Assembly: GCA_012797505.1 (NCBI GenBank)
Contig: JAAZOZ010000424.1
Span: forward strand, 1 to 56,622
DNA length: 56,622 bases
DNA from: Smithella sp.
GTDB taxonomy: Bacteria > Desulfobacterota > Syntrophia > Syntrophales > Smithellaceae
Direction: 5' to 3'
Positions 1 to 56,622 of the stretch are shown here, in pieces; within the stretch, counting starts at the first letter, position 1; each line of letters opens with the position of its first letter. The translations under genes and the position numbers were made by a program. The notes under the pieces were generated by a model. The model was given only the letters and a program-made list of their open reading frames with translations, did no database searches and was not told the DNA's origin.

Positions 1-27
1 AATCGAGCGTTTGCGAACATCAGGGAA

Positions 28-1533
28 ATGGTGGAAACACAGGGTCGCCGCTGTCAGGACAGGATCGCCATCCGCTTTTACGACCGGGATATCACGTACC
101 GTGACCTGGATGACGAGAGCAACCGCATAGCCAACGGCCTTCTGAAGCTGGGGGTCGGAAAGGGCGACCGGGTCTGTCTGCTCATGGATAACAGCCCGGA
201 ATTTTACTACGTATATTTTGGAATCATCAAAATCGGCGGCATCGCCGGTCCGGTCAACTGCTGGTGGCAGGCCGCGGAAATCCGGTACCTGCTGCAGGAT
301 TCCGGGGCCGTGGCCCTGTTTTGCGATCACAACTATCGGGGACTCGTCGACCAAATCATCGGTGAAACACCGGACATGCAGCACGTCATTGAACGGGAAG
401 CGGCTGACGATCGTTTTCTGCCGTTCGAAAAAATGCTGACGGAGCCGGTGTCCCTTGCGGATGCGGCGATCAGCCCCGACGATGTGTCCACGATCGTCTA
501 TACCTCGGGAACCACGGGAAACCCGAAGGGGGTTTTGCTTACCCACAGAAACATCCTGACCAATTCCTGGCAGGCCAGTCTGCTGGCCAACATCGATGAG
601 AATGATGTCATTTTGTGCTTCCTGCCGCTCTTCCACGTCAACGGCCTCGTGATTACCGGAACATCTCCCTTGAGCAAAGGCTCCCAGATCGTCCTGCGCC
701 GCAACTTTTCCGCGTCGGAATTCTGGGAATGCGTCGCGAAATACCGCGTGTCGATCTTCAGCGGCGTGCCGACGGTTTATCAGATTCTGCTCAACACGCC
801 GGGGTTTGAGGGATTGGACGTGTCGTCGCTGCGCTACGGCGTGTGCGGCGCGGCCCCCATGCCGGTGGAGACCATCCGCAAGTTTGAGGAAACGTTTCAC
901 ATGATCATCATTGAAGGCTACGGGCTGACCGAAAGCACGGCCGGGGCAACGGCCAACCCCATCAACGGCGTCCGGAAAATCGGCTCCATCGGAATTCCGT
1001 TTGCGGGAACCGAAATCCGGATTCTGGACGATGCGGACCAGGAGGTCCCCCAGGGAGAGGTGGGAGAAATTTGCATCCGCGGCGACCATGTCATGAAAGG
1101 CTACTTCAACAAACCGGAGGACACCGCCCAGACCCTGCGCGGCGGGTGGCTCCACACGGGGGACATGGCCTATAAAGACGAGGACGGCTACCTGTTTATC
1201 GTGGACCGGAAAAAGGAAATGATCATCCGGGGCGGTGAAAACATCTACCCCAAGGAGCTGGAAGGCATCATCTGCCGGCACCCCGACGTCGCGGAGGTAG
1301 CGGTAGTCGGCATCCCCGACGCGATCTACGGGGAAGAGGTCATGGCCTGTCTGGTTCTCCATCCGGACCGGACGCTGACGGAGGAAGCCTTTCAAGACTG
1401 GTGCCGGGCCAACATGGCGTCCTATAAGGTGCCGAAATACGTTAATATCCGCGCCTCCCTGCCCAGGAACATTCTGGGGAAACTCCTCAAGAAAGAACTG
1501 AAAGCCGCCCTGAAGTCGGAGGGAAAAATCTGA
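28..1533 (+). CDS. AMP-dependent acyl-CoA synthetase/ligase (FadD-like)
   Basis: 501-aa ORF with adenylate-forming motifs YTSGTTGNPKGV, EGYGLTE and TGDMAYKDEDGYLFIVDRKKEMI, plus the C-terminal SYKVPKY lysine. The frame stays open back to nt 1, so the true start may lie upstream of the window. Confidence 0.85.
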   Translation: MVETQGRRCQDRIAIRFYDRDITYRDLDDESNRIANGLLKLGVGKGDRVCLLMDNSPEFYYVYFGIIKIGGIAGPVNCWWQAAEIRYLLQDSGAVALFCDHNYRGLVDQIIGETPDMQHVIEREAADDRFLPFEKMLTEPVSLADAAISPDDVSTIVYTSGTTGNPKGVLLTHRNILTNSWQASLLANIDENDVILCFLPLFHVNGLVITGTSPLSKGSQIVLRRNFSASEFWECVAKYRVSIFSGVPTVYQILLNTPGFEGLDVSSLRYGVCGAAPMPVETIRKFEETFHMIIIEGYGLTESTAGATANPINGVRKIGSIGIPFAGTEIRILDDADQEVPQGEVGEICIRGDHVMKGYFNKPEDTAQTLRGGWLHTGDMAYKDEDGYLFIVDRKKEMIIRGGENIYPKELEGIICRHPDVAEVAVVGIPDAIYGEEVMACLVLHPDRTLTEEAFQDWCRANMASYKVPKYVNIRASLPRNILGKLLKKELKAALKSEGKI

Positions 1534-1590
1534 CCGGGACCGGCGGGGGACCGCGCGAACAGAAATGATTAAAATTTTCAGGAGGCAACC

Positions 1591-2817
1591 ATGAAAATAT
1601 CATCCATTGAGCTTTATCATGTGCAGGTTCCCTTGAAGCAGACGTTTTGGCCCACGTGGATCCCCGGCTATCCGCAGACGCACAACGGGTTCACGCTGAT
1701 CAAGCTGGTCACGGACGACGGCATCGAAGGATATTCCGCGGGTTCCGCCCTGGGACTTGAGCGGCAAGGTTTGGGCGATCTCATCGGCGGGTATCTGCTG
1801 GGCGCGGACCCGACCGACATCGAATCGGTGCAGGCCCTGCTGAAACAGGCCGGCATCCTGGGATGGAGAAATTTCTGGATCGAGCCGGCGTGCTGGGACA
1901 TCATCGGCAAGAGCAAGGGAAAGCCCGTCTATGAACTTCTGGGCGGCGAGAAACGGCCCATCGAGGTGTACTGTTCCACGGGGGAAATGCACGAACCGGA
2001 AAAGAGAGTGGAAGAGCTCCTGGCCATGAAGGAGCGCGGGTTCAAAACGGCAAAACTGCGGGTAAAAAACAAGGATCTGAAGGACGACATCCGACATATC
2101 GAGGTCGTCCGGAAAGGCATCGGAGACCGGCTGGTTTTAGGCGTGGACGCCAACCAGGGATGGCTGGTGACGATTGTGGACAAAATTCCCGCGTGGGACC
2201 TGAAGCGCGCGACGGCCTTTGCGGAAGTCTGCGCCGCGAACGGCATCTCCTGGCTGGAAGAGCCTCTGGATTCGCGGGACTACGACGGCAATGCCGCCCT
2301 GAAAAAAGTCTCCAAAGTCAGAATCTCCGGCGCCGAACTCAACTACGGATGGGATGAGATCAAGATCATGTTCGAAAAGGACTGCTTCCACATTTACCAG
2401 CCTGACGCAACCTTCGCCGGAGGAATTGCCCAGGTGAAGAAGGTGATTGACGCCAGCCATGCCCACCAACGGGAATACTCCCCGCATACCTGGACCAACG
2501 GAATCGGGTTTTACGTAAACTGGAACCTCGTCCTGGCCGATAAAGGCAATGCCCTTCCCCTGGAATACCCCCTGGAGGAGCCCTCCTGGGCGCCGGAACA
2601 AAGAGAAGGGATCATCGACCCGATCCTTCCCGACCAAAACGCGATGCTTGCGCCGTTTACAAAGCCGGGCCTTGGATTTGAGATCAACCAGAGCCTGCTG
2701 AACAAATACGGAAAGCGGTTTTTCAAGCTGACGGAACTGCGACAGAAAATCAAGGTGATTCGCCAGAAAGGCCTGAAGACAGCGCTGGCACTGAAGAAAA
2801 GAAAAGAATCCCAGTAG
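1591..2817 (+). CDS. Enolase-superfamily enzyme, mandelate racemase/muconate lactonizing family
   Basis: 408-aa ORF preceded by an AGGAGG RBS. It has a KxK motif (AKLRVK), metal ligands in VDANQGW / LEEP / SGAEL, and a QPD...PHTW acid-base dyad. It also carries a basic C-terminal tail. Confidence 0.8.
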   Translation: MKISSIELYHVQVPLKQTFWPTWIPGYPQTHNGFTLIKLVTDDGIEGYSAGSALGLERQGLGDLIGGYLLGADPTDIESVQALLKQAGILGWRNFWIEPACWDIIGKSKGKPVYELLGGEKRPIEVYCSTGEMHEPEKRVEELLAMKERGFKTAKLRVKNKDLKDDIRHIEVVRKGIGDRLVLGVDANQGWLVTIVDKIPAWDLKRATAFAEVCAANGISWLEEPLDSRDYDGNAALKKVSKVRISGAELNYGWDEIKIMFEKDCFHIYQPDATFAGGIAQVKKVIDASHAHQREYSPHTWTNGIGFYVNWNLVLADKGNALPLEYPLEEPSWAPEQREGIIDPILPDQNAMLAPFTKPGLGFEINQSLLNKYGKRFFKLTELRQKIKVIRQKGLKTALALKKRKESQ

Positions 2818-2882
2818 CCTGATGAGGGCATTTCGACGGCCAGGTCCGGGATATTTTCGGAAAATAACAGCCCCAGCCTTCT

Positions 2883-3542
2883 CTATCCCAACTTTCCGGG
2901 GGTCACCGCCGGGTTTGCGCCGAGCTCGATGATCGCATACCGTCCCTTCTTGAAGCTTCCGGTGTTGACGACCAACGTGTTTTGAAAACGTTCAATGCCA
3001 TGCGCCTCGTGAATGTGGCCGCAGAGACAGAGGCCGACCGGATGGGCTTCGAGAAATGCTTTCACACTGTGACTCCCCCCGCGCAACCCGATGAAGGACC
3101 GGTCCCGGACGGAACGAGGAGGAGCATGGGAAATCAAAACCAGCCGGGAAGCCTGCCGGACCTGCTCATATCCTGTTTTTAAAATCCGGGCGATTTCTTC
3201 TTCCGAATATACCGTGGCGGTAGGAATCGGAGTCGGCGACGACCCGCCGACGCCGAAGAATCCCGTCCCGTCCAGAATCCGGCCCCTGCCGTGCAGAGAA
3301 AAACCTTTTTCTTCAAGAACGTCTTTGACTTCCTCCCGATCCCAGTTGCCATGCACGGCGAGGATCCGTTTTGAATGTTGCTCCAGACACCCAAGAACAT
3401 CCTTTGCCTCGGTCCGCGTTTTGGTGTGCGTGATGTCGCCGGAAATGACCACCGCGTCAGCCTCGCGGATAAGATGGGCAGCTTTTTCAATGGACCGGGT
3501 AGCCCCGTGAATATCGCTGACGGCAAAAATTTTCATATCCAT
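2883..3542 (-). CDS. Metallophosphoesterase (calcineurin-like, YfcE/MJ0936-type)
   Basis: 219 aa with phosphoesterase motifs DIHG, SGDIT, HGNWD, SHAPP and CGHIHEAH. Confidence 0.8.
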   Translation of the reverse strand: MDMKIFAVSDIHGATRSIEKAAHLIREADAVVISGDITHTKTRTEAKDVLGCLEQHSKRILAVHGNWDREEVKDVLEEKGFSLHGRGRILDGTGFFGVGGSSPTPIPTATVYSEEEIARILKTGYEQVRQASRLVLISHAPPRSVRDRSFIGLRGGSHSVKAFLEAHPVGLCLCGHIHEAHGIERFQNTLVVNTGSFKKGRYAIIELGANPAVTPGKLG

Positions 3543-3625
3543 TCATCCGGGGAGTTCAATGATTTTTCCATGCTCTTCCAATCAATGGAAATCTCGACCA
3601 ACGCCTGATTTCCGTCATCCTCACG

Positions 3626-5380
3626 TTATGCCTTTACGGGTCCGTTCAACGGAAAGCACAGCGATACGGTTGTGCCTCGTCCCGGCCGGCTTTCGATTTC
3701 CATCCTGCCGCCGTGCGCGAGCATCAGATGTTTGACGATCGACAATCCCAGTCCCGTGCCGCCCAGCTCACGCGAGCGCGCCTTGTCCACGCGGTAAAAG
3801 CGCTCGCCCAGGCGCTGTACTTCCTCCACGGGAATTCCAATGCCGGTATCGCTGATCTTCAAAACCACCTGATCGCCTCTTTCTTCGGCTTCCATCGTGA
3901 TCCGCCCCCCCTCCGGCGTAAACTTTACGGCGTTGTCCAGCACGTTGACCAGGATCTGGCTGAGACGGTCCCGATCCGCCTTGATGGGCCTGAGATTCTG
4001 CGGCAGCCGGTTTTGCATGGCGATGGTTTTGGCCGCGGCTTTGGCATCCAGAAGGGAGATGACGCTGTCCATGGCTTCCGGAAGAAAAACAGCTTCGAAG
4101 CGAAAAACCACCTCCCCGAGTTCAATCCTCGACAGGATCATCAGGTCTTCCACCAGGCGATGGAGCCGCCGGGCCTGTTTGAGCATGATATCGGTGAAGC
4201 GCTTCGCATCCCCGGGATTCTCCAGGGCGCCGGCCTGAAGCGTTTCCAGATAGCCGATGACGGCCGTAAGCGGCGTGCGGATTTCATGCGTGACATTTGC
4301 CACAAAATCCGTCCGGACACGCTCCAGTTTCTTCAGCCGGGTCACGTCATGAAAGACGATCATGACTTTTTCTTCCCCGGGAAGCCCCTGAACTTCGGAC
4401 AGGCTGACGTTCATGATCACGGTTTCGGCGGCTCCCAGAGCAATTTCGCGCAAAATACTTTGCCGGGTCTGCTTAAAACTCTGAAACGCCTTCTGAAGTT
4501 CGGCATTGCGAAAAGCTTCCAGAAGCGTCTTGCCCAGAAAGTCTTCGTATTGGCCGGAAAGAATGCCGGCCAGCAACGGGCTTAAAAATTCGATCCGTTC
4601 ATCTCTGTTCAGAATCACGACACCTTCGTTGATGCTGGTCAGAGCGGTCATCAGTTTGCTTTTTTCCTCGTTGGCCAGCCGGATCTTGTCCCTGAGCTCC
4701 TCCACCAGATAGTTGATGTTATCCGCCAGCGTTCGGGTTTCATCGGACGTCCTGAGCATGATGGAGCCGACGGGTTGCCCCCTGCGCAGCCGCTGCGTAA
4801 ATTCCTCCATCATCCGGATGGGGGCGGCCAGCCGATGGGAAAAAAACAGGGCGACCGCCAGAGACACCAGCGCGCCGATCAGCATCGCCAGGAAAATGGA
4901 CTGATAAACTTGATCAACCGCGCTCTGGACATCATGAAGCGGCCTTGCCAGACGGACATAGCCCCTGCTGTTTTTCCCGTCCTGGATGGCCACGGCCACA
5001 TAAAGCATGTTCACGCCCAGCGAACTGCTGTAACGGACAGCCTTTCCCTTTCCTCTCAGCCTCGCCTCCTGAATCTCCGGACGAAACAGATGGTTCTCCA
5101 GTCCGGCGATCGCCTTTTCCGAATCGGCAAAAACGACGCCCCGCTCATTCACGAGCGTCACGCGGGACTTGGATATTTTACTGATCCGCTGAAGATGCGC
5201 GGACATGGCCTGTGGCGCGTTCAGATCCACCAGCTCGGCATAATGCATCAATTCCTGTTCGATTCCGGCTGTCATGATTCCGGATATCCGGTCTTTGACG
5301 AGCAGATGCAGGATAAAGAAAGACACGCTGATGATCACCAGATAGGAAAATAATATTTTGAGGAATAAATTGCGTTTCAC
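3626..5380 (-). CDS. phoR: Phosphate regulon sensor histidine kinase PhoR
   Basis: 584 aa with N-terminal TM segments, a PAS-like middle, H-box VTHEIRTPL, N-box LDNAVKFT, and G-boxes DTGIGI / GGTGLGLSIVK. It sits directly downstream of phoU-pstB. Confidence 0.85.
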   Translation of the reverse strand: MKRNLFLKILFSYLVIISVSFFILHLLVKDRISGIMTAGIEQELMHYAELVDLNAPQAMSAHLQRISKISKSRVTLVNERGVVFADSEKAIAGLENHLFRPEIQEARLRGKGKAVRYSSSLGVNMLYVAVAIQDGKNSRGYVRLARPLHDVQSAVDQVYQSIFLAMLIGALVSLAVALFFSHRLAAPIRMMEEFTQRLRRGQPVGSIMLRTSDETRTLADNINYLVEELRDKIRLANEEKSKLMTALTSINEGVVILNRDERIEFLSPLLAGILSGQYEDFLGKTLLEAFRNAELQKAFQSFKQTRQSILREIALGAAETVIMNVSLSEVQGLPGEEKVMIVFHDVTRLKKLERVRTDFVANVTHEIRTPLTAVIGYLETLQAGALENPGDAKRFTDIMLKQARRLHRLVEDLMILSRIELGEVVFRFEAVFLPEAMDSVISLLDAKAAAKTIAMQNRLPQNLRPIKADRDRLSQILVNVLDNAVKFTPEGGRITMEAEERGDQVVLKISDTGIGIPVEEVQRLGERFYRVDKARSRELGGTGLGLSIVKHLMLAHGGRMEIESRPGRGTTVSLCFPLNGPVKA

Positions 5381-5389
5381 ACGGCCTCC

Positions 5390-6076
5390 TCAGGTCGTCA
5401 TGCCGCAGGATTGATGGCGCACGCAATTTCCTGTCACCATGTAGGTTACCATGTCGGCGATTCCCTTGGCGTGATCGGCGATCCGCTCCATGTTCTTGGA
5501 AATCTGCATAACCAGAAGAGCCCTGTGGATATTTTTGGAATCCTCCATCATAAACGTCAGGAGCTCGCGGAAAATCTGCTCGTTGAGATCGTCAATCACC
5601 TGTTCCAGCCTGCGGACTTGCTCCGCCTTTTCCAGATCGCTGTTGATAAAGCTGTCCAATGAATCCCTGATCATGTTTCCGACCAGTTCGGACATGCGCG
5701 GCAAATCAATATAGGGCTTGAGCTGCGGCTCTTCGTTGAGCCGCATGACCTTTTCGGCGATGTTCACGGCCATATCCCCGATGCGCTCCAAATGGCCGGT
5801 AATCTTGATGGCGGTTGTGATAAAGCGCAGATCGATCGCCGCCGGCTGGCGAAGCGCCAGAATCTTGATGCAGCGCTCTTCCAGGTCGGTGTCCAGGCGG
5901 TCGATTTCGTCATCCTCCCGGACAACCTGATGAGCAAGTTCCGTATCGCGGCCGGACAGGGACTTCATCGCCTTGCCGATCGCGGCCTCGGTCAGCACAC
6001 CCAGATAGATCAGGCCGTCCTTGATCGTCTGCAATTCCTTTTCATAATGCAAGCTGGTGTGTCGTTTTTCTTCCAT
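5390..6076 (-). CDS. phoU: Phosphate signalling/transport accessory protein PhoU
   Basis: 228 aa with a duplicated PhoU helical repeat (ERIGDMAVNIAE / ERIADHAKGIAD). It follows pstB. Confidence 0.9.
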   Translation of the reverse strand: MEEKRHTSLHYEKELQTIKDGLIYLGVLTEAAIGKAMKSLSGRDTELAHQVVREDDEIDRLDTDLEERCIKILALRQPAAIDLRFITTAIKITGHLERIGDMAVNIAEKVMRLNEEPQLKPYIDLPRMSELVGNMIRDSLDSFINSDLEKAEQVRRLEQVIDDLNEQIFRELLTFMMEDSKNIHRALLVMQISKNMERIADHAKGIADMVTYMVTGNCVRHQSCGMTT

Positions 6077-6096
6077 GATTCATCCTCCCGAAATGA

Positions 6097-6855
6097 TCAA
6101 CCGAAGCGGCCTGTAATATAATCCTCCGTCTGTTTGACATCCGGCTTGGTAAAGATTTTCTCCGTTTTGTTGTATTCAATCAAATTCCCCAGATAAAAGA
6201 AAGCCGTTTCATCCGAAACGCGGGCGGCCTGCTGCATGTTGTGCGTCACAATAATGATCGTGTAATTTTCCTTCAGCTCTTCGATCAACTCTTCAATCTT
6301 GGCGGTGGAAATGGGATCCAGCGCCGAGGTCGGTTCGTCCATCAATAAGATGTCCGGCTTCATCGCCAGCGCGCGCGCGATGCACAGCCGCTGCTGCTGG
6401 CCGCCGGAGAGATTCATGGCCGATTTGTTGAGGATATCCTTCACCTCATCCCACAAAACGGCCTGTTTCAGACTTTGTTCCACCAGGGCGTCCATATCGG
6501 CGACGGAAGTCCCGGTGAGCTTGGGTCCATAGGAAATATTGTTGTGGATGGTTTTAGGAAACGGATTGGGTTTCTGAAAAACCATGCCGATCTTGCGGCG
6601 GATCTCCACCGGATCGACGTCCGGCGCGTAAATGTTCCGGCCTTCAAAAAGGATTTCCCCTTCCACCTTCGTTGCGTCAATCAATTCATTCATCCGATTT
6701 AAAAGCCGCAACAGCGTTGATTTGCCGCATCCGGACGGTCCGATCAGCGCCGTCACCTTATTTTTTTTAAACGTCATCGAGATGTCCGTCAGGGCACGCA
6801 CGGCGCCGTAATAAAAGTTCACCCTGTTGACGGAAATAATATCGCCTGCTTCCAT
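6097..6855 (-). CDS. pstB: Phosphate ABC transporter ATP-binding protein PstB
   Basis: Walker [10 protein letters not shown], signature LSGGQQQR, Walker [13 protein letters not shown]. The ATG at 6855 has an AAGGTGG SD. The tracked ORF extends to a GTG at 6864. Confidence 0.93.
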
Positions 6856-6857
6856 GG

Positions 6858-7736
6858 CTACCACCTTTTATTCCTTCTCATAGACCCGCGGATCAAGATC
6901 GCGATCAGGTCAATGCCCAGAACCACCGCAACCAGCACCAGCACGGTGCCGAACTGGATGGGCCTTGTGGCCTCAATATTCGTTCCCGCCGTGGCCAGAA
7001 CATAAATATGGTACGGCAGGGCCATCACTTCATCAAAAACCGATCCCGGCAGTTTGGCGGTGAAATACGCGGCGGCCGTGAACATGATCGGCGCCGTTTC
7101 TCCCGCGGCCCGCCCGATGCCCAGAATGGAGCCGGTCAGAATGCCGGGGAGCGCGTTGGGCAGCACAATCCGGTAAATCGTCTGCCACTTGGACACCCCC
7201 AGGGACAGAGAGGCTTCGCGAAAGGTCTGCGGCACCGCTTTGAGCGCCTCTTCCGATGCGCCGATAATGGTCGGCAGGATCAAAAATCCCAGCGTCAGAG
7301 AGCCGGAAAGAATACTCGAGCCGAATTTTAGAAAAATAACGAAAAACCCCAGGCCGAAAAGACCGAAAACCACCGAGGGCACGCCGGCCAGGCAGTTGAT
7401 TCCAACCTTGATGAGCCTGATCACCCGGCCCTGCCTGGCATATTCGGTCAGATAAACCGCCGAAGCGATGCCCAGCGGAAGTCCAATGGCAATCGCGCCG
7501 ATCGTCAGATAAATCGTGCCCAGAATAGCGGGCATGATGCCGCCTTTGGTCATGGAATCCGTCGGCGGTTTGGTGATGAAGTCCCAACTGATCACGGAGA
7601 TGCCGTTTGCCAGAATATACAAAAGAATGCCGCCCAATGCTAGCGTGATGACGAGCGCCGAGGCGCGCACCAGAACAAAAAATACGTTCTGTTTGAAGTA
7701 ACGCCAGCGCATGGAATGGTTTTTCAGATTCTTCAT
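6858..7736 (-). CDS. pstA: Phosphate ABC transporter permease PstA
   Basis: 292-aa multi-TM permease with the EAA-type loop ([20 protein letters not shown]), located between pstC and pstB. Confidence 0.9.
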
Positions 7737-7745
7737 GCGCCTCCC

Positions 7746-8633
7746 TTACAGCGTCGCGGAACCGGTCTGGCGGAACTTGTGGGACACATAATCGGCAATC
7801 AGGTTAAACGCCAGCGTAAGAAAGAACAGCACCATGCCGATGGCGAAAAGCGCCTGGTAGTGCGCGCTGCCGTACGGCGTCTCCCCCATCTCGGCGGCGA
7901 TGGAGGCCGGCATCGGACGAACCGGGTCAAACAGACTCTCCGGAATCGCCGCCGCGCCGCCCGCCACCATCAACACAACCATGGTCTCGCCGACGGCCCG
8001 GGCCATGCCCAGCATGACCGCCGTTGAAATCCCGGAGAGTGCCGCAGGTACGATCACCTGCGCAATCGTTTCAAATTTCGTGGCCCCCAGCGCGTAGGAG
8101 GCCTCCTTGAATTCGCGGGGAACGGCGTAGAGCGCGTCTTCGGAAATGCTGGAAATCGTGGGAATTGCCATGATCGCCAGAATAACGGAGGCGTTGATGA
8201 TGTTGAGCCCCGTGGGCAGATCGAACGTCTCCTGCAGCCAGGGCGCCACGATCACCATCCCGAAAAATCCCAGAACGACGGACGGCAATCCCGCCAGCAG
8301 TTCAATGACGGATTTGAGAATTTCCTTGATGCGCTGCGGGGCGATTTCAGAAATGTAAATCGCCGCCATCACGCCCAGCGGCACGGCAATCAGCGTGGCA
8401 ATCAGCGTCACAATAAGCGAACCAACCACCAGCGGAAAAATTCCGAAGGAGGGCGGGTCGTAGGTGGGATACCATTCTTTTCCGAAAAGAAAATCTTTTA
8501 CGGATACGGATGTAAACAGCGGCAGGCCTTCCCGAAAAAGAGAAAATACGATCAATCCCAGCACCAGAACGGAAACCAGAGCGAAAAGCAGGAAAATGTA
8601 TTGAATAATAATTTCTTTTGTCTGTCTGGTCAT
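7746..8633 (-). CDS. pstC: Phosphate ABC transporter permease PstC
   Basis: 295-aa multi-TM permease with an EAA loop (EASYALGATKFETIAQVIVP), located upstream of pstA. Confidence 0.9.
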   Translation of the reverse strand: MTRQTKEIIIQYIFLLFALVSVLVLGLIVFSLFREGLPLFTSVSVKDFLFGKEWYPTYDPPSFGIFPLVVGSLIVTLIATLIAVPLGVMAAIYISEIAPQRIKEILKSVIELLAGLPSVVLGFFGMVIVAPWLQETFDLPTGLNIINASVILAIMAIPTISSISEDALYAVPREFKEASYALGATKFETIAQVIVPAALSGISTAVMLGMARAVGETMVVLMVAGGAAAIPESLFDPVRPMPASIAAEMGETPYGSAHYQALFAIGMVLFFLTLAFNLIADYVSHKFRQTGSATL

Positions 8634-8693
8634 AAAAGCTCTCTGAAAAATAAAACCGCAGCAGAAACCCGGGGCATTCAGGCGATGGACACG

Positions 8694-9110
8694 CTAATGG
8701 AATTCTTTTTCTATCCATCTTTTTATTTCGTCGCGAACCCGCCGGTATTCCTGAATCAAATCTTCAGCGCTGCCCTGAAATCGCGAAGGATCAGAGAAAC
8801 CCTTGTGCATGCGAAAACGTCCGCCCGGAAAATACGGGCAGGCCTCCCGGGCCTGATCGCAAAGCGTAATCACATAGTCCAGGGGAACCTCTTGAAAAAC
8901 ACAGAACCCCTTTGAACGATGATGACTGACATCAATATTCGTTTCACTCATAACCGTTTTAACCAGAGGATCAATTTGCGAGGGATCGGAACCGGCGCTA
9001 TAGGCCGTATACCGATCCCCGTAAATATTGTTCAGAAGCGCCTCCGCCATCTGAGAACGGACCGCGTTATGCGTGCAGATAAATAAAACGGTTTGTTTGG
9101 GAAAATTCAT
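8694..9110 (-). CDS. arsC: Thioredoxin-coupled arsenate reductase (LMW-PTP fold, pI258 ArsC type)
   Basis: 138 aa with P-loop CTHNAVRS (CX5R), a TLCDQAREACP cysteine pair spaced like Cys82/Cys89 of S. aureus ArsC, a DPS motif and a C-terminal RVRDEIK. Confidence 0.78.
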   Translation of the reverse strand: MNFPKQTVLFICTHNAVRSQMAEALLNNIYGDRYTAYSAGSDPSQIDPLVKTVMSETNIDVSHHRSKGFCVFQEVPLDYVITLCDQAREACPYFPGGRFRMHKGFSDPSRFQGSAEDLIQEYRRVRDEIKRWIEKEFH

Positions 9111-9130
9111 TATCCAATATCCCCGGCTTT

Positions 9131-9982
9131 TTATTTCTTGCCGCGCCCGGACACTTTTTTTGCATCCATTAAAGGAACAAATCCCTCTCTGGCGACAATC
9201 TTCTGTCCTTCAGCGGATTTGACAAAGGCGATATATTTCGCAATCGATCCGTGGGGTTCTCCATCGGTGTACATGTAAAGTTCTCTGGAGAAGGGATATG
9301 CTTTGGACATGGCCGTCTGAAGAGAAGCCGTGATCCCATTCACCTGAAGGGGTTTGACGCTTTTATTGACATAACCGATGCCCAGGTAGGCAATTGCATA
9401 CTTGTTTTTGGACACCGCGGTGACCAGCGCGCCGTTGGAGGCCAGCATCTGGGCTTTGGGGGTCACTTTGGCCTTTTTCATCACAAAGTGGTCCCAGGAC
9501 TCAAAGGTGCCGGAAGAAGAATCGCGCGAGATCACCACAATCTTCAAATCATCGCCTCCGACTTCCTTCCAGTTGGTGATTTTGCCCTGATAAATCTGGC
9601 TGAGCTGGTCAATGCTCAGATTCTTGACTTTATTCTTGGGATGAACCACAGGAATAATCGCATCGTATGCCACCACGTGGGCCACCGGAGTGACGCCCTT
9701 GGATTTGGCAAGTTCGATTTCCTTGTCCTTGATTTCACGCGATGACGTGGCAATGTCGGTCGTCTTGTCGATCAAGGCCTTGATGCCCTCGCCGGATCCG
9801 CCGCCGGAAAGGGACATCTGCACGCCGGGATTGGCTTTCATGAAGGCTTCCAGCGTCCCCTGCGCCACCGGCAAAACGGTGGTCGATCCTTTGATGACGA
9901 TGGAATCGGCGGCAAAAGACACGCCGGCAGCCATCAAAAACGCGATGCTGAGAAGCGCTGCTTTTTGGAAAATACTGAACAT
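9131..9982 (-). CDS. pstS: Periplasmic phosphate-binding protein PstS
   Basis: 283 aa with a signal peptide ending AFA and PBP-like motifs (GSTTV, SGGGSGEG, SRDSSSGT). It is the first gene of the pst transporter and has a GGAGGAAG RBS. Confidence 0.9.
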   Translation of the reverse strand: MFSIFQKAALLSIAFLMAAGVSFAADSIVIKGSTTVLPVAQGTLEAFMKANPGVQMSLSGGGSGEGIKALIDKTTDIATSSREIKDKEIELAKSKGVTPVAHVVAYDAIIPVVHPKNKVKNLSIDQLSQIYQGKITNWKEVGGDDLKIVVISRDSSSGTFESWDHFVMKKAKVTPKAQMLASNGALVTAVSKNKYAIAYLGIGYVNKSVKPLQVNGITASLQTAMSKAYPFSRELYMYTDGEPHGSIAKYIAFVKSAEGQKIVAREGFVPLMDAKKVSGRGKK

Positions 9983-10014
9983 AGGTACTTCCTCCTGTTT
10001 TTAGATTTTCCGAC

Positions 10015-10048
10015 CTTATACGGGATGAATGTTACAGTTTGATGACGC
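10015..10048 (-). promoter_or_regulatory. Candidate Pho box plus -10 element upstream of pstS
   Basis: The minus strand reads GCGTCAT-CAAA-CTGTAAC, a 14/18 match to CTGTCATA(A/T)A(T/A)CTGTCA(C/T). A TATAAG hexamer follows 10 nt downstream, about 30 nt before the pstS RBS. Confidence 0.55.
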
Positions 10049-10108
10049 GTTAATGAATTTGTCAAAACAATGCCAAAGCAGGGAGCCCGCGTGAGAGAAG
10101 ATGGTTTT

Positions 10109-10822
10109 CTACCGTATGTCTGCGAATTTATATCCGAATCCGCGGACTGTCAGAATATATTGCGGTTTTTCCATATTTTCTTCGATTACGCTGCGCAGAC
10201 GGCGGATATGGACATCCACGGCGCGATCGGTAATAAAGGTGTCGTCGCCCCAGACCTGCGTAAGAATCTGATCCCGTGAATACACACGGCCGGGGTTACG
10301 CGACAGAAAGAAAAGCAGTTTCAGTTCAGTGGGACTGAGGGTCACCGGACGGCCTTCCACACGCACCCGGCAGGATCCGTAATCGATGGACAGCCCCTGA
10401 AATTCAAAGCGCTCCTTTGCGGAAGGTTTCTTTCCCTCCTGGGCGCGCCTCAGAACGGTTCTGACGCGGGCAACCAGTTCCTTGACGCTGAAGGGCTTGG
10501 TGACGTAATCATCCGCCCCGATTTCCAATCCGATGATTTTATCGACCTCGTCGGCCTTGGCCGTCAACATGATGATCGGCAGGGATGAAGTTTCCGGATT
10601 GGCGCGAATCCTTTTGCAGATATCCAGGCCGCCGACGCCCGGCAGCATCAGATCCAGAATCATCAGATCGGGGGTAAACGACCGGACGGCGGCAAGAGCC
10701 CCGTTTCCGTCCAACACGATCCTGGCGCGGAAGCCTTCCCGCTCCAGGTTGTAGGAAATCAGGTCCGCAATATCTTTTTCGTCATCGACGATCAGGATTT
10801 TCGTCATTGCGCTTTTTATCAT
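10109..10822 (-). CDS. phoB: Phosphate regulon response regulator PhoB (OmpR family)
   Basis: 237 aa with a receiver domain (ILIVDDE, LMILDLMLPG, LTAK) and a winged-helix output (LSPTELKLLFFLSRNPGRVYSRDQIL...GFGYKF). An alternative ATG lies at 10807. Confidence 0.85.
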   Translation of the reverse strand: MIKSAMTKILIVDDEKDIADLISYNLEREGFRARIVLDGNGALAAVRSFTPDLMILDLMLPGVGGLDICKRIRANPETSSLPIIMLTAKADEVDKIIGLEIGADDYVTKPFSVKELVARVRTVLRRAQEGKKPSAKERFEFQGLSIDYGSCRVRVEGRPVTLSPTELKLLFFLSRNPGRVYSRDQILTQVWGDDTFITDRAVDVHIRRLRSVIEENMEKPQYILTVRGFGYKFADIR

Positions 10823-10832
10823 TGTTTGCCGT

Positions 10833-10886
10833 TCAAAAACAACCCCCTAAAAAGTCAGGAGCAGTTCCTTTTCTTTTCAGGGGGTT
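10833..10886 (-). terminator. Rho-independent terminator/attenuator after the porin gene
   Basis: The minus strand reads AACCCCCTGAAAAG...CTTTTTAGGGGGTT, a roughly 12-bp stem with 1 mismatch, followed by GTTTTTG. Confidence 0.6.
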
Positions 10887-10913
10887 ATGCGCTTTTCCTT
10901 CCGGATTGCCGCT

Positions 10914-12275
10914 TTAGAACGTCAGCGTCAGCTTGTTGATGACCAGAAAATCGTTGGTCAGTTCGTTGGCGTCGGAAGTTCCTTTATAGTACTTGCCGGT
11001 GAAAAGATAACCGCCGCCCAGCATATAGGAAAGGTTATTGGTGATTTTGTAGGTTGCGGTCAAATCCACTTCCCATCCGTAATCGTTGTGAAGGTACACA
11101 GTGGCAGGATTGCCGGCCGTGCCCCAGGGCTTTTGATCGGCAAACGCATACGTAACGGACGCCAGCACATCCAGCTTTTCGACCGGTTTAACGCCGCCGC
11201 GCATTTGGAACAGCCAGCCGTTGGCCATCGCCGTATCCTGAGCGGCCCCGTTGTATCCTGTCAGGGCGCCCGCCCAGTTGGTCCGGTCATAGTTCCACAT
11301 GATCAGACAGGGATTCCAGTCGCGCCCGCCGTTGATAATGCCGCCTTCTATTTTGTCGTTCGTCCCGGGATCATTGCCGGACACATACGCGATACTGCCG
11401 CCCGCATAGAATATGCCGAAATTGGCCGTCGCATCGATCCAGCCGCTGATGCCGGCCAAATCCACCTTATCGATGCCTGGCGCCCCGGCCGGATTGGTGC
11501 CGTCTTCATACTTGTCGCTTCCCGTCAGGTAATTGAGTTCCGCCTGGAGGGAGACCGGGCCGATTTTCGCGAAAGCATAAGGAGTCACCAGGAAATAGGT
11601 TCTCTTGTAAGCCGGCGCCGCGGGACGGTTCGCGGCTTGATGGTAATAGTTGATGTTCACGCCGGCTTTGCCGGTCTTCCAGTTGTAAACGCCTTCGATG
11701 CCGTATTTATCGTTATCGGCATCCGCCCGGTTTACTGCGTTAATGGCCGTGCGGCTGTTTTCCGCTTCTTTGGTATAGGCCAGATTGAGCGTGATGGGTC
11801 CGAAGACATTTGAATACTTGATTCTTGCCTTCGGACTATAGCTGTTGCCGAAAATGGTTCCCGTCGAACCGTCGTTCATGTAACCGACGTCAAAAATTCC
11901 GATGGGCGATGCATAGTGGATGTAAACCCAGTCAACGGCAATGTTTTCGTTTTCCGCGCGCGTTCCCGCGGAATCGGCTGCCAGCGCCGTTCCAGTGGCG
12001 CTTCTGGTCGCTCCCCAGGCTCGCTCCATCGCGTCCAGGCGTGTGATCAGGGTCAACCCCGGAGAAATGGTGAAATCCGTACGAACCCTCAACCGCTGGT
12101 AATAAAAAGCGGTGCTGGGATCGCCGCCCGTTGTGGTCTTCGTTAAGTTTGTCTTATCCAGATACATCCCCGCCGCGTAATACTCACCGCTGACCTTGAC
12201 GTCAACAGCCATCGCTGACGTACTGAAGGCAACCATCAGCCCCAGTGACAGCAAAACAAACCAAAATCTCTTCAT
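10914..12275 (-). CDS. Outer-membrane beta-barrel porin, probably phosphate-starvation inducible
   Basis: The ATG at 12275 is preceded by GGAGGAG. The signal peptide is MKRFWFVLLSLGLMVAFSTSAMA. The sequence has alternating beta-strand character and a C-terminal ...LTLTF aromatic residue. Three Pho-box repeats lie upstream. Confidence 0.7.
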   Translation of the reverse strand: MKRFWFVLLSLGLMVAFSTSAMAVDVKVSGEYYAAGMYLDKTNLTKTTTGGDPSTAFYYQRLRVRTDFTISPGLTLITRLDAMERAWGATRSATGTALAADSAGTRAENENIAVDWVYIHYASPIGIFDVGYMNDGSTGTIFGNSYSPKARIKYSNVFGPITLNLAYTKEAENSRTAINAVNRADADNDKYGIEGVYNWKTGKAGVNINYYHQAANRPAAPAYKRTYFLVTPYAFAKIGPVSLQAELNYLTGSDKYEDGTNPAGAPGIDKVDLAGISGWIDATANFGIFYAGGSIAYVSGNDPGTNDKIEGGIINGGRDWNPCLIMWNYDRTNWAGALTGYNGAAQDTAMANGWLFQMRGGVKPVEKLDVLASVTYAFADQKPWGTAGNPATVYLHNDYGWEVDLTATYKITNNLSYMLGGGYLFTGKYYKGTSDANELTNDFLVINKLTLTF

Positions 12276-12345
12276 ACTCTCCTCCTGAAAGTTTTTTTCA
12301 GAGGTCGGCCTTGGATCAGCGCATCCTCTTTCATCAAGCGTCGGC

Positions 12346-12390
12346 ACGATACAGAGTTATGATGACAGGAGGATGACAGGTCCATGACAA
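12346..12390 (-). promoter_or_regulatory. Pho box (three 7-nt direct repeats at 11-bp phasing) plus -10 for the porin gene
   Basis: The minus strand reads TTGTCAT-GGAC-CTGTCAT-CCTC-CTGTCAT, with TATCGT 10 nt downstream. It lies about 85 nt upstream of the porin ATG. Confidence 0.75.
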
Positions 12391-12604
12391 ACAAAATAAT
12401 TTTGACCGCGACAGCGCAGAGGCGGAGCGCATGATTTCAGATCTGGGATATCCGGGGGGATAAGAATGGAAAAAGAACAGGTTCCTTCACCGTCATCGGC
12501 GATATGAATTTTCGCCGTGACGCAGAGCAACCGGCTTGAATCGGCGCAGAATCGCACCGCACGGCACTGGAATGTGCCGGTGGGAAAGGGGGATCCGTTG
12601 AAGA

Positions 12605-12865
12605 TTAATCGGGAATCACTTTAAAAACTTCATCTCCGGGCCGTACGCGGTCCGAGACTTTCAGGCCGATGGAATCACCCGCCACGGCTTTCTGCACCGG
12701 CTTGTTGTCCACTTCCATGGACTGAATCACGTCGGTAAATTCCGTTGTGTGGCCGGAAAATTTGATGCTGTCGCCGATCGACAATTCGCCTTCCGAAAGA
12801 TGGACCGCCGCCACGGAAGGCTTCGCAAAAAACTTGAGCACTTCACCGATCTTTTTTTCTGCCAT
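12605..12865 (-). CDS. Stand-alone translation elongation factor-like protein (EF-Tu domain II-type beta-barrel)
   Basis: 86 aa from the ATG at 12865, which has a strong AAGGAGGAG SD. The sequence GDSIKFSG...AVAGDSIGLKV...VRPGDEVF resembles the GTP_EFTU_D2 barrel. Confidence 0.6.
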   Translation of the reverse strand: MAEKKIGEVLKFFAKPSVAAVHLSEGELSIGDSIKFSGHTTEFTDVIQSMEVDNKPVQKAVAGDSIGLKVSDRVRPGDEVFKVIPD

Positions 12866-12925
12866 CACGACTCCTCCTTTGCGATAGTGATTCATCAATA
12901 CCTTGATTGATTTCAAAAAACAACC

Positions 12926-12957
12926 ACAAAAAAAGGCAGGGAGCGCGCCCTGCCTTT
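12926..12957 (-). terminator. Rho-independent terminator of the alpha operon (after rplQ)
   Basis: The minus strand reads AAAGGCAGGG-CGCGCT-CCCTGCCTTT, followed by a T-rich run (TTTTTTGTGG). Confidence 0.85.
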
Positions 12958-12975
12958 GATAATTGATTTTATTGG

Positions 12976-13383
12976 CTATTCAGCCTTTTTTTCCTTCTTC
13001 TTCGGCTTTGCCTTCTCTTTCCTGTTCTCGTCCGGAATATATTCCAGAATGGAAACCGGCGCGTTGTCGCCAAAGCGATAGCCGACTTTGACGATCCGGG
13101 TGTAGCCGCCCGCGCGATTGCGGAAGCGTTCGGCCAGTTCGCCGAAAAGCTTGGCGACCATCTCTTTGTCCCGAACCACCGACAGCGCCTGACGGCGCGC
13201 GTGCAGGTCGCCTCTTTTCCCCAGCGTAATCATTCGATCCGCCAGTTTGCGCACTTCCTTGGCCGTCGCATCGGTTGTCCGAATACTTTCATGTTTGATG
13301 ATCGATGTCACCATATTGCGAAACATGGCTTCCCGATGGCTGGACGTTCGTCCCAGTTTTCTGCCCGCCTTACCGTGATACAT
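12976..13383 (-). CDS. rplQ: 50S ribosomal protein L17
   Basis: Begins [24 protein letters not shown]... and lies downstream of rpoA. Confidence 0.95.
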
Positions 13384-13469
13384 GATTACACTATCCTTTC
13401 CTGACCGTCTCCCGATGATTCATCAAACGCCGCTCTGCCCGCGGTTTGAGTTCCGGTCGCTTTGCTGTT

Positions 13470-14444
13470 TTAAGCGTTTTCCTCCGGCTTCATGCCAAAC
13501 GCAAGGCCGTATTCGTTGAGAATATCCTTGATTTCACTCAAGGACTTGCGTCCGAAATTCTTGGTCTTGAGCATTTCCGCCTCGGTTTTCTGTACCAACT
13601 CCCCGATGGTGTTGATGCCCGCGTTTTTCAGGCAGTTGGCCGAGCGAACGGAAAGCTCCAGATCTTCCACCGACCGCATGAGAATTTCATTGACGTTGCC
13701 TTTTCCATCCTCGCCCTGTTCCGGAGCGGCATCTTCCTCGACTTCCTCAAAATTGATGAATACATCCAGCTGCTGCTTCAGGATCTTGGCCGAATAAGCG
13801 ATGGCGTCGCCCGGGTTCAGGCTTCCGTCCGTCCAGACTTCCAGCACCAGTTTGTCGTAATCCGTAATCTGGCCGACGCGGGCGTGCGACACCACGTAGT
13901 TGACTTTCTTGATCGGCGAAAAGATGGCGTCGATATTGATGGTGCCTTCCGGCTGATCGGGCTCCAGCTCTTTTTTCGCGGCGATATACCCCTTGCCCAT
14001 TTTCACGACCATTTCCGCCTTCAGCGAACCGCCGCCGGACAGTGTGGCGATATAATGATCGGGGTTTAAAACCTCAATCGTTCCGTCGGTAATGATGTCG
14101 CCTGCCGTAATCACGCCGGCGCTGGTCACGTTGAATTTTACGACTTTCGTATCCGCCGCGCCCAGTTTGAAACGAACGCCCTTCAGATTCAAAATCACGT
14201 CCGTGACATCTTCCTTGACGCCGGGGATCGTGGAAAACTCGTGCAAAACACCATCGATTTTGACGGAGGTAATGGCCGCTCCCTGGATGGACGACAACAA
14301 AACCCTTCTCAACGCGTTTCCCAGTGTTATTCCAAACCCTCTTTCCAGAGGTTGAATGGTAAATTCTCCGTAGAACCGTGTATGCGTGGCTTCATCGACA
14401 TCGACACGTTTGGGACGAATTAAACTCGACCAGTTTCTCTGCAT
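13470..14444 (-). CDS. rpoA: DNA-directed RNA polymerase alpha subunit
   Basis: N-terminus [16 protein letters not shown]..., with a C-terminal CTD motif ([23 protein letters not shown]). The tracked ORF begins 12 nt upstream at a GTG. Confidence 0.95.
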
Positions 14445-14488
14445 AATCAAACCCACCCTTAAGTTGGTTTATTCAATCTGTTGGTTGC

Positions 14489-15118
14489 TTACTTGGAGTA
14501 AAGTTCCACGACAAGCTGTTCCTGCACCGGCATCGTCAGATCTTCGCGAACCGGCAGCAGTTTGATGGTCGCTTTAAAGTTGTCTTTATCCAATCCCAGC
14601 CAATGCGGCACACCGCGCCTGGCAACGGTTTCCATGGCTTCCAGAATCCGGTTGATCTTCCGGGAGCCTTCTTTAACGGTTACTTCATCGCCGGCTTTGA
14701 GCAGGTACGACGGAATATTGACGGCCTTCCCGTTCACCAGAAAATGACCGTGGCTGATCAGCTGCCGCGCCTCGATTCGTGAATTGGCAAACCCCAGGCG
14801 GAAAATCATATTGTCCAGCCTGCGCTCCAGAAGGACCAGCAAATTGGTGCCCGTAATGCCCTTTTGGCGATCCGCCTTTTCAAAGTAGCCGTGAAACTGC
14901 TTTTCCAGAAGTCCGTACATTCTTTTGAGCTTCTGCTTTTCGCGCAGCTGGGTGCCGTAGTCCGACTGCTGTTTCTTGTGGGACTGGCCGTGATCTCCCG
15001 GCGCGTAGCCTCTTCGTTCAAAAGAACATTTCTCCGAATAACACCGATCGCCCTTCAAAAAAAGCTTCAAGCCTTCCCGACGGCACAAACGACATGAGGA
15101 ATCCGTATATCTTGCCAA
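14489..15118 (-). CDS. rpsD: 30S ribosomal protein S4
   Basis: Begins [26 protein letters not shown]... (S4 with a Zn-knuckle N-terminus). Confidence 0.95.
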
Positions 15119-15163
15119 AAAAGCCTCCCTTTACTCTTCTCAAGTATTCTTGAAATATGAATA

Positions 15164-15556
15164 TTATACCCTGCGCCGTTTCGGCGGTCTGCAGCCGTTG
15201 TGCGGAACAGGCGTAACGTCGCGAATCATCGTAATGGTCAATCCGGCGATCTGCAGAGACCTGAGCGCCGATTCCCGCCCGGCGCCCGGACCTTTGATAT
15301 AAACCTGGACGCGGCGCATGCCCTGATCCTTGGCTTTGCGCACCGCGTCTTCCGCGGCCATCTGCGCGGCGAAAGGCGTGCTCTTGCGCGATCCCTTGAA
15401 TCCCTGGAGTCCCGCGGACGACCAGGAAATCACGTTGCCGGTCATGTCCGTGATCGTAACAATCGTATTATTGAAAGTGGATTGAATATGGGCAACCCCT
15501 TCCGTAATGTTTTTCTTTTCTTTTCTCTTGCCTGTTTTCCTGACTGTTTTCGCCAT
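15164..15556 (-). CDS. rpsK: 30S ribosomal protein S11
   Basis: Contains ...[18 protein letters not shown]...[14 protein letters not shown].... Confidence 0.95.
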
Positions 15557-15583
15557 TTTCCCTCCGGTCGAAAATATTTTCAG

Positions 15584-15952
15584 CTATTTTTTCTTGCCCG
15601 CAATGGCCCGTCTCGGACCTTTTCTCGTCCGTCCGTTGGTATGGGTTCTCTGCCCCCGGACCGGCAGCCCTTTGCGGTGGCGCAGGCCGCGGTAAGCGCC
15701 GATGTCCATCAGGCGCTTGATCGACATGGAAATCTCACGGCGCAGATCCCCTTCGACCTTCCCCTCCTTATCGATGATGCTTCGAATGGCCGAAATCTCG
15801 GAGTCCGCCAGCTGGTCGGTCTTGGTGTCCGGACTGACGCCCGATTCTTTCAGAATCTGCTTGGCGCGGGTTTTGCCGATGCCGTAAATGTACGTTAAGG
15901 CAACTTCCATTCGCTTGTTTTTCGGTAAATCAACACCTGAAATTCGTGCCAC
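15584..15952 (-). CDS. rpsM: 30S ribosomal protein S13
   Basis: Begins [26 protein letters not shown].... Confidence 0.95.
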
Positions 15953-15977
15953 CTATAACCTCCTGATATGGTTGAAA

Positions 15978-16091
15978 CTAGCCCTGGCGCTGCTTATGTT
16001 TGGGGTTTTCACAAATCACGCGCAAAACACCCTTGCGTTTGACAATCTTGCACTTCTCGCATATTTTTTTCACTGACGATCGTACTTTCAC
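15978..16091 (-). CDS. rpmJ: 50S ribosomal protein L36 (Zn-binding form)
   Basis: This ORF is not in the track (37 aa). It is GTG-initiated and reads (M)[36 protein letters not shown], with a GGAG RBS, between infA and rpsM. Confidence 0.9.
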
Positions 16092-16125
16092 GACTCCTGC
16101 TCCTTCTCCCCGGCAAATGAGGCTT

Positions 16126-16344
16126 TCACTTCGTCCTGTAGGTGATCCGGCCTCGGGTCAGATCGTAAGGAGAAAGCTCCACCGTGACTTTGTCCCCGGG
16201 CAATATTTTGATAAAATGCATGCGCATTTTGCCGGATATGTGCGCCAGAACCTTATGTCCGTTTTCCAGTTCCACCCGAAACATGGCATTCGGCAGGGGC
16301 TCCAGCACCCGACCTTCAACTTCTATTGCTTCCTCTTTGGCCAT
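16126..16344 (-). CDS. infA: Translation initiation factor IF-1
   Basis: 72 aa, [41 protein letters not shown].... Confidence 0.95.
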
Positions 16345-16375
16345 ACATTTTCAACCGCCGGTTAAATGAAAAAAA

Positions 16376-17125
16376 TCAATTCAGCCTGCTCAAGATCTCC
16401 GGTCCGTTGTCCGTAATGGCCACGGAATGCTCGAAATGAGCCGACAAACTTCCATCCTCCGTAATGACCGTCCATCCGTCCGGCAGAATTTTCACCCGAT
16501 ACCTGCCCGCGTTGACCATCGGCTCGATGGCGAGAATCATTCCCGTCTGAAGCTCGATTCCCCGTCCTTTTTTTCCGAAATTCGGAATCTGGGGGTCCTC
16601 GTGCATATTCCTGCCGATGCCGTGTCCGACAAAATCCCGAACGACGGAATACCCGGCGGATTCCGCCGTTTCCTGAACGGCCGCCGAGATGTCTCCCAGA
16701 CGGTTTCCGGAAGAGGCCTGTTCAATCGCCGCGTATAAACTCTGTTCGGTCACCCGCATCAACCGGGCCGCCTCTTCGCTCACCCGGCCCACGGGAAGCG
16801 TAACCGCCGCATCCCCGTAAAAGCCCTGATAATAAACGCCGAAGTCCAGTCCGACAATGTCGCCTTCTTTCAAGACCCGGCCGGACGGCATTCCGTGAAC
16901 GACTTCCTCGTTGACGGATGCGCACAGGGAATAGGGATACCCCCGATACCCTTTGAACGCCGGCTTGGCGCCTCGCTTTTCCGTAACGCTTTCAGCGATT
17001 TTGTCCAATTCCCGGGTGGTTACGCCCGGTTTTATTCTTTCCCGAAGAACGCTCAGGACTTCCGCAACAATCCGGCTGCTCGCTTTAGCTTTGTCGATCT
17101 CGTCCGGCTGCTTCAGAATGACCAT
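16376..17125 (-). CDS. map: Type I methionine aminopeptidase
   Basis: 249 aa with metal-ligand motifs (VHG, DFG, GDAA, VGHGIG, EP, EH). Confidence 0.93.
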   Translation of the reverse strand: MVILKQPDEIDKAKASSRIVAEVLSVLRERIKPGVTTRELDKIAESVTEKRGAKPAFKGYRGYPYSLCASVNEEVVHGMPSGRVLKEGDIVGLDFGVYYQGFYGDAAVTLPVGRVSEEAARLMRVTEQSLYAAIEQASSGNRLGDISAAVQETAESAGYSVVRDFVGHGIGRNMHEDPQIPNFGKKGRGIELQTGMILAIEPMVNAGRYRVKILPDGWTVITEDGSLSAHFEHSVAITDNGPEILSRLN

Positions 17126-17149
17126 GAGCCCCTGCTTTCAACACTCCGT

Positions 17150-18457
17150 CTATCGCCTGCGCGCCATGTGTCCTTTTTTCATGAACCCCTCATACTGGCG
17201 GGTCAGCAGATGCGATTCGATCTGGCTCGCCGTGTCCATGGCCACGCCGACGACAATCAACAATGACGTACCGCCGAAATAGAAAGGCGTGTTCAGCTGC
17301 GAGATCAGCACGCTGGGCAGCACGCAGATGATGGAAACATAAACCGCCCCGCTGAAGGTAAGCCTTTCCAGAATTTCTTCAATATATTCGGCGGTTTTCT
17401 TTCCCGGTCGGATTCCCGGAACATATCCGCCGAATTTTTTCATGTTTTCCGCCATGTCGTCCGGTTTGATCGTCACGGCCGTGTAAAAGAAACAGAAGAA
17501 GAAAATCAAGCCGACAAACAGGATTTCATAGCCCAATCGCCCGGGCATCAGGTAACCCGAGATCGTCTTCATTAAACCCGCCGGCGCAAAGTTGGCGATG
17601 GTCGCCGGAAACATGATCACCGAAGACGCAAAGATCGGCGGAATGACGCCCGCGGAATTGATCTTCAGCGGCAGATGGGTTGTCTGTCCGCCGTACATCT
17701 TCCGGCCCACAATCCTTTTGGCGTACTGCACCGGAATCCGGCGCTGCGCCGCTTCAACAAAAACAATCGCGCCGATGACGGCGATCATGAACAGCCCCAG
17801 CAGCACCAGCAGGAGAAAATGCAGTTCGCCGGTCGCATACAGGCGCCAGGTTTTGCCGATGGCCCCGGGCAGATTGCACACAATGCCGGCAAAAATGATC
17901 AGCGAGATGCCGTTGCCGATCCCCTTCTCCGTAATGGTCTCTCCCAGCCACATCAGAAACGCCGTTCCGGACGTCAGGGTGATGATCGTCATCAGGATAA
18001 ACCCCCAGCCGGCGTGCAGAACGATGGGGGCGCCCGTCGGGCTGGCCATCTGCTGCAACCCCCAGGCGATGCCGAATCCCTGAATGATGCTCAGCCCCAC
18101 CGTGCCGTAGCGGGTGTACTGGGTGATTTTGCGGCGGCCGTTCTCGCCCTCTTTGGAAAGTTTCTCCAGGTGCGGGATGGCCACCGTCAGCAAGTTGATG
18201 ATAATGGACGAGGTGATGTAGGGCATGATGCCCAGCGCAAAAATGGAAAAAGTGCTCAGCGCGCCGCCGGCAAACAAATCCATCAAGCCCAGCATGGATC
18301 CGCGCGCCTGCTCGAAAAAAGCCAGAAGCGCCGTATTGTCGATGCCGGGCGTCGGAATAAAGACGCCGACGCGGTACACCGCCAGAAGAAGCAGTGTAAA
18401 CAGAATTCTTCTCTGCAGCTCGGGTATTTTGGAAACGCCGCCCAGTCCCTCTAACAA
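17150..18457 (-). CDS. secY: Preprotein translocase subunit SecY
   Basis: 435-aa 10-TM protein, ...IPELQRRILFTLLLLAVYRVG..., located after rplO. Confidence 0.95.
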   Translation of the reverse strand: MLEGLGGVSKIPELQRRILFTLLLLAVYRVGVFIPTPGIDNTALLAFFEQARGSMLGLMDLFAGGALSTFSIFALGIMPYITSSIIINLLTVAIPHLEKLSKEGENGRRKITQYTRYGTVGLSIIQGFGIAWGLQQMASPTGAPIVLHAGWGFILMTIITLTSGTAFLMWLGETITEKGIGNGISLIIFAGIVCNLPGAIGKTWRLYATGELHFLLLVLLGLFMIAVIGAIVFVEAAQRRIPVQYAKRIVGRKMYGGQTTHLPLKINSAGVIPPIFASSVIMFPATIANFAPAGLMKTISGYLMPGRLGYEILFVGLIFFFCFFYTAVTIKPDDMAENMKKFGGYVPGIRPGKKTAEYIEEILERLTFSGAVYVSIICVLPSVLISQLNTPFYFGGTSLLIVVGVAMDTASQIESHLLTRQYEGFMKKGHMARRR

Positions 18458-18458
18458 A

Positions 18459-18905
18459 TCAGATTACCTCTTCAATCGATCCGCCCGCCGCGGTAATTTT
18501 GGCTTTCGCAGCCGCGCTGATTTTTGCCATTTTCACGGTCACGGGAAAATCGATGTTTCCCTTGGCCAGAAGCTTGATTCCCGCGCCCTTTTTCTTGACC
18601 AGACCGCTTTTTAAAATGGCCTCTTCGTCAATCACGGCGCCCTTCTCGAATTTACGACACAAATCCATGACGTTCACGCCGACATAGCTTTCCCGGAAGG
18701 GATTGCGGAAGCCTCTCTTCGGAAGCCGCCGGGACATGGGCATCTGGCCGCCTTCAAATCCGTCGCGCACATAGCCGCCGGAGCGGGCTTTCTGTCCCTT
18801 GTGTCCTTTGCCGGACGTTCCCCCGTGGCCGGACGCGTCGCCGCGGCCGACTCTTTTTCTCTTTTTGGTCGCCCCCAGGGGCGCTTTCAGAGAACTCAAA
18901 TCCAT
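18459..18905 (-). CDS. rplO: 50S ribosomal protein L15
   Basis: Contains ...[30 protein letters not shown].... Confidence 0.95.
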
Positions 18906-18909
18906 AGCC

Positions 18910-19089
18910 CTACTCCTTTGACTCTTCCACAGAAACCAGATGGATGACCTTGTGAATCATACCACGAATCTCCGGGGTATCGGCCAGAGTCACGGTCTTG
19001 TTTACCTTGGTCAGTCCCAGGCCGCGCATGATTTTTCTCTGCTTTTCCGGCCGCGTGATGACGCTTTTCACCATTTTCACCTTCAACAT
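18910..19089 (-). CDS. rpmD: 50S ribosomal protein L30
   Basis: 59 aa from the ATG at 19089 ([26 protein letters not shown]...). The longer tracked ORF would overlap rpsE. Confidence 0.9.
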
Positions 19090-19121
19090 TTTACCCACGG
19101 TCTTCCTGCCCCCGTCTGCTT

Positions 19122-19619
19122 TTACTTGCCCCGTCGCGCGGAAATTTCCGCCGGATCCTTCAACTGACAAAGCCCGTCAACGGTTGCTTTGACCAGATTG
19201 TGCGGATTATGCGAGCCCAGGCATTTGGTCAGAATATTGTGAACGCCGGCCACCTCCAGCACTGCTCTCACCGCGCCGCCGGCAATCAATCCGGTCCCTT
19301 CCGACGCCGGCTTCAGCAGCACTTTTCCCGCGCCGAATTTTCCCAGAACCTCATAGGGAATCGTCTTGTTGGCCACCGCGACTTTGACCATGTTTTTCTT
19401 GGCCATTTCCATTCCCTTGCGGATCGCCTCGGGAACCTCGTGGGCCTTTCCCAGTCCCGCGCCGATCATGCCCTGGCCGTCGCCGACCACCACGATCGCG
19501 CTGAAGCGAAAACGCCTTCCTCCCTTGACAACCTTTGCCGTACGGTTAATGGCAATGACCCGGTCCAGGAGCTCCACTTCTTTCATGTCTCTTTTATCGA
19601 TGGATTCTTCTCTGATCAT
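19122..19619 (-). CDS. rpsE: 30S ribosomal protein S5
   Basis: Contains ...[28 protein letters not shown].... Confidence 0.95.
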
Positions 19620-19640
19620 GAGTTCCGTTCACAAAAGTAA

Positions 19641-20006
19641 TTAAAATTTAAGGCCGCTTTCCCGTGCCGCATCGGCCAGGGCTTTTACGCGTCCATGATA
19701 GAGAAACCGTCCTCTGTCAAAAACGACTTTCTCCACTCCCAGCGTCTGCAGGCGCGCCGCAATCAGCTTGCCCACCTCCCGGGCAACATCCACTTTCTTG
19801 ATCCCCTTGTGCTTTCCGGCCAACTCCCTGCTCAGCGTGGAAGCCGTCGCAATCGTTGTGCCCTGCGCGTCGTTGATCACCTGTGCATAAATGTGTTTGT
19901 CCGACCGGAAAACCGAAAGGCGGGGCCGCTCCGCGGTTCCCGTCAGTTTGCCCCTGACTCTCTTTTCCCTTTTTGCTCTTACTTTAAGCGTCTTTTTGGA
20001 AGCCAA
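19641..20006 (-). CDS. rplR: 50S ribosomal protein L18
   Basis: Contains ...[23 protein letters not shown]...[21 protein letters not shown]. Confidence 0.95.
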
Positions 20007-20042
20007 TGTTCCACCTCTTTTTTGCTGTGTTTCCCGAAACGA

Positions 20043-20585
20043 TTATTTAGCGCCTGCCGCCTTGCCGGCCTTCCGGCGAATATGCTCACCGGCGTATTTA
20101 ATGCCTTTCCCCTTATAGGGCTCCGGCTTCTTCAACGAGCGGATCTCCGACGCGACGCGGCCCACCAGCTCTTTGTCGATTCCGGATACAACGAGGTTGA
20201 CCTGCTTGTCGATCCTGACCTCAATGCCTTTGGGAATGCTGTATTCAACCGGGCTGGAAAATCCCAGGACCAGTTTCAGGTTCGAACCCGCAAGCTCCGC
20301 GCGGTAGCCGACGCCCGAGATTTCCAGTCCCTTCTCAAAACCGGCGCTGACGCCGGTCACCATGTTGTTGACCAGCGTTCTCGCCAGCCCATGATAGGAC
20401 CGTGCCAGACGATCATCGGATTTTCGCTCAATGATCAGCTGATTTTCCTCCATCGTCATCGCAATGCCGTCCGGCAATTTTGAAGACAAGGTTCCCTTGG
20501 GCCCCTCCACTTTCACGATATTGCCGTTCTGGCTGATCTTCACATTTTTCGGAAACGCAATTGGTTTCTTGCCTATTCTCGACAT
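20043..20585 (-). CDS. rplF: 50S ribosomal protein L6
   Basis: Begins MSRIGKKPIAFPKNVKISQNGNIVKVEGPKG.... Confidence 0.95.
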   Translation of the reverse strand: MSRIGKKPIAFPKNVKISQNGNIVKVEGPKGTLSSKLPDGIAMTMEENQLIIERKSDDRLARSYHGLARTLVNNMVTGVSAGFEKGLEISGVGYRAELAGSNLKLVLGFSSPVEYSIPKGIEVRIDKQVNLVVSGIDKELVGRVASEIRSLKKPEPYKGKGIKYAGEHIRRKAGKAAGAK

Positions 20586-20619
20586 GAATCAGAACTCCCG
20601 TCTACCCTCTGGAATTGAA

Positions 20620-21021
20620 CTACCAAACCTTGCAAAGCACTTCACCGCCGACATTCGACTCTCTGGCTTCCTGGTCGGTCATGATGCCGCGGGACGTGGA
20701 AAGAATCGAAATGCCGAAGCCGTTGAGCACCTTGGGAATCTTGTCGGCCGAAACGTACACCCGACGGCCGGGTTTGCTGACCCTTTGAATATCGGTAATG
20801 ACCGTATGTTTGGCATCCGGATATTTGAGCGTAATCTTGAGCATTGCACGGCCGCTTTCATCCTTCACGGCCTCATAATTATGGATATATCCGGCCGCTT
20901 TCAGGACTTTGGCAATATTCATATTCATCTGCGACATGTAAACGCTGACATTCTTGAAGCGGGCTTTATTCCCGTTGCGTATCCGGGTCAGCATATCGGC
21001 AATAGGATCCGTCATCCCCAT
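20620..21021 (-). CDS. rpsH: 30S ribosomal protein S8
   Basis: Begins MGMTDPIADMLTRIRNGNKARF.... Confidence 0.95.
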   Translation of the reverse strand: MGMTDPIADMLTRIRNGNKARFKNVSVYMSQMNMNIAKVLKAAGYIHNYEAVKDESGRAMLKITLKYPDAKHTVITDIQRVSKPGRRVYVSADKIPKVLNGFGISILSTSRGIMTDQEARESNVGGEVLCKVW

Positions 21022-21043
21022 GCTTATTCTCCTTACACGATGG

Positions 21044-21229
21044 TTACCAACTTGATTTGATCACGCCGGGGAGCTCGCCCTGCAGGGACAGCTTTCTCAG
21101 GCAGATTCTGCACATTTCGAATTTTCTATAATACGCCCGGGGCCGCCCGCAAATCTGACAGCGGTTGTATTCCCGAACCGCAAATTTCGGTTTCCTTTTT
21201 GCCTTTGCGATTAATGACTTTTTTGCCAC
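21044..21229 (-). CDS. rpsZ: 30S ribosomal protein S14, type Z (Zn-binding, 61 aa)
   Basis: Contains ...[28 protein letters not shown].... Confidence 0.95.
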
Positions 21230-21256
21230 GCTACAATTCCTCCGGAGCTTCCTGGT

Positions 21257-21796
21257 TTAATTCTTAAAGGGAACGCCCATCAGGCGGAGCAGAACGCGGG
21301 CTTCTTCGTCCGTCCGGGCCGACGTCACGATGGTAATGTTCATCCCCTTGATCTTTTCGATTTTGTCATACTCGATTTCCGGGAAAATAATCTGCTCGTG
21401 AAGGCCGATGGAATAGTTGCCCCGGCCGTCAAAGGCGCTGGCCGATATGCCCCGAAAATCGCGGACTTTCGGCAGGGCGACGTTCACCAGCCGATCGAAA
21501 AACTCGTACATCACGTCTTTCCTCAGCGTCACCGAACAGCCGATCGGCATGCCCTGGCGGAGCTTGAAGGTCGCGATGGATTTTTTTGCTTTGGTGACCA
21601 CCGGCTTCTGGCCCGTGATCATCGCCATTTCCTGCACGGCGCCGTCAATGATTTTCACGTTGGAGATGGCCTCGCCCAGACCCATATTGACGACAATCTT
21701 CTCCATTTTCGGAACCTGCATGGGATTCTTGTAGTCGAATTCCCTGACCAGAGCCGGCACTACGGTTTTCAAATAATATTCCTTTAATCTTGCCAT
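21257..21796 (-). CDS. rplE: 50S ribosomal protein L5
   Basis: Begins [29 protein letters not shown].... Confidence 0.95.
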
Positions 21797-21801
21797 TTTC
21801 C

Positions 21802-22125
21802 CTAACCTACATCGATGACGTCATTGCATTTGCTGCAGATCCGAATTTTCTTGCCGTCCTCGAGAATGCGGTTCCGAATCCGGGTCGCTTCCTTGCATTT
21901 GCCGCAAATAATGCTGACCTTGGAGACATCCATCGCCGCCTCTTTTTCCAGGACGCCGCCCTTGCTTTTTTGATCAGGCCTTTTATGTCTCTTGATCACA
22001 TTGATCTTTTCGACGATCACTTTGTTTTTGCCGGGTATCGCTTTCAGAATCTTGCCGGTTTTTCCTTTGTCCTTGCCGGCCAGAACTTTCACCAAATCCC
22101 CTTTTTTCAATCTGCCTAAACTCAT
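21802..22125 (-). CDS. rplX: 50S ribosomal protein L24 (with C-terminal CxxC...CxxC)
   Basis: The ATG at 22125 has a GAGGGG SD and gives [26 protein letters not shown].... The tracked ORF starts at an upstream TTG. Confidence 0.92.
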
Positions 22126-22147
22126 TTTTCCCCTCTTCAAAACCGGC

Positions 22148-22516
22148 TTATAAAACCTCTGGCGCCAGAGAGATGATTTTCATAAACTGTTTTGCTCTCA
22201 ATTCGCGGGCGACCGGCCCAAAAATTCTGGTGCCGATGGGCTCCATCTGATTGCTGATGAGAACGGCCGAATTGTCGTCAAACTTGAGATACGAGCCGTC
22301 GGGACGCCTCACTTCCTTGACGGTGCGGACGATGACCGCTTTCATGACATCGCCTTTTTTGACTTTGGAATTCGGGATCGCCTCTTTCACCGCCACGACA
22401 ATGACATCCCCCAGAGAAGCGAAGCGCCGCTTCGATCCGCCAAGCACTTTAATGCACGCGACCCGCTTGGCGCCGGAATTGTCGGCAACATTTAAAATGG
22501 TCTGCATCTGAATCAT
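22148..22516 (-). CDS. rplN: 50S ribosomal protein L14
   Basis: Begins [28 protein letters not shown].... Confidence 0.95.
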
Positions 22517-22564
22517 AAATCAACTCCACCCTCACAACGGGCCTGCATGGGCCAAGCCAGGTTT

Positions 22565-22822
22565 CTATTTTGCTTTCTCCAAAACTTCCAGCATCCGCCA
22601 GCGCTTGTCGCGACTGATCGGCCGCGACTCAATGATGATGACGGTGTCTCCGGTGCGGCACTGGTTTTGCTCATCATGGGCCTTGTATTTCACATGCCGG
22701 CGGACATATTTGTGAAACACCGGGTGCTTCACCAGCCGTTCGGCTTTCACCACAATGGTTTTGTCCATTTTATCACTGACGACCACGCCCTTAATGGTGC
22801 GTTTGTTGCTTTTTTCAGCCAT
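22565..22822 (-). CDS. rpsQ: 30S ribosomal protein S17
   Basis: Contains ...[32 protein letters not shown].... Confidence 0.95.
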
Positions 22823-22823
22823 A

Positions 22824-23018
22824 TTATCCTGCGGCCTCCTTTTCCTTCATCACCGTCTTGATGCGGGCAATGTCCCTGCGGAGGCGGCCCAGGCTGGCGG
22901 TCGATTCCAGCTGGCCCCCGGCATGCCGAATCTTCAACCGAAACAGTTCTTCCGCCAACTCACCTTTTTTTGTCTGAAGCTCGGCCACACCGAGACCTCT
23001 GATTTCGCTAATTTTCAT
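22824..23018 (-). CDS. rpmC: 50S ribosomal protein L29
   Basis: 64 aa, [29 protein letters not shown].... Confidence 0.93.
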
Positions 23019-23430
23019 CGGATATTTCCCTTGAACAAAACTTGGTCGAAATGGCCAGTTTATGCGACGCCAGACGAAACGCTTCCCTGGCCACTTCCTT
23101 GGTTACGCCTTCCATCTCGTACAGCACGGATCCCGGCTTCACGACCGCCACCCATCCTTCCGGCGCTCCCTTGCCTTTGCCCATGCGGGTTTCAGCGGGC
23201 TTTTTCGTAATGGATTTGTGCGGGAACACGCGAATCCAGATCTTGCCGCCGCGCTTCACATAACGGGTCATCGCAACGCGGGCCGCTTCGATCTGGCGCG
23301 CCGAAACCCATCCGCATTCCGCCGCCTGCAATCCGTAGTCGCCAAAGGCAATGGAGCCTCCCCGAATCGCTTTGCCGCCCATGCGACCTTTCTGCAATTT
23401 TCTGTATTTTACCCGTTTTGGCATCAACAT
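23008..23430 (-). CDS. rplP: 50S ribosomal protein L16
   Basis: Begins [21 protein letters not shown].... Confidence 0.95.
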
Positions 23431-23469
23431 AATCTACAACTCCCGTTCCTCTTCTGCCCCCCGTCGGGG

Positions 23470-24117
23470 TCAGGACTGTCTCTCGTTCTTCTGGGGCAAA
23501 ACTTCACCGTGAAAAATCAAAACTTTGACGCCGACCAATCCGTAGGCGGTATGCGCTTCGATAAAGCCGTAGTCGATATCGGCCCGCAGCGTATGCAGGG
23601 GAACCCTGCCTTCACGGTACCATTCCGCGCGGGCGATTTCAGCGCCCCCCAGCCGTCCGGAACAGCTGATTTTGATGCCTTTGGCGCCGAACTTCAGCGC
23701 GTAGCCGACGCACTTTTTCATGGCGCGGCGGAAGGCAACCCGTCGTTCCAGCTGCATGGCGACATTTTCGGCCACCAGCTGCGCATCCGTTTCCGGCTTG
23801 CGGACTTCCAGAATATTGATGATAATTTCCGCATGCGAAAATTTTTCAATTTCCGCTTTCAGCTTTTCAATTTCCGATCCCTTCTTGCCGATGATCACTC
23901 CCGGTCGGGCGGCGTAAATATTCACCTTGGCCTTGTTGGCCGCGCGTTCAATCTCGATGCGGGAGATGCCGGCATGATAGAGCTTTTTCTTGAGGTACTT
24001 CCGGATCTTCAAGTCCTCAAGCAGCATGCCGCTGTAATTTTTTTCGGCAAACCATACGGACTGCCACTTTTTGATGTAGCCCAACCGTAATCCTACCGGG
24101 TTAACCTTCTGACCCAA
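23470..24117 (-). CDS. rpsC: 30S ribosomal protein S3
   Basis: Begins [24 protein letters not shown].... Confidence 0.95.
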
Positions 24118-24129
24118 TATCGTTCCTCC

Positions 24130-24462
24130 TTACCTTTCATCCACGACCACGGTGATGTGGGACGTTCTTTTCCTGATTCCCGCCGCTCTTCCCTGCGCCC
24201 GGGCCCGCCACCGTTTCAAGGACGGCCCCTGGTCCACAAAGATCTCCTTCACGTAAAGCGTGTTCTCGTCAATATTCGGATTCTGGGCCGCGTTGGCGAC
24301 CGCCGATTTGAGCACCTTGGCCACGATTCCCGCCGAATATTTTCGCGTGTACAGCAGGATATTGCGGGCCTCCTGAACTTTCTTGCCCCGCACCAGGTCA
24401 ACCACCAGCCGAACTTTCTGCGGCGACATCCGGATATATTTTGCGACTGCTTTTGCTTCCAT
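24130..24462 (-). CDS. rplV: 50S ribosomal protein L22
   Basis: Begins [27 protein letters not shown].... Confidence 0.95.
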
Positions 24463-24501
24463 ATCTCATCCACTCCAAACCCGTCCGCCTGCGCGAACGC
24501 C

Positions 24502-24783
24502 CTACTTCTTCACCTTGGTTTTCCGGTCGCCGGAATGGGAATAAAACGTCCTCGTCGGCGCGAATTCGCCCATTTTATGGCCCACCATGTTTTCCGTCAC
24601 GTACACCGGAATGAATTTTTTCCCGTTGTGCACGGCAAACGTGTAGCCGATCAGTTCGGGGGTAATGGTTGAACGCCGCGACCAAGTCTTAATCACATTC
24701 TTGCTGCTTTCAGCCTCCATTTTCCGGACTTTGGTCAGCAAACTTTCTTCAATATAAGGACCTTTTTTGATCGAACGTGCCAC
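24502..24783 (-). CDS. rpsS: 30S ribosomal protein S19
   Basis: Begins [16 protein letters not shown]...[13 protein letters not shown]. Confidence 0.95.
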
Positions 24784-24786
24784 GTT

Positions 24787-25611
24787 TTATTTCCCTCTTC
24801 TTTTCACAATATATTTATCGGTTTTCTTGTTTTTCCGGGTTTTGTGTCCCTTGGTCGGAACGCCCCAGGGGGTGCAGGGATGACGGCCGCCGGATGACCG
24901 GCCTTCGCCGCCGCCCATCGGATGATCCACGGGGTTCATGACGACGCCGCGGACGTGGGGACGCTTGCCCAGCCATCGGGTGCGGCCCGCCTTGCCGATG
25001 CTCACGTTTTCATGCTCGTTGTTTCCCACCTGGCCGATGGTCGCCATGCATTCGATGAAGACCTTGCGGACTTCGCCGGACGGAAGCCGCACCTGAGCGT
25101 AACTGCCTTCCTTGGCCATCAGCTGGCCGTAGGCGCCCGCCGAGCGGATCAACTGTCCGCCGCGTCCGACCTTCAATTCCACATTGTGGATCAGCGAGCC
25201 CAGGGGGATGTATTTCAGCGGGATGGCATTTCCCGGTTTGATGTCCGCTTTCTCTCCGCTCACCAGCACATCGCCGACATGGATCTGCGCCGGGGCCACA
25301 ATGTATCTTTTTTCGCCGTCGCGGTAATTCAAAAGAGCGATCCGGGCCGATCGGTTCGGGTCGTACTCAATGGCCGCCACTTTGGCCGGAATGTCCGCCT
25401 TGTTGCGGCAAAAATCGATCATCCGGTACTTGCGCTTGTGGCCGCCGCCGATATGGCGCGCCGTGATCCGCCCGTAACTGTTGCGCCCGCCGGTTCTCTT
25501 GATCGGCTTCAAAAGGCTTTTGACGGGCTCGGTGGAGGTGATCTCCGCAAAATCAGAAACGCTCTGGAACCTCCTGCCCGGCGATGTCGGTTTGTATTTG
25601 ATGATTGCCAT
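24787..25611 (-). CDS. rplB: 50S ribosomal protein L2
   Basis: Begins [16 protein letters not shown]...[18 protein letters not shown]. Confidence 0.95.
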
Positions 25612-25632
25612 GTGCTTAGTCCTTCACTCGTT

Positions 25633-25920
25633 CTATACGCCTTCGGCGACTTCAATGCGGCTGCCTTCGGCCAGCGTCACGATTGCCTTTTTCCAGTCGC
25701 TTTTCTTCCCCATCACGCGGCCCATGCGTTTCTTCTTGCCCAGCACATGAATCACGCGGACCTCCGTCACTTTTACCTTGAATAATTTTTCCACCGCCTG
25801 GCCGATTTCCACCTTGTTGGCCCGGCGATCGACTTCGAAGTGGTATTTATTTGCCGCCTCACGGTCGAGGTTGCTCTTTTCCGTGAGGAGCATTTTCCGG
25901 ATCACCTGATGCAGTTCCAT
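25633..25920 (-). CDS. rplW: 50S ribosomal protein L23
   Basis: 95 aa, ...YHFEVDRRANKVEIGQAVEKLFKVKV.... Confidence 0.93.
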   Translation of the reverse strand: MELHQVIRKMLLTEKSNLDREAANKYHFEVDRRANKVEIGQAVEKLFKVKVTEVRVIHVLGKKKRMGRVMGKKSDWKKAIVTLAEGSRIEVAEGV

Positions 25921-26543
25921 TATGCCAGCAATGCCCCCTCGATCTTTTTTATGGAGGGTTCAAGAAGGACCAGATGCTCATAATTGAGCACATCATAGAC
26001 ATTGATGCCTTCCGACCGAATCATTTTCACATTTTTGATGTTTCGTGATGATTTCATCAAAACAACATTATCCTGATCAATCACAAAAAGCGCTTTTTTC
26101 AGGCCGAAGAGATCCACCACTTTCTGAAACGCCCTGGTGCTGATTGCTTCCATCGGAAAATCGCGCAGAATGGTCATCTTTTCTTCTTTCACTTTCATGC
26201 TCAACGCCGAGATCAGCGCATTTTTGCGGACTTTTTTCGGGACGCTGTAAGCGTAATCGCGCGGCTGCGGACCAAACACAATCCCGCCGCCTCTCCAGAT
26301 CGGCGAGCGCGACGTTCCCGCGCGGGCGCGGCCGGTGCCCTTTTGACGCCAGGGCTTCTTTCCGCCGCCGCTCACTTCGTTTCTTCCCTTGGTGGCAGAG
26401 GTGCCCGAGCGCCGCGATGCCCGCTGCATCTTGACGACCTCATAGATCGTTGCTTCGTTGATGTCCGCGCCGAAAACCGCGTCATTCAATTCGACCTCGG
26501 CAACCTTCTTTTTTTCAATATCAAAAACATCTGCGACTGCCAT
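25920..26543 (-). CDS. rplD: 50S ribosomal protein L4
   Basis: Contains ...GGGKKPWRQKGTGRARAGTSRSPIWRGGG.... Confidence 0.95.
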   Translation of the reverse strand: MAVADVFDIEKKKVAEVELNDAVFGADINEATIYEVVKMQRASRRSGTSATKGRNEVSGGGKKPWRQKGTGRARAGTSRSPIWRGGGIVFGPQPRDYAYSVPKKVRKNALISALSMKVKEEKMTILRDFPMEAISTRAFQKVVDLFGLKKALFVIDQDNVVLMKSSRNIKNVKMIRSEGINVYDVLNYEHLVLLEPSIKKIEGALLA

Positions 26544-26561
26544 GTTGACAACTCCACTGTC

Positions 26562-27200
26562 TTACGCGCTTTTTTTCCTGGCCTGCGAAATGAACACATA
26601 GCCGTTTTTCCCGCCGGGGACGGAACCTTTCAACAACAACAAATTGCGGTCGGAGCGCACCTGCCAGACCTGAAGGTTTTGAACGGTTTTCCGGACGTTT
26701 CCCATCTGGCCGCCCATTTTGGTTCCCTTGAAGACCCGGGACGGATCCGCGCTGGCGCCGATGGAACCGGGGGCCCGATGAAACATGGAGCCGTGCGTCG
26801 CCCGGCCGCCGCCGAATCCGTGCCGCTTCACAACCCCTTGAAATCCTTTGCCTTTGGAAGTGCCCACCACATCGACAAAACCGCCTGCCTGGAAGATGTC
26901 CGCTGAGATTTCCTGCCCGACTTCGTACGCGCCGGCCGCAACGGGAACTTCCCTTAAAACACGAAAGTATCCTTTATTGGCCTTATTCAGATGGCCCTGC
27001 AGCGGCTTCGTGACATTCTTCTGCTTGATCCGGCCGTAGGCGATTTGAACCGCGTCGTAGCCGTCCTTTTCTCTGGTCTTCACCTGAACGACCACCGACG
27101 GCTCGACCTCAATCGCCGTCACGCCGACCGCGGCGCCGTCTTCGGCAAATACCTGCGTCATCCCCAATTTTTTTCCAAGAATTCCCTTGTTCATCATCAT
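26562..27200 (-). CDS. rplC: 50S ribosomal protein L3
   Basis: Begins MMMNKGILGKKLGMTQVF.... There are three tandem ATGs at 27192-27200, so the start is uncertain by +/-6 nt. The tracked ORF begins at an upstream TTG (27260). Confidence 0.92.
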   Translation of the reverse strand: MMMNKGILGKKLGMTQVFAEDGAAVGVTAIEVEPSVVVQVKTREKDGYDAVQIAYGRIKQKNVTKPLQGHLNKANKGYFRVLREVPVAAGAYEVGQEISADIFQAGGFVDVVGTSKGKGFQGVVKRHGFGGGRATHGSMFHRAPGSIGASADPSRVFKGTKMGGQMGNVRKTVQNLQVWQVRSDRNLLLLKGSVPGGKNGYVFISQARKKSA

Positions 27201-27290
27201 CCAACTTTTCAATGAAATAAAGCCGCGAACCTCAACGTTTTGGAAAAATGGCAATCCCAAAGGCCACTTTCCACCGCCTTTATTTTCCGC

Positions 27291-27599
27291 CTACGCTTTT
27301 ATCTCGACATCCACTCCCGCCGATAGATCCAGCTTCATCAGCGCATCCACCGTGGCTTGCGTCGGCTCGACAATATCAATCAATCTTTTATGTGTGCGAA
27401 TTTCGAACTGCTCCCGGGATTTCTTATCCACGTGCGGTGAACGATTGACACAATATTTATTGATTTCCGTAGGAAGAGGAATGGGACCGGCGACGCGAGC
27501 GCCGGTCCTCTTTGCAGTCTCTACAATTTCTTCGACAGAACGGTCCAGCAGTTTGTAGTCGTAAGCTTTGAGACGAATTCTTATCTTCTGTTCTTTCAT
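27291..27599 (-). CDS. rpsJ: 30S ribosomal protein S10
   Basis: Begins [21 protein letters not shown].... Confidence 0.95.
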
Positions 27600-27620
27600 G
27601 GATCGGTTACCCTGCCATTT

Positions 27621-28814
27621 CTACGCAATGACCTTGCTTACGACACCCGCGCCTACGGTCCTGCCGCCTTCGCGGATCGCGAATCGCAGCTGTTCTTCCA
27701 TGGCGATGGGCATAATCAGTTCGACCGTCATTTTAACGTTGTCGCCGGGCATGACCATCTCCACGCCTTCGGGCAGCGTCGCGACGCCCGTCACGTCGGT
27801 TGTCCGGAAATAAAACTGCGGACGATACCCGGAAAAGAACGGCGTATGCCGGCCGCCTTCTTCCTTCGTCAGGACGTAAACCGCCGCTTCAAATTTGGTG
27901 TGGGGCGTAATCGAAGCGGGTTTGGCCACGACCTGCCCTCGTTCCACTTCTTCACGCTTGATGCCGCGCAGCAGCAACCCGACGTCGTCGCCCGCCCGGC
28001 CTTCGTCCAGGGTTTTGCGGAACATTTCCACGCCCGTCACAACCGTTTTGATCGTGGGACGAATGCCGATGATTTCAACTTCTTCACCCACCTTGATGAT
28101 CCCGCGGTCCACACGGCCCGTCACAACGGTGCCGCGGCCGGAAATGGTGAAAACGTCGCCGACCGGCATCAGGAACGGTTTATCGGTGTCGCGCTTCGGC
28201 TCGGGAATGTACTCATCCACCGCTTTCATCAGTTCTTCGATGCATTTCACATCGGGAGACGCCATATCCTCGGCTTCCAACGCTTTGAGCGCCGAACCGC
28301 GGATGATGGGAATCGCGTCACCCGGGAATTCATACTGACTCAGGAGTTCTCTCAATTCGAGTTCAACCAGATCCAACAATTCGGGATCATCAACCAGATC
28401 CACTTTATTCAGGAAAACGACGACGTAGGGAACCTGCACCTGACGGGCAAGGAGGATGTGCTCGCGGGTCTGCGGCATCGGACCATCGGAGGCGGCTACC
28501 ACCAGGATCGTTCCGTCCATGTGGGCGGCGCCGGAAATCATATTTTTGATATAGTCGGCGTGGCCGGGGCAATCCACGTGCGCGTAATGTCTTTTTTCCG
28601 TTTCATACTCCACGTGGGAAATGTTGATGGTAACGCCGCGTTCCTTTTCTTCCGGAGCATTGTCAATCGAATCAAAAGCCCGGAATTCCGCGAAGCCTTT
28701 TTTCGCCAGATATTTGGTAATGGCGGCCGTCAACGTCGTCTTGCCGTGATCCACGTGACCGATGGTCCCTATATTTAAATGCGGCTTTGTCCTTTCAAAT
28801 TTTTTCTTTGCCAT
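27621..28814 (-). CDS. tuf: Elongation factor Tu
   Basis: 397 aa, [28 protein letters not shown]..., with DCPGH and NKVD motifs. Confidence 0.97.
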
Positions 28815-28871
28815 CTCACCTTTCCTCCTTAACTTTGAATGGTTGGTTTCCTTGTCGTTTGATGAATTTCT

Positions 28872-29342
28872 TTAAAATTTATAATGCGCAAAGGCCTTGT
28901 TGGCCTCCGCCATTTTATGCACCGCTTCTCTCTTCTTGATGGCGCCGCCCCGATTGTTGGCCGCGTCGATGAGCTCCGCCGCCAGCTTTTCCCGCATGGT
29001 TTTCTCGGTGCGCTCCTGCGCGTTGGAGATCAGCCAGCGAATCGCCAGCGCCGTGCGCCGGGCGGGAACGACTTCCGTCGGCACCTGATACGTGGATCCG
29101 CCCACCCGCCTTGATTTGACTTCAATCACCGGTTTGACGTTATTGACGGCTTTCTCGAAAAACTCCACCGGCTGTTCCTTGACGCGCTTTTCAATAATGT
29201 CAAAAGCACCGTATAGAATGCTTTCCGCGACGCTTTTCTTTCCCCGTTTGAGCAAAGAGTTCACAAACTTGGCAACCAGTTTGTTGTTATATTTGGGATC
29301 CGGCAGAATCTCCCTTTTTTCAATTTCTCTTCTTCGTGGCAT
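28872..29342 (-). CDS. rpsG: 30S ribosomal protein S7
   Basis: Begins [20 protein letters not shown].... Confidence 0.95.
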
Positions 29343-29360
29343 GTTTTTTCAGTCCTTTAT

Positions 29361-29732
29361 CTAACTGGGCTTTTTCGCACCGTATTTTGATCGACTTTGC
29401 TTGCGGTCGGCAACGCCGACGGCATCCAGCGTACCGCGAACAATATGATAGCGAACGCCGGGCAAATCCTTGACCCGGCCGCCGCGAACCAGAACCACCG
29501 AGTGCTCCTGCAGATTGTGGCCGATGCCGGGAATATAGGATGAAACCTCATAGCCGCTCGTCAGGCGAACCCTGGCCACCTTGCGCAAAGCGGAATTCGG
29601 CTTCTTGGGCGTCGTCGTATAGACCCTCACGCATACCCCGCGGCGCTGCGGCGATCCGGCCAGAGCCGGGGCGTTTGTTTTTCTCTTGATCTGGGTTCTG
29701 CCTTTGCGAACCAGTTGGCTAATTGTCGGCAT
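29361..29732 (-). CDS. rpsL: 30S ribosomal protein S12
   Basis: Begins [12 protein letters not shown]...[16 protein letters not shown]. Confidence 0.96.
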
Positions 29733-29783
29733 TTCTCCTCCCGAACGTTTTTCTGCATTTTGCTGGCAGCAGCAAATCTGTGG

Positions 29784-29812
29784 TTGCTATCAATTCAGGA
29801 TGCTTCTGTCAA
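29784..29812 (-). promoter_or_regulatory. Candidate sigma70-type promoter in the rpoC-rpsL spacer
   Basis: The minus strand reads TTGACA-N17-TAGCAA. A perfect hairpin TTTGCTG-CTGC-CAGCAAA (29759-29776) follows in the rpsL leader. Confidence 0.35.
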
Positions 29813-29837
29813 GCAATTTCTTGCCTTTTGGACTCAT

Positions 29838-33932
<4,095 letters not shown>

Positions 33933-33969
33933 AGATTTTTCTCCTGTTTTTTAAAACAAAATTGCGGGG

Positions 33970-38085
<4,116 letters not shown>

Positions 38086-38121
38086 GGTATCCTTGAATTC
38101 AATGGTGGAGTGAAAATTACC

Positions 38122-38514
38122 TTATTTAATCTCGACCGTTCCGCCGACTTCCTCGATCTTCTTCTTGATTTCGGCGGCTTCCTCTTTGGAAACGGCTTCT
38201 TTAATCGGTTTGGGCACGCCTTCCACCAGATCTTTGGCTTCTTTCAGGCCCAGGCCGGTGATGGCGCGAACGACTTTGATGACCTGAATCTTCTCCGCGC
38301 CGAATCCCGTCAGAACGGCGTTGAACTCCGTCTTTTCTTCCGCTGCAGGCGCGGCGCCCGCGGCCTGGCCGGGCATCGCCACGGCGGCCATCATGGGAGC
38401 GGCGGCGGACACGCCGAATTTTTCTTCCAGTTCCTTCACCAGATTGGAAAGCTCCAGCACGGTCATGTTTTCAATAAATTTAACGACATCTTCTTTCGTG
38501 ATTTGATCAGCCAT
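38122..38514 (-). CDS. rplL: 50S ribosomal protein L7/L12
   Basis: 130 aa with an Ala-rich hinge and a C-terminal ...[21 protein letters not shown].... Confidence 0.95.
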
Positions 38515-38539
38515 TTTTCTATTCCTCTTTCGTATGGTT

Positions 38540-39067
38540 TTATGAGTTTAACGTTTGCTTTTTCTCGCTGTAGGCATGGAGCACCTGCACAAAGCTTCGG
38601 GGCACCGCGCTCAAAACCGTAACCAGCGATGTCGGCACCGCCGCCATGACCGAAACCAGTTTGCCCAGAAGAACTTCTCTGCCGGGCAAATCGGCCAGCG
38701 CGGTAAGTTCCGCTTTCGTCAGCATCTTGCCGTCCAGCACGCCGACTTTGATATCCAGTTCAGGATTTTTTTTGGCAAATTCCATCAGCGCCTTCGTCGG
38801 CGCCACCGGATCTTTATAGCTCAAAACAACGGCGATGGGATATTTGAAATGATCCGCCAGAACAGCAAAGCCGGTTTCTTTCGAAGCAATGCCCAGCAGG
38901 GTGTTTTTGACAACCTTCAGCTCCGCATCGTTTTTTCGCAATGCATTCCGCAGGGCTTCCATTTTTTCAACGTTCATGGCGTTGAAACTGGTCAAGACAC
39001 CCAGATGGGCCTTTTTGAGCTTTTCCTGAAGCTCGGATACAATTTGTTCCTTTGTTCTCCGATCCAA
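38540..39067 (-). CDS. rplJ: 50S ribosomal protein L10
   Basis: 175 aa, upstream of rplL. Confidence 0.93.
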
Positions 39068-39337
39068 TTTATCAGCCTCCTTTCATGATGATTTTCTGCT
39101 TGAGGCCGAAAAACCAAGCCGCACACGAAATAGAAAACGGTCGATCCGCCTTTCCGATCCCCGTTTCCGGGAAAATGGATTACCCCGAAGCCTCTTGAGG
39201 CAATGATTTTCCACTCTGCGGGTCTCGGCAGGCCCTTGTCCGTTTAAACTTCCGTACCTGCTGTCTTCGACCTGATACTGCTTGCACCGTAAGCGGACGC
39301 TGCGTTTTGGGGAATGCGGCATCCGCGAATTTTTTCC
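39068..39337 (-). promoter_or_regulatory. Probable L10 (rplJL) leader / autoregulatory 5' UTR
   Basis: A 270-nt non-coding gap between rplA and rplJ, the only large gap in the rplKAJL-rpoBC unit. It is GC-rich and contains several stems. The call rests on position; the Rfam L10_leader fold was not verified. Confidence 0.45.
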
Positions 39338-40045
39338 TCAGCTTACGCTCTTGATATCCAGCGGATCAACCTTCACCCCCGCGCCCATCGTGCTGGAAAT
39401 CGCAATGCTTTTAATATAGGTTCCCTTGCTGGATGCGGGTTTCAGTTTGATGATGGTCTCCAGAAGCGCCGTGATGTTTTCATAAAGTTTTTCAGCGCCG
39501 AAAGACACTTTGCCCACCGGCGAATGAACGATGCCGGCTTTTTCCACGCGGAATTCCACCTTGCCGGCCTTCAGTTCCCTGACCGCGTTGGCAATGTCAA
39601 AGGTCACCGTCCCCACTTTGGGGTTGGGCATCAGGCCGCGAGGCCCCAGAATCTTGGCGATTTTCCCCACGGACCCCATCATGTCCGGCGTGGCAATCAC
39701 GCGATCAAACTCCAGCCAGCCGCCTTTGATCTTTTCAATGATTTCATCGTTTCCAACCAGATCCGCGCCGGCTTCCAGGGCTTCTTTTTCCTTGTCGCCC
39801 TTGGCAAAAACCAATACGCGGACGGTTTTTCCCAGGCCGTTGGGCAATACCACGCTGCCCCGAACCATTTGATCGGCGTGCGCCGGGTTGACACCCAGAC
39901 GGACGGCGGCGTCCACCGTCTCATCAAATTTGACTCCCGCCATGGATACGACCATTTCCGTAGCCTCTTTGAGCGTATAACGCCTGGTCGGATCGACCTT
40001 TTTCTTCGCAGCGATAATGCGTTTGCCTCGTCTTAACATGATCAA
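39338..40045 (-). CDS. rplA: 50S ribosomal protein L1
   Basis: Contains ...[23 protein letters not shown].... The start is at 40045 or 40039. Confidence 0.95.
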
Positions 40046-40058
40046 ACCTCTTCCTTGA

Positions 40059-40484
40059 TTAACCTGCTATTTCTATTCCCATGGACCTTGCCGTGCCGGA
40101 AATAATTCTGACCGCGCCTTCCATATCGACGGCGTTCAAATCATTGAATTTCAGCTGCGCAATGTCCTGAACCTGTTTGGCCGTGACGGTTCCCACTTTT
40201 TCCCGTTTGGGGTCGGCGGCGCCCTTGGCGACCTTGGCCGCCTGCTTGAGCAGAACGGACGCGGGCGGCGTTTTGGTAATGAACGTAAACGAGCGATCCG
40301 CGTACACCGTAATCACCACCGGGACAATCATGCCTTCCTGGTTTTGCGTCATCGCGTTGTAGGCCTTGCAAAATTCCATGATATTCACGCCGTGCTGGCC
40401 CAGGGCCGGCCCGATCGGGGGCGACGGAGTCGCCTTTCCCGCTTTGATCTGCAATTTAATGTTCGCAATCACTTTTTTTGCCAT
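40059..40484 (-). CDS. rplK: 50S ribosomal protein L11
   Basis: Begins [40 protein letters not shown].... The ATG at 40484 has an AGGTG SD. Confidence 0.95.
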
Positions 40485-40551
40485 AATCATCACCTGAATT
40501 GAAAATTTTTTTAGGCCTGTATCTTACGCCTTATCGTTTCTCATCCCCGAC

Positions 40552-41085
40552 CTACTGCCCCTGGGTGACCTGGATGAAATCCAGTTCCACCGGCGTCGGG
40601 CGGCCGAAGATGCTCACAATCACCCTCAGTTTGCTTTTTTCCGGCCGGACTTCGTCAATCACGCCGTCGAAATTGGTGAAGGGTCCGTCGATAATCCTCA
40701 CGTGGTCGCCGACGTCAAACTTGAATTTGGGCTTTGGTTTGAGCGTCCCTTCGTCAATCCGGACCTTGAGATTCTCAACGTCTTTATCCGGAATCGGGGA
40801 AGGCTTGTCCTTGCTGCCGATAAAACCGGTCACCTTCGGCGTATTCTTGACGATATGCCAGTTTTCATCGCTCATTTCCATGCGCACCAGGATGTAACCG
40901 GGAAAAAATTTGCGCTTGGAGGTTTTCTTTTCTCCGGAAATCAGCTCCACCACGTCTTCCTCGGGAATCAGAATGTCCGAGAAATAAGCCTGGGCGCCGG
41001 CCAGTTCAATCCTTTCCTGAAGGCTCAGCTTGACCTTGTTCTCAAATCCGGAATACGTATGAACGACGTACCATTTAAAAGCCAT
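40552..41085 (-). CDS. nusG: Transcription termination/antitermination factor NusG
   Basis: Begins MAFKWYVVHTYSGFENKV..., with a KOW region GDHVRIIDGPFTNFDGVI. Confidence 0.95.
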   Translation of the reverse strand: MAFKWYVVHTYSGFENKVKLSLQERIELAGAQAYFSDILIPEEDVVELISGEKKTSKRKFFPGYILVRMEMSDENWHIVKNTPKVTGFIGSKDKPSPIPDKDVENLKVRIDEGTLKPKPKFKFDVGDHVRIIDGPFTNFDGVIDEVRPEKSKLRVIVSIFGRPTPVELDFIQVTQGQ

Positions 41086-41089
41086 GAAG

Positions 41090-41293
41090 TTACCCTAAAA
41101 TGAATTTGACCAGTTTTGCGAGAATCAGGTCTATCACGCCCAGGTAAAGGGATGAAATCGCGACAATCACCATGACCACGCCCGTGGAAGCCAGTGTCTG
41201 CTTCCGGGTCGGCCAGGTGACCTTTTTCAACTCTGTCTTCGCCTGGGCGAGAAACTGCACCGCCCTGTCGAACAGCAACTTGAATTTTTCCAT
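41090..41293 (-). CDS. secE: Preprotein translocase subunit SecE
   Basis: 67 aa from the ATG at 41293: ...ELKKVTWPTRKQTLASTGVVMVIVAISSLYLGVIDL... with a single TM segment. The longer tracked ORF runs into tRNA-Trp. Confidence 0.9.
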   Translation of the reverse strand: MEKFKLLFDRAVQFLAQAKTELKKVTWPTRKQTLASTGVVMVIVAISSLYLGVIDLILAKLVKFILG

Positions 41294-41321
41294 ATCGTCG
41301 GCCTTTGTTTTCGGGAAAAAC

Positions 41322-41398
41322 TGGCAGGCCAGGAGGGACTTGAACCCCCAGCATCCGGATTTGGAGTCCGGCGCTCTATCCATTAGAGCTACTGGCCT
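41322..41398 (-). tRNA. tRNA-Trp (anticodon CCA)
   Basis: Manual cloverleaf: acceptor AGGCCAG/CTGGCCT, anticodon loop CUCCAAA, T-loop TTCAAGT, encoded CCA end. Confidence 0.9.
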
Positions 41399-41412
41399 GC
41401 GTCAATTCTCCG

Positions 41413-41562
41413 CTACTTGGTTTCTCTGTGCAGCTTGTGTCCGCGGCAAAACTTGCAGTACTTCTTCATTTCCAGGCGGTTTTGCATGGTGCGCTTGTTT
41501 TTCGTCGTCGTGTAATTTCTCTGCTTGCATTCCGTACAGGCCAAAATAATGTTGTTTCTCAT
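41413..41562 (-). CDS. rpmG: 50S ribosomal protein L33 (Zn-binding form)
   Basis: This ORF is not in the track (49 aa). It reads [49 protein letters not shown] and has a GGAG RBS. Confidence 0.92.
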
Positions 41563-41575
41563 ACGTCTCCTTCAC

Positions 41576-41651
41576 TGGAGCCCACGACCAGGATTGAACT
41601 GGTGACCTCATCCTTACCAAGGATGTGCTCTACCGACTGAGCTACGTGGGC
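41576..41651 (-). tRNA. tRNA-Thr (anticodon GGU)
   Basis: Acceptor GCCCACG/CGTGGGC, anticodon loop UUGGUAA, T-loop TTCAATC, CCA end. Confidence 0.9.
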
Positions 41652-41687
41652 GCGGCGTTACCTGTCTGTCAGCGCCAAAAAGCAACC

Positions 41688-41763
41688 TGGAGCGGGAAAC
41701 GGGATTCGAACCCGCGACCCTCAGCTTGGAAGGCTGACGCTCTAGCCCCTGAGCTACTCCCGC
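41688..41763 (-). tRNA. tRNA-Gly (anticodon UCC)
   Basis: Acceptor GCGGGAG/TTCCCGC, anticodon loop CUUCCAA, T-loop TTCGAAT, CCA end. Confidence 0.9.
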
Positions 41764-41777
41764 TTATTTCAAAAAAC

Positions 41778-41862
41778 TGGTGGAGGGGGGAGGATTCGAA
41801 CCTCCGTAGGCTCCGCCGGCAGATTTACAGTCTGCTCCCTTTGGCCGCTCGGGAACCCCTCC
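41778..41862 (-). tRNA. tRNA-Tyr (anticodon GUA), long variable arm
   Basis: Acceptor GGAGGGG/CCCCTCC, anticodon loop CUGUAAA, 85 nt with an extra arm, CCA end. Confidence 0.9.
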
Positions 41863-41878
41863 AGACATGTGGCTCATC

Positions 41879-41954
41879 TGGAGCTGGCGATGGGACTCGA
41901 ACCCGCAACCTGCTGATTACAAATCAGCTGCTCTACCGATTGAGCTACGCCAGC
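41879..41954 (-). tRNA. tRNA-Thr (anticodon UGU)
   Basis: Acceptor GCTGGCG/CGCCAGC, anticodon loop UUUGUAA, T-loop TTCGAGT, CCA end. There is one C-A mismatch in the T-stem. Confidence 0.85.
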
Positions 41955-42041
41955 AAACCATTTAAATCATTTCGCTTTTGCACGAAACCGTAATTATTTT
42001 GAACGCAAAAAAACGACTACACTGCTTCGTGCGAATTGAGG

Positions 42042-42070
42042 ACACTAATTTTTATAATGGTTTTTGTCAA
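42042..42070 (-). promoter_or_regulatory. Strong sigma70-type promoter for the tRNA/rpmG/secE-nusG unit
   Basis: The minus strand reads TTGACA-N17-TAGTGT, preceded by an AT-rich UP-like tract (AAATAATTTAAAAATTTAC). It lies about 90 nt upstream of tRNA-Thr(UGU). Confidence 0.6.
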
Positions 42071-42116
42071 GTAAATTTTTAAATTATTTGAAAAATCTTC
42101 CGGCGCAGAAAAGGGG

Positions 42117-42665
42117 TTAATCCTTGTCGCTGAAATAATTTGCGGAGAAGATATAAATTTCCGTTTCCTTGTCTTTCCATGCCTTATGAGGCAAACCCGC
42201 TTTGAAGCACGTCTCCCGAAGAAACGTTTCCCGGTCCCAGCCGTACTCGGTCGCCACCTGCGGCAGAAGCAAGCCGGAATTATAGCCTCTGACGACGTAA
42301 AGACCGTGCTTTCCCACCTCAATTTCCTCAATGCTTTGAATCTTCCGCAGAGGGCTCAACACTGATATTTCATACCTTAAGTCCCGTATTTCTTCGCTTT
42401 TTACGGACGGAAAACGCGGATCATGAAAAGCCGCGGCGACCGCCATTTCCTGCACCGTTTCCCCCAGCGGTTTGACCGCCTTGATGTATCCGATGCAGCC
42501 GCGCAGATGCCCCCTTTTTTTCAAGGTGACAAACGCGCCTCTTTTTTCCTTCAGGATGGGCAAATCCATCGATAGCTTGGGCAATTCACGGTTCCCGACC
42601 TTGGCGATAATCGCCCTCTTGGCAATTTCCAAAAGCGTCGTTTTTTCCTGATCTGTCAGTTCCAT
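42117..42665 (-). CDS. AMMECR1-domain protein (AmmeMemoRadiSam system protein A-like)
   Basis: 182 aa with the hallmark GAFVTLKKRGHLRGCIGYI and a C-terminal ...GLLLPQVA... motif. Confidence 0.85.
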   Translation of the reverse strand: MELTDQEKTTLLEIAKRAIIAKVGNRELPKLSMDLPILKEKRGAFVTLKKRGHLRGCIGYIKAVKPLGETVQEMAVAAAFHDPRFPSVKSEEIRDLRYEISVLSPLRKIQSIEEIEVGKHGLYVVRGYNSGLLLPQVATEYGWDRETFLRETCFKAGLPHKAWKDKETEIYIFSANYFSDKD

Positions 42666-42680
42666 ATGAACCTCTTTTTC

Positions 42681-43502
42681 CTATTTGTAATAAACGGCTG
42701 AAGCATAGCCGACCACGGATTGACAATCCCCGGTCACTTCTCCGGAATGGGTGTACTTTAAAACGAGCGAATGAGAAGCGCCCAGACCCCCGGCGGCCAG
42801 TATGGCCACCGCCATTGGACCACCGCCGCAGGCCTCCGTGCGGTCGCGCGCCAGATTCTCCAGAAGACCTTCAGCATCGCTGTCCTGCAGGTGCCTAAGC
42901 GCCACGCCATCCAGCGCTCTTGCTTTTATATCCTCATGAAAATGCGACAGATCGCTGCTGGCGACAATCAGCAGGCGCCGGTTTTTGCCCGCCTGCACGA
43001 TCGCCTTCGCCAAATCCCGGCAGGTTGCGGCGTTCTGATCCCCCATCACCAGCGGAACAAAGGAGAAATCGCCCAGAGCAACCTGCAGGAAAGGAAGCTG
43101 AATTTCCAGGGAATGCTCGCGGGCGTGAGCCGCCGGAAAATCGACAACAATCCCGCTCGCGCGCTTCATTTCTTCCGCCAGTTTTTCATGGACCGGCACC
43201 CGGCCCAGGGGGGTTTCAAAAGCCCCGCCGCCCCAGACGGAAACCCCCGAAAAAGCCACCCGGTGGGAGGGCCCGATCAACACCACTGCGTCGTATTTTT
43301 TGCCCCGGACAAGCTGATAAGCGAAGGCCGCCACCTGACCGGAGTAAATGTAGCCGGCATGAGGCGCGATGAGGCCAACCACCTCTCCGGAAAGCTCCCG
43401 GTCGGGAACCCTGCGGAAATATCCGGCAATGTCCCGCCTCAAAACGGACGGATCGCCGGGATACCAGGAGCCGGCAATGACGGATTTTCGCACGTTGTCC
43501 AT
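42681..43502 (-). CDS. Memo-family protein (AmmeMemoRadiSam system protein B-like)
   Basis: The ATG at 43502 has a GAGG SD. The protein starts MDNVRKSVIAGSWYPGDP and carries the motifs APHAGYIYSG, EHSLEIQLPFL, SSDLSH and ACGGGP. The tracked ORF extends upstream into the preceding gene. Confidence 0.85.
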   Translation of the reverse strand: MDNVRKSVIAGSWYPGDPSVLRRDIAGYFRRVPDRELSGEVVGLIAPHAGYIYSGQVAAFAYQLVRGKKYDAVVLIGPSHRVAFSGVSVWGGGAFETPLGRVPVHEKLAEEMKRASGIVVDFPAAHAREHSLEIQLPFLQVALGDFSFVPLVMGDQNAATCRDLAKAIVQAGKNRRLLIVASSDLSHFHEDIKARALDGVALRHLQDSDAEGLLENLARDRTEACGGGPMAVAILAAGGLGASHSLVLKYTHSGEVTGDCQSVVGYASAVYYK

Positions 43503-43512
43503 TCGCCTGCCT

Positions 43513-45831
43513 CTACTTGAAACGCCAGATGGTTCCCTGCCGGCTGTCCAGAACATCAACGCCGAGCCCGGCCAGCCGGTTTCTCAATAAATCCGCCTCC
43601 TGCCAGAGGCCGGCCTGTCTGGCTTTCTCCCTTTTTTGAATCAGCTCGTCGATCTGCCGATCGTCGATTGGTTTTTTGAAATCCATGACTTGCAAGACGT
43701 CATTGATTTTTTGAAGCGCCTCCAGAATCTTGCGGGCGTCCTCCCCGCTGATTTTTCCCCCGGCCAGGGGCGCATTGACGGCGCCGATAAATTCAAAAAG
43801 CGCCGCCAGTGCGCCGGAAATGTTGAGGTCATCGTCCAGGGCCCGCTCAAAGGCGTGGTTAAGGTCATAAATCAGTTGATCCACCTCCGGAAAATTCGGG
43901 GCGGCATTTCTAATCGTCTGCAATCGGGAAATGAAGGTGTCCATTTTCTTGATGGTGTTTCTGGCCATTTGCAGAGCGCTTACCGAGTAGCTGATCGGCT
44001 TGCGGTAATTCATGCCCAGCAGAAAAAAACGGACATCCCGGCCGCCGTGCCCGCTTTGTCTGAGGTCATCCATCGTTACGATATTATTCAATGACCGGGA
44101 CATCTTCCGGCCGTCCACCAGGATCAATTCGGCCCCGATCCAGTATTTTGCGCCGCTGTGTCCGCAGCAGGCCTTGTTGATGGCGATGAGATTCTCGCAG
44201 TGGGGAAAGGTTTCATCCGCTCCGCTGACATGGATGTCATAGGCCGCGCCCAGATATTTCCGGGAAATGGCCGCGCATTCCAGATGCCAGCCCGGACGGA
44301 CATTGCCCCACTTCGTCTTGGAATAAATCCCCCTTTTCAGCTCTCCCAGACCGGCCCTTTTCAAAAGCGCGAAGTCCGCCGGAGAGTCCTTTTCGTAATC
44401 ATCCAGATCGACCGACCGGCCGGTCCGGGTCTTGGCCGGATCGATATTGGACAGACTGCCGTAGTCTCCCAGTTTGGAGATGTCGAAATAAACGGAGTGC
44501 AGCTTCTCATAGGCATATCCGCGATCGACCAGCTTTTCAACGATCTTGAGCGCGGCGTCAACATCTTCGGAGGCTCTTACGTAGATATTGTCCGGACGGA
44601 TCTGCAAAAACCGGACATCCTCCAGAAATATCCGCAAATATTTATCGGAATAATCCGCGAGATTCATGCCCGCCTTTTCCGACCCCTTGAGAGACTTGTC
44701 GCTGCAATCGACGATATCGACGACATGTTTGACGGCGTAGCCCTTGAAGGTCAGATAGCGGCACAGCAGGTCGGACACCACCAGCCGCCGGTAATTTCCC
44801 AGATGAGGAGCGTCATGAACGGTCGGGCCGCAGGTGCGCAGCCGCACCTCCTTCGGGTTCAGCGGACGGAAAAGCGTTTTCCGGCGCTTGATCGCGTTGT
44901 AAAAGCTGACCGTCGCCAGCTCCTCTTTGACCGCGAACAATTCCGTGCTCAGGTAGCGCTCTCCGCTGTCCGGGAAAATGACCACGATCGTGCCTTCTTC
45001 CATCTGACGGGCCTTCTGGGCCGCGACAAACATGGCCGCGCCGGAGCTCATGCCGGCAAGGATGCCTTCTTCCCGGGCCAGCCGGCGGGACATTTCAAAA
45101 GCGTCTTCGTCCAGGATATTCACCTTTTCATCCAGACGCTTCTTGTCGTAGATCCCGGGGCGGTAGGACTCGCGCATGTTTTTGAGGCCCTGGATCTTAT
45201 GCTGCAGGTAAGGCTCGACGCCGATGATCTGAATGCGGCAATCGAGTTCCTTGAGCCGCTGCGAAATGCCCATCGCGGTGCCGGTGGTTCCGAGCGTGAC
45301 CACCACGGCGGCGATCCGGCCTTGGGTCTGATCCCAGATTTCCTGCGCCGTCCCGAAATAATGGGCCCGGACGTTATCGGGGTTGTTGAATTGATCGGTG
45401 CCGAAATACTTTTCCGGGTTTTCCCGAAGCATCCGGTAGGCGACCTCGATGGCGCCGTCCGTCCCCTGCGCCGCGGGGGTAAAGATCAGCTCCGCGCCCA
45501 TCGCCCGCAGAATTTTTTTGCGCTCTTCGCTGGCCGCTTCGGACATGGTCAGGCACAGCTTGTAGCCTTTCGCCGCGGCCACCATGGCCAGTCCGATGCC
45601 GGTATTGCCGCTGGTCGCCTCCAGAATGATCCTGCCGGGTTTCAGGTCGCCCCTTTTTTCGGCGTTTTCGATCATGCTGAGCGCCGTTCGGTCTTTAATG
45701 GATCCCCCGGGATTCGCGGACTCCAGCTTGGCCAGAATCGTGACCTTTTTATTCGGATTCAGCTTCGAGATTTCCACCAGCGGCGTGTTGCCGATGCGAT
45801 CCATAATGCTTTTATACACGTTCATCATCAC
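43513..45831 (-). CDS. Fusion protein: PLP-dependent cysteine synthase (CysK/CysM fold) + full-length cysteinyl-tRNA synthetase-like enzyme
   Basis: 772 aa. Residues 1-300 carry GGSIKDR (PLP lysine), TSGNTG, GTTGT, SSGAA and PDSGERYLST. Residues ~305-772 carry CGPTVHDAPHLGNYRR (HIGH region), RPGWHLEC, FPHCENL, KMSRS and a C-terminal helical end ...QGTIWRFK, collinear with E. coli CysRS. Confidence 0.85.
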   Translation of the reverse strand: MMMNVYKSIMDRIGNTPLVEISKLNPNKKVTILAKLESANPGGSIKDRTALSMIENAEKRGDLKPGRIILEATSGNTGIGLAMVAAAKGYKLCLTMSEAASEERKKILRAMGAELIFTPAAQGTDGAIEVAYRMLRENPEKYFGTDQFNNPDNVRAHYFGTAQEIWDQTQGRIAAVVVTLGTTGTAMGISQRLKELDCRIQIIGVEPYLQHKIQGLKNMRESYRPGIYDKKRLDEKVNILDEDAFEMSRRLAREEGILAGMSSGAAMFVAAQKARQMEEGTIVVIFPDSGERYLSTELFAVKEELATVSFYNAIKRRKTLFRPLNPKEVRLRTCGPTVHDAPHLGNYRRLVVSDLLCRYLTFKGYAVKHVVDIVDCSDKSLKGSEKAGMNLADYSDKYLRIFLEDVRFLQIRPDNIYVRASEDVDAALKIVEKLVDRGYAYEKLHSVYFDISKLGDYGSLSNIDPAKTRTGRSVDLDDYEKDSPADFALLKRAGLGELKRGIYSKTKWGNVRPGWHLECAAISRKYLGAAYDIHVSGADETFPHCENLIAINKACCGHSGAKYWIGAELILVDGRKMSRSLNNIVTMDDLRQSGHGGRDVRFFLLGMNYRKPISYSVSALQMARNTIKKMDTFISRLQTIRNAAPNFPEVDQLIYDLNHAFERALDDDLNISGALAALFEFIGAVNAPLAGGKISGEDARKILEALQKINDVLQVMDFKKPIDDRQIDELIQKREKARQAGLWQEADLLRNRLAGLGVDVLDSRQGTIWRFK

Positions 45832-45924
45832 CCTACGCTCCGTTCGTCAATCCTTCATCATTCCTTTTTGAAACAAGGATTGCGCAGGCGCCTGAAAAAG
45901 TCATCCCGGAGGAAATATAACGGA

Positions 45925-46332
45925 TCAGCTGTCCATCTTGGGCAGAGAAATTTTTATAAACGAAACCCCTTCTTCTTTCAAGACCGTTTCTTCCCGGGGG
46001 GTCGTCGTTCCTTTGATATTGCGCCTCTCTTCATCGCCCGCGTGGATCTTCAGCGCAACTTCGGCAAATTTGTTTCCGACATCTTCAAAGTTGTTTTCAA
46101 GGTAGCGGTGCAACGACTGAAGCACCTGCCCCCGGGAAACGTCCTTGTTCCGGGGCGGCTTGGAATCCTTCCCCATAATCGTCAGGGAAGAAGGCGCGAT
46201 TTCCACGCTGGAACTGTTGCAGACGGGACAGCAGACCAGACGCCCGGCATTCTGTTCTATCCAGGCCTGGCGGTCTTTAAACCAGCCTTCAAAGGTGTGT
46301 CCGTTTTCACATTTGATGTCGTAAATAATCAC
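45925..46332 (-). CDS. DUF1178-family zinc-ribbon protein
   Basis: A likely GTG start at 46332 gives (M)IIYDIKCENGHTFEGWF...LVCCPVCNSS.... The longer tracked ORF would overlap tRNA-Pro. Confidence 0.6.
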   Translation of the reverse strand: MIIYDIKCENGHTFEGWFKDRQAWIEQNAGRLVCCPVCNSSSVEIAPSSLTIMGKDSKPPRNKDVSRGQVLQSLHRYLENNFEDVGNKFAEVALKIHAGDEERRNIKGTTTPREETVLKEEGVSFIKISLPKMDS

Positions 46333-46430
46333 CGCTCGGGCGCTTTCCTTGTTAAAAACGGCTAAAAATCCGTTGGAAATAAAAACATGTGGACATTTCG
46401 CGATAAATTTTATAACGTCGCTTCCCGTGT

Positions 46431-46507
46431 CGGGATGTGGCCCAGCTTGGTAGGGCACTGCGTTCGGGACGCAGGAGTCGCGCGTTCAAATCGCGCCATC
46501 CCGACCA
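46431..46507 (+). tRNA. tRNA-Pro (anticodon CGG)
   Basis: Acceptor CGGGATG/CATCCCG, anticodon stem CTGCG/CGCAG with loop UUCGGGA, T-loop TTCAAAT, CCA end, followed by T7. Confidence 0.9.
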
Positions 46508-46513
46508 TTTTTT

Positions 46514-47722
46514 TCAGCCCACGACGGATGCCATCTTGAAGATCGGCAGATACATGGCGATAATCATGCCGCCGCAAACGCCTCCCAGAAAAACCATCAT
46601 GATCGGTTCGATCATCGCCGTCATCCCCTTGACCGCCGCATCCACTTCGTCATCATAAAAATCGGCGATTTTGTTGAGCATAATATCCAGCGCGCCGGTG
46701 GCTTCCCCCACCGCTATCATCTGCACCACCATCGGCGGAAACACGCCTGAGGCAGACAGCGGCTCGGCAATGGACTGGCCTTCGCTGATGGCCTGGCGCG
46801 TTTTCACGACGGCCGCCTCGATGACGACATTCCCGGCGGTTTTGCTGACGATATTCAATCCCTCCAGAATCGGCACGCCGGAGCTCATCATCGTGGCCAG
46901 CGTTCGCGTAAATTTGGCGACGGCGACTTTCCTGAGCACATTGCCGATCAGCGGCGCCTTCAGCAGCAGCGCATCAATCGTCCAGTGGCCTTTTTCGGTT
47001 TTATAAAACATTTTCAGGCCGATCACCATCGCGGCAACGATCACCCCGAGCACCCACCAGTAATTCTGCATGAATTCGCTCATCCCCACGACTACCTGCG
47101 TCGGACCGGGAAGCTCGCCGCCCATGTCGGCAAACATCTTCTGAAAGGTGGGAATGACCTTCAAAAGCAGCAGCGTCACCACGCCGGCGGCAATGCACAA
47201 CACGGTAATGGGGTAGGTCATGGCGCTTTTGACGGCTGCCTTGAGTTTCATCGCGTTTTCCAGATACGCGGAAAGGCGCGCCAGAACGACGTCCAGAATG
47301 CCGCCCGCTTCGCCGGCGGCGATCAAGTTGACAAACAGGTCGTCAAATACCTTCGGATGTTTTTTCAGCGCATCCGTCAGAGAAGTGCCCCCTTCGATAT
47401 CCTCCTTGATCGTCCGAAGGATTTTGGCAAACGCCTTGTTTTCTTCCTGGTCGGCCAGGATACTCAGGCACTGAATCAGCGGCAAACCGGCGTCGATCAT
47501 CGTGGAAAAAATCCGGCAGAACACCACCACGTTTTTTTCATCCACGCCTCCCTGAAGAAAGGGAATGTTTTCCAGAAGATCTTTCGGCTTTTGCTTGACC
47601 GCGATGGATTTGAATCCCTGGCGCCTCAACGCCGTGCGGACGGCCGGCTCATCGGGAGCCTCCATTTCGCCTTTTTTGACCTCGCCCTTTTTTGTCGTTC
47701 CTTCCCAAAGGAAAACCGGCAT
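46514..47722 (-). CDS. pilC: Type IV pilus assembly platform protein PilC (GspF family)
   Basis: 402 aa with two GspF repeats (...LPLIQCLSILA... / ...VPILEGLNIVS...), three TM segments and a C-terminal ...MYLPIFKM.... Confidence 0.85.
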   Translation of the reverse strand: MPVFLWEGTTKKGEVKKGEMEAPDEPAVRTALRRQGFKSIAVKQKPKDLLENIPFLQGGVDEKNVVVFCRIFSTMIDAGLPLIQCLSILADQEENKAFAKILRTIKEDIEGGTSLTDALKKHPKVFDDLFVNLIAAGEAGGILDVVLARLSAYLENAMKLKAAVKSAMTYPITVLCIAAGVVTLLLLKVIPTFQKMFADMGGELPGPTQVVVGMSEFMQNYWWVLGVIVAAMVIGLKMFYKTEKGHWTIDALLLKAPLIGNVLRKVAVAKFTRTLATMMSSGVPILEGLNIVSKTAGNVVIEAAVVKTRQAISEGQSIAEPLSASGVFPPMVVQMIAVGEATGALDIMLNKIADFYDDEVDAAVKGMTAMIEPIMMVFLGGVCGGMIIAMYLPIFKMASVVG

Positions 47723-47841
47723 GCGTCAACATCCTTTCTTCTTGATGAGGAATCGTTTTTTTATGACTGCATCATAAACCATCTTCCGTGCAGTTTCAAC
47801 CGGTTAAATTCAGAAATCATCCCTTCCCGCGCCTTCGGCCT

Positions 47842-48630
47842 TCACGGCCGGGGACCGGCCGGCTTCGCCAGCCGCTGAAGCAGCATTTCGTATTGAATGA
47901 TCCCCGCCGCCACAGCAACATTCAAAGAGTCAAAATTCCCCGCCATCGGAATGGAAATAAAAAAATCGCATTTCTTCCGGATCAGCGGCCGCAATCCTCT
48001 GGATTCGCTTCCCAGAACCAGGCCCACCGGCGTGCCAAAATCCTGCTCTCTGAGGTTTTTCCCCCCGCGGGCATCCGCCCCGTAAATCCAGAAGCCTCTG
48101 TTTTTCAAATCATCGATCGTCCGGGACAAATTCGTCACGCGGGCAACCGGCAGGTGCTGAGCGCTGCCGGCCGACGACTTCATGACCGCAGGCGTGACGG
48201 ACGCCGACCGATCGGTCGGAATCACGACGCCGTTGGCGCCCAGACAATAGGCGCTGCGGATCACCGATCCCAGATTTTGCGGATCCAGAATGCCGTCAAG
48301 AATCAAAACGAGATCCTGAGACAGGCGCGGGTTGCGGTTTTTCAGCACGTCTTCCAGATCGGCGTAGGCGAAAGCATCGCACAAACCGGCAATGCCCTGA
48401 TGATCGGCCTGATCCGTCAAACCATCCAGACGCTGGCGGGGCACCCATTCAACGGGGATGTTCTTTTGCCGGGCCGAGGCCAGAATGTCCTGAAGCGGCG
48501 GACCGCTCCGGCCTTCGGCAATCAAAATTTTTTTCAAAGGGGTCGTGTCCCGGGAAAGGAGAACCTTGATGGGGTTGATGCCGTAAACTGCCTCCATGCT
48601 CCGCCTCCCGTGCGTAAGAGATAGGATCAT
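47842..48630 (-). CDS. rlmB: SpoU/TrmH-family 23S rRNA (Gm2251) 2'-O-methyltransferase RlmB-like
   Basis: 262 aa with an N-terminal SpoU_sub_bind-like region, LILDGILDPQNLGSVIRSA and a C-terminal IPMAGNFDSLNVAVAAGI. Its start overlaps the pyrF stop as ATGA. Confidence 0.8.
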   Translation of the reverse strand: MILSLTHGRRSMEAVYGINPIKVLLSRDTTPLKKILIAEGRSGPPLQDILASARQKNIPVEWVPRQRLDGLTDQADHQGIAGLCDAFAYADLEDVLKNRNPRLSQDLVLILDGILDPQNLGSVIRSAYCLGANGVVIPTDRSASVTPAVMKSSAGSAQHLPVARVTNLSRTIDDLKNRGFWIYGADARGGKNLREQDFGTPVGLVLGSESRGLRPLIRKKCDFFISIPMAGNFDSLNVAVAAGIIQYEMLLQRLAKPAGPRP

Positions 48631-49385
48631 GCGCGGTTTCGGGCTTCCAGGCCGTCGGCAATCTCCCGAATGATCCGGCGGCAGGCCTCCAGCGGATCCT
48701 GAGCCTGCCGGATGGGTCTGCCCACCACAATGTAATCGGCGCCTGCCGAAATCGCTTCAAAAGCGCTGAGCGTTCTTTTTTGATCATCCGCCACTTTTTC
48801 ATCGGATGCGCGGATGCCGGGCGTCACAATCAGAAAATCTTCCCCCAGCGTCCGCCTCAACGAAAGGATATCCCTGGGCGAAGCCACCACACCCGACGCT
48901 CCGGCCTCACGGGCCATTTTCGCCAGATGCAGCGCCAGCTCGTCCGCCGTTTTCTCGAAACCGATTTCCGCCAGATCCTGATCGTTCAGACTGGTCAGCA
49001 CCGTCACGGCCAGCACGATGGGACATCCGGCGCCCCGCTTTTCGGCGCAGGCGGCCGCGGCCTGGACGGTTTCCCGGATCATCCTGCTTCCGCCGGAAGC
49101 GTGCACATTGAACATATCCACGTTCAACGCCACAGCGGCTTCACCGGCGCGGGCGACCGTGTTGGGAATATCATGAAACTTGAGATCCAGAAACACCCGT
49201 CCGCCTTTTTGCAAAATGCGCTCCACGATGGCCGGTCCGGCGGATGTAAACAATTCCTTCCCGACTTTGAACAGGCCGACGCTGCCGGAAAGACGGTCCA
49301 CCCAGGACAGCGCCTCTTCAACGCCGGGCGCATCCAGCGCAAAGATCAGCCGGTCCTGGGGCCGGCTACTCGAGGTATTCTTCAT
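48627..49385 (-). CDS. pyrF: Orotidine 5'-phosphate decarboxylase
   Basis: 252 aa with LIFALD, FKVG, FLDLKFHDIPNT and IVVGRPI motifs. Confidence 0.9.
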   Translation of the reverse strand: MKNTSSSRPQDRLIFALDAPGVEEALSWVDRLSGSVGLFKVGKELFTSAGPAIVERILQKGGRVFLDLKFHDIPNTVARAGEAAVALNVDMFNVHASGGSRMIRETVQAAAACAEKRGAGCPIVLAVTVLTSLNDQDLAEIGFEKTADELALHLAKMAREAGASGVVASPRDILSLRRTLGEDFLIVTPGIRASDEKVADDQKRTLSAFEAISAGADYIVVGRPIRQAQDPLEACRRIIREIADGLEARNRA

Positions 49386-49635
49386 CGCCGATGAACTCTG
49401 TGTTGTCCGGTATCGGTTTGAAATCTTCCTGCGTCCCGTTTAAAAATTCCGGATGGGCATAAACGACCTTCCCCTGGGCAATTTCCCGAAGCGCAAGAAC
49501 AATCTCTCGGTTTTTGCTTTCCACCAGGGGCTTGGACCCTTTCAGCAGCTGCCGCGCGCGCTTGGATGCCAGCAACACCAGGCCGAACCGGGTTTTCGCC
49601 ACCTTGAGCGAATCTTCTATGGTAATTCTTGCCAT
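49366..49635 (-). CDS. rpoZ: DNA-directed RNA polymerase omega subunit
   Basis: The ATG at 49635 has a GGAGGTG SD and gives MARITIEDSLKVAKTRFGLVLLASKRARQL.... Confidence 0.88.
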   Translation of the reverse strand: MARITIEDSLKVAKTRFGLVLLASKRARQLLKGSKPLVESKNREIVLALREIAQGKVVYAHPEFLNGTQEDFKPIPDNTEFIGDEEYLE

Positions 49636-49649
49636 GAATCGAGCACCTC

Positions 49650-50273
49650 CTACACCTCTTTTTTTATCGATGAACATAAATGATTAATTGCGCCTAGCAA
49701 ACGGCTCGTTCTGCATTTTTCCGCCCGGTAAATCGCGATCAACTGCCCCACGGCCGTGTCCAGATCTTCGTTCATGACGGCGTAATCATACCACAAAACT
49801 TCTTCAAGTTCACTTGCGGCCTGGGCAAAACGTTTTTGAATCGCCTCCGGAGTTTCGTGCCCCCGCTTTTGCAATCGTTTCAGGAGCTCGTCCAAAGAGG
49901 GGGGCAGCACAAAAACAAAAACGCCCTCCTGAAATTTTTTCTTCATTTCCTTTGCCCCGCGCGGTTCAATGTCGAGCAGCAGATCTTTTCCGCGACGGAG
50001 CAAATCCTGCAGAGCCCGACCGGATGTTCCGTAAAATTCGCCGTAATTTTCCACCCATTCCACAAACTCGCCCCGTTCGATCCGGCGCTGAAAATCTTCA
50101 CGGGAAACAAAATGATAATCTTTTCCGTCGATCTCGTTGGGACGCGGCGGCCGCGACGTAAAGGAAACGGAAAATTCCATGTCCGGACAGGCCGCCAGCA
50201 GCCGGCGACAAATGGTGCTTTTCCCGGACCCGGAGGGAGCGGACACAACGATGCAAAGTCCCTTTTCCGTCAT
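49650..50273 (-). CDS. gmk: Guanylate kinase
   Basis: 207 aa with P-loop SAPSGSGKST, plus TSRPPRPNEIDGKDYHFVS. Confidence 0.93.
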   Translation of the reverse strand: MTEKGLCIVVSAPSGSGKSTICRRLLAACPDMEFSVSFTSRPPRPNEIDGKDYHFVSREDFQRRIERGEFVEWVENYGEFYGTSGRALQDLLRRGKDLLLDIEPRGAKEMKKKFQEGVFVFVLPPSLDELLKRLQKRGHETPEAIQKRFAQAASELEEVLWYDYAVMNEDLDTAVGQLIAIYRAEKCRTSRLLGAINHLCSSIKKEV

Positions 50274-50277
50274 ACGC

Positions 50278-51156
50278 CTACTCGATATTCTGCGCCTGTT
50301 CGCGCAATTTGCCCAGTTCGCTTTTCACTTCGATCACCTGGCGGGAAATATCCACGTCGCTGCTTTTGGAGCCGATCGTATTGATCTCACGGTTCATTTC
50401 CTGAAGAAGAAAGTCGATTTTGCGGCCTTCCGCCTCATCGCTTTCGAGCAGTTCCTCAAACTGACCGATGTGGCTCTGCAAGCGGACAATTTCCTCCGTG
50501 ATGTCGCATCGATCCGCCAGGATGGCCACTTCCTGCGCCAGGCGGGCCGGATCCGGCTCCATTCCCGCCGTCAGCTCCCGGACGCGCTCGGAAAGACGCT
50601 TCTGGTAGTCCAGCACGACCTGCGGCGCCCGCAGGCGAACGGCCTCCAGGATTTCCCGGATGGCCTGAAGCCTGCTTTGCATATCCGAAAACAGGGCAAT
50701 TCCTTCATCCTGCCGCATGTGGACCAGCATCGACAAAGCTTCCTGCAGGGTCTGCTCCACCCGGTTCAAAAAAGCGGCTCCCATCTGCGTTTCCGCGGGC
50801 GGCGTAAAAATATCCCGAAAGCCGATCAGGTTCTGAAGGCTGACGGATTCCCGCAAATCGAATTCATTTTTCAGACGGGTCAGCACATCCACGTAGCCGC
50901 GCGCAATCTCCAGATTCAGATTCACCCTCGAGGATTCGGCGCTCTCGCCTTCCAGGCGGATGGAAACGTCAATGCGGCCGCGCCTGAATTTCTCTCCGAT
51001 TTTCTTTTTGTACTCCATCTCCAACGGATAGAGCGCCGCGGGCGTCCGCAGAGCGATTTCCAGAAACCGGTGATTCACGGATTTGGCTTCCACCACAATG
51101 TTCCGTCCGTCGCAGATAGTCTCCACCCGGCCGTAACCGGTCATGCTTTTAATCAT
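50278..51156 (-). CDS. yicC: YicC-family stress-induced protein (endoribonuclease-like)
   Basis: The ATG at 51156 gives MIKSMTGYGR.... The C-terminus has ...LQEMNREINTIGSKS.... The tracked ORF extends upstream into the DUF4416 gene. Confidence 0.85.
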   Translation of the reverse strand: MIKSMTGYGRVETICDGRNIVVEAKSVNHRFLEIALRTPAALYPLEMEYKKKIGEKFRRGRIDVSIRLEGESAESSRVNLNLEIARGYVDVLTRLKNEFDLRESVSLQNLIGFRDIFTPPAETQMGAAFLNRVEQTLQEALSMLVHMRQDEGIALFSDMQSRLQAIREILEAVRLRAPQVVLDYQKRLSERVRELTAGMEPDPARLAQEVAILADRCDITEEIVRLQSHIGQFEELLESDEAEGRKIDFLLQEMNREINTIGSKSSDVDISRQVIEVKSELGKLREQAQNIE

Positions 51157-51158
51157 TT

Positions 51159-51722
51159 TCAAACCTTTCGTAAGCAAACGGCCTGCGACGTGTGCCCGGC
51201 CATTTTCAGCTGCAACAGATAGCGCGACCGGATCGCCCCGAACATCGTCCACAGCTTCTCGTTTGCATAATCCGGATACGTCCAGGGCAGGGAACAAAAC
51301 TTTTTGGCCTGATACATCAGGGTCAAATCCGCGTAAATCCCGTCCCGCAAATAGGGCCGGTGCGTGTAGCCTTTGCCCGTGGCCAGAATCAGATGAGCCT
51401 GCGACAGGTAGCCGGGATCAATATTCACCTGCCGGCGGCTCCCCAAAAGCGTCTCGTTCTCGATTTCATTCGCGGCCAGTTTAACGTCCGGCAGCGACTC
51501 CGGCCGGATCAACCCCTCCATCGACAGAAAACGCCGGACCAGCGTCTGCCCCATTTCCGGCGCATAATACGCCGTATCGTCAAAAGGAATCTGCGCGCTG
51601 ACATAGTCCGGCTGGCCATATCGGACGGACAACCGGCGGATCGCGTCGTTAATCAAATTTCCCGCCGGCGCAAAAACGCTGAAGATCAGCTTGACCGCCG
51701 CGGCCTGCGTCGGTTTGCTCAT
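51159..51722 (-). CDS. DUF4416-family protein
   Basis: 187 aa with ...YYAPEMG...NIDPGY...LATGKGYTHRPYL.... The family was recognised from memory only. Confidence 0.55.
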   Translation of the reverse strand: MSKPTQAAAVKLIFSVFAPAGNLINDAIRRLSVRYGQPDYVSAQIPFDDTAYYAPEMGQTLVRRFLSMEGLIRPESLPDVKLAANEIENETLLGSRRQVNIDPGYLSQAHLILATGKGYTHRPYLRDGIYADLTLMYQAKKFCSLPWTYPDYANEKLWTMFGAIRSRYLLQLKMAGHTSQAVCLRKV

Positions 51723-52705
51723 AACACGCCGATCAATTCTTCCCGCGACACCGTGGACGTTCCGACTTTGCCCACGACAATGCCCGCCGCGTGGTTGGCC
51801 AGTGCGGTGGCCTCCTTCAGATTCGCCCGCGCGGCCAGGGAAAGCGCGAGAACGCCGATGACCGTATCGCCGGCCCCCGTAACATCATAGACTTCCTTGG
51901 CCTGAGCGGGAAAGTGGGTGTGGCGGATCCCGCGGCCCCGTTCAAAAAGACTCATTCCCTCTTCACCACGCGTTACCAGAAGCGCCTGAAAATCAAATTT
52001 GTTCAGGAGCGTCTCCCCCAGTTTCAGCAGGTCATCCCCGTTGACGATTTCCATGCCGGCGGCGCGCTGCGCCTCATGATGGTTGGGCGTAAGCACATCG
52101 ACGCCCGGATAGATGCCGAAATCGCTCGACTTCGGATCCACGCACAGAAAAATATTGGAACCGGCGGCCATGGCCTTGATGCCTTCCACCAGGTTCCGGG
52201 AAACCACACCCTTGCTGTAATCGGAAATCACAATTGCTCCGATCTGATCGCGCAGGGACCTGGCATAGTCGAGAATATCCGCCGCGCTTTCGTCGGCGAT
52301 CGGCTTGCGGCTCTCGTGATCGAAGCGGACCACCTGCTGTCCGTGAGCCACGATCCTTGTTTTGAGGGTGGTCGGCCTTGCCTTCTCCACCAGAATGCCC
52401 TTCGTGTCAATCCGGCGCTCCTGTAATTGACTGACCAGTCCTCTGCCGATATCGTCTTCACCGATCACGCCGGCCACAAAAACTCTGCCGCCCATCGCAT
52501 AGATCGCATTGAGAACATTGGCGCAGCCGCCCAGCATCACGGAATCCTTCTGAACATCGACCACCGGCACCGGCGCCTCGGGAGATATCCGCGATACCCT
52601 GCCCCAGATGAAATGATCCACCATGACGTCCCCGACGACCAGCACACCGGAGCGCGGATAATTCTTAATGATTTCCAATGCCTTCTTTCTTGCGATTCCT
52701 CTCAT
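51719..52705 (-). CDS. hldA: D-glycero-beta-D-manno-heptose-7-phosphate kinase (RfaE domain I, PfkB family)
   Basis: Contains VLVVGDVMVDHFIWG, ...GGCANV... and C-terminal DVTGAGDTVIG. The start is uncertain: ATG at 52705, or the tracked ORF's GTG at 52771. Confidence 0.8.
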   Translation of the reverse strand: MRGIARKKALEIIKNYPRSGVLVVGDVMVDHFIWGRVSRISPEAPVPVVDVQKDSVMLGGCANVLNAIYAMGGRVFVAGVIGEDDIGRGLVSQLQERRIDTKGILVEKARPTTLKTRIVAHGQQVVRFDHESRKPIADESAADILDYARSLRDQIGAIVISDYSKGVVSRNLVEGIKAMAAGSNIFLCVDPKSSDFGIYPGVDVLTPNHHEAQRAAGMEIVNGDDLLKLGETLLNKFDFQALLVTRGEEGMSLFERGRGIRHTHFPAQAKEVYDVTGAGDTVIGVLALSLAARANLKEATALANHAAGIVVGKVGTSTVSREELIGVL

Positions 52706-53051
52706 CACCTGCCTGCAATGCTCCCCGCCCTGTCGCTCTTCATCGATTTTCCGTAAGGGTACTATCACCACTCATTAAAGAACTTCCTCAGGATGCAACA
52801 CCCTTTGTGAAAAAAGTGACGGAATGCTATTACCGGGAACCGGATTTGTCAATGATTTTCGTCATTAGTTTCTTCAGGACGCGCCGGCTGCCCCGGAGAA
52901 ACTACTTCATTGCGGAATTTCAAGAAATATGCAAGATATTGGAACCTATTCATGGACTGTTGATGGCGGCATTCAAAGACGGGAGGGACCCGCCCCCATC
53001 GGCTGATCCATGCCCGGTCGTAAGAAAACAAAGAAACCGTAAAGGACGTTT

Positions 53052-53471
53052 ATGGCAAAGATAGCGGTCCTCCTGGTGGACGACGAAGAAGATTTCCGCT
53101 TTATTTTCATCCGGCAGATCAAACGATTTTTTCCTGATTCGGAATTTGAGTTTTTTGAAGCCGGAGACGGCGAAAAGGCTCTGGAACTCCTCCGGACAGG
53201 CATCAAACCTTCCATCATTATTCTGGACTACACGATGCCTAAAATGAGCGGAACCGAGCTGCTCAGAACCATAGACCGTGAACATGGCAACCTGCTCCAT
53301 GTTCCCCGCGTCGTGTTGAGCGGATATATCGGAGAGGACGCCATTCGGGAAGTGGAGAGCCTGCGATGCGATTATATTGAAAAGAGCATAAACACGAAAG
53401 TCTTTTATCAGCAGTTCTGCCGGTATCTTACGGAAAAACTGGGGCTTTCCTGCAAACCGACGACCCCGTGA
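53052..53471 (+). CDS. Single-domain response regulator (CheY-like receiver)
   Basis: 139 aa with VLLVDDEED, IIILDYTMPKMSG (phospho-acceptor Asp) and a conserved Lys in DYIEKS. It has no output domain. Confidence 0.8.
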   Translation: MAKIAVLLVDDEEDFRFIFIRQIKRFFPDSEFEFFEAGDGEKALELLRTGIKPSIIILDYTMPKMSGTELLRTIDREHGNLLHVPRVVLSGYIGEDAIREVESLRCDYIEKSINTKVFYQQFCRYLTEKLGLSCKPTTP

Positions 53472-53512
53472 AGAATTGCGCCGTCGAATCCCGTCGTGGA
53501 AAGGACGCCTGA

Positions 53513-54162
53513 ATGCTGAAAAAATACAAATTTATCCTGGCGGACAAGCTTCAGAATATTTTTTATTATCTGATTCGCGCATACAGCCGGACGTTCCGGC
53601 TTCGCGTGGAAAATGAAAAACCCTGGCTCGATCACCTGCGGGGCGGCGGAAGGATACTGCTGTGCTGCTGGCATCAGCAGTTTTTTTCAGCCGTCCGCTA
53701 TTTCAAGAATTATGCCCCCTATCATCCGGCGCTGATGATCAGCCAGAGCAAAGACGGCGATGTCATCGCCCGCATTGCCGAGAAAACCGGCTGGCACACC
53801 GTGCGCGGCTCTTCATCCAAAGACGGGGGGCGGCATTAAAGGAAATGATTTCTCACCTGTCGCGTTACGGTTTTGCCGGTCACATCCTGGACGGGCCACG
53901 AGGGCCGGCGGGAGTGGTCAAAGCCGGCGTGATTCGCCTGGCCCAGGTGAAGGGAATTTTTGTGATTCCCATATACGCTACCGCCGACCGGGCATGGTAT
54001 TTCAAAAGCTGGGATCGCTTTATGCTGCCCAAACCCTTTGCGCGGGTAACCTTAAGGTATGGGGAGATGCTGGATCTCACGTTGAAGGCAGGCGAAGAGG
54101 ATTTTGAACGCCAAAGGGCAAGACTCCAGGAAATTATGTTGCCGGGCCTGCATACTTTTTGA
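53513..54162 (+). pseudogene. DUF374-family (lysophospholipid acyltransferase-like) gene split by a frameshift in a G6 run
   Basis: ORF 53513-53839 ends ...TVRGSSSKDGGRH*. ORF frame -1 continues ...AALKEMISHL...ILDGPRGP...KSWDRFMLPKPF.... Adding one G at 53825-53830 gives a continuous 216-aa DUF374-like protein. Confidence 0.7.
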
Positions 54163-54263
54163 GGAAGCGCCTCCAGCCGGGAAGCGTTTTTTATGATTTT
54201 GAGCCGTCCAGAAAAGCGAAAAAAATCCCGGCGAGTTTTCAACCTTCATCATGAAGGACGCCT

Positions 54264-55634
54264 ATGAAACTCTATCTGATCCTTAAAGCGTTTTTCTCGC
54301 GCCGTCTCACACCGGCAAGAATTTTTGCAATAAGCTTTGTCCTGCTCATTTTGCTGGGCACGCTGGCGTTGTGGTTTCCGTTTGCCGCCAGCCGGCAAAG
54401 CTTGAGCTTTACCGACGCGCTTTTTGCTTCCACGTCGGCAGTCTGCGTCACAGGCCTGGCCACCATTGATATCGGCAAAGACCTCTCGTTCATCGGCCAA
54501 TTGATCACGCTGTTTCTTTTTCAGGTGGGCGGACTGGGCATCATTACTTTTTCTATTGTTCTGTTTGCCCTGATGGGCCGCGGGATTTCCTTCAAAGGGC
54601 GCGAAATCGCTCAATCCGCTTTCATGCACACCCCAAGCCGTGATTTTTATCTGATCATTAAAAGCGTTTTGCGCTACACGCTGATCATTGAAGGAATTGG
54701 AACGGCGCTGCTGTTCATCCGCTTTCTTTTTGATTTTCCGGTCGAAAAGGCTTTGTATCATGCCTTATATAATGCCGTATCCGCCTTCAATAATTGCGGA
54801 TATTCCCTTTTCCCGGACAGCATGACGCGCTATCAGGGTGACATCCTGGTAAACGTCACCATTATGCTCTTAATCATTCTGGGCGGCATCGGATTCATCG
54901 TTCTGCACGAGCTGACGGATAAATTCCGCGGCCGCCGGAAAAGACTTTCCCTGCACACAAAAATCGTCCTCATCACAACGTCCGCCCTGATTCTGATCGG
55001 GGCCGTTTGCATTTTTTTCATGGAGAAGCATAATGTTCTGGTGGGGGTTTCCCTGAAAACAGCCGTGCTGATTTCTTTTTTTCAGTCGGTGGTTGCCCGA
55101 ACGGCGGGCTTCAGTACCGTGGATATCGGCGTCCTGACCAATTCCAGCATTTTGCTTCTCTTATTCCTTATGTTTGTCGGCGCATCGCCCGGCTCAACGG
55201 GCGGCGGCGTCAAAAACACCAGCTTTGCGATCCTGTGCCTGCTGATTGTCAACCGTATGCGGGGAAACGAGAATGTCAATATCGCCAATCGCACGATTCC
55301 GTCCGAGCTGGTGGATCGCACGATATCCATCATTTTTGCATCGGTCATCATTATCGGCGTCATTACCGGCGCACTTCTTTTATTCAGCACCAGCGAAGGC
55401 GCCACACTGGCCAAGCGAACCGAATTTGTTGAATATATTTTTGAAACATTCTCCGCATTCGGCACCGTTGGCCTGTCCATGGGCGTCACTCCCAGACTCA
55501 ACGACATGCAGAAATATATGATTATCCTGATGATGTTCATTGGACGGGTCGGCCCGTTGACGCTGGCCTTCGCCTGGTATTCGCACCGGAAAAAGAGCAT
55601 AACGTATGCGGAGGAAACCATCATGGTCGGATAG
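54264..55634 (+). CDS. TrkH/KtrB-family potassium uptake membrane subunit
   Basis: 456-aa polytopic protein with repeated pore-loop motifs (SAVCVTGL, NCGYSLF, RTAGFSTV, GTVGLSMG). Confidence 0.88.
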   Translation: MKLYLILKAFFSRRLTPARIFAISFVLLILLGTLALWFPFAASRQSLSFTDALFASTSAVCVTGLATIDIGKDLSFIGQLITLFLFQVGGLGIITFSIVLFALMGRGISFKGREIAQSAFMHTPSRDFYLIIKSVLRYTLIIEGIGTALLFIRFLFDFPVEKALYHALYNAVSAFNNCGYSLFPDSMTRYQGDILVNVTIMLLIILGGIGFIVLHELTDKFRGRRKRLSLHTKIVLITTSALILIGAVCIFFMEKHNVLVGVSLKTAVLISFFQSVVARTAGFSTVDIGVLTNSSILLLLFLMFVGASPGSTGGGVKNTSFAILCLLIVNRMRGNENVNIANRTIPSELVDRTISIIFASVIIIGVITGALLLFSTSEGATLAKRTEFVEYIFETFSAFGTVGLSMGVTPRLNDMQKYMIILMMFIGRVGPLTLAFAWYSHRKKSITYAEETIMVG

Positions 55635-55653
55635 TTCCATAAGGAGGAAATCC

Positions 55654-56301
55654 ATGAAAAGAGCGGTTGTTATCGGGTTGGGCATTTTTGGTTATCACCT
55701 TGCGAGAACTTTGTTTGAAAACGGCTTTGAAGTCGTGGCAATTGATAAAAACAAAGATGTCATTCAGAAGATTCGAGATTATTCCACCAAGGCGATTCTG
55801 ACCGACGGTACGGATCAGGAAATCTGGGATGACATTGGCCTTCAGGAGGACGATATCGCGATTATCTCCTTCGGCGAAGACCTGGCTGCCGCAACGCTGA
55901 TTACGCTTCATCTCAAACAGAAGAAAGTAAAAAACATCATTGTGAAAGCGCCCAACGAAGACCATAAGCTGATTCTGGAAAAAGTAGGCGCGACGGATGT
56001 CATCATCCCGGAAATGGACATTGCCAGAAAACTGGCCAAGAGCATGATCTCTCCCAACGTGATGGACTACATTCCCCTGTCCGAGGATTACATGATTTTC
56101 GAGCTGGCTCCGCCCAACAGTTTTCTGGGAAAAACCCTAGCCGAGCTGCAACTGCGCAACCGTTTCAATATTGAAGTCATCGCCGTGCGCGATGTGGTTG
56201 CCGATAAGGTGAACATGGTGCCGCATGCCGGATTCGTCGTGAAAGACGGAGAAGTTCTGGTCGTCATCGGCAAAGAGAAGGACATCAGCAAAATCAAATA
56301 A
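55654..56301 (+). CDS. TrkA/KtrA-family K+ uptake regulatory subunit (RCK, NAD-binding)
   Basis: The ATG at 55654 follows AAGGAGGAAA. The Rossmann motif is VIGLGIFGYHLA, with a C-terminal RCK_C region (...LAELQLRNRFNIEVIAVRD...). Confidence 0.88.
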   Translation: MKRAVVIGLGIFGYHLARTLFENGFEVVAIDKNKDVIQKIRDYSTKAILTDGTDQEIWDDIGLQEDDIAIISFGEDLAAATLITLHLKQKKVKNIIVKAPNEDHKLILEKVGATDVIIPEMDIARKLAKSMISPNVMDYIPLSEDYMIFELAPPNSFLGKTLAELQLRNRFNIEVIAVRDVVADKVNMVPHAGFVVKDGEVLVVIGKEKDISKIK

Positions 56302-56461
56302 GCGAAAAATTCCGGATCAACCGCCTCGCGGCAAGCTGTCGAGGCATGAATTGAACGTCATGATATCGCGGCAAGCCGCGGAGAATGAACGCTCGTCCCG
56401 CTTAAGCGGGACTCAACGCGCGACAGGATGAACAGGACCGGCAATCCTCTGTTCCTCCTCA

Positions 56462-56504
56462 ACAAAAACGGGCAGGCGGCTCTCGTCGGACCTGCCGCCC
56501 GCCC
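56462..56504 (-). terminator. Rho-independent terminator downstream of the cytochrome c gene
   Basis: The minus strand has an 11-bp GC-rich stem (GGGCGGGCGGC / GCCGCCTGCCC, 1 mismatch) followed by GTTTTTGTT. Confidence 0.65.
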
Positions 56505-56529
56505 GGCGGGTGAAAATCCTTCATGAACT

Positions 56530-56622
56530 TTACGGCACCTTGAAGTCGAACTTGTGGCACTGCGCGCAGTAGTTTTCCGATTTGGCATGCTGCTTGTGGC
56601 ACAGGTTGCAGTCCAGCTCCGT
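56530..56622 (-). CDS. c-type (multiheme) cytochrome, C-terminal fragment (5' end outside the window)
   Basis: Translation gives TELDCNLCHKQHAKSENYCAQCHKFDFKVP*, with two CxxCH heme-binding motifs. Confidence 0.7.
   Translation of the reverse strand, partial: TELDCNLCHKQHAKSENYCAQCHKFDFKVP

What the first reader, a model, noticed from the sequence alone, without database searches (positions are those of the whole stretch)
43513..45831. End-to-end fusion of a cysteine synthase with a motif-divergent, full-length cysteinyl-tRNA synthetase
**What the sequence shows.**
- One uninterrupted 772-aa frame joins a complete PLP-dependent CysK/CysM-fold domain to a complete class-I CysRS-like enzyme.
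- The synthase domain carries GGSIKDR, TSGNTG, GTTGT, SSGAA and PDSGERYLSTELF.
- The CysRS-like part carries VSFYNAIKRRKTLFRPL...CGPTVHD...RPGWHLEC...KMSRS...TIWRFK, collinear with E. coli CysRS as I recall it.
- The linker is only about 5 residues.
- The junction codons AAA GAG GAG CTG (about 44917-44928) look like a relic Shine-Dalgarno followed by a lost start. That suggests two formerly adjacent genes fused.

**How the CysRS half differs from canonical CysRS.**
- The HIGH motif reads HLGN (TrpRS-like Asn).
- KMSKS reads KMSRS.
- The FPHHENE zinc-site segment of E. coli reads FPHCENL. In my recollection this loses the Glu238 ligand and gains an adjacent Cys.

**Possible interpretations.**
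- Direct channelling of newly made cysteine to tRNA-Cys.
- A CysRS paralog acting as a cysteine ligase, as MshC and BshC are.
- A link to the PLP-dependent cysteine persulfide chemistry reported for CARS.

I do not know of a characterised CysK-CysRS fusion.
Basis: partly seen in the sequence, partly recalled or inferred. Interest (0 to 1): 0.7.

Follow-up and report, generated by a model that had tools for sequence, protein, structure and literature searches.

The report
Cysteine synthase fused to CysRS paralog
A real, transcribed gene of an anaerobic-digester Smithellaceae bacterium joins an intact cysteine-making enzyme to a diverged copy of the enzyme that loads cysteine onto tRNA; relatives keep the tRNA-binding residues even where the loading chemistry is destroyed, so the second half may sense or couple to tRNA-Cys rather than act as an ordinary synthetase.

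Summary
One uninterrupted frame on the minus strand (43513-45831; likely start ATG 45828, 771 aa) encodes a complete CysM-type cysteine synthase, an 8-residue linker and a full-length CysRS-like protein. Four independent assemblies, two of them metatranscriptomes, span the junction without indels.

The architecture is widespread and old:
- 80 of 80 inspected species-representative genomes of Smithellaceae, Syntrophales, Desulfobacterales and Thermodesulfobacteriota carry it.
- 66 further metagenome loci carry it fused.
- 13 loci carry it split into abutting cysM and cysRS-like genes.

Motif corrections:
- HLGN is normal: 41 of the 54 closest canonical CysRS have HxGN.
- KMSRS is a true family signature, one of six universal replacements of canonical invariants.
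- FPHCENL belongs to a clade-specific remodelling of the cysteine pocket (T68V/I, E238V/I/L, H235C).

Across 161 members the synthase catalytic motifs stay near-invariant wherever they were scored (the 81 species-representative fusions). The CysRS half ranges from near-canonical to lacking HIGH, KMSKS and even the zinc site. The anticodon-contact residues (E. coli R427, W432, D436, R439, D451) are kept everywhere.

Best reading: a tRNA-Cys-binding accessory or regulatory para-synthetase on an active cysteine synthase. Main rival: a still-active bifunctional enzyme. I could not test for a second canonical cysS. I found no paper characterising this.

The parts
43513..45831 (-). Whole fusion ORF. 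772 aa from GTG 45831; probable start ATG 45828, giving 771 aa; stop codon at 43513-43515.
44932..45804 (-). CysM-type cysteine synthase domain (aa 10-300). PLP-Lys K46 lies in GGSIKDR (45688-45708). TSGNTG is at 45598-45615, GTTGT at 45277-45291 and SSGAA at 45034-45048.
   Evidence: Pfam PALP 243 bits. NCBIfam cysKM score above its cutoff. End-to-end alignment to CysM structures 2jc3/2bht. Motifs are near-invariant in 81 fusions. Coordinates checked by translation.
44908..44931 (-). Eight-residue linker VKEELATV. It contains the SD-like AAAGAGGAGCTG; no in-frame start codon follows.
   Evidence: The linker is variable between clades.
43960..44907 (-). CysRS-like Rossmann/CP catalytic body (aa 309-624). 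C334 corresponds to E. coli C28. HLGN is at 44794-44805. V374 (E. coli T68) is at 44710-44712. WHLEC is at 44275-44289, FPHCENL at 44188-44208 and KMSRS at 44092-44106.
   Evidence: Pfam tRNA-synt_1e scores 252 bits here, against 390-496 for canonical CysRS. Alignments to 8qhp, 3tqo, 1li5 and 6ujd. Invariant-column analysis.
43687..43959 (-). Helical stem-contact / DALR_2 part of the anticodon-binding region (aa 625-715).
   Evidence: Pfam DALR_2 at residues 660-713
43516..43686 (-). C-terminal CysS_C anticodon-binding domain (aa 716-772). R738, W743, D747, R750 and D762 (43546-43620) correspond to E. coli R427, W432, D436, R439 and D451.
   Evidence: Pfam CysS_C. Residue mapping from the alignment. 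Residue roles from PMC13449415. Conserved in every clade.

Best explanation
The gene encodes an active CysM-type cysteine synthase permanently joined to a diverged CysRS paralog. I call this the 'KMSRS type'. The property of that paralog conserved across the whole family is binding of tRNA-Cys through its anticodon, together with a zinc-thiolate pocket, rather than aminoacylation.

I propose that the C-terminal half is an accessory or regulatory para-synthetase. It would read tRNA-Cys status (uncharged tRNA-Cys or Cys-tRNA-Cys), and possibly cysteine and ATP, and couple that signal to the cysteine synthase on the same polypeptide. The analogies are HisZ on HisG and the HisRS-like domain of GCN2.

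**Shown here.**
- The fusion is real.
- The synthase catalytic residues are intact.
- The paralog signature exists.
- The catalytic motifs decay in graded steps across relatives.
- The anticodon-contact residues are kept universally.
- The paralog is always partnered with cysM, either fused or abutting.

**Inferred.**
- That tRNA-Cys is actually bound.
- That binding regulates or couples to the synthase.
- That a separate canonical cysS exists in the genome.

In this particular clade the ATP loops (HxG[N/S], KMSRS) are still strictly conserved, so some residual or altered ATP-dependent chemistry is not excluded.
For: 1. The synthase half is catalytically complete and highly conserved. K46, SGNTG, GT[TS]GT and SSGAA are present in 79-81 of 81 fusions. 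It is 84-85% identical within Smithellaceae, against 75-77% for the CysRS-like core.
2. The CysRS half is a distinct paralog.
   - It replaces residues that are at least 93% invariant in 54 canonical CysRS: W177 to L/F/M in 161 of 161; G of GRPGW to V/I/L/M/A/T in 161 of 161; S210 to A in 157 of 161; Q of ENEIAQ to I in 156 of 161; K269 to R in 96 of 96.
   - Its Pfam catalytic-domain score is 252 bits, against 390-496 for canonical enzymes.
   - The NCBIfam cysS score sits right at the cutoff.
3. In the window's clade (63 sequences) the cysteine pocket is remodelled: T68 to V/I in 63 of 63, E238 to V/I/L in 63 of 63, H235 to C in 56 of 63, N66 to D in 42 of 63, and the His of YWxH to N/G/S in 62 of 63. 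That is hard to reconcile with a housekeeping CysRS that relies on this pocket for specificity.
4. 65 of 161 members have lost HIGH and/or KMSKS while keeping the zinc triad (63 of 65), T68 and W205. Desulfovibrio ferrophilus-type members have lost the zinc site too.
5. The anticodon contacts R427, W432, D436, R439 and D451 are conserved in every grade.
6. The paralog is never seen without cysM. It is fused in about 147 loci. In all 13 unfused cases a cysK/M gene lies immediately upstream on the same strand.
7. No cysteine- or sulfur-specific neighbours are shared between clades, so the two-part unit is self-contained.
Against: - In the window's clade HxG[N/S] and KMSRS are invariant (62-63 of 63), whereas they drift freely in other clades. 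This argues that ATP binding, and perhaps catalysis, is still under selection here.
- The protein still passes the cysS equivalog cutoff, marginally.
- It sits in a translation-gene neighbourhood, rlmB ... secE-nusG-rplKAJL-rpoBC. From memory, this resembles the position of housekeeping cysS in Firmicutes.
- I could not show that a canonical cysS coexists in any Smithellaceae genome.
- There is no direct evidence for allostery or for tRNA binding.
- The roles of T68 and of the zinc ligands are from my memory of Newberry et al. 2002. That paper was not held in the library.
Confidence: 0.45

Rival explanations
1. A truly bifunctional enzyme. The N-terminal domain makes L-cysteine. The C-terminal half, atypical but active, activates it with ATP and loads tRNA-Cys. 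Free cysteine is therefore kept low and passed directly into translation. In Syntrophales it could be the only CysRS, or an auxiliary one. In other lineages that have a redundant cysS, the synthetase motifs later decayed.
For: - The full CysRS architecture and collinearity are present.
- HxG[N/S], KMSRS, the zinc triad C28/C209/H234, W205 and all anticodon contacts are invariant in the clade.
- HxGN is normal for CysRS.
- The score is above the TIGR00435 cutoff.
- The gene lies in a housekeeping translation neighbourhood and is transcribed.
- A probably independent Nanoarchaeota fusion (P0124 / MFW6014224.1) keeps 98% of the canonical invariants, including KMSKS. So coupling a working CysRS to CysM does occur.
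Against: - 14 of 62 canonical near-invariant positions are replaced. They include the second Lys of KMSKS and several positions that, from memory, line the cysteine pocket: T68, E238, H235 and N66.
- The same module is retained under purifying selection without catalytic motifs in 65 of 161 relatives, so a non-catalytic role must exist.
- In the least-derived grade the fourth HIGH position is Leu in 28 of 33 members.
Confidence: 0.3
2. A neofunctionalised ATP-dependent enzyme. The remodelled pocket of the Syntrophales/Smithellaceae clade would bind a different thiol substrate or acceptor. Possibilities include a cysteine derivative or persulfide, or ligation of cysteine to a non-tRNA acceptor as MshC and BshC do. 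The partner CysM domain would supply the substrate.
For: - The ATP loops are conserved while the amino-acid pocket is specifically and consistently changed within the clade: T68V/I, E238V/I/L, H235C, N66D, and His to N/G/S.
- MshC is a precedent for a CysRS paralog with a new acceptor.
Against: - The anticodon-binding domain and its contact residues are fully conserved. MshC lacks them.
- The MshC HMM scores 177 against a cutoff of 485.
- No thiol-cofactor biosynthesis genes are conserved nearby.
- The pocket remodelling is confined to one clade of the family.
Confidence: 0.1
3. An assembly or annotation artefact: a missed stop codon or frameshift joining two ordinary adjacent genes.
For: Split, abutting cysM / cysRS-like gene pairs do exist in some metagenome contigs.
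Against: - Four independent assemblies, including two metatranscriptomes, span the junction with no indel.
- The identical protein is indexed in 223 blocks of the collection.
- The frame is uninterrupted across the junction in all 80 species representatives, which include long-read complete chromosomes.
Confidence: 0.01

Closest known systems
Canonical bacterial/archaeal cysteinyl-tRNA synthetase (E. coli CysS, PDB 1LI5/1U0B; best PDB match 8QHP)
   Same: - Same four-part architecture: Rossmann fold with CP insertion, stem-contact/DALR helices, and C-terminal anticodon domain.
- Collinear over residues 3-461 of the E. coli enzyme.
- Keeps C28, W205, C209 and H234, an HxGN motif, and the anticodon contacts R427, W432, D436 and R439.
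   Different: - It carries an N-terminal CysM domain.
- KMSKS reads KMSRS.
- Six family-wide replacements of canonical invariants, plus a clade-specific pocket remodelling (T68V, E238L, H235C and others).
- Only 77% of 62 canonical invariant positions are kept.
- The Pfam score is about 60% of a canonical enzyme's.
CysM / O-acetylserine sulfhydrylase B (Salmonella 2JC3, E. coli 2BHT)
   Same: The N-terminal 300 residues align end to end (263 bits). The PLP-Lys, Asn loop, phosphate loop and SSGAA motifs are all present.
   Different: It scores below the curated cysM equivalog cutoffs (374.6 against 394). It also carries a 470-aa C-terminal CysRS-like extension.
HisZ-HisG (a HisRS paralog acting as regulatory subunit of ATP phosphoribosyltransferase), and the HisRS-like domain of GCN2. 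Both comparisons are from my own knowledge.
   Same: - An aaRS paralog is physically tied to an enzyme, or kinase, that controls supply of the cognate amino acid.
- Catalytic motifs are dispensable in many members.
- Ligand or tRNA binding is the retained property. This is inferred here.
   Different: - HisZ lacks the anticodon-binding domain, whereas this module keeps it.
- Here the partner is the last enzyme of the pathway and is usually fused.
- A regulatory role has not been demonstrated.
MshC (cysteine ligase of mycothiol synthesis) and CysRS* of Desulfobacterales (SelC*-specific)
   Same: Both are CysRS paralogs with non-standard roles.
   Different: - Both lack the anticodon-binding domain, which this protein keeps.
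- The MshC HMM scores far below its cutoff.
- There is no selB*/selC* linkage and no tRNA gene for Cys nearby.
Nanoarchaeota CysM-CysRS fusion (P0124, NCBI MFW6014224.1) and Desulfovibrio ferrophilus 'cysteine synthase' WP_126381224.1 (P0125)
   Same: Both have the same two-domain order, PALP followed by tRNA-synt_1e.
   Different: - P0124 keeps 98% of the canonical CysRS invariants, including KMSKS. Its CysM half is no closer to the query than free-standing CysMs are, so it is probably an independent fusion.
- P0125 belongs to the same bacterial family. It has lost C28, HIGH, WH, C209 and KMSKS, and keeps 50% of the invariants.

Membership tests
Cysteine synthase CysK/CysM (PLP fold type II, TIGR01136 cysKM) | PALP domain covering the whole fold, with a score above the curated subfamily cutoff | tested here: met
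   PF00291 at residues 10-288, 243 bits. TIGR01136 scores 369.6 against a cutoff of 344.15.
Cysteine synthase CysK/CysM (PLP fold type II, TIGR01136 cysKM) | Catalytic motifs: PLP-Lys (SxKDR), Asn loop TSGNTG, phosphate loop GTxGT, and Ser of SSGAA | tested here: met
   All are present, aligned to CysM structures, and near-invariant in 81 fusions.
CysM equivalog (TIGR01138 / NF008735) | Score above the curated equivalog cutoff | tested here: not met
   374.6 against 394.2, and 354.6 against 413. The domain is CysM-like but is not called an equivalog.
Cysteine synthase CysK/CysM | O-acetylserine or O-phosphoserine sulfhydrylase activity | not testable with these tools
   Needs an enzyme assay.
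Canonical CysRS (TIGR00435 cysS) | Architecture of catalytic domain, DALR_2 and CysS_C, with a score above the equivalog cutoff | tested here: met
   TIGR00435 scores 343.9 against a cutoff of 340, which is marginal.
Canonical CysRS (TIGR00435 cysS) | HIGH signature (HxGH or HxGN) | tested here: met
   HLGN. Among 54 close canonical CysRS, 41 have HxGN and 13 have HxGH. PDB 6ujd has HLGN.
Canonical CysRS (TIGR00435 cysS) | KMSKS signature with its second Lys | tested here: not met
   KMSRS. The second position is Lys in 54 of 54 canonical enzymes and Arg in 96 of 96 family members that keep the motif.
Canonical CysRS (TIGR00435 cysS) | Zinc/cysteine pocket: C28, C209, H234, E238, T68 and W205 (roles recalled from Newberry et al. 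2002) | tested here: not met
   C28, C209, H234 and W205 are kept. E238 is Leu, T68 is Val and H235 is Cys. All three positions are invariant in the 54 canonical enzymes.
Canonical CysRS (TIGR00435 cysS) | Anticodon-contact residues R427, W432, D436 and R439 | tested here: met
   R738, W743, D747 and R750.
Canonical CysRS (TIGR00435 cysS) | Being the cell's working, usually only, tRNA-Cys charging enzyme | not tested
   No whole-genome scan was possible. No second CysRS gene was found in 895 kb of held loci or in loci L083-L162, but these are only local windows.
MshC-type cysteine ligase (TIGR03447) | Score above the equivalog cutoff, and absence of the anticodon-binding domain | tested here: not met
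   177.2 against 485.1. DALR_2 and CysS_C are present.
CysRS* (SelC*-dedicated paralog of Desulfobacterales) | No anticodon-binding domain, and linkage to selB*/selC* | tested here: not met
   The anticodon-binding domain is present. The neighbours are rlmB, gspF-like, DUF1178, Memo and AMMECR1. The family is described in PMC5389517.
Regulatory aaRS paralog / pseudo-synthetase (HisZ-like logic) | Obligatory physical association with a biosynthetic enzyme of the cognate amino acid | tested here: met
   Fused, or immediately adjacent to cysM, in every locus that is not cut by a contig end.
Regulatory aaRS paralog / pseudo-synthetase (HisZ-like logic) | Catalytic signature motifs dispensable | tested here: inconclusive
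   They are dispensable in 65 of 161 family members, but conserved in the window's own clade.
Regulatory aaRS paralog / pseudo-synthetase (HisZ-like logic) | Coexistence with a canonical synthetase, and allosteric effect on the partner enzyme | not testable with these tools
   Needs a whole-genome scan and biochemistry.

The most novel reading that the evidence does not exclude
A tRNA-gated cysteine synthase. In this reading a CysRS-derived para-synthetase reads the anticodon of tRNA-Cys, and through its zinc pocket the charging state or free cysteine. It then switches the fused CysM on or off. That would be a protein-level counterpart in bacteria of T-box or GCN2-type sensing, and it would be widespread in anaerobic Desulfobacterota.
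Probability: 0.3. Interest if true: 0.8.

Novelty: new variant of a known kind. Interest (0 to 1): 0.6.

Why it matters
**For annotation.**
- Genome pipelines name these proteins 'cysteine--tRNA ligase' or 'cysteine synthase' interchangeably.
- From my own knowledge, TIGR00435 is used as a phylogenetic and completeness marker.
- A paralog sitting right at the cutoff can therefore mislead annotation and metabolic reconstruction of syntrophs that matter in anaerobic digesters.

**For biology.**
- The family offers a natural series. It runs from a near-canonical synthetase, through a version with a remodelled pocket, to a motif-dead pseudo-enzyme. Throughout, the anticodon contacts are preserved and the cysteine synthase is kept as a partner.
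- That pattern points to a tRNA-dependent, non-aminoacylating role tied to amino-acid synthesis, which has few bacterial precedents.

**If it turns out to be the only CysRS of Syntrophales.** It would show that an essential synthetase can tolerate loss of several residues thought to be universal. It would also show that cysteine synthesis can be hard-wired to tRNA charging.

Tried and rejected
- **Second canonical cysS in the same genome.** I could not do this. The protein search lists only the best 120 hits, which reached only 75% identity, so a query from outside the family could not reach a Smithellaceae cysS. Local tblastn with six canonical CysRS against all 82 held sequences (81 loci plus the window), both strands, found only the fusion gene. 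The same held for L083-L162 and for the window itself.
- **Cluster names for 20 representatives.** I hoped to pick a Desulfobacterota canonical CysRS as bait. The names were uninformative.
- **Literature.** Nine full-text searches and several papers found no description of a CysM-CysRS fusion. Supplementary files of two candidate papers were not held. Newberry et al. 2002 was not held.
- **AlphaFold2 on a 36-sequence alignment.** Mean pLDDT was 63.6 and pTM 0.46, with the CP domain and the KMSKS loop below 50. It was too poor for any statement on interdomain geometry, so I did not send it to fold search.
- **Internal translation start after the SD-like GAGGAG.** There is none in frame.
- **tRNA-Cys gene next to the fusion.** None was found in the 81 loci held at that point or in the window.
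- **Conserved sulfur or cysteine partner genes (cysE, a CysO/ThiS-like carrier, SepRS/SepCysS).** None were found. The neighbours are clade-specific housekeeping genes.
- **tRNA-dependent cysteine synthesis on the CysM domain.** I considered this and set it aside. The invariant carboxylate-binding Asn loop argues for a free amino-acid substrate (inference).
Full report

Yes. The minus-strand frame 43513..45831 is open for 772 codons from a GTG. Database copies of the same protein begin at the next codon, ATG 45828, giving 771 aa.

Pfam places four domains:
- PALP at residues 10-288 (243 bits)
- tRNA-synt_1e at 321-624 (252 bits)
- DALR_2 at 660-713
- CysS_C at 726-770

NCBIfam gives three relevant scores:
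- cysKM subfamily 369.6, cutoff 344
- cysM equivalog 374.6, below its cutoff of 394
- cysS equivalog 343.9, just above its cutoff of 340

The N-terminal 300 residues align end to end with Salmonella and E. coli CysM, over residues 5-293 of 303. Residues 309-772 are collinear with E. coli CysRS residues 3-461, and best matched by 8qhp at 320 bits. The linker is VKEELATV, 8 residues.

**2. Is the junction an artefact?**

No.
- Contigs of two DNA runs and two metatranscriptome runs, from digesters and sludge, each cover 43400-45950 in one piece. They show 2-3 substitutions and no indel.
- The identical protein is indexed in 223 blocks of the assembly collection.
- In all 80 species-representative genomes returned by the GTDB scan, the frame runs without a stop across the domain junction. 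One low-coverage MAG, L058, is broken much further downstream, near residue 654. The set includes complete long-read chromosomes of 4.78 and 5.22 Mb.

The organism is a Smithellaceae bacterium (names) that is common in anaerobic digesters and wastewater.

**3. How widespread is it?**

- The 80 loci span Smithellaceae/Smithella (70-93% identity), Syntrophus/Syntrophales (59-63%), Desulfobacterales including Desulfosarcina and Desulfatirhabdium (53-55%), and Thermodesulfobacteriota (52%).
- An exhaustive search of 50%-identity representatives finds about seven further full-length fusion clusters.
- These include Desulfovibrio ferrophilus WP_126381224.1, which is annotated 'cysteine synthase', and a Nanoarchaeota protein.
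- A metagenome scan seeded with an apparently free-standing relative returned 66 more fusions and 13 unfused genes.

**4. The three motif deviations.**

*HLGN.* This is not a deviation. Of the 54 closest canonical stand-alone CysRS representatives, all of which have KMSKS, 41 have HxGN and 13 have HxGH. The solved CysRS 6ujd has HLGN.

*KMSRS.* This is real and diagnostic. The second position is Lys in 54 of 54 canonical enzymes, and Arg in 96 of 96 family members that keep the motif.

*FPHCENL.* This is real but confined to the Syntrophales/Smithellaceae clade. Other clades have the canonical FPHHENE. The new Cys is Gly, Ser or Ala in 7 of 63 clade members, so it is not an obligatory replacement ligand.

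**5. The CysRS half is a separate paralog family.**

I took the 62 alignment columns that are at least 93% invariant in the 54 canonical enzymes, and asked how many each group retains:

| Group | Canonical invariants retained |
|---|---|
| Nanoarchaeota fusion | 98% |
| Thermodesulfobacteriota-type fusions | 90% |
| Smithellaceae | 77% |
| Syntrophales | 78% |
| Desulfobacterales | 75% |
| D. ferrophilus type | 50% |

Six replacements are shared by essentially all bacterial members:
- W177 to L/F/M (161 of 161)
- Gly of GRPGWH to V/I/L/M/A/T (161 of 161)
- S210 to A (157 of 161)
- a Gly of HGGGxD to S (140 of 161)
- Gln of ENEIAQ to I (156 of 161)
- K269 to R

Pfam catalytic-domain scores fall in step:

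| Protein | tRNA-synt_1e bits |
|---|---|
| Canonical CysRS | 390-496 |
| Unfused KMSRS type (P0139) | 299 |
| This window | 252 |
| P0122 | 216 |
| P0125 | 88 |
| P0129 | 63 |

**6. Four grades of decay, with one constant.**

Among 161 aligned members:
- **Grade A** (33 members; Thermodesulfobacteriota-type fusions and the split pairs) differs from canonical CysRS mainly by the six signature changes. It has Leu at the fourth HIGH position in 28 of 33.
- **Grade B** (63 members; Syntrophales and Smithellaceae, including this window) keeps HxG[N/S] and KMSRS in 62-63 of 63. It remodels the amino-acid pocket:
  - T68 to V/I (63 of 63)
  - E238 to V/I/L (63 of 63)
  - H235 to C (56 of 63)
  - N66 to D (42 of 63)
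  - Tyr two residues before C28 to H/R (56 of 63)
  - His of YWxH to N/G/S (62 of 63)
- **Grade C** (65 members; Desulfobacterales and marine-sediment types) has destroyed HIGH and/or KMSKS, for example DLAN, NLSH, HLAH and KKVDEKGD. It keeps the zinc triad C28/C209/H234 in 63 of 65, T68 in 64 of 65, and W205 in all.
- **Grade D** is a further group outside this alignment: P0125, P0127 and P0129. These have also lost C28, WH and C209.

In every grade the residues that contact the GCA anticodon in the E. coli complex are conserved. These are R427, W432, D436 and R439 (citing 1U0B), plus D451. Here they are R738, W743, D747, R750 and D762.

The synthase half stays catalytically complete in the 81 fusions examined. 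It is the more conserved half.

**7. The two parts are never apart.**

All 13 unfused CysRS-like genes have a cysK/M-like gene immediately upstream on the same strand. It abuts or overlaps by a few bases. In L088, for example, cysM occupies 514-1578 and the CysRS-like gene 1582-2994.

The CysM halves of all bacterial fusions are closer to the query (57-65% identity) than any free-standing CysM representative (57% or less). The Nanoarchaeota CysM half is only 49% identical. The bacterial family therefore looks like one ancient association, and the archaeal fusion looks independent.

**8. Genomic context.**

In Smithellaceae and Syntrophales the order is pyrF, rlmB, a T2SS-F-like gene, DUF1178, the fusion, Memo/AMMECR1, tRNA genes, then secE-nusG-rplKAJL-rpoBC. 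Other clades have different, equally housekeeping neighbours such as tmk and surE. No conserved cysteine, sulfur-carrier or SepRS/SepCysS partner appears. No tRNA-Cys gene is nearby.

**9. Interpretation.**

Two things are shown. The synthase is intact. The conserved property of the C-terminal half across the family is the anticodon-binding apparatus, with the thiol-binding zinc pocket kept in most members, rather than the ATP-activation motifs. A non-aminoacylating role linked to tRNA-Cys must therefore exist in at least the 65 Grade C members and in Grade D. By parsimony it probably exists throughout the family.

My preferred model (confidence 0.45) is an accessory or regulatory para-synthetase that couples cysteine synthase to tRNA-Cys or cysteine status. 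The analogies, HisZ-HisG and the HisRS-like domain of GCN2, are from my own knowledge.

The main rival (0.30) is that in this clade the protein is still an active, atypical CysRS charging freshly made cysteine. In favour of that rival: the ATP loops are strictly conserved here, the protein marginally passes the cysS model, and the gene lies among translation genes. Against it: 14 of 62 universal positions are changed, several of them in the cysteine pocket.

A neofunctionalised ATP-dependent enzyme with another thiol substrate or acceptor (0.10) would fit the pocket remodelling. It does not explain the conserved anticodon contacts.

**10. What remains untested.**

I could not determine whether a canonical cysS coexists in Smithellaceae genomes. 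That single result would largely decide between the first two models. The functional roles I assign to T68 and to the zinc ligands are from my memory of Newberry et al. 2002, which was not available. The AlphaFold model was too poor to use.

**11. Novelty.**

Reviews of aaRS paralogs list only CysRS* and MshC for CysRS. None of the searched literature describes this fusion. Databases merely auto-name it.

It is best filed as a new, uncharacterised variant of two known kinds: an aaRS paralog, and an aaRS-like regulator of amino-acid biosynthesis. It is not an ordinary cysS, because it fails the KMSKS and cysteine-pocket criteria. It is not an MshC or a CysRS*.

Noticed in passing
P0124 (NCBI MFW6014224.1, Nanoarchaeota archaeon), found: A 768-aa CysM-CysRS fusion in a DPANN archaeon. 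Its CysRS half is fully canonical (HIGN, FPHHQNE, KMSKS; 98% of canonical invariants). It is probably an independent fusion and probably a genuinely bifunctional enzyme.
   Followed up: partly
L083-L094, L128 (JGI metagenome contigs): Split versions of the unit: a cysM-like gene followed at once by a KMSRS-type CysRS-like gene, with stop and start abutting or overlapping. The organisms are unknown.
   Followed up: partly
P0143, P0159: Other cysteine-pathway fusions appeared among the representatives. These have two PALP (cysteine synthase) domains followed by a serine acetyltransferase (SATase_N plus Hexapep), in proteins of 960-995 aa.
   Followed up: no
P0178: An 858-aa protein has a DALR_2 domain at residues 317-374, ahead of a full tRNA-synt_1e domain at 411-722, with three matched stretches. 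It could be a tandem or partially duplicated CysRS, or two genes merged by a calling error.
   Followed up: no
window 42117-43556 (-): Memo-like (AmmeMemoRadiSam system protein B) and AMMECR1 genes lie directly downstream of the fusion, on the same strand. This is conserved in Smithellaceae and Syntrophales, and they are fused in L044. No radical-SAM partner gene is adjacent in the window.
   Followed up: no
window 45925-46458 (-) and 46431-46507 (+): A DUF1178 zinc-ribbon-like gene lies immediately upstream of the fusion. It is conserved in at least 19 loci. The tRNA-Pro(CGG) gene on the opposite strand overlaps the long stop-free frame that contains DUF1178. The called DUF1178 gene is shorter, at about 135 aa.
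   Followed up: no
L058 (Syntrophus aciditrophicus-labelled MAG, contig coverage about 8x): The fusion frame breaks near residue 654, although tblastn matches continue to residue 770. This is probably a frameshift error in a low-coverage assembly.
   Followed up: no
window 45050-45078 and 45594-45615, run X5: A 1731-nt, high-depth contig from one digester run matches only two stretches of 22-29 nt in the CysM part and is reported as a 'joint'. It is most likely a related cysteine synthase from another organism, not a deletion variant.
   Followed up: no
window 41322-41954 (-): A tRNA cluster, Thr(TGT)-Tyr-Gly(TCC)-Thr(GGT), and further downstream Trp, lies upstream of secE-nusG. No tuf copy sits between tRNA-Thr and tRNA-Trp in that gap; tuf is at 27621-28814.
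   Followed up: no
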